Shown: in pieces, positions 1 through 48,593 of the stretch | How positions within the stretch are numbered: position 1 is the first letter of the stretch | Layout: each line of letters opens with the position of its first letter | Virus record (IMG/VR): IMGVR_UViG_3300033513_000012 | Span: 1-48,593 of that record | Length of the DNA: 48,593 nt | Direction: 5' to 3' (one strand) | From: a virus | Taxonomy: Duplodnaviria; Caudoviricetes | Made by a program: the position numbers and the translations under genes | The notes under the pieces: generated by a model | The model's input: only the letters and a program-made list of their open reading frames with translations | What the model was told of the DNA's origin: nothing | The model's database searches: none

Positions 1-127
1 TCACCACGATCCCGGAGCCTTGAGGGGCCGTCGAGACCGAGTCCTCGACAAAGAACCGCTTAACTTGGGCGAAGTCCTTGGCGCTCAGGTAGTCCATCAG
101 CATCGAGGTCCTCGTCGTGACGTCGTG
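1..127. repeat. Terminal direct repeat, copy 1 (circular assembly overlap)
   Basis: 1-127 is identical to 48467-48593; 127 is a common assembler k-mer; an ORF reads through the join. Confidence 0.95.
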
Positions 128-1003
128 CCCGCCGAGCTCCTGCTCTATCCGCTCGGGCACGAGCCTGTACGTCTTGACCGTCTCGCCCTCCACGACCTGC
201 CGGTAGAACTGCGGGACGCCGTCCACGATCACCATGCGGGTCCCGTCACCGTTTGCCGAGTCCGCCGAGTTGTCTTTCCATGTGTACGACAAAACGTTGG
301 CCTTCCCTGAGTACTCGATCCTGTCGCCGACCACGCTTCCCGACCACTCGAGGTGCACGGACGCGGCCCCGCCGCCTACCCACGAGGCGAATTTCGAGCC
401 CCCAAGCTTCGAGTAGTCTATAAAGGCCGCCGCGATCGACCCGTCCGAGGTCAGGCCCATGCGGAACGCGCACCGCCACTCGTTGGCCATCCTCACGAGG
501 AACGCGTAGTCCGACTCGTACTGGCAGACCTTCGTCCCGGCCGTAAGCGGCTCGTTTCCGCGCGCGAAGTCGATCTCCTGCTTCACGACGCCGAGCTTCG
601 CCATGACCGTCGCCACCACGTCGGCCCTGGTCCCGGCCTCGTACCAGACCACCGATCGGTCCCCGCGGAACCCCAAGGCCATAAACGCGCACGTGTATAT
701 CTTCTCGCCCTGCGCCGACCCTGATCCCCCGGGGGAATTGACCACGACCTTGACCTTGTTGCGCTTGAGCTGCTGGCCCCCCGGTAGGTTGATCCCCCAG
801 CCGATGTCGAGCTTGAGGCCGGGGCGAAGGACGCGAGAATAGTAGTCCGCCCGGTCGTGGAACGTGACGGAGCCCTGGTCCATCATGCCCATCTCCTCGG
901 TGACGTCGAGCGAGCGCACGTCCTCGCGCATGAGGACCTTGAGGTCGACGTCCGGGGACTCCACGGTGAAGAACGTCCCGTCGTGGTTGAAAAGCCCGAT
1001 CAC
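1..1003 (-). CDS. Baseplate hub / P2 gpD-like late control protein, N-terminal part (continues across the join to 48252; about 405 aa in total)
   Basis: GTG at 1003 overlaps upstream TGA (GTGA); reads MIGLFNHDGTFF...QYESDYAFLVRMANEW (gpD/VgrG-type Q-x-ESD-xx-FL-x-R motif); same frame as 48252..48569 after circularisation. Confidence 0.8.
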   Translation of the reverse strand, partial: MIGLFNHDGTFFTVESPDVDLKVLMREDVRSLDVTEEMGMMDQGSVTFHDRADYYSRVLRPGLKLDIGWGINLPGGQQLKRNKVKVVVNSPGGSGSAQGEKIYTCAFMALGFRGDRSVVWYEAGTRADVVATVMAKLGVVKQEIDFARGNEPLTAGTKVCQYESDYAFLVRMANEWRCAFRMGLTSDGSIAAAFIDYSKLGGSKFASWVGGGAASVHLEWSGSVVGDRIEYSGKANVLSYTWKDNSADSANGDGTRMVIVDGVPQFYRQVVEGETVKTYRLVPERIEQELGGHDVTTRTSMLMDYLSAKDFAQVKRFFVEDSVSTAPQGSGIVV

Positions 1004-1275
1004 AGCGGAACCCTCAGCTTCTCGACCCGCGACAGGTCGAAGCGGGCCTCGAACAGCTCAACCTGGTTTTCCTCGAATATCTGGTACGCCTGCCCCTCGA
1101 ACCCAGCCCCGTACACCTCGGGCCGGCTGGCGACCTCCTCGAGCGACGTCTGCGCGTCGCAGGGGATGGTCGTGAACGAACTGGCGCGCGGCTGAGGCGG
1201 CCGGATGTCCTTGAGCGAAACCTCGACGCCCTCCGCGGTGACGAACGTCACGGTCGGAACCTGCAGGTACCTCAA
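1000..1275 (-). CDS. Small baseplate protein (P2 gpX / LysM-like)
   Basis: 91 aa between tube initiator and hub; ends in a KLRVP motif typical of this class. Confidence 0.55.
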   Translation of the reverse strand: MRYLQVPTVTFVTAEGVEVSLKDIRPPQPRASSFTTIPCDAQTSLEEVASRPEVYGAGFEGQAYQIFEENQVELFEARFDLSRVEKLRVPL

Positions 1276-1850
1276 TACGGGCTCCCCAGGCTCAGGGCCT
1301 TCTTGGCCGCGCCGAACGCCGCGACGGCCTCCCCGATGACGGCGGCGACGTTCCGGAACGCCTCCTCCATCTTGTAGAGTTCCGACGTCTCGTCCAGGAT
1401 AAGCTCGATCTCGACCATCGTGTACTGGGGCGCCCCGAACGCGTTAACCATGTTCGCCGGCGTCGAGAAGTCGCACTTGGCGACGAACCAGACGAGCGGG
1501 ACCGACCCGGTACCCCAGTAATACAGCACCTTGGGGTTGGGCGAGAACTGCCCGCGGTTGGCGGCCGTCCCGAGGAACCCCTGCGCCTGGTTGCGCAGGA
1601 GGTCGAACTGCTTGAGCATCATCATGTTGCCGGTCGGGTTCGACTTGTTCAGCACGGGAAGTGTAAAGGACACCCGCCTGTTGCCGTTTCCGCCGGGCGA
1701 GATGGGCTGGAAGTTCCGCCCCGGAATCGGAGTCTCCGCGTAGATAATGGGCTTGGTGTCCTTGATCTCGCCCTCGGGTATGGTCGGGCTCGTGATAAGC
1801 TGGTGGTTGTAAAGGTCGTAGAGGAACCACGGGAGGTTTGTCGGTATCAC
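1272..1850 (-). CDS. Tail tube initiator-like protein (P2 gpU / CIS tube-like)
   Basis: Follows tape measure; PKVLYYWG and VEIELILDE motifs. Confidence 0.6.
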   Translation of the reverse strand: MIPTNLPWFLYDLYNHQLITSPTIPEGEIKDTKPIIYAETPIPGRNFQPISPGGNGNRRVSFTLPVLNKSNPTGNMMMLKQFDLLRNQAQGFLGTAANRGQFSPNPKVLYYWGTGSVPLVWFVAKCDFSTPANMVNAFGAPQYTMVEIELILDETSELYKMEEAFRNVAAVIGEAVAAFGAAKKALSLGSPY

Positions 1851-3229
1851 AGCCCCTCCGCCGTCTTGGACGCAAGAATCCTTTCGCGGAACCCGATCGC
1901 GAGGCCGCTCCCGATGTCTCGGCCGGCGCGCTTCGCGTCTCCCTCGGTGACCGTGACATAGAACGCGTTGCTCATCGTGACCGCCACGTCCCGACCTCCC
2001 CCGCGCACAGGCATGGCCTTAGTGGCCACGATGTTGTCGTCCGGGTCGGTCCGGATCACTTTTCCGGTCTTGGTGATGATAGCGTCATGCACGCCGGGTA
2101 TGCCTCCGATTCCCTGCGACGCCGGGGCCGACGGGATAACCGCCCCGAAGTTCTGGCCCTGGCGCTTCGCCCATTCCTCCCACATCGGGCCGATCTCGTT
2201 CCACTTCTTGGAGACTGCGCTCCAATCGCCCTTGAGGATCGAATCTATAATCTCTGAGAGCTTCATCAGCGTGAGGAGGGACTGGACTATCGTGTCGAAC
2301 GCCGCGGCGATCGTCGCCAGGGCCCCCGTCGCGAGCGTCCCTATGATGCTTCCGAGCGCGGAAAACCCCCCACGGATGCCGTCCTTGTCGTCGAGCCCGA
2401 TGGCCTTGAGGAGCTGGTTCAACACGCGGAGGACGTTGTCGATCGGCGTCATGATGTTCTTCACCGCCGGCGCGAAGCCCTCGGCGAATCCCTTCACCGC
2501 CGCGCCGATCGCCCCGGCTATTATTCCGAGGGTCTGCCCCATCTTGTCGAAGACGGTCCACAGGCTCTTACCCTGGTCGTTCGCCGTGGTCCACGACTTT
2601 ATCAGGTTGCCGAAGAATCCTAGGATGGACCCGCCGACGTCGAGTATCCAATCGAACGCGGGCTTGAAGTCCTTGATCAGGTCCTTCGCCAGCATCCCCA
2701 TGTACACGATGACCGCCGAGACCTTGAAGGAAAGTACGTTAAGGAATTCATCAAAATTCTTGAAGTTGGATCGGAACGCCCGCTGGAACGCGGACCCCAC
2801 CACGTCGAGAAGCTGCTTGAACACCCCGTACAGGGTCTTGGCGACCGTCAGGACCGTACGGAACACGTTCGCCAGCGTGGCGCCCCACTGCGCGAAGCGG
2901 GCGCGGTTGTCGCGGACCCAGTCGAGCATCCGTTGGAGCATCGGCATGATCTGCTGCCTTAAGGGCCAGAGCAGGTTCTTCATAAAGACGTCCTTCGCTA
3001 TGCCGAACGCCTGCCCCACCTCGGGCATGTACTTGAGCGCCGCGCCAAAGCCCTTGATGGCCACGACGATCGACCCGACCTTCATGATGGCGGAGTTCAG
3101 GGCCTTGGTCATGGACTTCCCGACGTTCTCGGCCATGCCCCGCATCGACGCCATGCCGTCGCCTATGCGCTTGATCCCGTTGATGAAGGGTGAGACGTTG
3201 AAGTTGAACACGTTCTCGTCAGTCGCCAT
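1847..3229 (-). CDS. Tape measure protein (460 aa, short)
   Basis: Ala/Gly-rich amphipathic helical sequence downstream of the tail chaperone. Confidence 0.8.
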   Translation of the reverse strand: MATDENVFNFNVSPFINGIKRIGDGMASMRGMAENVGKSMTKALNSAIMKVGSIVVAIKGFGAALKYMPEVGQAFGIAKDVFMKNLLWPLRQQIMPMLQRMLDWVRDNRARFAQWGATLANVFRTVLTVAKTLYGVFKQLLDVVGSAFQRAFRSNFKNFDEFLNVLSFKVSAVIVYMGMLAKDLIKDFKPAFDWILDVGGSILGFFGNLIKSWTTANDQGKSLWTVFDKMGQTLGIIAGAIGAAVKGFAEGFAPAVKNIMTPIDNVLRVLNQLLKAIGLDDKDGIRGGFSALGSIIGTLATGALATIAAAFDTIVQSLLTLMKLSEIIDSILKGDWSAVSKKWNEIGPMWEEWAKRQGQNFGAVIPSAPASQGIGGIPGVHDAIITKTGKVIRTDPDDNIVATKAMPVRGGGRDVAVTMSNAFYVTVTEGDAKRAGRDIGSGLAIGFRERILASKTAEGL

Positions 3230-3440
3230 TCTTCTCCCCGTTCAGCCTCACCGCTATGTCCGTTGCCGCCTCGTACTCGCGCCAAGGCAGCACCTTCAAG
3301 TCCGGATATCCCACCCCTCCGTATGTTATGATCGCGGCCCTCATGCTCTCCTCGAGCAGCGCCGCGGGGGTGAACCCGAGGGCCCCTAGAGCCTCGGGGA
3401 GCTTGCGGCCCCCTGGACCCTGAGGCCGGAGGCGAAAAAA
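3219..3440 (-). CDS. Tail assembly chaperone, frameshifted (GT-like) C-terminal extension
   Basis: Open -1 frame entered at slippery T TTT TTC (3434-3440); ends overlapping the TMP start. Confidence 0.7.
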   Translation of the reverse strand, partial: FFRLRPQGPGGRKLPEALGALGFTPAALLEESMRAAIITYGGVGYPDLKVLPWREYEAATDIAVRLNGEKNGD

Positions 3441-4195
3441 TCGTTGAGGTCCAGCTCGGCCTCCCAGCGCCTGAAGCACTTCGGGCACACCCTTTCGAGC
3501 GAGGTCCGCATCCCGTAGTCCCCTGCCGCCTGCCCCACTTTCCGGGCGTCCCGGAGCTTCATCTTCTTAAACGCGATGAACCCGAAGGACGCCTTCCACG
3601 CCGCGGCCTGCGGCCGACCGTTCACGGCCTCCAGCGCCTCGACGTACGTCTGGAACTGCATCTCGATTTCGTCGTCCGGATGGGCCTTGTGGGCCCTGAT
3701 GCAGTCGTCCAGGGTCGGGTGCCTCATGGTGACCGCCTCCACCCTCTCGATCAGCTCCCCGGTCTTCCGGTCGGCGAGCTCTACGGGCGACTCCAGCTCA
3801 ACCTCGAAGGAGGCGTTGTCGGCATAGTCCGTCTCGAGCGCGGAGATGCGCTCCGAGCCCTCGACCTGCAGGCCGCACTGGGGGCACTGGTACCGCCCCG
3901 ACACCTCGTCGTCGCCCTTGGTTTCGGCCATGCCGAGCATCGCGACGGCGTAGGCCGATTTGAACGGGAGCGCGCGGGCTATCCGACGGACCCCTGCCCT
4001 GTCGGACACCTCGCCCGCCTCCGAAACGAACGCCTCGACCGTCTCCGCGCACCAGGTGAGCAGCGCGTCGTATATGGCCCCCCGGCTCATGTCGCGGTTC
4101 ACCGCGGCCACCGCCTCGGCCGAGGCTTCCGTTATCCTGGCCTCCACGTAGGTCGTCCCGTCGCAGACAGCGGGCATGGGCATCCTGTACGTCAT
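3386..4195 (-). CDS. Tail assembly chaperone (G-like) with two CxxC motifs
   Basis: Between tube and TMP; CPQC and CPKC motifs, ...DFF ending. Confidence 0.75.
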   Translation of the reverse strand: MTYRMPMPAVCDGTTYVEARITEASAEAVAAVNRDMSRGAIYDALLTWCAETVEAFVSEAGEVSDRAGVRRIARALPFKSAYAVAMLGMAETKGDDEVSGRYQCPQCGLQVEGSERISALETDYADNASFEVELESPVELADRKTGELIERVEAVTMRHPTLDDCIRAHKAHPDDEIEMQFQTYVEALEAVNGRPQAAAWKASFGFIAFKKMKLRDARKVGQAAGDYGMRTSLERVCPKCFRRWEAELDLNDFFASGLRVQGAASSPRL

Positions 4196-4196
4196 C

Positions 4197-4613
4197 TCAG
4201 GAATCCACCGTCTTGATCTCGTACGGGAGGAATACGCACTCGTACTGAGCGTACTTTACCGCGGCAAAGTCCACCTCGGGCCTGGAGAGCGACCGGAGCT
4301 CGACGTCCTGCCAAAGCTGGCGCTCGTACTCGGTGCCGTCGGCGTCGCAGTAGATTATCGTGACGTCGTGCTTCTCTTTGCTTCCGTGCCAGTCGTTGAG
4401 TTTCTTTCGGGTGTTGGTGTTTCGCCGGATCTCGAACGTGGCCGGGATCTCCGGGAAGACCGTCACGCCGTTCTGGATCTTTTTGACGCGCCCAAATTCC
4501 GGGACCTCGATGACCCCGTTCTCGAGCTTGTTCTCTCCGAGCTTCACGAGCCCAGGCAAGTCGTCGCCGTCGACGAGGAACCTCGCCTTCATCGCCATGC
4601 TGTTGGGTTGCAT
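4197..4613 (-). CDS. Tail tube protein (T4 gp19-like)
   Basis: 138 aa directly after the sheath; typical size and motifs. Confidence 0.8.
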   Translation of the reverse strand: MQPNSMAMKARFLVDGDDLPGLVKLGENKLENGVIEVPEFGRVKKIQNGVTVFPEIPATFEIRRNTNTRKKLNDWHGSKEKHDVTIIYCDADGTEYERQLWQDVELRSLSRPEVDFAAVKYAQYECVFLPYEIKTVDS

Positions 4614-4637
4614 GCCTGAATCCTCCTCGTCCGGGCC

Positions 4638-6452
4638 TTATGCGGCCGTCTTGTAGATCAGGCCGACGCCGATCTTTATCGACCCCGCCGGGGCCGGGAA
4701 CATAAACCAGACGTCTATGTTGCGCTCGCCGGCCTGGAGCGTGGCGACCGAGTTGTTGGTCGCGTCGGCTATGACCTCGTACGCCTCCGCCTCGGTCGAC
4801 ACCGTGCCGTCGTCCTTCTCGTACTGGCCGAACGTCTCGCCTTCCTTGATGTTTCCCGTGCTGCCGCGCATCCACAGCCGGTGCATGAACTGCAGCATGG
4901 CCGCGCGGTCCTCGCGGACGTGGCCGATGTCGTTCGGCGTGTTCTCCGAGTCCTGTAGCGAGTCCACTCCGGAAATCTTGACGTAGTTGCGCATAAGGAC
5001 CGCGTTCGCGTACCGGAACGCCTGGTCGGTCGAGAGGGTGAAGAGGTTCCTCACCACAATGCCCTTGCCCGTCACGTTCTGGATGACGTTTGCGCCCGCG
5101 GCGGCCATGTCGGTCCGGTCGTCGTCGTCGAGCCCCTGCTCGCCGTAGACGTCCGAGGCCCCCAGCACGGGGCGGCTCTTCCGGGCCGGGATCGCGTGAA
5201 TCCCATCCGAGTTCAGAGACGAGATCCACCACCCCATTAGGTGCCCGACGTTCGGGACCGCCCGGTACGGCGCCGAGGAGGCGCCTGCGAACGGGTCCGG
5301 TACGGCGAGCCAGTTGTGGACGTAGACCCCGTCGACCTCGTTGGACCTCTGGAAAGACTGCCCGGCGGCTATGGCCTGCGCCTTGGTGTTGGACTGCGCC
5401 CCCACGATCATGGCGATCGGGTTGTCGCTGCGCGCCTTGCAGTAGGCCTCGAGCGCCGCCTGGTACGTGGCGTTGGAGGTCTCGCAGTTGGCGAGCCAGC
5501 GCACGGGCAGCGCGTCGAACAGGGCGTACAGGGCCGACCAGTCGGAGGCCGATGCCGGCATCGTTCCGTCCGTGCCCGAAGCGAGGTAGGTGACCGTCGT
5601 GACGTCCGCCGGGAAGACCTGCGCCGCCGTGGGGCCGCCGGTCACCGTCAGCATGGACGCCTTCATCCAGTTCGAGGCGGCGAACACGGAGACTATGTAC
5701 TTCGTGGGGTCGGCCGAGTTGAAGGTGACCCACTTGAGCCCTATGTCCGTGTCGACCTCGGTGACCACGCCGTTGACGTCCTTGTAGTAGGTCTTCACCT
5801 GCAGGGCCATCACCGAGAAGGTGTAGTCGGCGGCCACGCCGGAGCCGGCGTAGTCCGCGTCGTCCCAGTAGACCTTCTTCGTGCTCTCGTCGATGGCCGT
5901 CACGTAGTGGTATTCCGAATAGCCAGTCTTTGAGAGCTTGATCACGTCGCCGACCTTGACCCCGACAACCGAGGCCAGGACTATGACCCTGGCGCTCGCT
6001 CCGGTTCCCGTCGGGAGGGTCGTCACCGCCGAGGACCACGCCGCACCGTTCGTGAGCGCGTAGCCGATCCGATTGCCGGACGTGCCGTACTGGTCTTCAG
6101 TCTGGTACGCCGCCGTGAACTTGAGGCAAGGCTCCGGAGCCGAATCCTGGTTGTTAAGGCTCGCGTTCGCCGCCACGGCGTCGGTACCCTTGTAGGACAG
6201 GACCCAGCACGACCCCGGGGCCCCGTTCAGGTTCGCGAAGAACCCGTTTAGCGCGTCCGGGCCGTACGCCGCCGGATTGTTCTGGTACCCGAAGATCGTG
6301 AGCGCGTCGGTCGGGTTGCTCACCTTGAACGCCTTTGCGTACTTGCGCTCGAAGAGCCCGAGGAGGCCCGCGACGGAAAAGTCCGCCGGGGCGACCTGGG
6401 GCTGCACCTTGGTCGGCAGGTTCTCGGAATATACTCCCAATCGCCGCATCAT
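4638..6452 (-). CDS. Contractile tail sheath protein
   Basis: 604 aa; N-terminal GVYSE motif; sheath C-terminal motifs (GANVIQ..GIVVRN, YEVIADATNN, PAPAGSI). Confidence 0.9.
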   Translation of the reverse strand: MMRRLGVYSENLPTKVQPQVAPADFSVAGLLGLFERKYAKAFKVSNPTDALTIFGYQNNPAAYGPDALNGFFANLNGAPGSCWVLSYKGTDAVAANASLNNQDSAPEPCLKFTAAYQTEDQYGTSGNRIGYALTNGAAWSSAVTTLPTGTGASARVIVLASVVGVKVGDVIKLSKTGYSEYHYVTAIDESTKKVYWDDADYAGSGVAADYTFSVMALQVKTYYKDVNGVVTEVDTDIGLKWVTFNSADPTKYIVSVFAASNWMKASMLTVTGGPTAAQVFPADVTTVTYLASGTDGTMPASASDWSALYALFDALPVRWLANCETSNATYQAALEAYCKARSDNPIAMIVGAQSNTKAQAIAAGQSFQRSNEVDGVYVHNWLAVPDPFAGASSAPYRAVPNVGHLMGWWISSLNSDGIHAIPARKSRPVLGASDVYGEQGLDDDDRTDMAAAGANVIQNVTGKGIVVRNLFTLSTDQAFRYANAVLMRNYVKISGVDSLQDSENTPNDIGHVREDRAAMLQFMHRLWMRGSTGNIKEGETFGQYEKDDGTVSTEAEAYEVIADATNNSVATLQAGERNIDVWFMFPAPAGSIKIGVGLIYKTAA

Positions 6453-6640
6453 GCCCTCCTCACGGTGAACAGCTCGGCCTTGAAGTCGGGCGAGTTCACC
6501 TCTTCTTCCGTCATGATCACGGTCGAGCCTTCACGCCCGACCGGTTCCCATCTTATCCATCGGCCGCGCACGAGAAACTCCCGCGGCTGGTTGGCGAAGT
6601 TCGCGACCGCGATCCCCGTGGCCCTCTTCCTCTCGATCAC
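6449..6640 (-). CDS. Small hypothetical virion protein (alternative start 6703)
   Basis: GTGA-coupled to the upstream gene, stop overlaps sheath start; an AAGGAG RBS precedes the ATG at 6703. Confidence 0.5.
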   Translation of the reverse strand: MIERKRATGIAVANFANQPREFLVRGRWIRWEPVGREGSTVIMTEEEVNSPDFKAELFTVRRA

Positions 6641-7824
6641 GGGGGCAGCGGTTCGACCGTCGCCGTCCGCGAGTCCATCGGGACCGTCCTTTGAAGTTCC
6701 CATGTGCTCTCCTTTATCTCGATGTCTATCTCGTAGGTGGCCCGGGGCAGCACGTCCACCGCCTCGACGGGCTCGCCGTCCACGGCCGGGTCGGTCCACT
6801 CGAACCAGTACTTCCTCCCGTGGACCCAAAGGGCCGACCGCGCGAGGAACGCCCGGCAGAATTCCGTGGTATACCCTAGGAGCTCCGGCGATCGGGCGTC
6901 GTTCTCCAAAACCACCCGCCATTTCTCGTGCATGCCCTCGCGGTGCACGTACTTCCCGAGCGGCCCCGAGCAAAAGGTCTCGCGAGCCGCGCGGCTCGCC
7001 CTCGAGGACGGCGTGGGCGAGTTGTACCAGAGCATCACGCCGGGCAGGGTGACCTCGCGGTCGAACCTGCCTATCGTGACCGGCATGGCCACGTAGACGT
7101 CGGCGTCGATGTACTCGTACAGGAGCTCGCGGCCGTCAAAGGTAGTGAAGAACGAGCTCACGACCCCGGAGGCCGTGGCGTCCACCTGGTGCGTTTCTTG
7201 GTGCTGAACGTAGAACCGGTCCAGCCCGACTATGGTGATCACGGCGTACCGCATCACCCAGTCGTAGTTGTCCCGCACGGTCACGCCCTCGTCGCCCGCC
7301 GAGGCGGTCACCTTGCCGACCTGCTTCCCCAGGCCGAACAGCCTAGACTGCTGGTCCTGCAGCCCGAGCTTCACCGCGGTAATTACGTCCAGGGGAAGCT
7401 CCGGCCTCACGGCCAGCAAGTTCGATATGACGATCACGTCCTCGGCGTCCGTGAGCGCCGTGACCTTGAACTCGGTTATCGCCGAGAACCCGTCCACCGG
7501 GATCGTCACGGCCGTGAACAGCGAGTGATTCGGCACCTTGAAGGACTGCCCCGAGGCGAGCTCTATTGAGTAGGCCGGACCGTCCTCCATGGAGTCTATC
7601 GGGTAGCGGAAGGACTTTATCGCAAACGTGATCTCCGCGGCGTCCGAGACGTCGGCGGCAATGGACTTCACGGCGAACTTGTTCTTGCTCCCTGCAGGGA
7701 AGGATATCATGAGCGAGGCTGAGTTCCGCCCGGCCACATAGTCCTCGTGCTGATTCACCATGAGGGAGAGCCCGGTCGCCGTCCAGCCCGCAGCCGAATC
7801 TAGGGCGTCAAGTAGCCTTTCCAA
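6637..7824 (-). CDS. Neck / tail-terminator-like protein with extra N-terminal beta domains
   Basis: 395 aa just upstream of the sheath; position-based. Confidence 0.5.
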   Translation of the reverse strand: MERLLDALDSAAGWTATGLSLMVNQHEDYVAGRNSASLMISFPAGSKNKFAVKSIAADVSDAAEITFAIKSFRYPIDSMEDGPAYSIELASGQSFKVPNHSLFTAVTIPVDGFSAITEFKVTALTDAEDVIVISNLLAVRPELPLDVITAVKLGLQDQQSRLFGLGKQVGKVTASAGDEGVTVRDNYDWVMRYAVITIVGLDRFYVQHQETHQVDATASGVVSSFFTTFDGRELLYEYIDADVYVAMPVTIGRFDREVTLPGVMLWYNSPTPSSRASRAARETFCSGPLGKYVHREGMHEKWRVVLENDARSPELLGYTTEFCRAFLARSALWVHGRKYWFEWTDPAVDGEPVEAVDVLPRATYEIDIEIKESTWELQRTVPMDSRTATVEPLPP

Positions 7825-8401
7825 CCTCGGCCTCCCACCGCGCCGCGCGCGCCCGCACCTTCGCGTAAGCTTCCTGCCTCGCTCCGCGCAGGAACTCCCC
7901 GCACGCCTTCTGCATGAGCGCGTTCGGATCCCGCGCCTGAACGTCCCTGATCACCTTTTCATAGGCTCGGCGCATCGCCGGCCGGGCCGGTATCCTGACG
8001 ACCGCCTTCCCGGTGTCTATCACGGCCCCGTGCTCGTGGACCTGGAACAGCACGTCGAGCGTAACGTCGGCCTTCACGTGCCGCCGGCGCATCATGTGCA
8101 CCGTCCAGCCGTTCTTCTTCCGCCAGACCCGCATGCCCTTAACGTACGTGTCGGGGGCTGACTCGCCCAGCCCGTAGAGCGGCGCCGTGGGGTTCGGGTA
8201 GCCGAGCTTACGCTTTCTGGCCACCGTCGCTGGCTTCAGGGTCGCGAGCCTGAGCCCCTTGTTCTTAATCCCATTCCGCCAGTACATCACGAGGTCGTAG
8301 GCGTCGCCCTTCCGCATGAGCGAGGCGACGTCCTCGGCGAGCCTCGGGACCTTCCTGATCCGAGCCTGCACGGCCTTGTACTTCTGGCTGAACGTTATCA
8401 T
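7808..8401 (-). CDS. Virion morphogenesis / tail completion protein (HK97 gp10 / Mu gpG-like)
   Basis: TGATG-coupled start; LKPATVARK, VHEHG and IPARP motifs. Confidence 0.75.
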   Translation of the reverse strand: MITFSQKYKAVQARIRKVPRLAEDVASLMRKGDAYDLVMYWRNGIKNKGLRLATLKPATVARKRKLGYPNPTAPLYGLGESAPDTYVKGMRVWRKKNGWTVHMMRRRHVKADVTLDVLFQVHEHGAVIDTGKAVVRIPARPAMRRAYEKVIRDVQARDPNALMQKACGEFLRGARQEAYAKVRARAARWEAEVGKAT

Positions 8402-8847
8402 CAGTTCCGCCTCAGCCCCAGCGCGACGTGGTGGGGCACCTCTCCCACGCGCTCGGGGATTCCCTTGTCGGCCACCTTCCACTGCAGGCCGTCGAGCGTG
8501 ACGGTGGTCCTCGTGATGTCGACGGCCGTGAAGGTGACCCCCACCCTCGCCAGGTCGATGATGCCCGCCTCGACCCAGTCGAGGAGGGGGGTCTTTATCA
8601 GGCACTCCACCTTCTCGCGTATCCCCGCCTGCTCAAGGTGCCGTTCCGACGGCCCATACTCCACCGGGAAGGCGTAAGTCTGGAGTGGAGCCGCCGGGGC
8701 TAGATGGGCTTTTATCATACCCAAGCTGTCCCTGGCGACCTCCGACTCCGCACGGAGATTGACAGTGACGGGCGTGCCATATTCTCGCGAGACATTCCTT
8801 ACGTCCCGCAACGCGGCCATAGCTTCAACGCCCGTCCCTGCGTTCAT
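8401..8847 (-). CDS. Head closure (stopper) protein
   Basis: 148 aa in neck module; size and position. Confidence 0.55.
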   Translation of the reverse strand: MNAGTGVEAMAALRDVRNVSREYGTPVTVNLRAESEVARDSLGMIKAHLAPAAPLQTYAFPVEYGPSERHLEQAGIREKVECLIKTPLLDWVEAGIIDLARVGVTFTAVDITRTTVTLDGLQWKVADKGIPERVGEVPHHVALGLRRN

Positions 8848-9338
8848 ATTTCAAATACCAATTCGTACATTTCGGCTTCCATGACGAATGTCAAGGAAGT
8901 CAGGGGTGTAATCTTCATCACATACTTGGCGTCGGGCTTCAGGACGAACTCCACACCACCGTACGCCTCCCCCGGCTTGGCCGACCCCGGGTTTGAACCG
9001 AAGCCTGACTGGTCAGGCAGGAACGGCACGCCCCCAGTGTAAGTAGGACCTTTATATATTTTCGACTTCAGGGTCCTAGTTGATATGCCGTTTCGGTTCA
9101 TCATAGGCATCAGCGCGCCTTGTGCTTGTACAGTGACATTGGCGAGATAGTCTATTTGACACGCAGCACTCGATTTCAGCATAAGCATCAAATGCAACGG
9201 GATCTCGCCAGATTCTATCAAGTACTGCGTCACTTGGTCGGTCGTTAAGCGCTCGCGCACGCTGAATATGCGCCCCTCATGAATGAGGTAATGAATCCAA
9301 TCTATGAAGACCGACGCCCCCTTGCTGTCCCTGAGCAT
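8844..9338 (-). CDS. Hypothetical virion-associated protein
   Basis: 164 aa ORF coupled to its neighbours; lower GC. Confidence 0.5.
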   Translation of the reverse strand: MLRDSKGASVFIDWIHYLIHEGRIFSVRERLTTDQVTQYLIESGEIPLHLMLMLKSSAACQIDYLANVTVQAQGALMPMMNRNGISTRTLKSKIYKGPTYTGGVPFLPDQSGFGSNPGSAKPGEAYGGVEFVLKPDAKYVMKITPLTSLTFVMEAEMYELVFEI

Positions 9339-9342
9339 ATTC

Positions 9343-10359
9343 TTACTGGTGAGTGGAGATACCGCCTGCGGCGGAAGCCTGCGGGGCTACCATCGCCGCG
9401 GAGATGATCCCGCGCGAGTTTGAGTCCCAAGCCGCCGCAGATCCCCACGAAGAGACGTGACACTCGGCATCCAGGTCTATCATGCCCTGACTAATGCCGG
9501 CCGGGATCTTGAATACCTCAGTCAACGCGGTGGCCCGGTTCACCGAGTCCGCGATGAAGTGGCAAGCCTCGAACTTCTGGACGCGGTCAATCCCAGTCGC
9601 GTCGGCAATCTCCACGAGTGCGTGGCCCGCGGCGCCTATGTACGCGTGGAAGGTGCTCCTCCGGAACGTGTTCCTGGAGGCGGCCGAGTCGAACAGGAGT
9701 TCGTGCGTGGAGGTGGTGCGGGTGATCGTGTCGAGGCCGATGACGCAATCCTCGAAGAGGTTCTCCGAGGCCCCGTCCAGCTTGAGCGAACCCGCGCCCG
9801 CCACGTCCATTGTTGCGTGGCCGATGCCCGCGACGTGGCACGCCTTGAAGAAGTTGCGATGAGCCGTTGAAGAAAGCTCCACCGCGTGTGCGGCGGTCGC
9901 GTCGTTAACGCCCATGAAGAACAGGAGGTTCTCAAAGATGCAGCCTTGTCCGGTGACCTTGAAGAGGAAGGTCTGGCTGGCCGTACCAGCCGCGAGAAAT
10001 ATCCGGCTTCGCGGCGACCACGGGACGGGAGCGCACGCCCCAACGAGGTGTGCATAGCTCTTCGCCCAAGTGAAGCCGGCGGCCAAACTGATTCCCGAAG
10101 TCCCCGCCATGTATACGAGCGTATCGTTGCGCCCGTCCCTGAGAAGGGCATATCCTGCGGCGAGGGTCTTCTTCGCAGAGTCCGGGGCGGAACCGTCGTT
10201 GCCATCGTCGCCATTGGTCGGATCGAGCCAGTAAATGTCTCCCACCGGCCCGAGACCATCGAGGGCGAGCTTGAGCTTGTCCCCGATCTGGTAGAACTGC
10301 GCCCCAGGGCTCAAATTATTGAGCGACTGGGCCATAACTTTGGTGAGCCTGCTTCCCAT
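9343..10359 (-). CDS. Right-handed beta-helix (pectin-lyase-like) protein, probable head or neck appendage
   Basis: YWLDPTNGDDGNDGSAPDSAKKT N-terminal motif plus repeated N-x-F-xx-C rungs; RBS GGAGAGG. Confidence 0.65.
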   Translation of the reverse strand: MGSRLTKVMAQSLNNLSPGAQFYQIGDKLKLALDGLGPVGDIYWLDPTNGDDGNDGSAPDSAKKTLAAGYALLRDGRNDTLVYMAGTSGISLAAGFTWAKSYAHLVGACAPVPWSPRSRIFLAAGTASQTFLFKVTGQGCIFENLLFFMGVNDATAAHAVELSSTAHRNFFKACHVAGIGHATMDVAGAGSLKLDGASENLFEDCVIGLDTITRTTSTHELLFDSAASRNTFRRSTFHAYIGAAGHALVEIADATGIDRVQKFEACHFIADSVNRATALTEVFKIPAGISQGMIDLDAECHVSSWGSAAAWDSNSRGIISAAMVAPQASAAGGISTHQ

Positions 10360-10405
10360 GATCCTCTCCTTCGCGCCGTTCTTTGGGCGCTAATTTGATA
10401 ATGCG

Positions 10406-11254
10406 TCAGGTTGCGCCTGACATATATTGGTGTAGGAGTGCATGCGCCCTCCTCGCCAGGGAGTTTCTCGCGTTAGTGTAGCGGCCCCTCTTTCCATAAT
10501 CCCGACTGTAGCCGTTGGTCGAAAGGGAACCACCACCAGTCATGTCCGCCACGTGACCGAGCGCAAGTTCGGCGAGTAGGTACTTCATCGCCTGCGCCGC
10601 AGCCGCAGGACACGTAGCCCAGCCCACCTCATAGGTCACGCGTAGATTGCGCTGGCCCTTCCAGAAGATAGGCGTGTATGTCGACTCGTTGAAGTTTGCT
10701 TTAGCCTTGAGAATACCCTCATCGGCTATGATTTGCATGGCGTTTGGTGATAAGTAATACAGGTTTGAGTCGACGTTCGTGTACGACAGGCTGATCACCT
10801 TGTTGATCGGGCGCCGCCTCAAGGCCAGGATGCTCGATCCGGTGCCGTCGTAATATTCCGTCACCTGTACGGTCCCGTCGAACTTAGTCCGACAGACCCG
10901 TTCCAAGTACGGCTTGATCTCATTGTCGCGCTTGTCAGTGATCCATCCGTCAGTCACCGCATCATAATACGTGAACGTCAGAGACTTGGCGCCTGTGGCC
11001 GTAGCCGTATCATCAAGCGTGATTTGACCATTGGTGGGGTCGATCGTGTCAACCGTCAATATTTTGGTGTAAGCGGGTATCCCCGTGCCGGAGACGTAAA
11101 ACCCAGGCTCGAGCTTTGTGGTGTCCATTCCAGTCACCACAGCCGAACCTGTGGCCAGCGTTCCCGTCAGGACTAGGGAGGACTCCACGTCCAACCCGTA
11201 GCCCCGCAGAAGCGCGCGCACGTCCGACGGCGAGGGGAACCCGTTCGCTTCCAT
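10406..11254 (-). CDS. Head-tail adaptor (SPP1 gp15 / HK97 gp6-like) with an inserted Thr/Gly-rich beta domain
   Basis: TEYYDG, LRRRPI and VTYEVGW adaptor motifs; position after the capsid genes. Confidence 0.7.
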   Translation of the reverse strand: MEANGFPSPSDVRALLRGYGLDVESSLVLTGTLATGSAVVTGMDTTKLEPGFYVSGTGIPAYTKILTVDTIDPTNGQITLDDTATATGAKSLTFTYYDAVTDGWITDKRDNEIKPYLERVCRTKFDGTVQVTEYYDGTGSSILALRRRPINKVISLSYTNVDSNLYYLSPNAMQIIADEGILKAKANFNESTYTPIFWKGQRNLRVTYEVGWATCPAAAAQAMKYLLAELALGHVADMTGGGSLSTNGYSRDYGKRGRYTNARNSLARRAHALLHQYMSGAT

Positions 11255-11869
11255 TTATTCCTTCGGTTCGGTGTGGACCAGCGTATAGCCGCTTTTAAGA
11301 AGGTACTCTTTTAGCGCAAGGTCGTCGGTTTCAACTCGCCCGCCCTTCATGGTAACCTTCACAGCCCTGCCGTCCACGGGAATCTCGGCTTCGGCGTCCG
11401 GTCCTGAGTCCTCCTGAGCGTCCGGATGGCGAAGCGTCCAGAAAGCCTTTTCCCCAGCCACCTCTTCGGCGGAACGCAAAACTTCTCCCCGTATCGGTTC
11501 GGGTTCTGGCGTTTCTACGCGTGGAACTTTATTATTTCCTTTGTCCTTGCGCGGGACTTTGTTATCAGATATTTCAACGGCCTTAACCTCAGAAATTTCT
11601 TGAACAAGCCCTTCTCGCGCGAGCGTTTTGCGGAAGTCCATAGCCGAATCGCGGTCCATATCGTCGAAATCGATTTCGACGTATCCGCCTTTCATTACAA
11701 ACTGCATAGGCTCATTATTGTGGTAAAAAGCCACCGAGCCATCGGCACCGCCTGCGTTTTTAACACGCCATTTTTCCACTTCGACCATCCTCCCCGCAGG
11801 TTCCTCCCGCGGTTCTTCGACTTTAGAAGAAAGGGAGGGCTTAACAGCCCTCCCTACTGCTACAGCCAC
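11255..11869 (-). CDS. Hypothetical protein
   Basis: 204 aa ORF coupled to the capsid gene stop. Confidence 0.5.
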   Translation of the reverse strand: MAVAVGRAVKPSLSSKVEEPREEPAGRMVEVEKWRVKNAGGADGSVAFYHNNEPMQFVMKGGYVEIDFDDMDRDSAMDFRKTLAREGLVQEISEVKAVEISDNKVPRKDKGNNKVPRVETPEPEPIRGEVLRSAEEVAGEKAFWTLRHPDAQEDSGPDAEAEIPVDGRAVKVTMKGGRVETDDLALKEYLLKSGYTLVHTEPKE

Positions 11870-13314
11870 TATGCGACCCTAAGGCCGCGGTTCTGCGCCG
11901 AAGTACCTTCGAACGCATCGATTGTGGTTAGATAACTCTTGACCAGGAACGGCAGGTTATCGTCCGTCCGAGCGAGGGGTTCCATCGTAGCCAATCCCTG
12001 GAATCGCGAGCCCTCCGTGTTGGTGTACGCCACGCGTCCCATTCCCTGAATCTCGTCCAGGTCCCACAGGAATACGTTCTCCATAGGGATACCGGCCGTC
12101 ACATACAGCGGAACGTCATTCTGCATAGCAGTAGGAACCGACGCGGTAACGGTCGGCACGATGCCGCCCAAGGCAGCCGCAGCGGCCACGGCAGTGTCAT
12201 CCATCTCTGTGATCGTAGCGTTAGCCGCGAGAGAGGAGATTCGGACGGACACGACGTTATCTTTGATGGTCCCGTCGCCGTCATACAATACCGCCGGCAG
12301 AACGAGGATCAACTTGGTCGCGCCCGTGGACGAGCCGTAATAAACCTTGTAGAGGAATGCGCCCGAGACCGCGGTCCAGGCAAGCTTCATCGTATCGTAC
12401 GTGCCCACCGCGAGGTTGGCTTCGGCCGATGCATTGCTCTCGCCGTCCCAGGTAACCGCTGACACGCGGAAATAGGCCGTGCCAGTGCCGCCCAACCCAG
12501 AGCCAGAACCAGCTCCCGTAACCGTGACCGATCCCATGGTCGTCAGCGGCCGGCAAAGGCGGGACTCTATGATCGGGACGCTGCGGTACGCCTGGAGGCG
12601 CCATCCGCCGTTGATCTCAATCGTATCAAGACCTTGGCCGGACTGATTCTGGATCATCCGCACGTTAGTGAGAAGCCGAGAGACCAAGGAAAGCATCTCC
12701 GGGCTCATGAGGAAAGCCTTGCGGTGCCTCTGGCCCTGACGCCGGGTGTTGGCGTCGATCATGTCGTCCAAGAACTTGAGATTCGACGGTACCACGCCGC
12801 CCTGCACCTGGTTGACGCGATTGGTCGCGACCAAGAAGTCAAGGCCGGGGTACTGCATCGTGTCCGCGCCATCGTTGCCGAACGCGATTAGCGTGTTGAT
12901 GTCGTAGACGTGCGACAGGAGATGGTTTTCCATCTCTTGGGCGACCACATCGATGTAGTCGCGCGACGCGTCCTGCAGGAAGTTGGTCACCGCGCCCTTG
13001 CGGCGAACGACCTTGAGGTTGCGCCCCGTACGGACGTATGTGGACTGGCGAACCGGGGTCACCGCGCCGTCTCCCATCATGCCGCCGGCGGCCGGAAGGG
13101 CCGTGACGCGGTTGAACTCGGCGTACTTGCCCGCCACCTTCTTGGGCGTGATCATCGCGATCTCGGGCGCGAGCGCCACGAGGGTGTTGGTGATCAGCCG
13201 TTCGAGGATCTGCGGCGTGAGCGGTCCGCCCGAGGCGGTCGCTGCGGTCAGCGCCTTGGTGATCAGGCTTTTAGCGGCCTGAGGGTTCTGGTTATACCTA
13301 CGGAGTAGGTCCAT
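11869..13314 (-). CDS. Major capsid protein (HK97 fold) with an inserted Fn3/Ig-like domain
   Basis: 481 aa after protease and scaffold; AAGGAG RBS; insertion YFRVSAVTWDGES...LAWTAVSGAFLYKVYYG. Confidence 0.85.
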   Translation of the reverse strand: MDLLRRYNQNPQAAKSLITKALTAATASGGPLTPQILERLITNTLVALAPEIAMITPKKVAGKYAEFNRVTALPAAGGMMGDGAVTPVRQSTYVRTGRNLKVVRRKGAVTNFLQDASRDYIDVVAQEMENHLLSHVYDINTLIAFGNDGADTMQYPGLDFLVATNRVNQVQGGVVPSNLKFLDDMIDANTRRQGQRHRKAFLMSPEMLSLVSRLLTNVRMIQNQSGQGLDTIEINGGWRLQAYRSVPIIESRLCRPLTTMGSVTVTGAGSGSGLGGTGTAYFRVSAVTWDGESNASAEANLAVGTYDTMKLAWTAVSGAFLYKVYYGSSTGATKLILVLPAVLYDGDGTIKDNVVSVRISSLAANATITEMDDTAVAAAAALGGIVPTVTASVPTAMQNDVPLYVTAGIPMENVFLWDLDEIQGMGRVAYTNTEGSRFQGLATMEPLARTDDNLPFLVKSYLTTIDAFEGTSAQNRGLRVA

Positions 13315-13326
13315 GGCTCTTCTCCT

Positions 13327-14094
13327 TTACGCTTCGGGCCAGAATCCGCGCAGAGCGCGGGCGGCCTCGGAAAGGTTCTTGCGGGCGGCGTCCACGGGGG
13401 CGACGGGAATGTCTTTCCTGACCCCATTCTGGCCGGCGGCCTCGAACAGGGAGTTGAGAAATTCCTTCATCACCACCGAATTGTCGGTCGACTGCACGGG
13501 GACCGACTTCTGAACCTGATGTTCCTCTAGGACGCTCGCGACGCCCATCCCTTCGAGCATATCCTTGATCACCCGGTCCTGCTGGGACAGGCGCTCGGTT
13601 ACCTGCCCGAGGGTCTTGGTGACGGCGAGCAGGACGAGGTCCCGACTTTCCGCCTTTGCCGGTCTGGCCGATTTGGCGACGGGCATCTTCCGGGACTTGG
13701 TTAGCATCCGCATAATCGCCTTGGCGACATCGTCGACGTTCTCCTCGTCCCACTCGGGGATGTCCTCCACACGTTCCTCGGCCGAATCGCTGGCCGTGGA
13801 CGCGTCGGGGTCGCCCTCGATGATTGCCTTCATGACGCCGTCTTTTTCTTCCTCATCCTCGTCGTGCGGCTCGTTGGGGTTATTCGGAGCCTCCGCCGGC
13901 GTAAATTCCGCCTTCATGGCGGCCTCTTTCATAGGCTCCGCCTCGGGGGCGTATTCGGCGCCCTCTTCCGCGAGGAGCTGCTGAAGGAGGCTTTGGATGT
14001 TCATGATGGTGGACTTCATCTCGGAAGTTACGGCTTCCTTGGTGACGTCGGGCGGGGTGTTTTTCTGTACGCTAGCCTTCTTGGGCTGCTGCAT
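13327..14094 (-). CDS. Head scaffolding protein
   Basis: Acidic coiled-coil ORF between protease and capsid; GGAGG RBS before ATG 14094. Confidence 0.65.
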   Translation of the reverse strand: MQQPKKASVQKNTPPDVTKEAVTSEMKSTIMNIQSLLQQLLAEEGAEYAPEAEPMKEAAMKAEFTPAEAPNNPNEPHDEDEEEKDGVMKAIIEGDPDASTASDSAEERVEDIPEWDEENVDDVAKAIMRMLTKSRKMPVAKSARPAKAESRDLVLLAVTKTLGQVTERLSQQDRVIKDMLEGMGVASVLEEHQVQKSVPVQSTDNSVVMKEFLNSLFEAAGQNGVRKDIPVAPVDAARKNLSEAARALRGFWPEA

Positions 14095-15025
14095 GATCTG
14101 TTCCTCCGGCACGTAGCATTTGGACAAGCTCAGCGAGCTTGTTTTGCTCCGTGGCGAGGCGGACGAGCAGATCCTGCCGTCTGTCGGGCCGTGAAGACTC
14201 ATAGATTTGAGACGGGCCGCCGTCGGCGGGGACCGCCTCAGACGCAAAGGCGTCTGGATGCTTCGATATCAATTCTATCATAACATCCGCGTATTCGTCA
14301 AATATTCCGCGCAATCGATCCCTTTTATCGGGTTCGCCCGAAACCATGACGGCGGAGATTTCCCGGTCGACCGCGTCTTGAACCTGGCAATAGGCATCGT
14401 AAAAGTCCCCCTCGAGGTCTTTTTCTCCGAGGAGGGTTCTCCGAACTTCTTGCGGAGTCGGGATGCCTAGCGCTTTCATGACCGCATGGGCCACGGATGT
14501 CCTATAGGCCGGTTTCTTGACGAGAACCGTCCCGGAAAGCTCTACGTCGGCCATCTGCCTTCGGCCCGACGCGTCCATGCTGACGACTTTGCCTTCCGGT
14601 ATCTCGCCTTCGATCGAGAAACCGTACTTCTCGGGAGTTCCGTAGGGGGCGATCCCGTTTACCTGCCGCCAGACCTTGTCGACGGCCTCCATGGTATTCG
14701 AACCGAACCCGTCGTCCTCATCGTAGAGCCTATACCCGGTAACCCAGTCCCCCTCGGGGGTGACCTGCGAATCGACCAGTATTCCGATGTCATCGACGAA
14801 ATTCACGTCGTGCTTCCCGGCGTAGAGTTTGACGTTTCCGGACTGCGCCTGCTTGTGGAAGCTTTTAACGCACTCCTCGGTCATCCGTTCCCCGTGGCCA
14901 TCCACCTGAGTTCCCGAGGAGACGCCGTAGAGGTATCGGCGCCTTTTCCCGCCCTCGTCCTTCTCCACCGCGAAAGGCGACTTGCCATCCGCGGGCGCAA
15001 AGTCAAACCTTATCTTGCTGTTCAT
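14072..15025 (-). CDS. Prohead maturation protease
   Basis: G.SS...D..GE, catalytic-type H, GFSIEG and LVKKPAY motifs; GGGAGG RBS. Confidence 0.85.
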   Translation of the reverse strand: MNSKIRFDFAPADGKSPFAVEKDEGGKRRRYLYGVSSGTQVDGHGERMTEECVKSFHKQAQSGNVKLYAGKHDVNFVDDIGILVDSQVTPEGDWVTGYRLYDEDDGFGSNTMEAVDKVWRQVNGIAPYGTPEKYGFSIEGEIPEGKVVSMDASGRRQMADVELSGTVLVKKPAYRTSVAHAVMKALGIPTPQEVRRTLLGEKDLEGDFYDAYCQVQDAVDREISAVMVSGEPDKRDRLRGIFDEYADVMIELISKHPDAFASEAVPADGGPSQIYESSRPDRRQDLLVRLATEQNKLAELVQMLRAGGTDHAAAQEG

Positions 15026-15248
15026 GTTCCCCTCCCAGTTCACGATGTACATATTTGTCACAGGACGACGGCTCGGCCGTCTTCATCAAGTTCAGCGCGC
15101 AGGTCATATATCTGTTAACTCGCCAGGCGCAGTCCTGGCAGACGGGCTTTCCGTCATTTCTCGCGAAATACGTCATAACGTGCTCGTCCAACCTCTTCTG
15201 ATAAGCCTTTGAAAAGTCGGAAGCATATTGAACTAGAGGATCGATCAT
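15003..15248 (-). CDS. Small Cys-containing hypothetical protein
   Basis: ATGA-coupled, 81 aa, CQDC plus two more Cys. Confidence 0.5.
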   Translation of the reverse strand: MIDPLVQYASDFSKAYQKRLDEHVMTYFARNDGKPVCQDCAWRVNRYMTCALNLMKTAEPSSCDKYVHRELGGEHEQQDKV

Positions 15249-15499
15249 CCTTCGATAACCTTCCAATCCTCGGCCAGGATGTCTGTCTGGCTGGCCAGCC
15301 ACGGGCACTTGGCGCCCGGATAAATTGGATGGTCCGGAGAATACTCGATATAAAGATAAGGCAAGGTCATTTTGCTGTGCTCGTCGGGACGTTGCATCTT
15401 GACGACCATGCCCTTTCCGTTCCATCCCCTGCGCTGGATCGCGGCTCCAACCTTCGCGCACAAGAGTGCCTCCGAAAAGTCAACTAAAGGTTCCATCAC
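15245..15499 (-). CDS. tad2: DUF2829 / Tad2-family anti-defence sponge protein
   Basis: F.EAL...K.G....R.GWNGKGM and PWLASQTDILAEDW signature; 84 aa. Confidence 0.85.
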   Translation of the reverse strand: MMEPLVDFSEALLCAKVGAAIQRRGWNGKGMVVKMQRPDEHSKMTLPYLYIEYSPDHPIYPGAKCPWLASQTDILAEDWKVIEG

Positions 15500-16356
15500 T
15501 TCCTCCTTAGGTCCTTAACCCGCATCGTGTAGTCCGCCTCGCAATGACAGCTCGCGACCTCTTCGATGGGGGCCTGCGGATCATGCGGATGGCGAAGTTC
15601 GACGAATTTCCCCGTTTTTCTCCACCTCGAGCGCCCGGCGCCAGGGCCGGACTTTACCGTCCCGATCCTTTCGTAGGTCGGGACCCGGAAGTACCCGTCA
15701 AGCGGGACGGACTTCCCGTTGAGCGCATGGTGCCCAGGCCGAGGGTCTTTGGATAGCTCGGGGTGATGGACCCAAGTCTTCATCACCTCGAAGCCCTCCC
15801 GGTTCTGCTCGGCGAGGCGGGCAACGTATCCGTGTTTAATCTCGTTCACGGAAGCCCGTATTTCAGTGTCGGCTATCGTTCGGCAGTTCGGCGGTATGCC
15901 TATAGAAGGATCGCGCTTGGCGTAAGAGGCGAATACGGCCCGGACTTTGTCTTCGAACTGCCGGGAAAGCTCCGGGTTCATCCGGCCCCGTTTTTCCCCT
16001 CGGGCGCCCTGCATAAGAGGTTTACCCTCCGCCATCCAATCCAGAACCGCCGTCCTAAGTTCTCGGGTCAGAGAAGATCGCAACCTGTCCGAAAGGAGCT
16101 TTCCGCGGTCGGCGGCCTTTCTGATATGCACGGATCTGGCCGGGAGAACTTCCGAAAGATCGGGCACGCGCAGTTTCGTCCCGGTTCTCCGTTCGGCCAA
16201 GCGGGCTTGCTTATCGAGCTTTGCCTTCTGAACTTCGCCGATTCGATTCGACACCTGCTGAGATTGCGCGGCGATCACCTCCGTCATAAGCGATCGGTAC
16301 GCGCCGCCAGTCCAACCATACCGCTGCATCAAGCGGTCGAGATGTACCTTAGCCAT
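15496..16356 (-). CDS. Minor head protein (MuF-like)
   Basis: RTIADTE, KTW, PRPGHHALNG and HPHDP...CHC motifs; AAGGAG RBS before 16356. Confidence 0.8.
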   Translation of the reverse strand: MAKVHLDRLMQRYGWTGGAYRSLMTEVIAAQSQQVSNRIGEVQKAKLDKQARLAERRTGTKLRVPDLSEVLPARSVHIRKAADRGKLLSDRLRSSLTRELRTAVLDWMAEGKPLMQGARGEKRGRMNPELSRQFEDKVRAVFASYAKRDPSIGIPPNCRTIADTEIRASVNEIKHGYVARLAEQNREGFEVMKTWVHHPELSKDPRPGHHALNGKSVPLDGYFRVPTYERIGTVKSGPGAGRSRWRKTGKFVELRHPHDPQAPIEEVASCHCEADYTMRVKDLRRK

Positions 16357-16636
16357 GATCGGACTCCTTGTAGCCGGGGAACTCCCGGTCCAATTCGTCG
16401 TATATGCTTTCCTCGTTTGACGGTTCGTACCCGCCAATTCCGTTCGGAATCTTAAAGACCTCAGTCCCATTGGTCTTGTAAAAATGGACAAACGGAGTTG
16501 TTGGAGATACGACGGCAAAAAATGCCACGTCCGGACTAAAAGATATGCCTGACGAATTCCTATTTTCGTTCATCGGTTTCCCATTCAACAGCCTTTTTAA
16601 CCACCGCAAGATGGCTAAGAATATATGTTTGCTCAT
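16349..16636 (-). CDS. Hypothetical protein
   Basis: 95 aa, overlap-coupled on both sides. Confidence 0.45.
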   Translation of the reverse strand: MSKHIFLAILRWLKRLLNGKPMNENRNSSGISFSPDVAFFAVVSPTTPFVHFYKTNGTEVFKIPNGIGGYEPSNEESIYDELDREFPGYKESDHG

Positions 16637-17250
16637 GCGCCCACCATTGTTTCTGGAGCCTGGCTAGGTTCATAATAAAAAGGGGCGAAAACATTCATGG
16701 AGGGTTCGGGCTCCTCGAATTGGTATCCTTCGAACAATTCCAAGGCTCGCTTCCGGATTGCCCATTCCCTGTTGATCGCAGCCAGTTCATGGACCAGCGC
16801 CGTTCTTATCTGGGCTAGCAAGACGCCTATCAGATCTTCTTGGGGCCGCTTGATGATCCGGGTTTCGGCCGCTTCCACCTCGTCCGACTTCTCCTTGCAC
16901 GCTCTAAGCTTGGCGTCTTTTTCGGATTCCCACCCGGCCCGAGCGCTTTTGATCCAATCCCGCACGTTTACCTTTCGCTCTATCAAGCACGACGAGCAAG
17001 CCGCCGCAAACAATTCCCGAGCGGCGGATTCGAGGTCGTCCGGCATGGAGTCGTCCCCCGTAGCATCGTATCGAGCACGGCGCTCGGGGTCGGACAGTAC
17101 TTCATAAGCGACGGAAAGCCGCGCCATGCTCGCTCCGTCTCCGCCCGCATCGGGATGCCGTTCTTTAGCTTGATCGCGATACGCCCTTTTGATCTCCTCC
17201 GGGGTAGCGCCACGCGGCACGCCGAGCTCCGCGTAAAGGTCCGATTTCAT
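16633..17250 (-). CDS. J-domain (DnaJ-like) protein
   Basis: LYAELGV..ATPEEIKRAYR..HPD..AYEVLSDPERRARYD. Confidence 0.92.
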   Translation of the reverse strand: MKSDLYAELGVPRGATPEEIKRAYRDQAKERHPDAGGDGASMARLSVAYEVLSDPERRARYDATGDDSMPDDLESAARELFAAACSSCLIERKVNVRDWIKSARAGWESEKDAKLRACKEKSDEVEAAETRIIKRPQEDLIGVLLAQIRTALVHELAAINREWAIRKRALELFEGYQFEEPEPSMNVFAPFYYEPSQAPETMVGA

Positions 17251-17257
17251 GCCTACC

Positions 17258-17419
17258 TCATCCCCTGTTGAGATCGAAAATCTTATCTATCGGCGGCGGG
17301 TCCTTTCTGGTGTATCTGGGATTTTGCTTGACCCACCGTACGCCGAGATTAAACCACGCTCTTATCCGCGCCAAGATCGAAAAATGCCGCCTCTTGTACG
17401 TCTTGTAAGCGCTCCTCAT
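17258..17419 (-). CDS. Small basic hypothetical protein
   Basis: ATGA-coupled, GGAGG RBS. Confidence 0.45.
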   Translation of the reverse strand: MRSAYKTYKRRHFSILARIRAWFNLGVRWVKQNPRYTRKDPPPIDKIFDLNRG

Positions 17420-17607
17420 TTCGTTCCCTCCAATTCCGCGGCTTCCCGCTCGAGGCTCATGGCGTGCCGCATCCAGATGTCCATCATCCCGTCTTGAGTT
17501 ATCGCGGCGGCGGCCCGGCACCTGCGGGCCTTGTTCTTCAGCCAATCGGCCTTCTTTCGGGCCATGTCTTCGAAGAACACGTCGAGAAGCCTGGATATTC
17601 CCTTCAT
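17416..17607 (-). CDS. Hypothetical protein
   Basis: ATGA-coupled small ORF. Confidence 0.45.
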   Translation of the reverse strand: MKGISRLLDVFFEDMARKKADWLKNKARRCRAAAAITQDGMMDIWMRHAMSLEREAAELEGTK

Positions 17608-17819
17608 GATCCGCCTCTTACGGCCACCGCGAAGGGTTCGTCCAAGGGCTTCACCTTGCACTTGCCCCAATGGACGGGGTCCATCCCGAAAATGTTTCTT
17701 ACGCTCTCCATGGCTTCCTCTTGTGAAGAGGCTATAGCCACGGCCAATCCCGACGAGTAATCCGAGGCGAAGTCATCCCACACATAGAGCTTTACGGCGC
17801 CCTCCTCACGAAGTGGCAT
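17604..17819 (-). CDS. Hypothetical phage protein
   Basis: 71 aa; KLYVW...GLAVAIA; start uncertain. Confidence 0.5.
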   Translation of the reverse strand: MPLREEGAVKLYVWDDFASDYSSGLAVAIASSQEEAMESVRNIFGMDPVHWGKCKVKPLDEPFAVAVRGGS

Positions 17820-18397
17820 AGCTTCTCAGGCTTGCCCTCCGCGCGCATGATGGCGAGCCAGTCCTTCATCGGCATGAAAACGTCGTTGCCCTTCTGGCTG
17901 GCGTAGCCCGTCTTGTAGTCGCCCCACGGGTCGTCAATGATGAAGCCGTTGATCAGGGGATCGTCCACGTCTACATAGTCCACCCCGACCACGGCGACCA
18001 CGTGGCCGGAGGTCTTCGGGAACGATCCCGATTGGACGCACGTCCCGCCGTCGATCAGGTGGTTGAGAATCTCTGCGGCCACGGCGTCAGTCTTGAACTG
18101 GACTGCGCGCGCGTCCACCCACAGGTTCGCGCCGAGCGCCAGGACGGCGTGCCATTGGTTCGGCGGGAACTGCCCGGATGGGTCTAGCCTCTTCCACAGC
18201 GCGGCGCACTCGGCGTTGCAGCGGATGAACGTCAGGAGCGCGTCCTCCCATTGCTCGTCGCCGAACGGCCCGGGAAGCTTCCAGCCCGCGGCGCACAGCG
18301 CATCCACCATGGCGGTGACGTTGCAGGCAGCCCAAGGGGTAATCTTGTTGTTCCTCTGGCTGAAGTACGGCGACTTGAGCGAGTTGTTTATGATCAC
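17792..18397 (-). CDS. C39-like cysteine peptidase, candidate endolysin
   Basis: YFSQRNN, CNVT (catalytic Cys), GHVVAVVG (His), DDPWG; GGGAGGAG RBS. Confidence 0.75.
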   Translation of the reverse strand: MIINNSLKSPYFSQRNNKITPWAACNVTAMVDALCAAGWKLPGPFGDEQWEDALLTFIRCNAECAALWKRLDPSGQFPPNQWHAVLALGANLWVDARAVQFKTDAVAAEILNHLIDGGTCVQSGSFPKTSGHVVAVVGVDYVDVDDPLINGFIIDDPWGDYKTGYASQKGNDVFMPMKDWLAIMRAEGKPEKLCHFVRRAP

Positions 18398-18422
18398 GGC
18401 TCCTCCCTTTTGTTGGGGTTAA

Positions 18423-18547
18423 TGGAAGCGGCGGGAGTCGAACCCGCGTATTACTGACGTCCTCTTCACGGGCATAACCAGCTTGTACTTCGCCGTAGTT
18501 GCCCGCCTCCCTCGTTGCCAGCGCGCCACCCGTTTCGCTACGCTCCC
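18423..18547 (-). ncRNA. tRNA-Ala-like RNA with an enlarged, anticodon-less arm
   Basis: Acceptor GGGAGCG/CGCTTCC-A with G3:U70; U8A9, D-arm, CTGGC/GTCAG stem; T-arm GCGGG-TTCGACT-CCCGC. Confidence 0.7.
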
Positions 18548-18669
18548 ATGTTGCCCGAGCGTCGGTCGGACTCGCCCCAACGATGAGGCCGAGTTTACGG
18601 CCTTCTGTGCGCGGGCACCGTGAAGGCCCTTCCTAAAGGCTATGGCCGTGGGGGTCTTCCGGATCTTGA

Positions 18670-18882
18670 TCATACTGACGCCCTTATCGCCATCTTCCGG
18701 CGAGCTGCCACTTTCCTCTCAGCTGTGAAATTGCACGGCGGAATGTGCGGCAACGTCAACGTACGGAGCAAAAGCCCGAGGCAAAGCGGATAGCTGAGTC
18801 GGGTAATCCTGTTGATACGGCGCTCTTTTGACTTCATACGAGATTTGACGCTGCCAATTCGGATCTTGGTCATGGCCTGCAC
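18670..18882 (-). CDS. Small basic hypothetical protein (may be non-coding)
   Basis: 70 aa ORF; weak support. Confidence 0.3.
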   Translation of the reverse strand: MQAMTKIRIGSVKSRMKSKERRINRITRLSYPLCLGLLLRTLTLPHIPPCNFTAERKVAARRKMAIRASV

Positions 18883-19160
18883 CTTTCCAAAAGCTCAATC
18901 AGGGGCATCGCGCATTCCTCGCAGAGCGTGACATCCTTGCTTTCCAGCTCCTGCGTCATGTCCTCGTCCGGCCCCATGGCGCCAGCCAGCACCGCGCTGC
19001 CTCCGAGCATCATGGTGAGTCCCATCTGCCGCTGCAGCGCGTCGATCTTCAGGCCGTGGTGCTTGATGCTCGCCGTCCAGAACATCGGCAATCCGGTGTG
19101 GCCTATTTTCCTTTTGCAGCACGAACATTCAGCGTGCTTGCGGAGTTCACTTTCCCTCAT
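18870..19160 (-). CDS. Zn-finger-like hypothetical protein
   Basis: CSCC and CEEC; GGAGG RBS. Confidence 0.6.
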   Translation of the reverse strand: MRESELRKHAECSCCKRKIGHTGLPMFWTASIKHHGLKIDALQRQMGLTMMLGGSAVLAGAMGPDEDMTQELESKDVTLCEECAMPLIELLERCRP

Positions 19161-19635
19161 GGCTTACCTCCACGAGGCGAATGGGCCATTCGATGCCAAA
19201 GTCCTTGTCCTTCCCATGAACCTCTACCCCATTAGCATAAACCGCGATAATTTCGCCCAAAGAAGGGTCGATTTCAGAAGGACAAGCCACATCGACCGTC
19301 CTACCGAACCACCCGGCCGCCACAACGGGGTCGCTCGTCTCGGTGACGGGCCCCCCGGCCACGATCGCGGCGCGGAGGTCGTTCGCCTGCCTGAACCGTA
19401 GCTTGGCGCCAGCGGCGGACAGGCCGTCGGGAAGCACCTGGCTAAATAGCCACGTGGCCGCGCGATCGGAGGCGACGTGAAGGGTGTCCCCCACGATTCC
19501 ATCCAAGGCTTTTATAATCTTTTCTAATGTCAATCCGTCCGTCAGTTGCCCCCGCGCGCCGCAGGCCGGGCACTGGTCGCCGCGGACTACGTACTCCGCG
19601 GCGAAAGTCGAAGCGCAAGCCTGGCAGCACATCAT
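19147..19635 (-). CDS. Hypothetical protein with N-terminal Zn ribbon
   Basis: CQAC...CPAC. Confidence 0.55.
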   Translation of the reverse strand: MMCCQACASTFAAEYVVRGDQCPACGARGQLTDGLTLEKIIKALDGIVGDTLHVASDRAATWLFSQVLPDGLSAAGAKLRFRQANDLRAAIVAGGPVTETSDPVVAAGWFGRTVDVACPSEIDPSLGEIIAVYANGVEVHGKDKDFGIEWPIRLVEVSHEGK

Positions 19636-20117
19636 CCTTCAACCTCCGGAACCCCGTCAGTCCCCACGCCTATCCTCCAGGCGGCATCGGCCCAGGCGTC
19701 CTCTTCCTCGTCGTACGAATCGCTTAGGATGAGGCCGGGGGCGACTATCAGCAGGCTTTGGCCGTCCTCCGTGTCCACGCAGACCGTGGCTCCCGGATAT
19801 TTTGCCAGCACGCGCTCTTTTTCCAGCGGCGTCTTTAGCGCCCGCGCCGGCTTCCTGGTGGTGTAGCATTCGCCGGTAAGCCCCGCCTTCCCTTCCTCGT
19901 AGCCGTCGCACGGCGAATCGCAGTTCGGGCAGTTCTTCGGCACGGCGTAGGCCGGCACGCAATCGGACCAGTCGCAACCGCATAGAAAGACGTCTCCGAG
20001 CGAGCAACCGAAGCAACCTTTGTCATTCGTCAGTCCGTCGTAGCCGTGCTCCTCGAGCCATCCCTTGATGATTGACCGCGCATCCAGCTTAGACCCCTTT
20101 CCTTCCTTCGCTTCCAT
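19632..20117 (-). CDS. Cys-rich hypothetical protein
   Basis: WLEEHGYDGL..C.C....C motif; strong RBS. Confidence 0.6.
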   Translation of the reverse strand: MEAKEGKGSKLDARSIIKGWLEEHGYDGLTNDKGCFGCSLGDVFLCGCDWSDCVPAYAVPKNCPNCDSPCDGYEEGKAGLTGECYTTRKPARALKTPLEKERVLAKYPGATVCVDTEDGQSLLIVAPGLILSDSYDEEEDAWADAAWRIGVGTDGVPEVEG

Positions 20118-20132
20118 CCCTTCCTCCTTTTT

Positions 20133-20714
20133 TTAAGACTCCGGAAACTCTGTTTGATCGCCCATAGCCATCGCCCGCGCCCTTCTCACCCGTTCCCATA
20201 GCCATTCCCCGAAGGCCGCCATGCGCTTGTCGGGTTCCTGGCTATCGTAGTATGCGGGGTCCGTCGCGCGGTAGTCGGCCAAGCAGCGCTCCAACCAAGG
20301 GTTGAATTCTGGCACCTTGTAGCGGACGTCTAGGCACCGCCATGCGGCATAGGCCGGCGATTCCTTCCCGATCGTCCAAGCCTCGCGAAGCGTGGGGCCG
20401 ATGTCGCTCAAGGGTTTAGACTCGTAAATCTTGTACTTCTTCGACCAGACGTACCATAGCCGGTCGCTTTCCAGGATGCAGCGGCCCCAGTCCACCTTAA
20501 CGATTAGCCATTTGTACCTGTACCCTCCTTCATCCCCCTCCAGATCATCCTTGGCCTGCTTGTAAGCTTCTTCGCTTAGAATCACGCATCTGACGGCGGC
20601 AGGCTGATCTTGGTAAGGCTTTAGGCCCTGGTTAATTATCGCCCTACAGATGCGCTCCATGAGCTTTTCGCCCGTTTCCTGAATTTGCATGCCCACACGG
20701 TTCTCAATGCCCAT
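20133..20714 (-). CDS. Hypothetical protein
   Basis: 193 aa ORF in the operon. Confidence 0.5.
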   Translation of the reverse strand: MGIENRVGMQIQETGEKLMERICRAIINQGLKPYQDQPAAVRCVILSEEAYKQAKDDLEGDEGGYRYKWLIVKVDWGRCILESDRLWYVWSKKYKIYESKPLSDIGPTLREAWTIGKESPAYAAWRCLDVRYKVPEFNPWLERCLADYRATDPAYYDSQEPDKRMAAFGEWLWERVRRARAMAMGDQTEFPES

Positions 20715-20979
20715 CGTTAGCCCCCAGTCTTGGCTCGCAAGACGCGTCCAGCCCGAGGCGGGCCTTGAACGCCGAGTCGCTTTCGTCGGTGAGGAAGCTT
20801 TCCACCTCGAGCATAGCGACGCTCAGGTCGTACTCGCGCAAGGCCTTCTGGTACTCTTCCTCGCGGCCGGCCTCTCCGAGCTCGTGCCAAGACTCGACCA
20901 GCGCCCTCTTGTAGGGGGTCATCGTCTGGCAATCCCGATAGAGCGAATCTAAAGTCAGGTATCGCGTAGGTTCGATCAC
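20704..20979 (-). CDS. Hypothetical protein
   Basis: GTGA-coupled 91 aa ORF. Confidence 0.5.
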   Translation of the reverse strand: MIEPTRYLTLDSLYRDCQTMTPYKRALVESWHELGEAGREEEYQKALREYDLSVAMLEVESFLTDESDSAFKARLGLDASCEPRLGANDGH

Positions 20980-21131
20980 CTTCTACCTCTTGGCATTGAC
21001 CGCCGGATTATGCCGTACAAGTTTTGATCGTGACGGCGCTTCATCTCCCGCTTCTTGCGCAACCGATTGCACGCGGCACGCTTCTGCCTTCGGCGCATCA
21101 ATTTGTCGGGTGCGTCCAGCTTAGCGTCCAT
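20976..21131 (-). CDS. Small Arg/Lys-rich protein
   Basis: Fills the operon gap with overlapping start and stop. Confidence 0.4.
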   Translation of the reverse strand: MDAKLDAPDKLMRRRQKRAACNRLRKKREMKRRHDQNLYGIIRRSMPRGRR

Positions 21132-21492
21132 CGTTGACCCCCAACGGCTTGGGCTGCGGGAGGCTTGTCCAGCAGTCGAACTCCCACTCCGAATCCTTGA
21201 GCGGGTGGGGCAGCAGTCCCCCATCCTTGGGCGGCGGCCATAGGTACCATTCGCCGGCCTTGCGGAAGACGTCGAGGTGAACGTACTTGCCCCTTCCCCC
21301 GCCCCACCCCAAGTGAATGAACCATGCCGAGAGCTGCTCGTCCTCCGGAGCCTCGCTCACGAGGTGCGAGTATTGCGGCGCGGGCTTAGGGTTCGCTGCC
21401 ATCCCGACGGCCTTGCCGACCGAGTACCCGCAGATCGAGATCACCAATAAGACCCCGACCAGAAGCATGAGCTTCATTTCGTTCCTGGTCAT
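21121..21492 (-). CDS. Membrane-anchored hypothetical protein
   Basis: ATGA-coupled; N-terminal hydrophobic segment LMLLVGVLLVISICG. Confidence 0.5.
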   Translation of the reverse strand: MTRNEMKLMLLVGVLLVISICGYSVGKAVGMAANPKPAPQYSHLVSEAPEDEQLSAWFIHLGWGGGRGKYVHLDVFRKAGEWYLWPPPKDGGLLPHPLKDSEWEFDCWTSLPQPKPLGVNDGR

Positions 21493-21782
21493 GCGGATCT
21501 CGCGCAGCGCGGCAAGAAGCAGTTCTGAAGCTTCCCCGTGTCCCGGTTGACGTGACGCGCAATGCCACAAACGTCATGAGTGAAATCGAAGTCCGGGAAG
21601 GCGAGTAGCCTTTGAAAGTCAAGGGAGCAACCCTGGTTGTTGACGGCAAGCAAGTCCATTGCCGTGCTTATGCGGTCCTTGGTGATTCCCATCTTCTCCG
21701 CCCGGATGACAATGCTTCGAACGACCTCGTGAACATCGTCCGTGGCGCTAAAGTTGATATTCTTCATGATTTCCTCCACCAT
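21489..21782 (-). CDS. Conserved phage protein (DUF6874-like)
   Basis: LDFQRLLAFPDFDFTHDVCGIARHVNRDTGKLQNCFLPRCA motif. Confidence 0.7.
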   Translation of the reverse strand: MVEEIMKNINFSATDDVHEVVRSIVIRAEKMGITKDRISTAMDLLAVNNQGCSLDFQRLLAFPDFDFTHDVCGIARHVNRDTGKLQNCFLPRCARSA

Positions 21783-21984
21783 GGAAGTGTCCTCAAGGGA
21801 CGTCGCCGTTTACCCTCGGAATGCACATTTTGGCGTTTGGAACCAATTCCTCCCTGTACTCCGCCAAAGCCATAACGATTACTTGGGAGAGAAGCATACC
21901 CAAATACGACCACTTCAAGGCTCATTTGCGCCCTAGCTCCTTTTCCCTATCGTTCGGAAGTTCTTCCGCCATAGCTGTCGGCCC

Positions 21985-22539
21985 TTAAAGCCCCGCCGCG
22001 CGGAGCTTCGTATAGTACTGCGGATTCTCTTTTAGGTGGTCGAGCGCGATCTTCATGGCCCCGCGCCAGTCGTCCGTGTGTTCGAATTCGTGGAGCGTCC
22101 CGTCGTAAAGCTCCTCCGAATCCACCTGTAGGCCCTTGCGGATCTCGGCGGCGCACGCCAGCGCGCACCTGACTTTGTCCTGCGCGCTCATGGACTTCTT
22201 GCCGCTCCTGTAGTTGTTGACGGCGCCCCAGGCAATCTTCGCCGCTCGCTCCTCGCTGTAGCCACGCTTCCTGGCTTCCGCATACGTCGCGGCTAGGATG
22301 GCTTTCTCTTTATCGGATATGTCGCCGGGCTCGGGGCTTTCGTATCCTTCTACGGTTCGCGCTTCGGCTACCCCTTCGCCGGTTTGCCCGGAGGTTAGAC
22401 CTTTCTTGGCGCTTCGATACATGCCGTAGCATTTGCCGGCGGCCTGCTCCTGCGTCGCGCCCTCAGCGAGGACGATCGGGATGCACCTCGATACGAAATC
22501 CTGCTCGGATTCACCTTTCTTTGGATTCGGCATGATCAT
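21985..22539 (-). CDS. Three-domain protein: PNPKKGE..DFVSRC domain, ChaB-like domain and DUF5661-like domain
   Basis: EERAAKIAWGAV (ChaB-like); HEFEH...IALDHLKENPQYYTKL (DUF5661-like). Confidence 0.65.
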   Translation of the reverse strand: MIMPNPKKGESEQDFVSRCIPIVLAEGATQEQAAGKCYGMYRSAKKGLTSGQTGEGVAEARTVEGYESPEPGDISDKEKAILAATYAEARKRGYSEERAAKIAWGAVNNYRSGKKSMSAQDKVRCALACAAEIRKGLQVDSEELYDGTLHEFEHTDDWRGAMKIALDHLKENPQYYTKLRAAGL

Positions 22540-22714
22540 CCTCTTTCTTGCCCTTCTTCTTCTTGGCCTCGGCTATCTCAGCGCGGGCGAATGCTCCGGC
22601 GACCCCAGCTACGATCGCCTCTTTCCGGCCTTCCCGCTTCCTGCATTCCCAACAGGAAGTCTCGGAAGACCGCGGCATCATCCGGCCGCACTTGCACCTG
22701 ATCTGGTCGTTCAA
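22511..22714 (-). CDS. Small Zn-finger-like protein
   Basis: TTGA-coupled; CKCG...CWEC. Confidence 0.4.
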   Translation of the reverse strand: MNDQIRCKCGRMMPRSSETSCWECRKREGRKEAIVAGVAGAFARAEIAEAKKKKGKKEDDHAESKER

Positions 22715-23142
22715 AACGTCACCTCGTAGCGGGCGTATATTTTGGTAAAACCGCCGCCGGCGTCGGATTCCATCAGCGACCAACCGTCGGAAAGGACCGG
22801 GTGAGCGCATTCGTGCTTGACGCCTATGATCAATCCGCCGACCTGAACCCCGGCGCCTACGGTATACGTGTCGCAGAACGGAGTACCCTTAACGGGCATA
22901 TAGCTCTCGCTGAAGCGCAACATCATAAAGGTTTCGACCACGCCTTCGACGAAAAAGTACGTGAAAACTGGTACCTTGACGCCCAATTGGGCATAAAAAG
23001 TCTTATCATAGTCTCCCATCAGCGTCGTGCGGGCGTCGGGGGCGTAACCCACCTCAACGAAGGATTCGGAAACGGCCTGCCCGAACGCTACCGCGCCGGC
23101 AAGCAAAAGAACCAGGATAATTGTGGAATTCTTCATGATCAT
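22711..23142 (-). CDS. Exported small beta-barrel outer-membrane-like protein
   Basis: Signal peptide, alternating beta-strands, C-terminal YARYEVTF; GGAGG RBS. Confidence 0.6.
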   Translation of the reverse strand: MIMKNSTIILVLLLAGAVAFGQAVSESFVEVGYAPDARTTLMGDYDKTFYAQLGVKVPVFTYFFVEGVVETFMMLRFSESYMPVKGTPFCDTYTVGAGVQVGGLIIGVKHECAHPVLSDGWSLMESDAGGGFTKIYARYEVTF

Positions 23143-23175
23143 CCTCCATATACGGCCATCGACCGTATGCTTATT

Positions 23176-23204
23176 ATATTAGCACATTTTTTGCCGCTTT
23201 GCAA
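23176..23204 (-). promoter_or_regulatory. Sigma70-like promoter for the OMP and accessory block
   Basis: TTGCAA-17 bp-TAATAT with extended TG, in an AT-rich gap. Confidence 0.65.
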
Positions 23205-23211
23205 GTCTTTT

Positions 23212-23421
23212 TTACTCATTTTTCCCCTCAAAAAGGGCGTCTATCCGGGCTATCACGTCTTCCGGGAAGGCGCCCGCCTGGGCCGCTTCCGTCGTCTCGC
23301 GAAGGACCTGGTCAAGCATAACCTTGAAGGCCGCCTCGAGATCGAGCTCGAATGGCCGGCGCATTTCTTCGAATTCCTTCCCGTCTACAAGCCCATTCCG
23401 GAGGGTGACGTTCGGCATCAT
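23212..23421 (-). CDS. Hypothetical protein
   Basis: 69 aa after the portal; GGGAGG RBS. Confidence 0.55.
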   Translation of the reverse strand: MMPNVTLRNGLVDGKEFEEMRRPFELDLEAAFKVMLDQVLRETTEAAQAGAFPEDVIARIDALFEGKNE

Positions 23422-23434
23422 TGGCCTCCCCGGA

Positions 23435-24976
23435 TCATCCGACGCTCCTCATGCTGAGCGGATTTAGCGCCGATCCGTCGGCCGCGGACGGCGATTTTGG
23501 CCTATCGTATTCGGGCTCGGGATAAGGCTCCTCCCCGGCGCCCGTCCGTACCTCATTTACCGAATACGCGCCCGTCTCCAGCCTGGCGCGCAGGAGATCC
23601 ACCTTCTGCTTGTCGTTCAGTCCCTTTTCGGATTCCAGGGCGTACCCGTGCCCGAACTTCTGCGGCAGGATATCGGTATTGATGGCGTCCTCGAATTGCA
23701 TGGCTATCGGCGCCCAGCCCTTCTGCTGGTCGGAATCCTGCTGCGATTCGGACGTCGCGCGCCCGGAGGTGTCCTCCGACCCCGTAAGATTGATCTCCAC
23801 GTTCGATACGTTGTAGACAATGGCTACCGCGCGGAGAATCTTGTCCTGGCGCTCGCTCTGGCTTTGGAACGTGGATTCTCGCGAAAGGTCCACCACCGTC
23901 GGTTGGCCCTGCCCGCCGTAGCCAGTAAGCACGCGGATGGCGTTCCGCCTCGGCTCGTTCATAAGCGTCTCGATCTTAGATTGTTCCTCCCTGGTGAGCG
24001 GAACCGGAAGGTCTTTCCCGAGATCCTCATCGCCGAAGGGGAACTGGTCGTTCATGACGATAAGCTTCTCCGGGGCGCTCGTCCCGTCCGCCTTCTGCGC
24101 GGCCTGCTCGTCGAACATGAGGTACTCGGCCACTTTGTTCACGAGGGCCTCAAGGGGAACGGCACCGTAGGAAAGCATCGAGTTTGGGGCGTACGCTATG
24201 TAGGTGATTTCGTCGGGAAAGTAAACCTTCGGCGGGATACCGTTAAGTATCTGCACGTACGCCGAGCCGCCTCCGACAAACGTGGATCGGAACGGAAGAA
24301 CAGTACCGCCCGGAAGAACATAGACGTTTTCGATCAGCCTGTTCATCCGTTCTTTGTACCAACCGACGCCACCGTGCACCATGAGATCGATGACTGTTTT
24401 TTGAACAAATTGGTTAAAATTGTCCTCAGCGTTGGGCTCATGTAGCCAATCCATGATCTCCTGCGACCTGTCGTCGTAAGCCATCTTGTTGCGGCGCTTC
24501 CAGCGCGCGAGGGCCGATCCGATGTTTGAAAAGTCTGGTCTGGCGTCTGGAAGTATTCCAAGCACGTATTTTAAGCATCGGGCTCTGATCACCTGGCCTT
24601 TGATCGTCGGCTCGGACCATTCCCGAAACAGTTCCGTCGCCATCTTAACGTGCGCTTCGATTCGATCGTCATCTTTGGTGACCTTTTTCACCGCCCATTT
24701 TAGGCCGGCTATCCGCTTCGCCCGGCCCGTCACTAGCCCAAATACGGGATCGCATTTTCGGTATACCTGGACACGTTCGTCCAAGGATAGGGTGAACAGG
24801 TTCTGTTGGATGGTCCCGGAAATTATCTCCCCGCCTCGAGCCTCACCCGATACGCTCAACAAGTCGGAAAGCGTGTATATGTTTACTCCGCGTCGCCCCT
24901 TCTGGTGAGCCGATCGCCATGGCTGCGCGACGGATTCCGCGGTGACGTATACCGTCCCCCTGCTTATGTCTGACAT
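23435..24976 (-). CDS. Portal protein
   Basis: 513 aa after terminase; L..PN..D.F..F, YG.VPLE and SVNEVR motifs. Confidence 0.9.
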   Translation of the reverse strand: MSDISRGTVYVTAESVAQPWRSAHQKGRRGVNIYTLSDLLSVSGEARGGEIISGTIQQNLFTLSLDERVQVYRKCDPVFGLVTGRAKRIAGLKWAVKKVTKDDDRIEAHVKMATELFREWSEPTIKGQVIRARCLKYVLGILPDARPDFSNIGSALARWKRRNKMAYDDRSQEIMDWLHEPNAEDNFNQFVQKTVIDLMVHGGVGWYKERMNRLIENVYVLPGGTVLPFRSTFVGGGSAYVQILNGIPPKVYFPDEITYIAYAPNSMLSYGAVPLEALVNKVAEYLMFDEQAAQKADGTSAPEKLIVMNDQFPFGDEDLGKDLPVPLTREEQSKIETLMNEPRRNAIRVLTGYGGQGQPTVVDLSRESTFQSQSERQDKILRAVAIVYNVSNVEINLTGSEDTSGRATSESQQDSDQQKGWAPIAMQFEDAINTDILPQKFGHGYALESEKGLNDKQKVDLLRARLETGAYSVNEVRTGAGEEPYPEPEYDRPKSPSAADGSALNPLSMRSVG

Positions 24977-25254
24977 GCCGACTCCTTCGCGCGCTCCGCG
25001 TCCCGATCAACTTCTCGCACGCGCCGTTCGAATCTGGCCCGGGTAAACGGACCCATTGACTCCATGGCTACCGCAAGCAGAACAGCATTTTCAACCACCT
25101 GAACGGTAGCCGCCTCAAGGTAGCGCTTATAATCTCCGCGTATTTTGAGCTCTCGCTTTTTGGCTCCGTTCCCCGCGGCTTTAAGTATCTCTACATTGGT
25201 ATTGGCTGAATCAACGATTCTTGCCACGTCATTTACGGTAAGCCTTTTAGCCAC
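24964..25254 (-). CDS. Hypothetical protein
   Basis: GTG start with GGGAGG RBS. Confidence 0.5.
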   Translation of the reverse strand: MAKRLTVNDVARIVDSANTNVEILKAAGNGAKKRELKIRGDYKRYLEAATVQVVENAVLLAVAMESMGPFTRARFERRVREVDRDAERAKESACQT

Positions 25255-25256
25255 GA

Positions 25257-25400
25257 CTACCTCCCTAGAATCTGCGATAGCAAGAATCTGACCGCGATGA
25301 TGAGCAACCCGCCCAAGGCGCATATTCCAGCCGTCATCAACGTCATAATTATAACACCAGAAAGAACGTCTGACGACGTCTTTATCCAGTTTTTTTCCAT
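25257..25400 (-). CDS. Small single-pass membrane protein (47 aa)
   Basis: GAGGAG RBS; MEKNWIK...VIIMTLMTAGICALGGLLIIAV; below the ORF-track cutoff. Confidence 0.45.
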   Translation of the reverse strand: MEKNWIKTSSDVLSGVIIMTLMTAGICALGGLLIIAVRFLLSQILGR

Positions 25401-25401
25401 C

Positions 25402-26970
25402 TTATCTCCTCATCGTGGCGAGCCTTTTAGCCACAAGCATATAGCCCAATGCGTGGAAATAATGATCTGCCCTCGTCCCTGCCCATCCATACGCGCCTTC
25501 ACCGCCATTCGCGTCCGGATCGTAAACTCGGGTAAGGGCAGTCATGTGATCTACAAAATCCGGTATCGATAGGGCGTCGGCCGGAAGTATTATCGATTTT
25601 AGATTAACAGCTTCCTTGACCGCATCCAGCGCCGACGTTCGATCTACCGATACCACCTTTGCTTTCAGATCGATTGCGTCGCGCTTGCCTGCCGCATAAC
25701 GGCACATAAACCAGCGCCGATACCTATACGCGAGCTTGCGGGCGAACCGTACCTCCGGCCTTTCATCTATTACGCCCGTTCTAACATCGTACCGAGATAT
25801 TTCCATTCCAAGATCGGAAAGGTCTTCTATCCCTTGAATCGTTTTAATAAGAACTAGCCGGACTTTACCATCGCTGCAAAGATTTCCGACTATTACGTGC
25901 AGAACGGTTCCGACGTCCACTCCGACAAAGCATGGGCCAGAAGCCTGTCCTTGCGGATAATTTTCGACCAAATCATCAAGATCAGTTCTTGCTATGCGGA
26001 CTCCCGGAGCATCGTACGCTTCGCCGAGATCGCCATTATAAAAGCGCACCATAGATTCGGGATTATTTTCTCCGGCTTCGTATCTCCTAACCAAGTCGCG
26101 AAGTTTAACGTTCGCGGAAAATAATTTCGTTATGTGGTAGCCTCTAATCGCTGCATTCGGATTTTCTGGAATCCATTCGCCTGCCCCGCGCCTATCGATA
26201 GGTCTTCCGCATTTATCGCAGATCATTCGGCAGTCGCGCCCGCTTGCCGGATCGTATTCGTCATCGGCATAAACCATCTGCCCATCTACATCTTTTATAA
26301 CGTGCCGAAAGAAATTCGGACGCACGTAATTTCCGCAATCATGTTTGATGTGCCACTGGCACTTATCCGATTCGGAAAACGCGGCATCTATGCCAAATCC
26401 GGTTATAGTTGGGTTTGAGACCTTTATTTCTCTTCTGTTCTCGGGTAGCGATGCGGACAATCGTTCCCATCCCATTTCAAGATTGGCTTGATTGCATCTA
26501 TCCAATTCGTCAACGACGAACCAATCAGCGGCGAATTCAGTGAACGCATTCGGAACCATTGATCCCGCAAAGCTTATCGTACCAAGACCTATCTGTTTTA
26601 ATGTGACCGAATAAGCTGCTTGAGCTTCTTGTCCTTGCAGATAAGCGGAATAAGCTGGTGTCATTCTCATTGTCTTATCGAATCTTTCCATAACGAATCT
26701 TCGTACTAATTGATAATTTGGCATCACGTAGAATATACCACGACCCAATATTGCCGCCGCTAAAACTAAAACCAAAAGCCACTCGGATATTCCACACTGT
26801 GTAGATTTTTTTACAACTATGTTTTTGTGCAAATCTTTATAAATACGGATTAAATAAGGATTATTCTTAAAATCAAGACGTTTCCCTTTATGCGTGACGT
26901 GATAGGTCATCGCATTAACCATGGCTAGATTTTCAGCGGCGAGTATATTTCGACTCGACGAATATTTCAT
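25402..26970 (-). CDS. Terminase large subunit (lambda GpA-like)
   Basis: VVKKSTQCGISE Walker A, VVDELD Walker B, SNPT, Zn ribbon, GVDVG and DHYFHA nuclease motifs. Confidence 0.92.
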   Translation of the reverse strand: MKYSSSRNILAAENLAMVNAMTYHVTHKGKRLDFKNNPYLIRIYKDLHKNIVVKKSTQCGISEWLLVLVLAAAILGRGIFYVMPNYQLVRRFVMERFDKTMRMTPAYSAYLQGQEAQAAYSVTLKQIGLGTISFAGSMVPNAFTEFAADWFVVDELDRCNQANLEMGWERLSASLPENRREIKVSNPTITGFGIDAAFSESDKCQWHIKHDCGNYVRPNFFRHVIKDVDGQMVYADDEYDPASGRDCRMICDKCGRPIDRRGAGEWIPENPNAAIRGYHITKLFSANVKLRDLVRRYEAGENNPESMVRFYNGDLGEAYDAPGVRIARTDLDDLVENYPQGQASGPCFVGVDVGTVLHVIVGNLCSDGKVRLVLIKTIQGIEDLSDLGMEISRYDVRTGVIDERPEVRFARKLAYRYRRWFMCRYAAGKRDAIDLKAKVVSVDRTSALDAVKEAVNLKSIILPADALSIPDFVDHMTALTRVYDPDANGGEGAYGWAGTRADHYFHALGYMLVAKRLATMRR

Positions 26971-27446
26971 TCCCCCTCCATCTTGTTCGAAAGATCGGGG
27001 AAGAATAATGCGAAGTTTTCGCGATAAGCGGCTTCATCTTCTGGAGTCATTTTTAATATTCCTACAGCTCCTCCATGAATCATTCGATCGCGGCGGCCAT
27101 ATTCGTCGGGATAACGTCGCTCAAGATACGTCATCGCGGCTTGCCAGTTTGTAGGCATGGCGGCCCGTACATAACCGACAGCCGTTACCTTTGCTTTTAT
27201 CAAAGCTTGTTTGACGGTATTGTACAGATCAACGCAGGTTTTCTCTTTTGTGCTTATTTCCTCTCCGGCTTCTATTTTTTTTTGAGCCAGAGCACCGATT
27301 TTTTTATATTCGAAATATGTTGATTCGCTTATTCCGGCAGCAGCTATTGAATCTTTTTCCGTATTTCCTGCCGATATCCACGTCATCAATTCTTTTATCT
27401 GTTCCGGAGTTATTGCTAAAGGTCTAGGCATTCTTTTCCTCCACAT
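26967..27446 (-). CDS. Terminase small subunit
   Basis: HTH (AAGISESTYFEY) and NWQAAMTYLERRYPDEYG; directly upstream of TerL. Confidence 0.8.
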   Translation of the reverse strand: MWRKRMPRPLAITPEQIKELMTWISAGNTEKDSIAAAGISESTYFEYKKIGALAQKKIEAGEEISTKEKTCVDLYNTVKQALIKAKVTAVGYVRAAMPTNWQAAMTYLERRYPDEYGRRDRMIHGGAVGILKMTPEDEAAYRENFALFFPDLSNKMEGE

Positions 27447-28677
27447 TATATTTAACGCCGTTCTTTTTTATTTTACATTTTTTATTATTTTCTTTAGCCC
27501 ATTTAACAAATCTATAAACTATTACATCGCAATATTTTGGATCTATTTCCATGCCTCGCGAGTTTCGATTTAATTTTTCACAAGCGATTATTGTCGTACC
27601 TGATCCCATAAAGGGATCGTATATTATATCTTCTTCCTTGCTTGAATTAGAAATTAAGTAAGCCATTAAATCAACCGGTTTCATCGTAGGATGTTCCGCA
27701 TTACGCGACGGGCGAGAATAATCTAGTATCGTCGTTTGCTTCCGATCCGCATACCACAGGTGAGCCGCGCCTTCTTTCCATCCGTATAAACAAGGTTCGT
27801 GCTGCCATTGATAATCCTGGCGCCCCATTACCATAGTCTGCTTTTTCCATATCAGACATTGGCGCACGTACAATCCGGATTCTTGACAAGCATTTCTAAC
27901 ATTAAAGCCTTCGGAATCTGCATGCCATATATAAAAGGCCGCTCCGGCTTTTATTATTTCTTTAGTAAGCTTAAATATATTTTCCAGGAATGTTTTATAA
28001 TTTTCTTTTGTTTGTTTGTCTCCTTTTATTTTTAAAGCGGCTTTCGTTTTCCCGCTATAATTCACGTTATAAGGAGGATCAGTTATTAGCAGATCCGCCT
28101 TTTCCGTTTTCATTATTTTCGTTATTGCATTTTGATCTCCGGCATCCCCACATATTATTTTATGCGTCACCTTGCCTGTTGTTAATTCGTATATATCGCC
28201 TATTTGAGTTATGCAAGGAACATCTTCGATTATATCATCATCGCCAATAGTATCTTTTATTGCATTTGCATTTCTTAAAATCCGTATTAGTTCATTATCC
28301 GACCAGGGTAATCCTTCCCCGAAATATTCATCATTCATCTGCAATTCGGCCAGCAATTTTGCTAAATCTATTTCATCAGATTTTCCTCTTGTTTCATTCA
28401 TAATTATAGTTAATGTTTTTGCTTCTTCATCGGTTAAATCCAGGACGTTTATTGAAACCTCTTTGAACCCTTCTTCTATAGCCGCCTTCCATCTATGTTC
28501 GCCATCTATTATTTCATAACGATCTCCGTGTATTCTTGTCGTCACGGGATCTACAAAGCCGAAACGTTTAATACTTTTTCGTTCAGCTTCAAATACCTTT
28601 TTTGTCATTTTGTTAGGATTCCAAGGATTGGGGTCTAAAAGATTTATAGGCACTTTTTTAACGTTCAGCTTCACCAT
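27424..28677 (-). CDS. ParB/Srx N-terminal domain fused to an N4/N6 DNA methyltransferase
   Basis: PNPWNPN and IIDGEHRW; DPPY, HPTMKP and DPFMGSGTT. Confidence 0.92.
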   Translation of the reverse strand: MVKLNVKKVPINLLDPNPWNPNKMTKKVFEAERKSIKRFGFVDPVTTRIHGDRYEIIDGEHRWKAAIEEGFKEVSINVLDLTDEEAKTLTIIMNETRGKSDEIDLAKLLAELQMNDEYFGEGLPWSDNELIRILRNANAIKDTIGDDDIIEDVPCITQIGDIYELTTGKVTHKIICGDAGDQNAITKIMKTEKADLLITDPPYNVNYSGKTKAALKIKGDKQTKENYKTFLENIFKLTKEIIKAGAAFYIWHADSEGFNVRNACQESGLYVRQCLIWKKQTMVMGRQDYQWQHEPCLYGWKEGAAHLWYADRKQTTILDYSRPSRNAEHPTMKPVDLMAYLISNSSKEEDIIYDPFMGSGTTIIACEKLNRNSRGMEIDPKYCDVIVYRFVKWAKENNKKCKIKKNGVKYNVEEKNA

Positions 28678-28693
28678 TCCCTGGCTCCTAACT

Positions 28694-28715
28694 TGAGGGG
28701 GCTAATGCCCCCTCA
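28694..28715. terminator. Perfect 9-bp GC hairpin at the replication/packaging boundary
   Basis: TGAGGGGGC-TAAT-GCCCCCTCA; no U-tract, so it may be a pause or processing site. Confidence 0.4.
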
Positions 28716-28722
28716 GAATGAT

Positions 28723-29445
28723 TTATGCGATCACTACAAAATCCGGTAGATATTCCTGGAGGTACTTTTTTATCCGATCTATGGCTTCGTACTTCCAACG
28801 CCCGCCGTCTGCCTCGAAAAGCGCGCAGGCAATCTCCTGGCCTTGTTCCTTCATGCGGAACAGCATCTCCGATTCCGGTTGTTCGATTTCCAGGAAGGTC
28901 CTGAATGGCCGAAGTTTCACCGATTTCGGAGCGGACTTGATCTCCGTTATGGCGCCGGAAACGCTCTTCTTAACCGTCGCTACCTGCGTTATGCCATCGT
29001 CTTCCTTGGTGATTCCGTTTTCTATCGTCACCTTGGAGACGAATTTGCATAGCCGCTCGTTGTCGTCCGAACCTGCGAATTGGGAATTCAGACGGATAAT
29101 GAATTCCTCCACCGGCATGAATTTCCCGAATGGATATTCGGCTGTTTCGTCTAGCCCGGTAGCGATGTATGTATCGCGCCGGCGAAGCTCCGGGGAAAGC
29201 TCGGATAGGACGCTTACGGTTTTGTAATCTACGACATGGATGATCACCCCCGTTGCCGTAATTGCGTCTTGGTTCTTCGTGAGAAAATCCACGATTGCCG
29301 TTAGGCTATGCGTCTCGAGCGCTTCGGCCCTTGGCTCGAAGATCACCGGCTCGAGGTTTTTGGCCGAATATTGACGTCCCTCGATTTCGACGATGAACGA
29401 ATCCCTAACCAGGGATTCGATTTTCTCGATTGCGTCCTTATCCAT
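28723..29445 (-). CDS. Conserved phage protein (partner of the adjacent 118-aa gene)
   Basis: DDGITQ and LRPFRTFLEIEQPES motifs common in phage replication regions. Confidence 0.65.
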   Translation of the reverse strand: MDKDAIEKIESLVRDSFIVEIEGRQYSAKNLEPVIFEPRAEALETHSLTAIVDFLTKNQDAITATGVIIHVVDYKTVSVLSELSPELRRRDTYIATGLDETAEYPFGKFMPVEEFIIRLNSQFAGSDDNERLCKFVSKVTIENGITKEDDGITQVATVKKSVSGAITEIKSAPKSVKLRPFRTFLEIEQPESEMLFRMKEQGQEIACALFEADGGRWKYEAIDRIKKYLQEYLPDFVVIA

Positions 29446-29801
29446 TATTCTCCCCCTGCCGTTTTCTTAAACGGCGTGACGTTGTCGGGCTCTATAAGCT
29501 CCGGCTGCTTGACGTCGGCCGTATACGCGGTGATCTTGGCGCCATCGTTTCCGAACAGGACGAATCCTTCATGCGGCTTGATCGGCGCGTATTTCCCGGT
29601 AACGGCGATTTGTGTGATTGCGCTTTCTCGCGTCTCGTTGGGCCGCACCTTGATCTTGATGGTGATCTCGCGTACTAGTTCCGCCTTGGTGTTTGGGTCG
29701 GCTATGTTCGCGAGCAACTTCTTGAGCTCGGCGTCGAATAGTTCTTCGACGGCTCCCGAGTTCAGATTGGCCAGACTGGCCTCTTGATAAGACCCCTGCA
29801 T
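29445..29801 (-). CDS. Conserved phage protein (often labelled replication terminator-like)
   Basis: GAVEELFDAEL...NIADPNT...REITIKIK motif. Confidence 0.65.
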   Translation of the reverse strand: MQGSYQEASLANLNSGAVEELFDAELKKLLANIADPNTKAELVREITIKIKVRPNETRESAITQIAVTGKYAPIKPHEGFVLFGNDGAKITAYTADVKQPELIEPDNVTPFKKTAGGE

Positions 29802-29812
29802 TCCTTCCTCCT

Positions 29813-30193
29813 CTAAAACGGTATGTCGTCGGTGAATGCTTCACCGCGATTCCCTTCATTCTGTTCGGCGCCCTTCGGGGTTTCGGCGCCTTTAGGAGCC
29901 AATGACAGATCGATCAGATTTATCACCATCTTCCGTTTAGTCTCCCCGTCTTTCTCCCAGGTTTCCTCTTCCAAAGTTCCCGCCACGACAACGCGTTTGC
30001 CTTTCAGCAAATATTGCGCTACGGCAGCGTATCGCTTTCCCCATCCCTTGCATTCGATAAACAGGGTCCGTTCTTTGCCTTGTGAAACATAACGGGAATT
30101 CGCTATTTTGAATTGCGTGACCTTATACTCTCCGACGGTTTTAAGTTCGGCATCGGCCACAACATTCCCTTCGAGTAAAATGGAATTGATCAC
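29813..30193 (-). CDS. ssb: Single-stranded DNA-binding protein
   Basis: N...L.GNV..DAE OB fold, YLLKGKRVVVAG, C-terminal DDIPF; GTGA-coupled. Confidence 0.92.
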   Translation of the reverse strand: MINSILLEGNVVADAELKTVGEYKVTQFKIANSRYVSQGKERTLFIECKGWGKRYAAVAQYLLKGKRVVVAGTLEEETWEKDGETKRKMVINLIDLSLAPKGAETPKGAEQNEGNRGEAFTDDIPF

Positions 30194-30414
30194 TTTCCAT
30201 CCCTTTCGTACATCGCTTGCCTTAGGTACATGCACAAATCCACGGCCTCTTGGTAAGCGTCCATCAATGCATCGCGGCCATTATGAGCGCGAAGTTCGAT
30301 TCCGTATTTCAACTTTCCAGCATTTGCTCGAGCCTCGAAATCTTCTCGAACCAACTCTAAAATTATTTTTCCGTCACCCTTTGGCGATGGCTGTGGAATT
30401 GCAGATTTAAGCAT
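30190..30414 (-). CDS. Small all-alpha protein, MazG / NTP-pyrophosphatase-like fold
   Basis: R...G..KYG..L...NGRDAL.DAYQE..D...YL motif. Confidence 0.5.
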   Translation of the reverse strand: MLKSAIPQPSPKGDGKIILELVREDFEARANAGKLKYGIELRAHNGRDALMDAYQEAVDLCMYLRQAMYERDGK

Positions 30415-31303
30415 TCCCTTTCCCCGCATATCGTCGCCGTAAGATTCGATAATCATCATCTTTCGTCCCGCCGAAGGCAACGAAATCGCATTTACCAGCG
30501 AGCCGGCTTACGACCGAATAATCGAACTTAGCCGAAAGTTCGGCCATTCCCGTGAGGTTCGTCGTTCCCACCAGGGCGATGCCTTCGCGGACGCAGGCAT
30601 CGTAAAAGGCGAATACTTGGCTGCGCGCCCACTCCTTGTCGGTCTGCACTTTATCGAGATCGTCTATAACGACAAGATTGCACGAAAGAAGCGCTTCTAT
30701 AAATCCGCGATCTCCGCTAGCCCGGATTATTTCGCCAAGCATGTCGGCCATAGCGACGAACCGCGCCTTGGCGCCCTTCTCGACCGCGTCGCGCATCACG
30801 GAAACAGCACACCGCGTCTTCCCGGTCCCAACGCCGCCGCACAGCACTATCCCGCGGCCATCGCGCCAGGCCTCCGATTTCGACCATTCGCAGGCGCGCT
30901 TCATCGCGTCGTTTATGGGCCCTCTAACCGAGTAGTCCCAATTTTTCCACGTTGAATCGCTTTCTACGCCCGGGACTCCCGCCGCCACAAGCGCCGCGCG
31001 GATGCCGCCGTCGCCAGCCACCTTTGCGCGTTCGACCTTGGAATCGGCCAAGCATCCGCAATCGGGGGCGTAGTAAAAGAATTCCCCAAGCAGGCCAACA
31101 ATCACGTTCCCATTCTCGTCCTTAACATCCCCCGATACGTGCCTTTTAACCCATTCCCTGCCGCATTTGGGGCAGGGACCGCCCTTCTCTTCCATTTCGA
31201 CGGCTAGAATATCTTCTTCCGGCGCCCCGGATCTGCGAAGGGCTAGCGCAAGACGGCGTCCGGTTTCGACGGCATATTCCTGCGTGATCGGCGCGGGGAA
31301 CAT
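30407..31303 (-). CDS. DnaC/IstB-like AAA+ helicase loader
   Basis: GGVGTGKT, VIDDLD, GTTNL, N-terminal Cys motifs; follows the initiator; start uncertain. Confidence 0.88.
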   Translation of the reverse strand: MFPAPITQEYAVETGRRLALALRRSGAPEEDILAVEMEEKGGPCPKCGREWVKRHVSGDVKDENGNVIVGLLGEFFYYAPDCGCLADSKVERAKVAGDGGIRAALVAAGVPGVESDSTWKNWDYSVRGPINDAMKRACEWSKSEAWRDGRGIVLCGGVGTGKTRCAVSVMRDAVEKGAKARFVAMADMLGEIIRASGDRGFIEALLSCNLVVIDDLDKVQTDKEWARSQVFAFYDACVREGIALVGTTNLTGMAELSAKFDYSVVSRLAGKCDFVAFGGTKDDDYRILRRRYAGKGNA

Positions 31304-31319
31304 CTTCACCACCTCAGAT

Positions 31320-31335
31320 TGTTTCACGTGAAACA
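31320..31335. promoter_or_regulatory. parS: parS site (chromosomal consensus)
   Basis: Perfect palindrome TGTTTCACGTGAAACA. Confidence 0.8.
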
Positions 31336-32100
31336 TGCCTGGTCCATTCTGGCGAAGAATTCGCGGTCCTCTGGATTTACTTTGGGCGAAGCCTTTGAAC
31401 TCACTATTTCGTCGTAATGTAGTACGAAGGCGGAAAATGAGCGTTCGCCGTTCTTGGCAAACCACCACGAATCGATCGAAAAGAACTTCCGAACCGCTGC
31501 AACCACCTCCTCCGCGGGGTGGCTACTAAGCAACTGCTTGATGTCTTTGAAGTCGCGCCCTCTCCAGGTCGGCTTCTTGCCGGTTGCCCGGCCGTATTCC
31601 TCCTGGAATGCGTCGGATACGGTTTGCTGGCTTCTGGCGACTTGGGAAATTGGCTCCTCGGGGATATTAAGACTTGTAGTATTAAGCTCTCTTGTAGTAT
31701 TAGCTCCAAGTTTTCTTGGAGTGGGTGGTCCCGGTTTTTTTGGAGTGGCCACTCTAAGTTTTTTTGGAGTGGGTATCTCCGAACTCGGCGCGAAATCCGC
31801 CTCCGAAAGGCTTATTCGCCGCGTCGTTCCTTCGGAAGTCTTCTTATATGCGATTTTCACAAATCCGACCTTGGCGAGACTTCCGATCCATCCGGACACG
31901 GCATTTTCGGAAACTTCGTAAAGTTTTGCGAAATACGCATTTGATGCCCAACAGTACCCTTCCTTACCGGACAACGCGGTTATTTCGCCATACAGAAGTT
32001 TCGCATTCGCCGATAGTTCGGCGCAGTACCTTACCTTGGCCGGGATTATGGCGTAATATCCCGGTTTTTCTTCCGGCTCGTCGAATAGCGCTTCCGACAT
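31324..32100 (-). CDS. Replication initiator (HTH_36 / replisome-organiser-like)
   Basis: YYAIIPAKVRY..LSANAKLLYGEITAL..GYCWASNAYFAKLY; GGGAGG RBS; internal iterons. Confidence 0.88.
   Translation of the reverse strand: MSEALFDEPEEKPGYYAIIPAKVRYCAELSANAKLLYGEITALSGKEGYCWASNAYFAKLYEVSENAVSGWIGSLAKVGFVKIAYKKTSEGTTRRISLSEADFAPSSEIPTPKKLRVATPKKPGPPTPRKLGANTTRELNTTSLNIPEEPISQVARSQQTVSDAFQEEYGRATGKKPTWRGRDFKDIKQLLSSHPAEEVVAAVRKFFSIDSWWFAKNGERSFSAFVLHYDEIVSSKASPKVNPEDREFFARMDQACFT
31673..31775. repeat. Iterons / probable replication origin inside the initiator gene
   Basis: T-tract+TGGAGTGG x3 at 24-bp period (31717, 31741, 31765); CTTGTAGTATTA x2 (31673, 31691). Confidence 0.75.
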
Positions 32101-32113
32101 GACTCCCTCCCTT

Positions 32114-32158
32114 AAAAAAAAGCCCCAGGACAGCGCCCTTCACGCGCCGCCCCGGAGC
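32114..32158 (-). terminator. Intrinsic terminator / attenuator directly upstream of the initiator RBS
   Basis: 15-bp stem with four G-U pairs (strand-specific), loop GUGAAGG, U8 tail. Confidence 0.8.
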
Positions 32159-32335
32159 AAAAACCGATACTTTTAGCGGGATGCCGTGAAGGGGCTCCCG
32201 AAAAATGAAAAAGCGTCCGGTTACTCCCCGCCGGGTGGCAACCGGGGTCCCGTGATGGTAAAGGACCACAACGGGAAGTAACTAGACGCTCTTGTATCAT
32301 ACCACCACCTGTCCCTTTGAGGTAGCCAACCTCGC
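32114..32335 (-). ncRNA. Structured 5' leader of the replication operon
   Basis: Hairpins at about 32319-32333, 32248-32276, 32217-32245 and 32177-32200, then the terminator; complementary loops. Confidence 0.6.
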
Positions 32336-32339
32336 ACAT

Positions 32340-32777
<438 letters not shown>

Positions 32778-32826
32778 ACTTTCGCTCCTTTACAGTGCTA
32801 TCCATGCATCGGACATACGCCCGAGT

Positions 32827-33171
32827 TTATACCCGGAAAATCCTTAATAAAGGTATTTCGCCCTCTACTCTAAAACTGACCTCGGCTCCCTCGGTGAAAA
32901 TCCCCTCATCTATAACCTTTGATGGTATGTATAGAGAAATGCGAGATTGCCTGCGAACGACTTTATATTCTCCGTAAAGACCACCGGGCCAAGGCGATAC
33001 ACCCGGATTGGTAACAAGAAGATCCTTCCCGTCCTTGAATAAAAGGACTTCGTCTCCGAAATCCATTTCCCGGCGCACTTCTTTCGGGATTGGGATAAAA
33101 TGGGCGCTACCGCCGCGCACAACCTTTTTTATCGCTTCAAACTTCCTGTCCAACTTCTTCCTCCTTACCAA
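32827..33171 (-). CDS. Tandem AbrB/MazE-like DNA-binding protein
   Basis: Two KVVR....IP...(D/E)V repeats. Confidence 0.65.
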   Translation of the reverse strand: MVRRKKLDRKFEAIKKVVRGGSAHFIPIPKEVRREMDFGDEVLLFKDGKDLLVTNPGVSPWPGGLYGEYKVVRRQSRISLYIPSKVIDEGIFTEGAEVSFRVEGEIPLLRIFRV

Positions 33172-34051
33172 AGAATTCTCCCGAATTGTCGGGCTCGGGC
33201 CATTCTCGAGCCCGTTCTTCCCAGCAACGTTGGAGATATTGACAGTACATGCAATGCCAGTCCGAACGGTAAATTCTGCCGGCTTTCTGGAATTGCTCGC
33301 GGATCTCGCCCCCCTTTATCGCAACGGTATATGGCCGCTCCGGGAGTTCGCCGCTCGCGACGAGTCCCTCTATCATGCGGAAACGTTCGATGGCATTGCC
33401 AAAAACCTTCGGAGAAAATGTCCTCATCGTCTCGGCTTCTCCCCCCGGGAACATTCGCGACAGGCGAAATCCTTCTTCACCGACAGCCTCGAGACAGAAA
33501 AGAACTCGGTCCGCGTTATCGCGCGAGACGTACATCACATAGGCGCGGGATATCCCTTCCGGCGAAATGGCCGTCGACAGGGCAAGATAAATTATGGTCT
33601 GCATAAGGGCCGAATCCTTGGGACCATTGCGCTTTATTTCTCCCATTCCGCGCCCGAAAGCACTCTTGATTTCGACGATCGCCTTAGCCATATCGGAATC
33701 CGTTATGACGAGGTCCACGCGAAATCTTACCGGATAATCGAGGCCGGATATCGGAACTTCGCCCGACCTTACTTCTGTCGCTGCCGTAAATCCAGGCCAC
33801 GCAACTGCGGTCACCATATCGGGATCGTCCGCCACGCGGCCGAGGCGGACTTGGCAGAGCTCATGGATGGCGTTGCCGATGTTGATGCGCCAGTATCCCG
33901 TCGCATCGATCGGATTTGTCTCGGGCGTTTTAAGCCATTTATAAACGATCTTTCGCGGGCAATCCGTCACCTCGCTTGGCCAATGCGCGTCCTTTTTACG
34001 TCCGTCGCCATACGCGAAAGTTCGTTCGATTAAGTCTATAATATTCGTCAT
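33137..34051 (-). CDS. Cas4-like PD-(D/E)XK exonuclease
   Basis: PSE...CPRK, GNAIHE, D...EIKS, Q...Y, and C-terminal CxxC....C Fe-S ligands. Confidence 0.8.
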   Translation of the reverse strand: MTNIIDLIERTFAYGDGRKKDAHWPSEVTDCPRKIVYKWLKTPETNPIDATGYWRINIGNAIHELCQVRLGRVADDPDMVTAVAWPGFTAATEVRSGEVPISGLDYPVRFRVDLVITDSDMAKAIVEIKSAFGRGMGEIKRNGPKDSALMQTIIYLALSTAISPEGISRAYVMYVSRDNADRVLFCLEAVGEEGFRLSRMFPGGEAETMRTFSPKVFGNAIERFRMIEGLVASGELPERPYTVAIKGGEIREQFQKAGRIYRSDWHCMYCQYLQRCWEERAREWPEPDNSGEFFGKEEEVGQEV

Positions 34052-34081
34052 AGTATTCCTCCAATCATCTCTTGTTGAGAG

Positions 34082-34756
34082 TTATGCGCCGTTAAGAATT
34101 CGCGCCAAGTTCTTTTTCTGTACGACGGTCGTGAACTTCGAAAGCTCCTCGATGAGCGCGAGCACCTTCGCCGCGGATGGTTCGGGCAGTCCGTTTCGCC
34201 CCGAGTCGGCGCCTATGTTGACCTGGACGGGCTCGCATCGGCGAATCAGATTGAGCATCGGCTCAAGGTCGAAATCGAGAATGGGTTCGATGGTGACGAA
34301 GCGGCGAAAGTCAGAAAGTCGCTCCATGCCTATAGCTCGGGACTCCGCGGGGGGAGACGCTCCCTTGCACGGGTAGAAGCGATTCGTCTCGATCGTGGTG
34401 CAGGTGACGACTCGCTTCTTCACGATCCAGTCATCGAGAAGAAATTTCGCCATCCGCATAGGGTCCTTGCTCTGGAAGAGGAACAGGCTTGAATACCAGT
34501 TGCATTTCGTCAGGGTGTCGATGATCCACTGGCGCGGGATGCCCTCGGCGAACATGTCGCAGGATGATCCGACAAAAATGAAATTACCATCGCCTAAATC
34601 GGTCTTTAGTTCGCGTTCATCGAAATGGAGTTCGGGTTGTTTCCCCCAGCGTTTGCAGTAACAATAGGAGCAATTATGCGGGCATTCTCCTTTGATGGTG
34701 TTAAAAGTATGGCTTACAAAACTATACATGTTCCCGATCGATTTATTTAAGCCCAT
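34082..34756 (-). CDS. Gp37/Gp68 (DUF5131)-like radical SAM protein
   Basis: CPHNCSYCYC, FVGSSCDMF, TIEPIL and IGADSG. Confidence 0.8.
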   Translation of the reverse strand: MGLNKSIGNMYSFVSHTFNTIKGECPHNCSYCYCKRWGKQPELHFDERELKTDLGDGNFIFVGSSCDMFAEGIPRQWIIDTLTKCNWYSSLFLFQSKDPMRMAKFLLDDWIVKKRVVTCTTIETNRFYPCKGASPPAESRAIGMERLSDFRRFVTIEPILDFDLEPMLNLIRRCEPVQVNIGADSGRNGLPEPSAAKVLALIEELSKFTTVVQKKNLARILNGA

Positions 34757-35552
34757 CCTTTCCTTCCTTTTCGCCAGACCTATTATGTGCCGCCTCAACC
34801 TTTGGCCGGAGATGCGGGTATACCGCGAGGAACGCCTCCCACCCGTTGAGATGTTGCGCTACCTGTTCGCCCGCGCCGACGTGGCAAGAATCGCACAGCC
34901 GAAGTTTATTCCACGCCGTGTTGCTTCCCCCGGCGCCTTTGGAAACTATGTGCGCCATCGAACCGGGCTCCCCTTCCCCGAGCTTCCGCCCGCACGCTTC
35001 GCAGAACACAACGCGCCGACGGTATTCATCGTCGTCGGAATAATCGTCCGCTAATGGGTCGCCGCCCTGGGCCTTGAATCGCTCTTCATACCAGCGATGC
35101 CAATAGTCGGCTATGGATTCGGCAGACTCCATCTCGACGCCATGCTCGGCAAGCTCTTTAAACGTTCCCTCGATCAGCCGGCAAAACTCAAGTACGTTCA
35201 TATCCTTCGACCGCTTCGGAATTGCTAATTTTGAAATTGGTCCCTCAATTCTTGGTGCGTATATTCGCAGAAGTTCTTCGTGAACGTCGTCTTCATGCCC
35301 GTGCTCCTGGAATATCTCCCACGCGAGGATGTCGACGAGCGCCCAATAAAGCGCGTTCTGATCGAGGCTGCGTGGCTTGTGGTACATCTTGAAGGTCACT
35401 TCGATTAGCGGAACGCCACGCCCCTTGCTCTCCATCTGTTTCTTCTTGGCGAGGTATTTTGTCAGGAACGGTCGGAGCACAGCCCGATCGGATTCTTCGA
35501 TCTTTAGAGATACGTTGCCGCCCGACCCGGTACTGACGATCTTAGCCTTCAT
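34743..35552 (-). CDS. NinB-like domain fused to an HNH nuclease
   Basis: RSLDQNALYWA; CEACG...HIVSKGAGG...LCDSCH. Confidence 0.75.
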   Translation of the reverse strand: MKAKIVSTGSGGNVSLKIEESDRAVLRPFLTKYLAKKKQMESKGRGVPLIEVTFKMYHKPRSLDQNALYWALVDILAWEIFQEHGHEDDVHEELLRIYAPRIEGPISKLAIPKRSKDMNVLEFCRLIEGTFKELAEHGVEMESAESIADYWHRWYEERFKAQGGDPLADDYSDDDEYRRRVVFCEACGRKLGEGEPGSMAHIVSKGAGGSNTAWNKLRLCDSCHVGAGEQVAQHLNGWEAFLAVYPHLRPKVEAAHNRSGEKEGKDGLK

Positions 35553-36295
35553 CAGAACATCCCCGCGTTAACGAGTTTCGTCAGGCCTTTCTCTATACTC
35601 AGAAGATCATCGATTCCCTTGGCTGCCTCGACCTTTCGTATCGTATCTTGAACAATCTCCTCGTCGATGGTCTTCATTCTGCGGCCTTCACCTATTAGAC
35701 ATTTAATCCTGGCCTTCGCATCGATTTCGGCCTGCGATACGACCTTAGGTTCGGGTTCTGGCGCGAGCGCGACTTCCCCCTTCCCCGATCCCCCAGGAAG
35801 GGCCCACGCCGGAAGAGTCGGAGGTTCCCAATTGAACTTCGTCCCGTCCTTCGTCTTGCCGCGGTACGGCCCTCTCCCAATCGTGGCCATGGCCGATTCC
35901 AGATTATAGAGATAGCGGCCGATGCCCCATTGAACTGCTGCCCGCTTCATCGCCGCCGACAAGCCGCCCTTTACGTTGGAATCTACGTCGGGCTTGCCGT
36001 CTTCCGTTAGCGATGTGTTGGCGGCGCCGTCCCACTTCGTGATCCATCCGCGGTCTCCGAGCCATATCGACAGGCCGCACATCACCCCACCGGATGGGCC
36101 GGCGGCGAACTCGTTGCGCCAGTTAGCCGGTCCAAAACATTCGTCTAGCCGGTCCATTATGGCCCGATTCGACACATACGGAATTACGATTGCCCATATC
36201 CCTCGATCCGTGGACCCGCAAGATTGTATTCGCCATTCTATTTCATCGGCGGCAAATGGCCGGGCCAATTTTGCGAAATTCGCATCATCCATCAT
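35552..36295 (-). CDS. Rad52/Sak-family single-strand annealing protein
   Basis: PF...IEWR, Y...R.IMDRLD..FGPANW and KGGLS.AMKRAAVQWGIGRYLY. Confidence 0.9.
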   Translation of the reverse strand: MMDDANFAKLARPFAADEIEWRIQSCGSTDRGIWAIVIPYVSNRAIMDRLDECFGPANWRNEFAAGPSGGVMCGLSIWLGDRGWITKWDGAANTSLTEDGKPDVDSNVKGGLSAAMKRAAVQWGIGRYLYNLESAMATIGRGPYRGKTKDGTKFNWEPPTLPAWALPGGSGKGEVALAPEPEPKVVSQAEIDAKARIKCLIGEGRRMKTIDEEIVQDTIRKVEAAKGIDDLLSIEKGLTKLVNAGMF

Positions 36296-36864
36296 ATTGC
36301 TACTTCCAGCCTGCTGTGGTTGTAGAGATATCCCGATTCAAGCCACGAGTCCGCGCATTCGTCGGGATTTAGATTCTGGAGTTCCCTGATCACCGAGTCC
36401 ACGGCCTTCGGTAGCCGCTCCGCAAAGAGCTTCCTAAACCTCTCGACAATAGCCTCTTCCGGCATCTTCTCCGGACCCCACGAGGCGATGAGATATTCCT
36501 CCCCGTCCTTCTTTCCCTTCACCCCTATGGCGACGGGGTCGGGCAGCTTGTCGTGAAAGCGGATGTACACCTTGGTAAAGTCGCCCGTCATCTTAGCCAA
36601 GCTTATAAGCCCAAGGGCCTCGACCGGCGGTATGTCGTGCTGGTACTCGTCTATAGAGGACTCCTCTGGACAGAGCCACTTCAAGGCGTTCTTGAGCTGG
36701 TTTGACATCTTCGGATAACCGAAGGCCACCTTCTTGCCCGCGGCCATCTTCTCCAGCGCCGAGAATCCGCCCTCCTTTACGAGACGAAGCCACTCGTCAG
36801 CTTGCTTGCCGTCGATCAAGTCCTCGTGGTCCTTCAACCTGTAATCCGTAACTACAATTTCCAT
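36292..36864 (-). CDS. Hypothetical protein
   Basis: 190 aa; GAGGAGG RBS. Confidence 0.6.
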   Translation of the reverse strand: MEIVVTDYRLKDHEDLIDGKQADEWLRLVKEGGFSALEKMAAGKKVAFGYPKMSNQLKNALKWLCPEESSIDEYQHDIPPVEALGLISLAKMTGDFTKVYIRFHDKLPDPVAIGVKGKKDGEEYLIASWGPEKMPEEAIVERFRKLFAERLPKAVDSVIRELQNLNPDECADSWLESGYLYNHSRLEVAI

Positions 36865-36923
36865 AGTTTCCTCCTCAGAATTGCGTCATCCATTTCAGAA
36901 AATTGACTCTTCATGCTTCCTCC

Positions 36924-37316
36924 CTATTCCCCCGGAATCATTGCGGCGAGCGCGTTTTCGACGGATTCCAAAATTACCCCGTCGCGCGCTATCGATGGCG
37001 GGCAATCCTTTAGGACCTTTTGGGTCTGAAGGAGCGCGAGCCGATACTTTTCCGTCTGCTCGGCTAGATTCCTTTTAATCCAGAGCGTGATGCTTTCCTG
37101 ATCATCTTCTCCGGATCGCATGAGCAGGTACTCGTCTACCCGACGGAGATCGTCTCGCAACTTGAGGATTGTTACCGACGCCTCATTCAGCCCGTCATGC
37201 ATAATGCGAACCGTATGCTCGAGAAATTCTATGCCTTTGGGGTTTAGCTCTATCGGGCGCCCGCAGTAGCTAAACATTGGGTATTGCCTTTCCGATTTTT
37301 CCGCGATACCATTCAT
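36924..37316 (-). CDS. Hypothetical coiled-coil protein
   Basis: ATGA-coupled to the upstream gene. Confidence 0.5.
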   Translation of the reverse strand: MNGIAEKSERQYPMFSYCGRPIELNPKGIEFLEHTVRIMHDGLNEASVTILKLRDDLRRVDEYLLMRSGEDDQESITLWIKRNLAEQTEKYRLALLQTQKVLKDCPPSIARDGVILESVENALAAMIPGE

Positions 37317-37522
37317 ATTGACTTTCCTTCCTTCCGCCCCGCCTGACCAGCGGGGCATTTTTCTGACAAAATCGAAAACGGCGTATTCAGAAGTTCCTTC
37401 AATAGCGCATCCGCCTTTCGATACCAAATATCCGCCATCTCGGCTTTCCCGCTTTTTCTACACCTCCTTTCCGCATCCAGAAGGCGGCGAGTTTTCGTAA
37501 CCATTTCATCGTATCGCGTCAT
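37313..37522 (-). CDS. Hypothetical protein, first gene of the leftward early operon
   Basis: 69 aa; GAGG RBS just after the promoter. Confidence 0.55.
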   Translation of the reverse strand: MTRYDEMVTKTRRLLDAERRCRKSGKAEMADIWYRKADALLKELLNTPFSILSEKCPAGQAGRKEGKSI

Positions 37523-37542
37523 TTTAGCCTCGCTAAGGTAAA

Positions 37543-37571
37543 ACTATACGCCATGTTTCAACCTTTTGCAA
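37543..37571 (-). promoter_or_regulatory. Leftward sigma70 promoter
   Basis: TTGCAA-17 bp-TATAGT. Confidence 0.75.
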
Positions 37572-37613
37572 GCGTTTTCTACCCTTTTTTTAGTCTTTTT
37601 TATCTCAATTCTC

Positions 37614-37642
37614 TTGACAATCCCAGGCGCTTAGATTATAGT
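37614..37642 (+). promoter_or_regulatory. Rightward sigma70 promoter
   Basis: TTGACA-17 bp-TATAGT with a T-rich upstream tract. Confidence 0.85.
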
Positions 37643-37654
37643 ATAAATAGATGA

Positions 37655-37682
37655 TGAGCGCGGACGACACAGGGCGTCGGCT
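37655..37682 (+). repeat. 28-nt leader repeat, copy 1
   Basis: 25/28 identical to 38124-38151. Confidence 0.85.
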
Positions 37683-37696
37683 AATGGAGATTTGGT

Positions 37697-38071
37697 ATGT
37701 ATGCGAAAATACGGATGTTTGCGACTCACAACGATACTGATAAGTGGGCAGTGTGTGTTGATGGTTTTTATGGATTATATCCCGATAAAGACCAAGCTAG
37801 TCGGGTATACAAGCTAATTGGGGGCTATGATGGCGATGACGGGCTGGCCGAAACAGCATTTGGGTCGGCGGATATTCTCCCGCCACACTACGAGGCGCGG
37901 CGGTGGGATGGAAGTGAGCCTGACGGTGGATTTGATCGTTTGTCATTGCATCGTGCAATTGATATCGAAAATTATATCAAAAAAAACAAGTGCCGTGCCC
38001 TCTCACGCATGTGTGATTCTCAGAGTTCAGCCAAGGATCGGTTATGGTTTAGGAAGCTATTTCGGGCATAA
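37697..38071 (+). CDS. Early hypothetical protein
   Basis: 124 aa; GGAG RBS downstream of a strong promoter. Confidence 0.65.
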   Translation: MYAKIRMFATHNDTDKWAVCVDGFYGLYPDKDQASRVYKLIGGYDGDDGLAETAFGSADILPPHYEARRWDGSEPDGGFDRLSLHRAIDIENYIKKNKCRALSRMCDSQSSAKDRLWFRKLFRA

Positions 38072-38124
38072 CGCCCTGACGAGCCGGTGAAATTCCGGCG
38101 AAGCCGACTACGGGCGGTCGGCGT
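38071..38124 (+). ncRNA. Type I hammerhead ribozyme (A15.1G variant)
   Basis: ACGCC-CTGACGA-GCCGG(TGAAATT)CCGGC-GAAG-CCG..CGG-TC-GGCGT; predicted cut after C38119. Confidence 0.7.
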
Positions 38125-38151
38125 GAGCGCGGACGACATAAGGCGACGGCT
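38124..38151 (+). repeat. 28-nt leader repeat, copy 2
   Basis: 25/28 identical to 37655-37682. Confidence 0.85.
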
Positions 38152-38165
38152 TGGAGGAGACCGAG

Positions 38166-38399
38166 ATGAAACGAAGAGCGGAAAAAACCAAAATTGCGCG
38201 GATTTTTGAATACGTCGGCGGCTACTTTTGGTGCGATGCGGCCAGCGAAATCTGGGACGCTCGCGGACATGCCTACCAGACCAAAGCCGCGGCGATGGAA
38301 GCGGCGGCCCGCGGTGGATACCGCTATGCGATCGGTTCCGGGACTTATTGGGATGGCGTACGGGCTATCCCCGAGTATATAAGGGCTCGCGCCCGCTAA
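38166..38399 (+). CDS. Early hypothetical protein (77 aa) flanked by hammerheads
   Basis: GGAGGAG RBS and ATG at 38166. Confidence 0.7.
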   Translation: MKRRAEKTKIARIFEYVGGYFWCDAASEIWDARGHAYQTKAAAMEAAARGGYRYAIGSGTYWDGVRAIPEYIRARAR

Positions 38400-38421
38400 T
38401 CCTTTCGCTTGGCTTCGGCCA

Positions 38422-38472
38422 GGTCGGGGCGTTAGGCTCGCCCCCTGATGATGGCCGAGCACGGCCGAAACC
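38422..38472 (+). ncRNA. Type III hammerhead ribozyme
   Basis: GGTC-GGGGCG(TTAGGCT)CGCCCC-CTGATGA-T-GGCCG(AGCA)CGGCC-GAAACC; predicted cut after C38425. Confidence 0.8.
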
Positions 38473-38489
38473 AAATTGAGAGGTATAAC

Positions 38490-38849
38490 ATGAACAAGAC
38501 GAGCGCAATCTCCGAGACCATAAGCAGCGCGGCGAGAGAACTCGGTCGATTAGGACGAGCGGCCATGACCAAAGCCCAGGCCGCGGCGTCGCGCGCCAAC
38601 GGCAAAAAAGGTGGGCGCCCGAAAAAAGCTCGTTCCCCAGCTCGCTACGCGATTAGCAACGCATCCGGCGTTTCCTGCGTGGCTTCTTCGCGTACGATGC
38701 TCGGCGCCAAGCGCGAAGCGAGCGCCCAAGCGACATTCGGCGGCGGAGACGTCGAGATCGTTGATCTCGAAACCGGGGAACGATGGCGCCGTGTTTTTTG
38801 GCAAAAGCTGCATTGTTTCGGCTGGGAGCCTTGGGAAGAAGTGGGCTAA
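38490..38849 (+). CDS. Early protein with an AAASRANGKKGGRP DNA-binding-like motif
   Basis: GAGAGG RBS; recurrent phage motif; stop overlaps the convergent stop. Confidence 0.65.
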   Translation: MNKTSAISETISSAARELGRLGRAAMTKAQAAASRANGKKGGRPKKARSPARYAISNASGVSCVASSRTMLGAKREASAQATFGGGDVEIVDLETGERWRRVFWQKLHCFGWEPWEEVG

Positions 38850-39223
38850 GGGAACGACAAGTCGATCACGAACCCCACGCCGGCTCCGGCGGCCGCCCCC
38901 CACGGGACGCCGCCCCAGCCGGCGAACGCGTATCCGGCGAACCCTCCTCCCGCGGCGCTAGCGAGGCCTACGGTCACCTTTAGGAGCAGGATTTCCGCCT
39001 CCGCGCGTGATTTTAGCGCGCCTAAGGATTTGGACAATTCGGCCAACTCCTTTCCGCGCGTTATCAGCTCCGTCCTGAGCTCGTTCCAGTCCGGCCCCGA
39101 CAGAGTCGCCGTGTCCAGCGGCCCCAGGACCGGAAGGCTTTCCGGGTCGTCCCAGCCGTCCGAAAAGGAAAACCGCGACAAGAAAAGCAACAGCGATAAG
39201 GCCAGAAATGATCTCTTGCACAT
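38846..39223 (-). CDS. Spanin-like exported protein (signal peptide, coiled coil, C-terminal Gly-zipper membrane segment)
   Basis: TGATG-coupled after the holin; AAGGAG RBS. Confidence 0.55.
   Translation of the reverse strand: MCKRSFLALSLLLFLSRFSFSDGWDDPESLPVLGPLDTATLSGPDWNELRTELITRGKELAELSKSLGALKSRAEAEILLLKVTVGLASAAGGGFAGYAFAGWGGVPWGAAAGAGVGFVIDLSFP
38958..39221 (-). CDS. Embedded i-spanin-like protein (N-terminal TM plus helical region)
   Basis: GTG 2 nt from the ATG of the enclosing gene; IISGLIAVAFLVAVFLF TM. Confidence 0.5.
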   Translation of the reverse strand: MQEIISGLIAVAFLVAVFLFGRLGRPGKPSGPGAAGHGDSVGAGLERAQDGADNARKGVGRIVQILRRAKITRGGGNPAPKGDRRPR

Positions 39224-39594
39224 CAGGGCTCCTTTTTGTTGGTGCCTTCCACCGACCTGTACGGCGGCTGGTCGGTTCCGGCCACCAGGTTTCCGAGCCC
39301 CTCGATAAGGTGCAGGAACGTCTTGATCACCACGTCATACCCGAGCTGCACGGTGGCCAGCGTCAAGAAGGTGACGATGGGCCATAGGAGCAACCCCGCC
39401 TTCAGCGTGGAGTCTTCCAAGACCGGCCAGACGACCGCGGCGGCCAGGCCAACGGCCACGGACAGCAGGCCCGTGATGAGCGGCCAAGCCCAGTCTTTCT
39501 TGGCCTTGACGGCCGCGACGAGCGCCCGCGCCCACTGCACGTCGCCGATCACGCCGAACGACGCGATCAGGATGAGAAACAGGATCGTGTTCAT
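39223..39594 (-). CDS. Holin-like membrane protein
   Basis: About three TM segments, charged tail; AAGGAGG RBS. Confidence 0.65.
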   Translation of the reverse strand: MNTILFLILIASFGVIGDVQWARALVAAVKAKKDWAWPLITGLLSVAVGLAAAVVWPVLEDSTLKAGLLLWPIVTFLTLATVQLGYDVVIKTFLHLIEGLGNLVAGTDQPPYRSVEGTNKKEP

Positions 39595-39604
39595 GATAGC
39601 CTCC

Positions 39605-41401
39605 TTAAACAAGGTCAAAATAGTTCGCACTCGGCTCGTCCGGCACGGACTTGTCCTCGATCAGCGCGTATCCGGTGTCGCTGAACGTGAACCGGTACTT
39701 CGTGTCCGGGACCACGTTCTCGGTCTCCACGAGGTCCATCTCCCAGTACCCGGCAGCGTTGGTGGTGGCGACCACCGCCAGGTTTCCCACGGCCGTTTTC
39801 GTTTTGTACTTGACGATGTTTAGTAACTGCGCCCTGACGGTTATCCCGGGAAGCGGCAGCCCGGACTCGTTGTACACGTAACCCCACACCGTGCAAACGT
39901 GCACGTCGTCGACCGGGCGGGCGAAAAACGAATACTCCTCGGTCACGCTGGTCAGCGTAGGGGTCGTCGTCCCTGCCGACGAGTGCAGGTACGCGACGGG
40001 CCTGACGTAGGCCCCGGCGCTCAATAGTGACGCGCAGTTCGCCGCCACCTCCGCCGCCGTGTTGCTCTGCGCGTAGCCTGAGCTGGCGGCCCAGGCCGTC
40101 CCGGTTCAGTACTTCTCGGTCCCATCCACCTCGAGGGTAAACTTGACGGCATCGCTCCCGCCCGCAGCGAGCGAAGCGGCGAACGTGGCGAGCGAGTCCA
40201 TCCCGATCGTCCCGTTGGGTTTGATGGTGGGGTTCGTCGTGGAATAGACCTGCCCCGTGTATGTCACGGTCAGGTCATCGACGCTCATTTGGGACGCGCC
40301 CGCGTTGAAGACGATCGACACGACGAAGCTTGCCGCGGTCGGGCAGGTGGCTATGTTCGCGAGCACTGTGGCGATCGGGTTGGACTGCGCCCACGATCCG
40401 TCGCTCGCGGCCCACGCCGTGCCGGTCCAGTAGTGGCCGTTCATAACGAGCCGCGGAGAGTTGACCTCGGAATCGATCACGTTCGTGAGCGCCTGGATCG
40501 ACCCGGCCCCGGAGTACGTGAACGCGGGACAGTCCACCTTGGACGTCTCGTATATGGTTTCGGACAGGACATACCCAGGGGTGTAATTCGCCGTGTGCTG
40601 AACTGAAGAAAACACTTCCACGTCGTCGAATTCCCCGTCGGAATTGGACAGGTCGTGCGCGGCGCCAATTCGAAGGTAGGATGGAGTGGTCCTGGTCCCG
40701 ACGCCCGTTATGGTCGATCCGACTTGCGTGCCGTTGACGAATAGTCGGGTGGCGCCCGCGGTGAAGTCAAAGTCAAATTCGAACTCGTACTCCGTCCCGG
40801 CCGTTGGGCTCCACGCGGCCAAGGTCCCCTGGAATATGTAGCTTCCGGCGCTGTCGCACAGGCGCGCGGACAGGTTGCCGGTGATCGAATTGTGTATGAT
40901 CTGAAGGCTATTGTTATCGCTCGCCGGGTTGCTGTACAGATCAAAAATGTACCTGTTGGTCGCAGGTATTCCGGAATAATTGGGCGTGTATTTCAGCCTT
41001 ATGCACCCGACCTGCGTGTTAGGAGCGTTCCCCGCGGCGGCGTAGGTGACGTACTTCTGCGTCCCGCCCTTGAGGTTGAGCTTCCCGCCGGCGGCGGCCG
41101 CGCCGCCGGACGCGGTTCCGGTCAGGACGCCTCCGCCCCAGTTCCCGTCGACGCCGGCCGTGAACGTGGCCCCGAAGGTCGCCCCGGCCGCGCGCCTGTC
41201 CTTGGACCGTACGGCCCCTCCGACGAACTCGGCCCTCGAGCCGTCATACGTGAATCCGGCGTCGGACGTGAAGGGCTGGTTCCACGAGAGCCCGGGGGCG
41301 GCTTGAAGCTTGAGCCTGGCGAGCAGCCCCGTGAATTCGACCTTGCCGGAGTCGAACGCGAAGTCCGCAGGGTTGATGAAGTCATATTTGGTCGTTATCA
41401 T
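39605..41401 (-). CDS. LamG/concanavalin-domain fibre or spike protein interrupted by one in-frame TGA (40106-40108)
   Basis: ORFs 40106..41401 and 39605..40048 are in the same frame; the stop lies in a repeat reading YWTGTAWAAS elsewhere in the gene. Confidence 0.7.
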
Positions 41402-41408
41402 GATGTCC

Positions 41409-41804
41409 TCACTTCTTTATCAGCGCCACGACTATGGACCCGACTATGTAGATGGCGGACGAGGCGACCGTCGACGCGGCTATGATCTGGGAGGACGTCA
41501 GTTCCTTCCTCACCTTGGACTTCTCCTTCACCTCTTCCTTGACTTCCTTCGTAGCTGCCTTGCCTTCGTTCAGCTTCTCGAAGATGGCGTCCAGCTTGTG
41601 GATCAGGTTGAGCTGCAGCGCCTGAAGGTCCAAGCGCAGGAGCTGCAGCTCCTTCTCAAACTCCTTGTGCTTCCTTTCATCCTTCTCGTCGTGCTCGGCG
41701 AAAAGCTCCTGGATCCTGAGCCTAATGGCGCCGCTCTCCGCCTTGAGCTTCTCATGTTCGGCGTCGAGCCTGTCGACGATCCGTTCAAGCTCGGCGTTAG
41801 TCAT
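41409..41804 (-). CDS. Coiled-coil protein with C-terminal TM (XhlA / holin-like)
   Basis: Heptad pattern and hydrophobic C-terminus ending KK. Confidence 0.55.
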   Translation of the reverse strand: MTNAELERIVDRLDAEHEKLKAESGAIRLRIQELFAEHDEKDERKHKEFEKELQLLRLDLQALQLNLIHKLDAIFEKLNEGKAATKEVKEEVKEKSKVRKELTSSQIIAASTVASSAIYIVGSIVVALIKK

Positions 41805-42366
41805 GAAGCTGCCTCAGCGCGTCTTCGATCAGTTCCCTATAGGCGCCGTTCATGACCTCGTATTCCCTGTTGATCTTCTCCAGCTCCTCGATGACGCGCC
41901 GCTCGCGCGCCCGGTACCGTTCGACGATGGCCTTGTAAGTGGTCCAGAGGCCCCACGAGAACAAGACATTGAACATGAGCCACCCGAAGGTGACCACCGA
42001 CGGCCCCAGCCCGACGGCCATGATCGCGGCGGCCACCGCGACCGTGGCCGCGAGCTTCAACCCCCCGCGCTTCTGGTAAAAACCGTGGGCCACGCAGAGC
42101 AGGAAGCTTATCACCATCGCGCCCATCCCGAAGTATCCGTCGCCGTCGCTCCACAGGAAGCACAGGAACGAGAGCGCGGCCAGGCCGGCGACCTGTGCGA
42201 CCTTTCCGAACACAGATTCCTTAAGCGCGGTGTACCCGTAAAGGACCGTTACGCCGACCATTATCGCATAATAGTGCGACGGCACGACGGCCTGTATGGC
42301 ATACATGCCCAGGCACGCCATGGAAAAGATAAGGTACGCAAGTCCGACGCGCCGCTGCAAGCTCAT
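41797..42366 (-). CDS. Polytopic membrane protein with C-terminal coiled coil
   Basis: Five to six hydrophobic segments. Confidence 0.6.
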   Translation of the reverse strand: MSLQRRVGLAYLIFSMACLGMYAIQAVVPSHYYAIMVGVTVLYGYTALKESVFGKVAQVAGLAALSFLCFLWSDGDGYFGMGAMVISFLLCVAHGFYQKRGGLKLAATVAVAAAIMAVGLGPSVVTFGWLMFNVLFSWGLWTTYKAIVERYRARERRVIEELEKINREYEVMNGAYRELIEDALRQLHD

Positions 42367-42369
42367 TCC

Positions 42370-42756
42370 CTAAAACCAGAATCCTTGATTCGCTTCCTTC
42401 ACGGAGAAGACCGCGGCGACGTCGGGATACTTGCGCTCGCGCCTGAGCAGCCATTCCCGAACGCGGGCGCGCTCCGCTTCCTGCTCGATCATGCCCTTAT
42501 TGACGTCGTGCGCGAGCGCGCAAAGCAGGACCAGCTTTCGGCAGTACTTCTTTTTGGCGCGCATCCAGAACGGGACGGGCCACGGGAACAGGGTCTCGAG
42601 CCGGTCCCACTGGGACTGCCCGGGCCGGCGCGCGAACGCCGAGTCCTTGTTCTTGATCTCGTCCTCGAACTGCAGCTCGTTCGCGCGGGCGTAGTTCTTC
42701 CAGTTTCCGTTTCCGCAGAGCTGTGGGAACGCCTTCAATGCTTCGATGAGTTTCAT
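42370..42756 (-). CDS. Hypothetical protein (possible fibre chaperone)
   Basis: AGGAGG RBS; directly after the fibre gene. Confidence 0.5.
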   Translation of the reverse strand: MKLIEALKAFPQLCGNGNWKNYARANELQFEDEIKNKDSAFARRPGQSQWDRLETLFPWPVPFWMRAKKKYCRKLVLLCALAHDVNKGMIEQEAERARVREWLLRRERKYPDVAAVFSVKEANQGFWF

Positions 42757-42764
42757 AAAACCTC

Positions 42765-44849
42765 CTATTTGAGCATGTACAGAAGATCAGCATCCAAGGA
42801 GGGCTGCAACGTTTCAGCTATCCATGCCTTGGTGATGCTTTCCACGAACCGATATATGAACAGGTAAGGGCTGGTGACCTCTTGTGCGGCCGCCATGTAA
42901 TTTCCGTCTAGCGTGAAGACTATTCCGTTTGGAGTGTTGGTGCATGGCAACGCGGGATCGCTGACTTTGATCATGGTTTCCTTGACCATCTTGTAAATGT
43001 AAATAAACGGAGAAGATCCGGAACCCACCACTAAATATTGGGAATCTGGCGAAAACATGCATCCCTTTGCGTTGGTGGCGGGGACAGTCGCAGGATTCGT
43101 AAGCTTCGTGAAGGTGTCTGCGAATGCGTTGATCTTATAGACCGTCACGAATGGCGTGGTGGTGTGCGCCACGGCAAGGTATAGGCCATTCGGAGAGAAC
43201 GAACAGCGGTACCCTTGGGCCGCCGGCAAGGACCCTGGATTAGTTATTTTCGTCAGCGCAGGAGTTCCATCTATCTTGTATATTGTGACGAAAGGCGTGA
43301 CTGCGTGCGCCACTGCTAAGTACAATCCATCAGGAGAAAAGGAGCATCCCCACGCGGCTCCGGTCGGCAACGTTCCAGGATTGGTAAGCTTGGTAAACGT
43401 GTCCGTTGACGTGTTTATGGTGTACACGGTTATGTACGGGCTTCCGCTTGAAGTCACCGCAAGCATGGTGCTGTCCGCAGAGAAGCAGCATCCTTGCGCG
43501 CTCACTCCGGGAAGGCTGCCTGGATCTGCGATCTTGGTGAACGTGTCGGTAACGTTGTCGATCCTATATATCGTGATATAGGGTGAAGCAGTGTGAGCCA
43601 CCGCTAAATAATTCCCGTCGGAAGAGAATGACACGCCTATCGCGTTTCCGGGCGGAAGAGTTCCAGGGTCGGCAAGCTTGGTGTACGTTTCCCCGCTTAT
43701 CTTGTAAATGTGAATGTAGGGAGATGCAGCAATTGCCACGGCAAGATACTTTTTGTTTGGGGAATATGCCACGTCATAGGACGTTCCAGTCGGAAGAGTC
43801 GCGGGATCGGCGAGCTTAACAGGAGGCTCGATCCTGCTGTATCCGCTACCCTTGTAGCTTAGGATAGTCCGGTCTCCCGGCTTCATCTTCATAAAGCCAG
43901 TCATCGCAGACGACGAATAAACGCCTTTCGTGGTCCATAGGCGGTTCCGATAGTTGATGCCGGATTGAGCGTCCGCTTGAGTTATGAAGCACCAAGATTC
44001 CGCATACAGTTCGATTCTTTGCCCTTCCGTCAAGGATGCAGGGAGTGTCACGGTGCAAGGATTCGTGATCTTATACCGCCCGGCGACGGTGAGCGTCGTG
44101 TCGGCCGATATAACAGTTTCAGCGGATGAATCGGCATAACCTTTGGTTGCGGCGTCCGCCGCGGCGGAAGGATCTGCCACCTGAAGCCTGCTTGCTGAAT
44201 CGCGCCTGGCGATCGCGTAGGGGGTCGCCACTGATCCCACCATCTCGGGTGACTGCGCCGTGACGGTCACGACGCCTCCGGCCGTCACGGTGAGCGTCGC
44301 GAGCAGGACCTTGGTCGCGTCGCCGGTCGGGTCCGTGGGACCGCACGACAGCGTGTACGACGGCTGGCGCTCGTAGTTGTACGTCCCGGCCTTTTTCTTC
44401 CGGGTCCGAGTGCCGTTGGCCTGCGTGGTCTCGGCGTAGGACAGGCACAGATAGTTGGGGGTCGCCCCATCGGCCGTCGGGCTCATCGCGCCGCCCGTGT
44501 GTATGTCAAGGTTCGTCTGCGCCGGTAGGTAAACGGGCATCGTCTTGACGTCCGCGCGCGTGGTCGGGGGCACGGCCCACACCACGGAACCGTCGGTGAC
44601 CACCACCGCCACGTCCGCGAGCGCCTGCGCCGCCGTTACGTTGACGAGCCACGCCGTCCCGGCGTATGAGGTCACGCCGCCTGAGATCAGAACCGGGAAC
44701 GACTGGAACTGGCGCTTCCACTGCGCCGCGAGCTCGCAGAGGAAATGGAAGTCCCGGGAGAGGTCCTGGCCGTAGTAATAGTCGCCGACGGCGTACGGCA
44801 GGCCGGCGGGCGCCGCCGCGTCGAAGTCGTGGTTGTGGTGAAAAAGCAT
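42765..44849 (-). CDS. Tail fibre / receptor-binding protein with a C-terminal 7-bladed beta-propeller
   Basis: After gpI-like gene; DAATKGYAD fibre motif; seven TKLxxPxxLP...FSPDGxYLAV..PY/F repeats. Confidence 0.8.
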   Translation of the reverse strand: MLFHHNHDFDAAAPAGLPYAVGDYYYGQDLSRDFHFLCELAAQWKRQFQSFPVLISGGVTSYAGTAWLVNVTAAQALADVAVVVTDGSVVWAVPPTTRADVKTMPVYLPAQTNLDIHTGGAMSPTADGATPNYLCLSYAETTQANGTRTRKKKAGTYNYERQPSYTLSCGPTDPTGDATKVLLATLTVTAGGVVTVTAQSPEMVGSVATPYAIARRDSASRLQVADPSAAADAATKGYADSSAETVISADTTLTVAGRYKITNPCTVTLPASLTEGQRIELYAESWCFITQADAQSGINYRNRLWTTKGVYSSSAMTGFMKMKPGDRTILSYKGSGYSRIEPPVKLADPATLPTGTSYDVAYSPNKKYLAVAIAASPYIHIYKISGETYTKLADPGTLPPGNAIGVSFSSDGNYLAVAHTASPYITIYRIDNVTDTFTKIADPGSLPGVSAQGCCFSADSTMLAVTSSGSPYITVYTINTSTDTFTKLTNPGTLPTGAAWGCSFSPDGLYLAVAHAVTPFVTIYKIDGTPALTKITNPGSLPAAQGYRCSFSPNGLYLAVAHTTTPFVTVYKINAFADTFTKLTNPATVPATNAKGCMFSPDSQYLVVGSGSSPFIYIYKMVKETMIKVSDPALPCTNTPNGIVFTLDGNYMAAAQEVTSPYLFIYRFVESITKAWIAETLQPSLDADLLYMLK

Positions 44850-44858
44850 GGTCCCTCC

Positions 44859-45503
44859 CTAATGAATCTGCCCGCCGGGATAGACGACGAATTCGCCCCC
44901 GGAGACGTATCCCAAGAACATTCTGAAGTACGCCGGCACGACGTCAAGCTCGAGCTCGTACACGAGCGCCGCGATCTGCGCGGCTGTGAGCCCCGCAGTC
45001 CCGACGTCCACATAGACGTTCCCCGGGAGCTCGGGCTCGGTCCCCGTCCCGACGAGGAGGAGCCCGCCGATCGTTCCATCGCCGCCGACCGTGGCCATCC
45101 AGTCCGTCGGGTCGTCCGCCGCCCCGACGACCAGCCACCCGTACGACGACGTCCACACCGTGTAGATCGATGCCGACGCTCCGGACACAAGGTCGATCCT
45201 GGGCTTGACGTCGAGCGCCCACAGACCCCGGTTCGTCTGACGCGCGATCGCGGTGGCTATCTTCTCCCTCTTCACCGAGTCCGAATCGGTCGCCAGGAGC
45301 TCGGCCCCAAACATGTAGCCCATCTCGTCGAGACACGAGGACGGCGCGCGGCCGGGGTCCCGGAGGTATTCGAGGCCCATGGTCTCTTCGAGGGCGGACT
45401 CGAGGGCGGCGTCGACGTTGTCCGCAAGCGGCGCGGGGTCGCCCTGGTCCTTGAGCCACCGAGGAATCTGGTCTACAAACGGCAGCGGGAGCAGGCTTCT
45501 CAT
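44859..45503 (-). CDS. Baseplate wedge protein (P2 gpI-like)
   Basis: DP.RAP...LD.MG motif; follows the J-like gene. Confidence 0.75.
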   Translation of the reverse strand: MRSLLPLPFVDQIPRWLKDQGDPAPLADNVDAALESALEETMGLEYLRDPGRAPSSCLDEMGYMFGAELLATDSDSVKREKIATAIARQTNRGLWALDVKPRIDLVSGASASIYTVWTSSYGWLVVGAADDPTDWMATVGGDGTIGGLLLVGTGTEPELPGNVYVDVGTAGLTAAQIAALVYELELDVVPAYFRMFLGYVSGGEFVVYPGGQIH

Positions 45504-47257
45504 GGGATCTCCGAGAGGGTCAAAACCCCGTAGGTGGTGATCTCGTCATCCGCGCACGCGATCGGAAATGACGGCAGCGTGACGGTCATATAGTCGATCC
45601 CGTTCGTATAGCTCTGGATGAAGGTCGTCACGTCGGACGACTGTATCGTGTCCCCGAAGTCCCTCGGCCCGAAGATCGGGAGGGCCTCGACGAACTTGGC
45701 GACCTGCACGTAGTCGGGGACGTTGAACGTTTCCCCGAAGATCGCGTTGATTCTGGACACCGCGTAGGCGATCCCGTTGGCGAGGTATCCCGTGCTTATC
45801 TCCTTGCCTGCCTCGGAGAGGATGAGTTTCCACGCGAGGCGGAAGTACGGCTGCACCGTGGTCCACGAGTAGCCGGGAAGCATCTTCGCCGCGCTGGTGA
45901 CCGCCACCGAGGTGATCGTCGCGTCCGTGAATCTCACGTCCATCGAATCCAGGATGCTCCGGGCGATCAGGTACGCCTGGATCGAAGCCTTAAGCGGCGC
46001 CGCCGGATTACCGCCTCCGGTCGCCACGCCCACGACCTGGCAGGACAGGGCCCCGTAGACGTTCGGGATCACCCGCGTCTGCGTTATTCCCCCGTACGCC
46101 AGGACGAGCGACTCGCCGTCCTCGATTGTGATGAACCGGTCGCGCGCCTTGAGCGTCCCGGGGGCTATTTCCTTCGCCGTCTGTATGTCGGACGGGTCCG
46201 CGCCTCCGGAGAACGCCGTGGAGTTGGAAACGCCCGAAACGTTCGCGTCCGTCCCCGCGTAGACGTTTATCGATCCTAGGACGGAGGCGTTGGAGTCCAC
46301 CCCGCCGCCCGTAGCGTAGGTCACCATGACGTCGAACGCCCCCGGGATCTCCCCGTAGGTCCCGTTCCCGAACCTTATGAGCGAGGACTGATCCGTGTTG
46401 TAGACGAGCTGGTAAACCTTGTCGGTCGCCCCGGACTGCGCCATGTTGTCCACCCGCGTAAACGGGACGGAGTTGACCTTGACGACGAGCGTGTCGCGGA
46501 GGACGTTCAGGTCCGGCAGCGCGTACTCCTGCCACGGGGTGATCCCGTCGCTTGAGCCGGCGGAGAATTCCGCCTTCGAAAGCTGCTGGTAGGCGGTCAC
46601 CGCCCCCGAGTACAGGTGGATGGTCATCACGCCGGACCCGCCTGTGATCGTCAGCGCGGTGCCCGAGTAGGCGTTGGCGGCCGTCGAGGCGAACTTCACG
46701 TGCGTCGCGTCGACCGCGATCACGTAATAGTCCGTGGCGAGCGCCAGCCCCGTCGGCAGGGACCCTGCGGTGGTCACCCGCACCTTCTCGCCAGTCGTGA
46801 AGGCGCGCGTCACGACGACGGCGTTCCCCGACGGCGGGTTGGCCGTGAGGTCCGACGTGTCGGTGACCGCGGTGAACGTGGCCGGGCCCCGCGCCTCAAA
46901 GCGCTTGGCCGCGGCGGCTATCGACCCCCGAGTGGTCGCCGCGAAGTCCTTGGCCAGCACGGTAAACGGGTACGTCACCGAAGCCGGGAAGTAGAACAGG
47001 AGCGTCCCCGAGGAGGTACTCTGCGGGGCGAGGTCGTACCCGATGAGGTTGCAGAGGTCCTTCACCGCCTGGCGGGTGAACGCCGTCCGGAGGTACGCGT
47101 TGTTGGCCGCCCCGTTGTTGATCATGGACATGACGTCCAGGACGCCCGCCATGACCCTCTTCCACCAGTCCGGCTTGTCGGCGAGCTCGGGGTCGGCGTT
47201 GATGTCGGCCAGGGCCGTGTTGAACGTCCTTGACGTGTACTTTATCGGGTTGGTCAC
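45500..47257 (-). CDS. Baseplate J / T4 gp6-like wedge protein
   Basis: GTGA start; YTSRTF, YLRTA, IRFGNGTYGEIP, GGADP and RFITIED motifs. Confidence 0.88.
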   Translation of the reverse strand: MTNPIKYTSRTFNTALADINADPELADKPDWWKRVMAGVLDVMSMINNGAANNAYLRTAFTRQAVKDLCNLIGYDLAPQSTSSGTLLFYFPASVTYPFTVLAKDFAATTRGSIAAAAKRFEARGPATFTAVTDTSDLTANPPSGNAVVVTRAFTTGEKVRVTTAGSLPTGLALATDYYVIAVDATHVKFASTAANAYSGTALTITGGSGVMTIHLYSGAVTAYQQLSKAEFSAGSSDGITPWQEYALPDLNVLRDTLVVKVNSVPFTRVDNMAQSGATDKVYQLVYNTDQSSLIRFGNGTYGEIPGAFDVMVTYATGGGVDSNASVLGSINVYAGTDANVSGVSNSTAFSGGADPSDIQTAKEIAPGTLKARDRFITIEDGESLVLAYGGITQTRVIPNVYGALSCQVVGVATGGGNPAAPLKASIQAYLIARSILDSMDVRFTDATITSVAVTSAAKMLPGYSWTTVQPYFRLAWKLILSEAGKEISTGYLANGIAYAVSRINAIFGETFNVPDYVQVAKFVEALPIFGPRDFGDTIQSSDVTTFIQSYTNGIDYMTVTLPSFPIACADDEITTYGVLTLSEIP

Positions 47258-47640
47258 CTGGCGCCTCCCATCGGTATGTTTATCACGGTCGGGGTCTGGT
47301 AGTCCGCGTACGGCACGCAGAAGACCTGAACCTCGAGGCCGTCGTCCCCGACGGGCGTGATCCTTATCGCGTCCTGGGAAGTCACCGCGCGCCGGTCGCG
47401 CGTCCCGTTCGTGCCGTTCGAGACCTCGAGGTTGCGGCGCGCCACCCAGGACGCTATGTCGTACCGCATGCCGATCTCGAGGCTCAATCCCCGCGGGAAG
47501 TTCTCGTATTCGGGCACGCCAGCGCCGAAGCTCCGGTCGTAGAAAATGGATCGCTTGTCCTGGATCAAGCCCTGGTTGAGGTCCGAGAGCACCTCGTCCC
47601 GGAGCGGGACCTGGCCGTAGTGGAAAAAGTAGTCCATCAC
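47254..47640 (-). CDS. Baseplate wedge initiator (gp25 / gpW-like)
   Basis: FYDRSFGAGV motif; between spike and J-like genes. Confidence 0.7.
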   Translation of the reverse strand: MMDYFFHYGQVPLRDEVLSDLNQGLIQDKRSIFYDRSFGAGVPEYENFPRGLSLEIGMRYDIASWVARRNLEVSNGTNGTRDRRAVTSQDAIRITPVGDDGLEVQVFCVPYADYQTPTVINIPMGGAR

Positions 47641-48248
47641 CGCTCCTTGAGTATGAGCGCAAGCTGCGCCCGGTCCGCGGCGATGTTCGCGCCGTCCGCC
47701 GTCAGGTTCGCTATCGTGCCGGGGTCGAGCACGTACGGGGGCGAGGCGCCTATCGTGGTGAGCGCCGAGAGGTGCGTCACGAGCGTCGAGAGGTGCTCAA
47801 GGAGGCCGTCCAGCGTCCCGGCCAGGCTCGCGGCCGCGTTGCTGGCGTCGAACGTGCCGTCCGTGGAATTTGCGGAAAGCGCGAAGCCGGACGCTTCGTC
47901 AGCCGCCACGACCTCCGTGGTCCAATCCGCATAGGCTGAGGGCTTGCCCTCCTTCACGTGCCCGAGCTTGGGGCCGTACACGGGCCGCGCGGGGTCCCCG
48001 CCCAAGAACCACACCTTCACCCACGATCCCACCTGCGGGACGACGAGCCCTCCCGACACGTATTCCGGATCGCACCACGGGCCCTCGTCCGGGGTCATCC
48101 AGCCGAGCGCCGGAACCGTGACGTGTACGCGACCGCGCGACAGGGAATCCGCGACCTCGCAGACCTGCCCGTCGTAGGCTCGCATGTAGCGCGTCTCCTG
48201 CCCGATGAGGTCCTTGATTATCCCGTAGATGCTGTATCGCCTGTCCAT
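47637..48248 (-). CDS. Baseplate central spike (gpV-like)
   Basis: GRVHVTVP, VPQVGSWVKVWFLGGDPARPVY OB-fold motif. Confidence 0.88.
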   Translation of the reverse strand: MDRRYSIYGIIKDLIGQETRYMRAYDGQVCEVADSLSRGRVHVTVPALGWMTPDEGPWCDPEYVSGGLVVPQVGSWVKVWFLGGDPARPVYGPKLGHVKEGKPSAYADWTTEVVAADEASGFALSANSTDGTFDASNAAASLAGTLDGLLEHLSTLVTHLSALTTIGASPPYVLDPGTIANLTADGANIAADRAQLALILKER

Positions 48249-48251
48249 GGT

Positions 48252-48593
48252 TCAGCTCGTGCTCGGATAGAGAAGTTCGCCCGTGGGCGAGAACGAATAC
48301 GCGTCGGCGACCTCAAGGTCGGTGAAGTACCCAGACGCGTCGATCTTGTGCTCGGCCTTCCGGACCCACCACGTGCGGTCCGCGGCGCCGACCCGGTCCG
48401 GGAATCCCGCGCCGAACGTCGCCACCAGTCCTGCGGTGAGCGTCGGGTCCCCCATCATGCTAGCGTTCACCACGATCCCGGAGCCTTGAGGGGCCGTCGA
48501 GACCGAGTCCTCGACAAAGAACCGCTTAACTTGGGCGAAGTCCTTGGCGCTCAGGTAGTCCATCAGCATCGAGGTCCTCGTCGTGACGTCGTG
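48252..48593 (-). CDS. Baseplate hub, C-terminal part
   Basis: GDPTLTAG...WWVRKAEHKIDASGYFTDLEV; in frame with 1..1003. Confidence 0.8.
   Translation of the reverse strand, partial: HDVTTRTSMLMDYLSAKDFAQVKRFFVEDSVSTAPQGSGIVVNASMMGDPTLTAGLVATFGAGFPDRVGAADRTWWVRKAEHKIDASGYFTDLEVADAYSFSPTGELLYPSTS
48467..48593. repeat. Terminal direct repeat, copy 2
   Basis: Identical to 1-127. Confidence 0.95.

Follow-up and report, generated by a model that had tools for sequence, protein, structure and literature searches.

Hammerhead ribozyme folds in both gene junctions of a plus-strand three-gene unit of a tailed phage

Genomic context of the three-gene unit

The window, that is, the whole stretch of DNA analysed here, is a complete virus record of 48,593 bp with direct terminal repeats, the sequence of which occurs in a wetland metagenome. 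PHROG matches of terminase, portal, tail sheath, baseplate, replication and recombination genes identify the virus as a tailed bacterial phage. Nearly all recognised genes are carried by the minus strand, and a unit of three genes, ORF1, ORF2 and ORF3, lies on the plus strand behind a strong promoter match (Table 1), from which, at the usual promoter spacing, transcription is predicted to start at about 37649-37650. We infer from this promoter and from the layout that the unit is expressed early. The terminase matched 805 phage records, all at less than 60% identity and the 10 listed at about 25%, and these matches are so distant that no host can be assigned. A blastn comparison of 37600-38900 with GenBank phages returned only three short matches at chance level. 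The Erf-like gene of the phage has counterparts in two loci at 44-47% identity, which share no neighbour among the 14 window proteins tested and contain no hammerhead. One of the loci retrieved from the viral collection, L084, is identical in sequence to the window; it contributes to the type III loop set (27 pairs) and to no other count.

Neither ORF1 nor ORF2 has a PHROG or Pfam match. Two homologues of ORF1 were found (52-66% identity), and its stop codon (38069-38071) shares base 38071 with the first base of stem I of the upstream hammerhead described below.

Table 1. Features of the three-gene unit and its surroundings (positions in the window)
Feature	Position	Strand	Basis or remark
Weaker divergent promoter-like site	37571-37543	-	9/12
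Sigma-70-type promoter, TTGACA-17-TATAGT	37614..37642	+	11/12 match
Leader repeat, copy 1, 28 nt	37655..37682	+	between predicted start and ORF1 ribosome-binding site
ORF1, 124 aa	37697..38071	+	ORF call; no function assigned
Predicted duplex, 5' arm	38063..38080	+	pairs with 38423-38440 at 17/18 positions, G-U included
HH1, type I hammerhead, stems 5/5/4 bp	38071..38124	+	descriptor and covariance model
HH1 stem I	38071-38075/38120-38124	+
HH1 core CUGACGA	38076-38082	+
HH1 stem II	38083-38087/38095-38099	+	7-nt loop
HH1 GAA	38100-38102	+
HH1 G15.1.U16.1	38103 and 38118	+	replaces A15.1-U16.1
HH1 stem III cap C(UACG)G		+	
HH1 predicted cut	after C38119	+	GUC triplet
Leader repeat, copy 2	38124..38151	+	from fifth base after predicted HH1 cut
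Shine-Dalgarno sequence GGAGGAG of ORF2	38153..38159	+	sequence
ORF2, 77 aa	38166..38399	+	ORF call; small family without assigned function
HH2, type III hammerhead, stems 6/5/3 bp	38422..38472	+	descriptor
HH2 stem III	38422-38424/38470-38472	+	A15.1-U16.1
HH2 predicted cut	after C38425	+	GUC triplet
HH2 stem I	38426-38431/38439-38444	+
HH2 core CUGAUGA	38445-38451	+
HH2 extra U	38452	+	between A9 and G10.1
HH2 stem II	38453-38457/38462-38466	+
ORF3, 119 aa	38490..38849	+	N-terminal KKGGRP-type motif, common in viral contigs

Two hammerhead folds in successive gaps

Both successive gaps of this promoter-led phage unit hold a hammerhead on the coding strand, a type I fold (HH1) between ORF1 and ORF2 and a type III fold (HH2) between ORF2 and ORF3, and the sequence and the descriptor search bear out what an earlier note on this DNA had said of their positions, types and GUC triplets. 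The arithmetic of that note is also correct, in that cuts at the two predicted sites would release a 306-nt RNA (38120-38425) holding the Shine-Dalgarno sequence, the complete 77-aa reading frame and its stop.

HH1 and HH2 are the only descriptor matches on either strand of the 48.6-kb genome. With the same descriptor, which had been relaxed after the motifs had been seen, 300 dinucleotide shuffles gave 35 matches in total, three of them with at least 14 stem base pairs (the number found in both HH1 and HH2), and a single same-strand pair within 1 kb. Both hammerhead folds exceed chance. Folding z-scores lend no support to HH1 alone (-0.66) or HH2 alone (-1.25).

Because the descriptor had been relaxed in this way, a covariance model (R1) was built as an untuned check from 50 type I hammerheads of other phage contigs, all of which have the A15.1-U16.1 pair, having been selected for A. 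On this model HH1 scores 35.0 bits (E 1.4e-6), the next-best match reaching 10.8 bits, and the score falls within the range of 28-68 bits spanned by the full-length matches in 31 held-out loci. The Rfam hammerhead models (RF00008, clan CL00010), with which the earlier note had proposed to check the motifs, reach the gathering score with neither: on RF00008 HH1 gives a partial 18.2-bit match (E 1.3), and HH2 gives 25.3 bits (E 0.013) against a cut-off of 48.5. Both are hammerheads by their folds, and depart from the textbook consensus in the G15.1.U16.1 pair of HH1, which the earlier note had overlooked, and in the extra U and 3-bp stem III of HH2.

The upstream motif as a core variant

HH1 has the core bases C3 U4 G5 A6 N7 G8 A9, G12 A13 A14, U16.1 and H17 (at 38076-38082, 38100-38102 and 38118-38119) and lacks the A15.1-U16.1 pair, with G at 38103; on its sequence it is classed as a hammerhead core variant and not as a consensus member. 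Its 7-nt loop II resembles those of three natural motifs (L096, L102 and L135) and may form five Watson-Crick pairs with 38059-38063, a number reached by 9 of 229 natural motifs; the natural motifs show no excess of such pairing on the upstream side, however, at least 4 bp being found upstream in 40/229 and in the downstream control in 73/229. A competing hairpin across the cut site is made longer by G38103, and for the motif in isolation this hairpin is the fold of lowest energy. When 20-nt flanks are included, 4.8 kcal/mol is needed to reach the active fold, a cost equalled or exceeded in 16 of 219 natural type I motifs; among GC-rich ones, 14/88 are as costly. A stop codon adjoining stem I is a common arrangement in type I hammerheads (90/221). 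Two other registers, a type III register via 38064-38076 and one pairing G15.1 with C38122, were rejected by inspection, since they would either place G at position 17 or disrupt stem I, and a hybrid hammerhead joining the HH1 core to the HH2 substrate misses the register by 2 nt.

Mutation of A15.1 is stated to lower hammerhead activity more than 100-fold in the text available of PMC4075628, which cites earlier work, and PMC3088659 gives a loss of at least 10-fold for mutants at 15.1/16.1. The available text of the latter also reports that some core variants found in nature, U15.1-A16.1 among them, retain cleavage at lower efficiency, and its methods use A15.1 paired with U16.1 as a filter criterion. 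For extended natural hammerheads, the accessible parts of the literature give no specific effect of an A15.1-to-G change, and the published statements there concern the position and not the base; G15.1 is not named in the main text of PMC3088659, though its Figure 5, S6, S7 and Dataset S1 may cover it.

The rarity of G at this position was assessed in the viral collection by scans for one stem II pattern, with loci not dereplicated. The pattern allowing A or G gave 128 matches in 125 loci from 8 of the 64 parts of the collection (about 1000 stretches estimated), of which 125 have A, 115 of these forming full hammerheads, and three have G, none forming a hammerhead. When the entire collection was scanned for G alone, 41 loci were obtained, with no type I fold (stem I of at least 4 bp, stem III of at least 3 bp), and the best score on model R1 among them was a partial match of 22.1 bits. 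The only G15.1 hammerhead candidate in these 41 loci is a possible type III motif with G15.1.U16.1 and stems of 5/4/3 in L230, near 801 on the minus strand, which may be due to chance. A15.1 thus appears close to invariant in natural hammerheads. Because G15.1 is rare in nature, loss of activity is reported for changes at A15.1 and a competing hairpin is predicted, the reading that suits HH1 best is that of a genuine hammerhead in a damaged or damped state, which likely cuts poorly. The base itself rests on one assembly, and G38103 could be an error.

The downstream motif

HH2 has every consensus core base, the A15.1-U16.1 pair, a GUC site and perfect stems I and II. Its loop I (GCU) is complementary to its loop II (AGC), a predicted contact of a kind that is seen more widely: in 27 type III loop pairs, the window included, loops I and II form on average 3.07 Watson-Crick pairs, compared with 2.51 +/- 0.14 for shuffled partners, and 0 of 1000 shuffles reached the natural value. 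The additional U between A9 and G10.1 marks a subtype that, to judge from these scans, is common in viral contigs: of 130 matches to the extra-U pattern, spread over 124 loci, 124 form full hammerheads (one stem II pattern, 14 of the 64 parts of the viral collection; about 550 stretches estimated). The subtype, represented here by L259-L382, is abundant in viral contigs, and its type III members show partner-specific pairing of loop I with loop II. The extra U after A9 also occurs in a type II hammerhead at about 2270-2325 on the plus strand of L026, some 700 nt upstream of a gene with the KGGRP motif.

Hammerheads of the CChMVd plus-strand type (de la Pena and Flores 2001, cited in PMC6155905) reportedly have one extra nucleotide at the same place, between A9 and G10.1, where a U is reported to be benign. 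HH2 differs from the CChMVd type in that its extra base is U and in its setting in a DNA phage.

Stem III of HH2 is only 3 bp long, a length shared by 2 of 18 distinct type III relatives, and weak stems III are described as very common in bacterial hammerheads in the text available of PMC3088659. An upstream hairpin competes with stem II, and with 20-nt flanks the active fold costs 6.6 kcal/mol, as much as or more than which is required in 3 of 26 natural type III motifs. With its short stem III and this hairpin, HH2 may also be slow. The folding costs modelled for HH1 and HH2 lie in the unfavourable tail, yet inside the natural range.

Duplicated leader and predicted long-range pairing

The 28-nt stretch that precedes the ribosome-binding site of ORF1 recurs ahead of ORF2, with 25 of 28 positions identical and in register with both ATGs (offset 469); the best of 60 shuffles reached 22/28. 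At this offset the end left by the HH1 cut, 38120, corresponds to 37651, which is 1-2 nt from the predicted transcription start. A small hairpin is possible in copy 1 and is broken in copy 2; the leader sequence rather than a hairpin fold seems to be kept. The pattern of the repeat was found in none of the stretches of viral contigs scanned, and in the fetched loci the motif is absent apart from one match with 7 mismatches. The arrangement, seen at one locus, suggests that HH1 is placed to give ORF2 a primary-like 5' end.

The regions of the two ribozymes are also complementary to each other over 18 nt. The 5' arm of the predicted duplex spans the ORF1 stop, the 5' strand of HH1 stem I and core positions C3-N7, and overlaps a local hairpin (38064-38076) that is also a competitor of stem I; the 3' arm, 38423-38440, covers the HH2 cut site and loop I. 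In full-transcript folds the 12 inner pairs have probabilities of 0.58-0.98. The duplex was noticed post hoc; pairing over 18 nt was reached by 0 of 530 control pairings (three reach 17) and by 1 of 45 tandem hammerhead pairs, and the total duplex energy of the two regions is ordinary, 148/265 and 132/265 controls being as strong. As modelled, the duplex would block both ribozymes. Once both cuts had been made, the same duplex would keep the outer two RNA pieces joined.

Homologues of the bracketed gene and of ORF3

A protein search with ORF2 returned six homologues with 58-70% identity over the best segment, and homologues at 45-60% identity are encoded in 11 other loci, two of which are near-identical and several of which lie on contigs too short to show much flank; no close relative of the phage is among them. 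When ORF2 alone served as the query, no viral locus was retrieved, and its structural look-alikes in the Atlas stay below the bar for naming. No hammerhead was detected in the 11 loci by descriptor or model R1, and 10 of them, compared with Rfam, gave no match; on this comparison the ORF2 gene does not need flanking hammerheads. In one locus (L082) the homologue lies directly 3' of an 11/12 promoter. In two others (L087 and L088), inspection by eye shows that a GC-rich hairpin to which a ribosome-binding site is joined recurs at successive gene junctions around the homologue, that is, where the window phage has its hammerheads.

In L085 (631-1557, plus strand) a single 308-aa reading frame contains both the ORF2 domain and, in an in-frame fusion with it, the KGGRP motif with which ORF3 of the window starts, a hint that the ORF2 and ORF3 domains may work together. 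Among loci with the ORF3 motif, descriptor matches occur in 3/80, that of L026 being the convincing one; these counts point to no fixed link between hammerheads and genes with this motif.

Relation to known phage hammerheads

Hammerheads in phage gene gaps are not new. In the viral collection, at least two same-strand hammerheads were found in 21 of 125 loci and in 17 of 75 loci over 1.5 kb, which suggests that clusters are common in viral contigs. The layout itself, with hammerheads flanking a small phage gene, has been known since 2011: as far as the text available of Perreault 2011 (PMC3088659) goes, hammerheads flanking single phage genes were described and found to cleave, three clusters were cut in vitro, and those of its Figure 3 come from Clostridium scindens, Azorhizobium caulinodans and Agrobacterium tumefaciens. 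Here as there, sense-strand hammerheads in successive gaps flank a small gene of varying identity, processing was proposed and circularisation raised. The present pair differs from the clusters of that text, which were shown to cleave, in the G15.1.U16.1 pair of the upstream motif and in that its cleavage is a prediction; moreover, the leader that follows the HH1 cut copies the primary leader, and an 18-nt complementarity links one ribozyme to the other.

Processing of a polycistronic transcript by intergenic hammerheads without protein is a published working model (PMC3088659; PMC6765202, section 13), which the section cited of PMC6765202 treats as suggested and unproven, and the role of phage hammerheads is called an open question in the part available of PMC6155905. 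The protein-free division of the first transcript into monocistronic mRNAs that was proposed in the earlier note fits the anatomy and this model; less secure is the clean excision of the 306-nt piece, which needs a fast HH1 and is doubtful because both ribozymes would have to be fast and HH1, as a G15.1 variant, is altered at an important core position. As in the glmS ribozyme and the haloviral HHphage, the predicted cut of HH1 lies shortly 5' of a ribosome-binding site and would yield a 5'-OH mRNA, and for HHphage a transcript end has been mapped within 3 nt of the cut, according to the sections available (PMC6765202; PMC3997798; PMC3088659). The glmS ribozyme, as described there, belongs to another class, is metabolite-gated and triggers decay by RNase J; no ligand is indicated for HH1 or HH2.

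Predicted fate of the putative 306-nt fragment

The earlier note went on to suggest that the piece could be closed by host RtcB into a stable circular mRNA. RtcB joins 5'-OH and 2',3'-cyclic phosphate ends, which are those left by hammerheads. Neither RtcB nor RNase E is to be assumed for the host. RNA-ligase families gave no match among the ORFs scanned (30 with PHROGs and 54 with Pfam, a subset of all ORFs), and no long terminal repeat is found in 36800-39300.

The folding of the fragment gives the idea no support. Pairing between the first 12 and the last 12 nt of the 306-nt piece has a probability of 0.0; at the 5' end 28 nt stay as a loose tail, and the 3' end pairs internally. Paired ends were found in only 2 of 44 fragments lying between tandem hammerheads elsewhere (one further fragment, of more than 900 nt, lay outside the 44 folded), and the folding z-score of the piece, -0.38, is also without support. 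The length is divisible by three, but because the stop stays in frame a circle would add no new product.

Ribozyme-flanked circular RNAs, namely retrozymes, viroid-like RNAs and engineered Tornado cassettes, have in common with this locus two self-cleaving sites and 5'-OH and cyclic-phosphate ends. In contrast to them, the locus has no terminal repeat or tandem monomer, its ribozymes are of different types, the released ends have no stem between them, and no circle has been observed.

The earlier note knew of no characterised circular role for phage hammerheads; the idea of one is not new, as it was raised in Perreault 2011 (PMC3088659), in the available text of which circular and spliced cluster products were sought and none found. 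The papers retrieved on self-cleaving ribozymes, phages, RtcB and circular RNA do not, as listed, describe a circular mRNA of a phage. With regard to stability, triphosphate and circular RNAs are attacked by RNase E more than 10-fold more slowly than 5'-monophosphate RNA in the text available of PMC3997798, and the 5'-OH RNA left by the glmS ribozyme is broken down by RNase J according to the parts available of PMC3997798 and PMC11780869; whether a new 5'-OH end protects or destabilises an RNA depends on the nucleases of the host.

Interpretation

The reading that we consider probable, by a modest degree, is that the hammerheads in both junctions are protein-free mRNA-processing sites, of which HH2 cuts and HH1 cuts slowly or hardly at all. 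The host RNA polymerase would make one ORF1-ORF2-ORF3 transcript; cleavage by HH2 after C38425 would put ORF3 on its own 5'-OH mRNA and would leave an ORF1-ORF2 mRNA with a 2',3'-cyclic phosphate end. HH1, placed for a primary-like 5' end of ORF2, would with its G15.1 cut a minor fraction of the transcripts, and the 306-nt piece would be a minor, linear species. The purpose of such processing is likely to be separate stability or translation of the early genes.

If G15.1.U16.1 is tolerated thanks to tertiary contacts, or if G38103 is an assembly error, both ribozymes may be active enough to release ORF2 as a linear 306-nt monocistronic mRNA. This is possible, if unlikely: HH1 keeps the other hallmarks (the 35-bit score, the 7-nt loop II, the C(UACG)G cap and the possible pairing of loop II with 38059-38063), the leader repeat lies right beside its cut, and some natural variants, including U15.1-A16.1, cleave, less efficiently, in the text available of PMC3088659; yet no type I hammerhead with G15.1 was found among the 41 loci, against an estimate of about 1000 stretches that almost all have A, the active fold is as costly in few natural motifs, and the upstream loop pairing, being more frequent in the downstream control, lends weak support. 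That both motifs are relics of a once-active cassette and the operon is now read uncut would account for the core change in HH1, the 3-bp stem III of HH2, the unfavourable folding costs of both and the homologues of the bracketed gene that lack hammerheads, but it is opposed by the undamaged core of HH2, its fully paired stems I and II and its loops that can pair, and weak stems III are very common in bacterial hammerheads according to the available text of PMC3088659; we consider it quite improbable.

A conformational switch, in which the duplex and the stop-codon hairpin hold the ribozymes off until ribosomes finishing ORF1 release them, is improbable. The duplex does dominate the full-transcript folds, extends over the HH1 core as well as the cut site of HH2 and includes the ORF1 stop in its 5' arm, and its 18-nt length is reached by none of the controls and by one tandem pair; against this stand its post hoc discovery, a match owed partly to fixed core bases and to both sites reading GGUC/GG, its ordinary energy, the 342 nt, with a translated reading frame among them, that separate the arms, and the frequency of stop codons beside type I stems I. 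Circularisation of the excised ORF2 RNA by host RtcB into a stable, translated circle is very improbable: the end chemistry fits, the fragment holds the Shine-Dalgarno sequence, the reading frame and its stop, and circular RNA is cut more slowly by RNase E in the available text of PMC3997798, but an active HH1 is required, the ends of the fragment are predicted to be unpaired, as in nearly all tandem fragments, circles and spliced products were looked for without success in the available text of Perreault 2011 (PMC3088659), no RNA-ligase family was matched among the ORFs scanned, and the circle would open no new frame.

The most far-reaching combination of these elements, in which a damped G15.1.U16.1 HH1 is coupled to a duplex that locks both ribozymes and is unlocked by ribosomes terminating on ORF1, is a speculative model to which we attach a slender chance. 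Were it true, the ORF2 message, with its leader-copied 5' end, would be freed only when ORF1 is translated, which would amount to control of an early phage operon by two ribozymes under a translational gate; that a circular ORF2 mRNA is formed in addition is less likely still, and highly doubtful. The in-register leader copy hints that such ribozymes may make promoter-like 5' ends for downstream genes. HH1 would further represent a natural G15.1 core variant, and the predicted inter-ribozyme duplex bears on the mutual control of clustered hammerheads.

Other features of the phage genome

Several minus-strand features outside the unit deserve mention. A protein encoded at 33137-34051 matches a PHROG annotated as CRISPR/Cas-associated (phrog_1706, E 3e-20), and one at 16633-17250 has a DnaJ domain (PF00226, E 1e-16). 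A 125-nt tmRNA-like gene at 18423-18547, which leaves no room for a tag reading frame, has a T arm, an alanine-type acceptor stem with G.U at the third pair, an A discriminator and a 58-nt hairpin insert where the mRNA-like domain would be; the G.U pair and the A discriminator are features that we take to signify alanine identity. ARAGORN reports nothing at this position, and the gene scores 32.9 bits (E 1.8e-11) on the Rfam tmRNA model, with a cut-off of 47, and 37 bits on the tRNA model. It resembles the 'TLD only' tmRNA of mycobacteriophage DS6A as described in the available text of PMC4131195.
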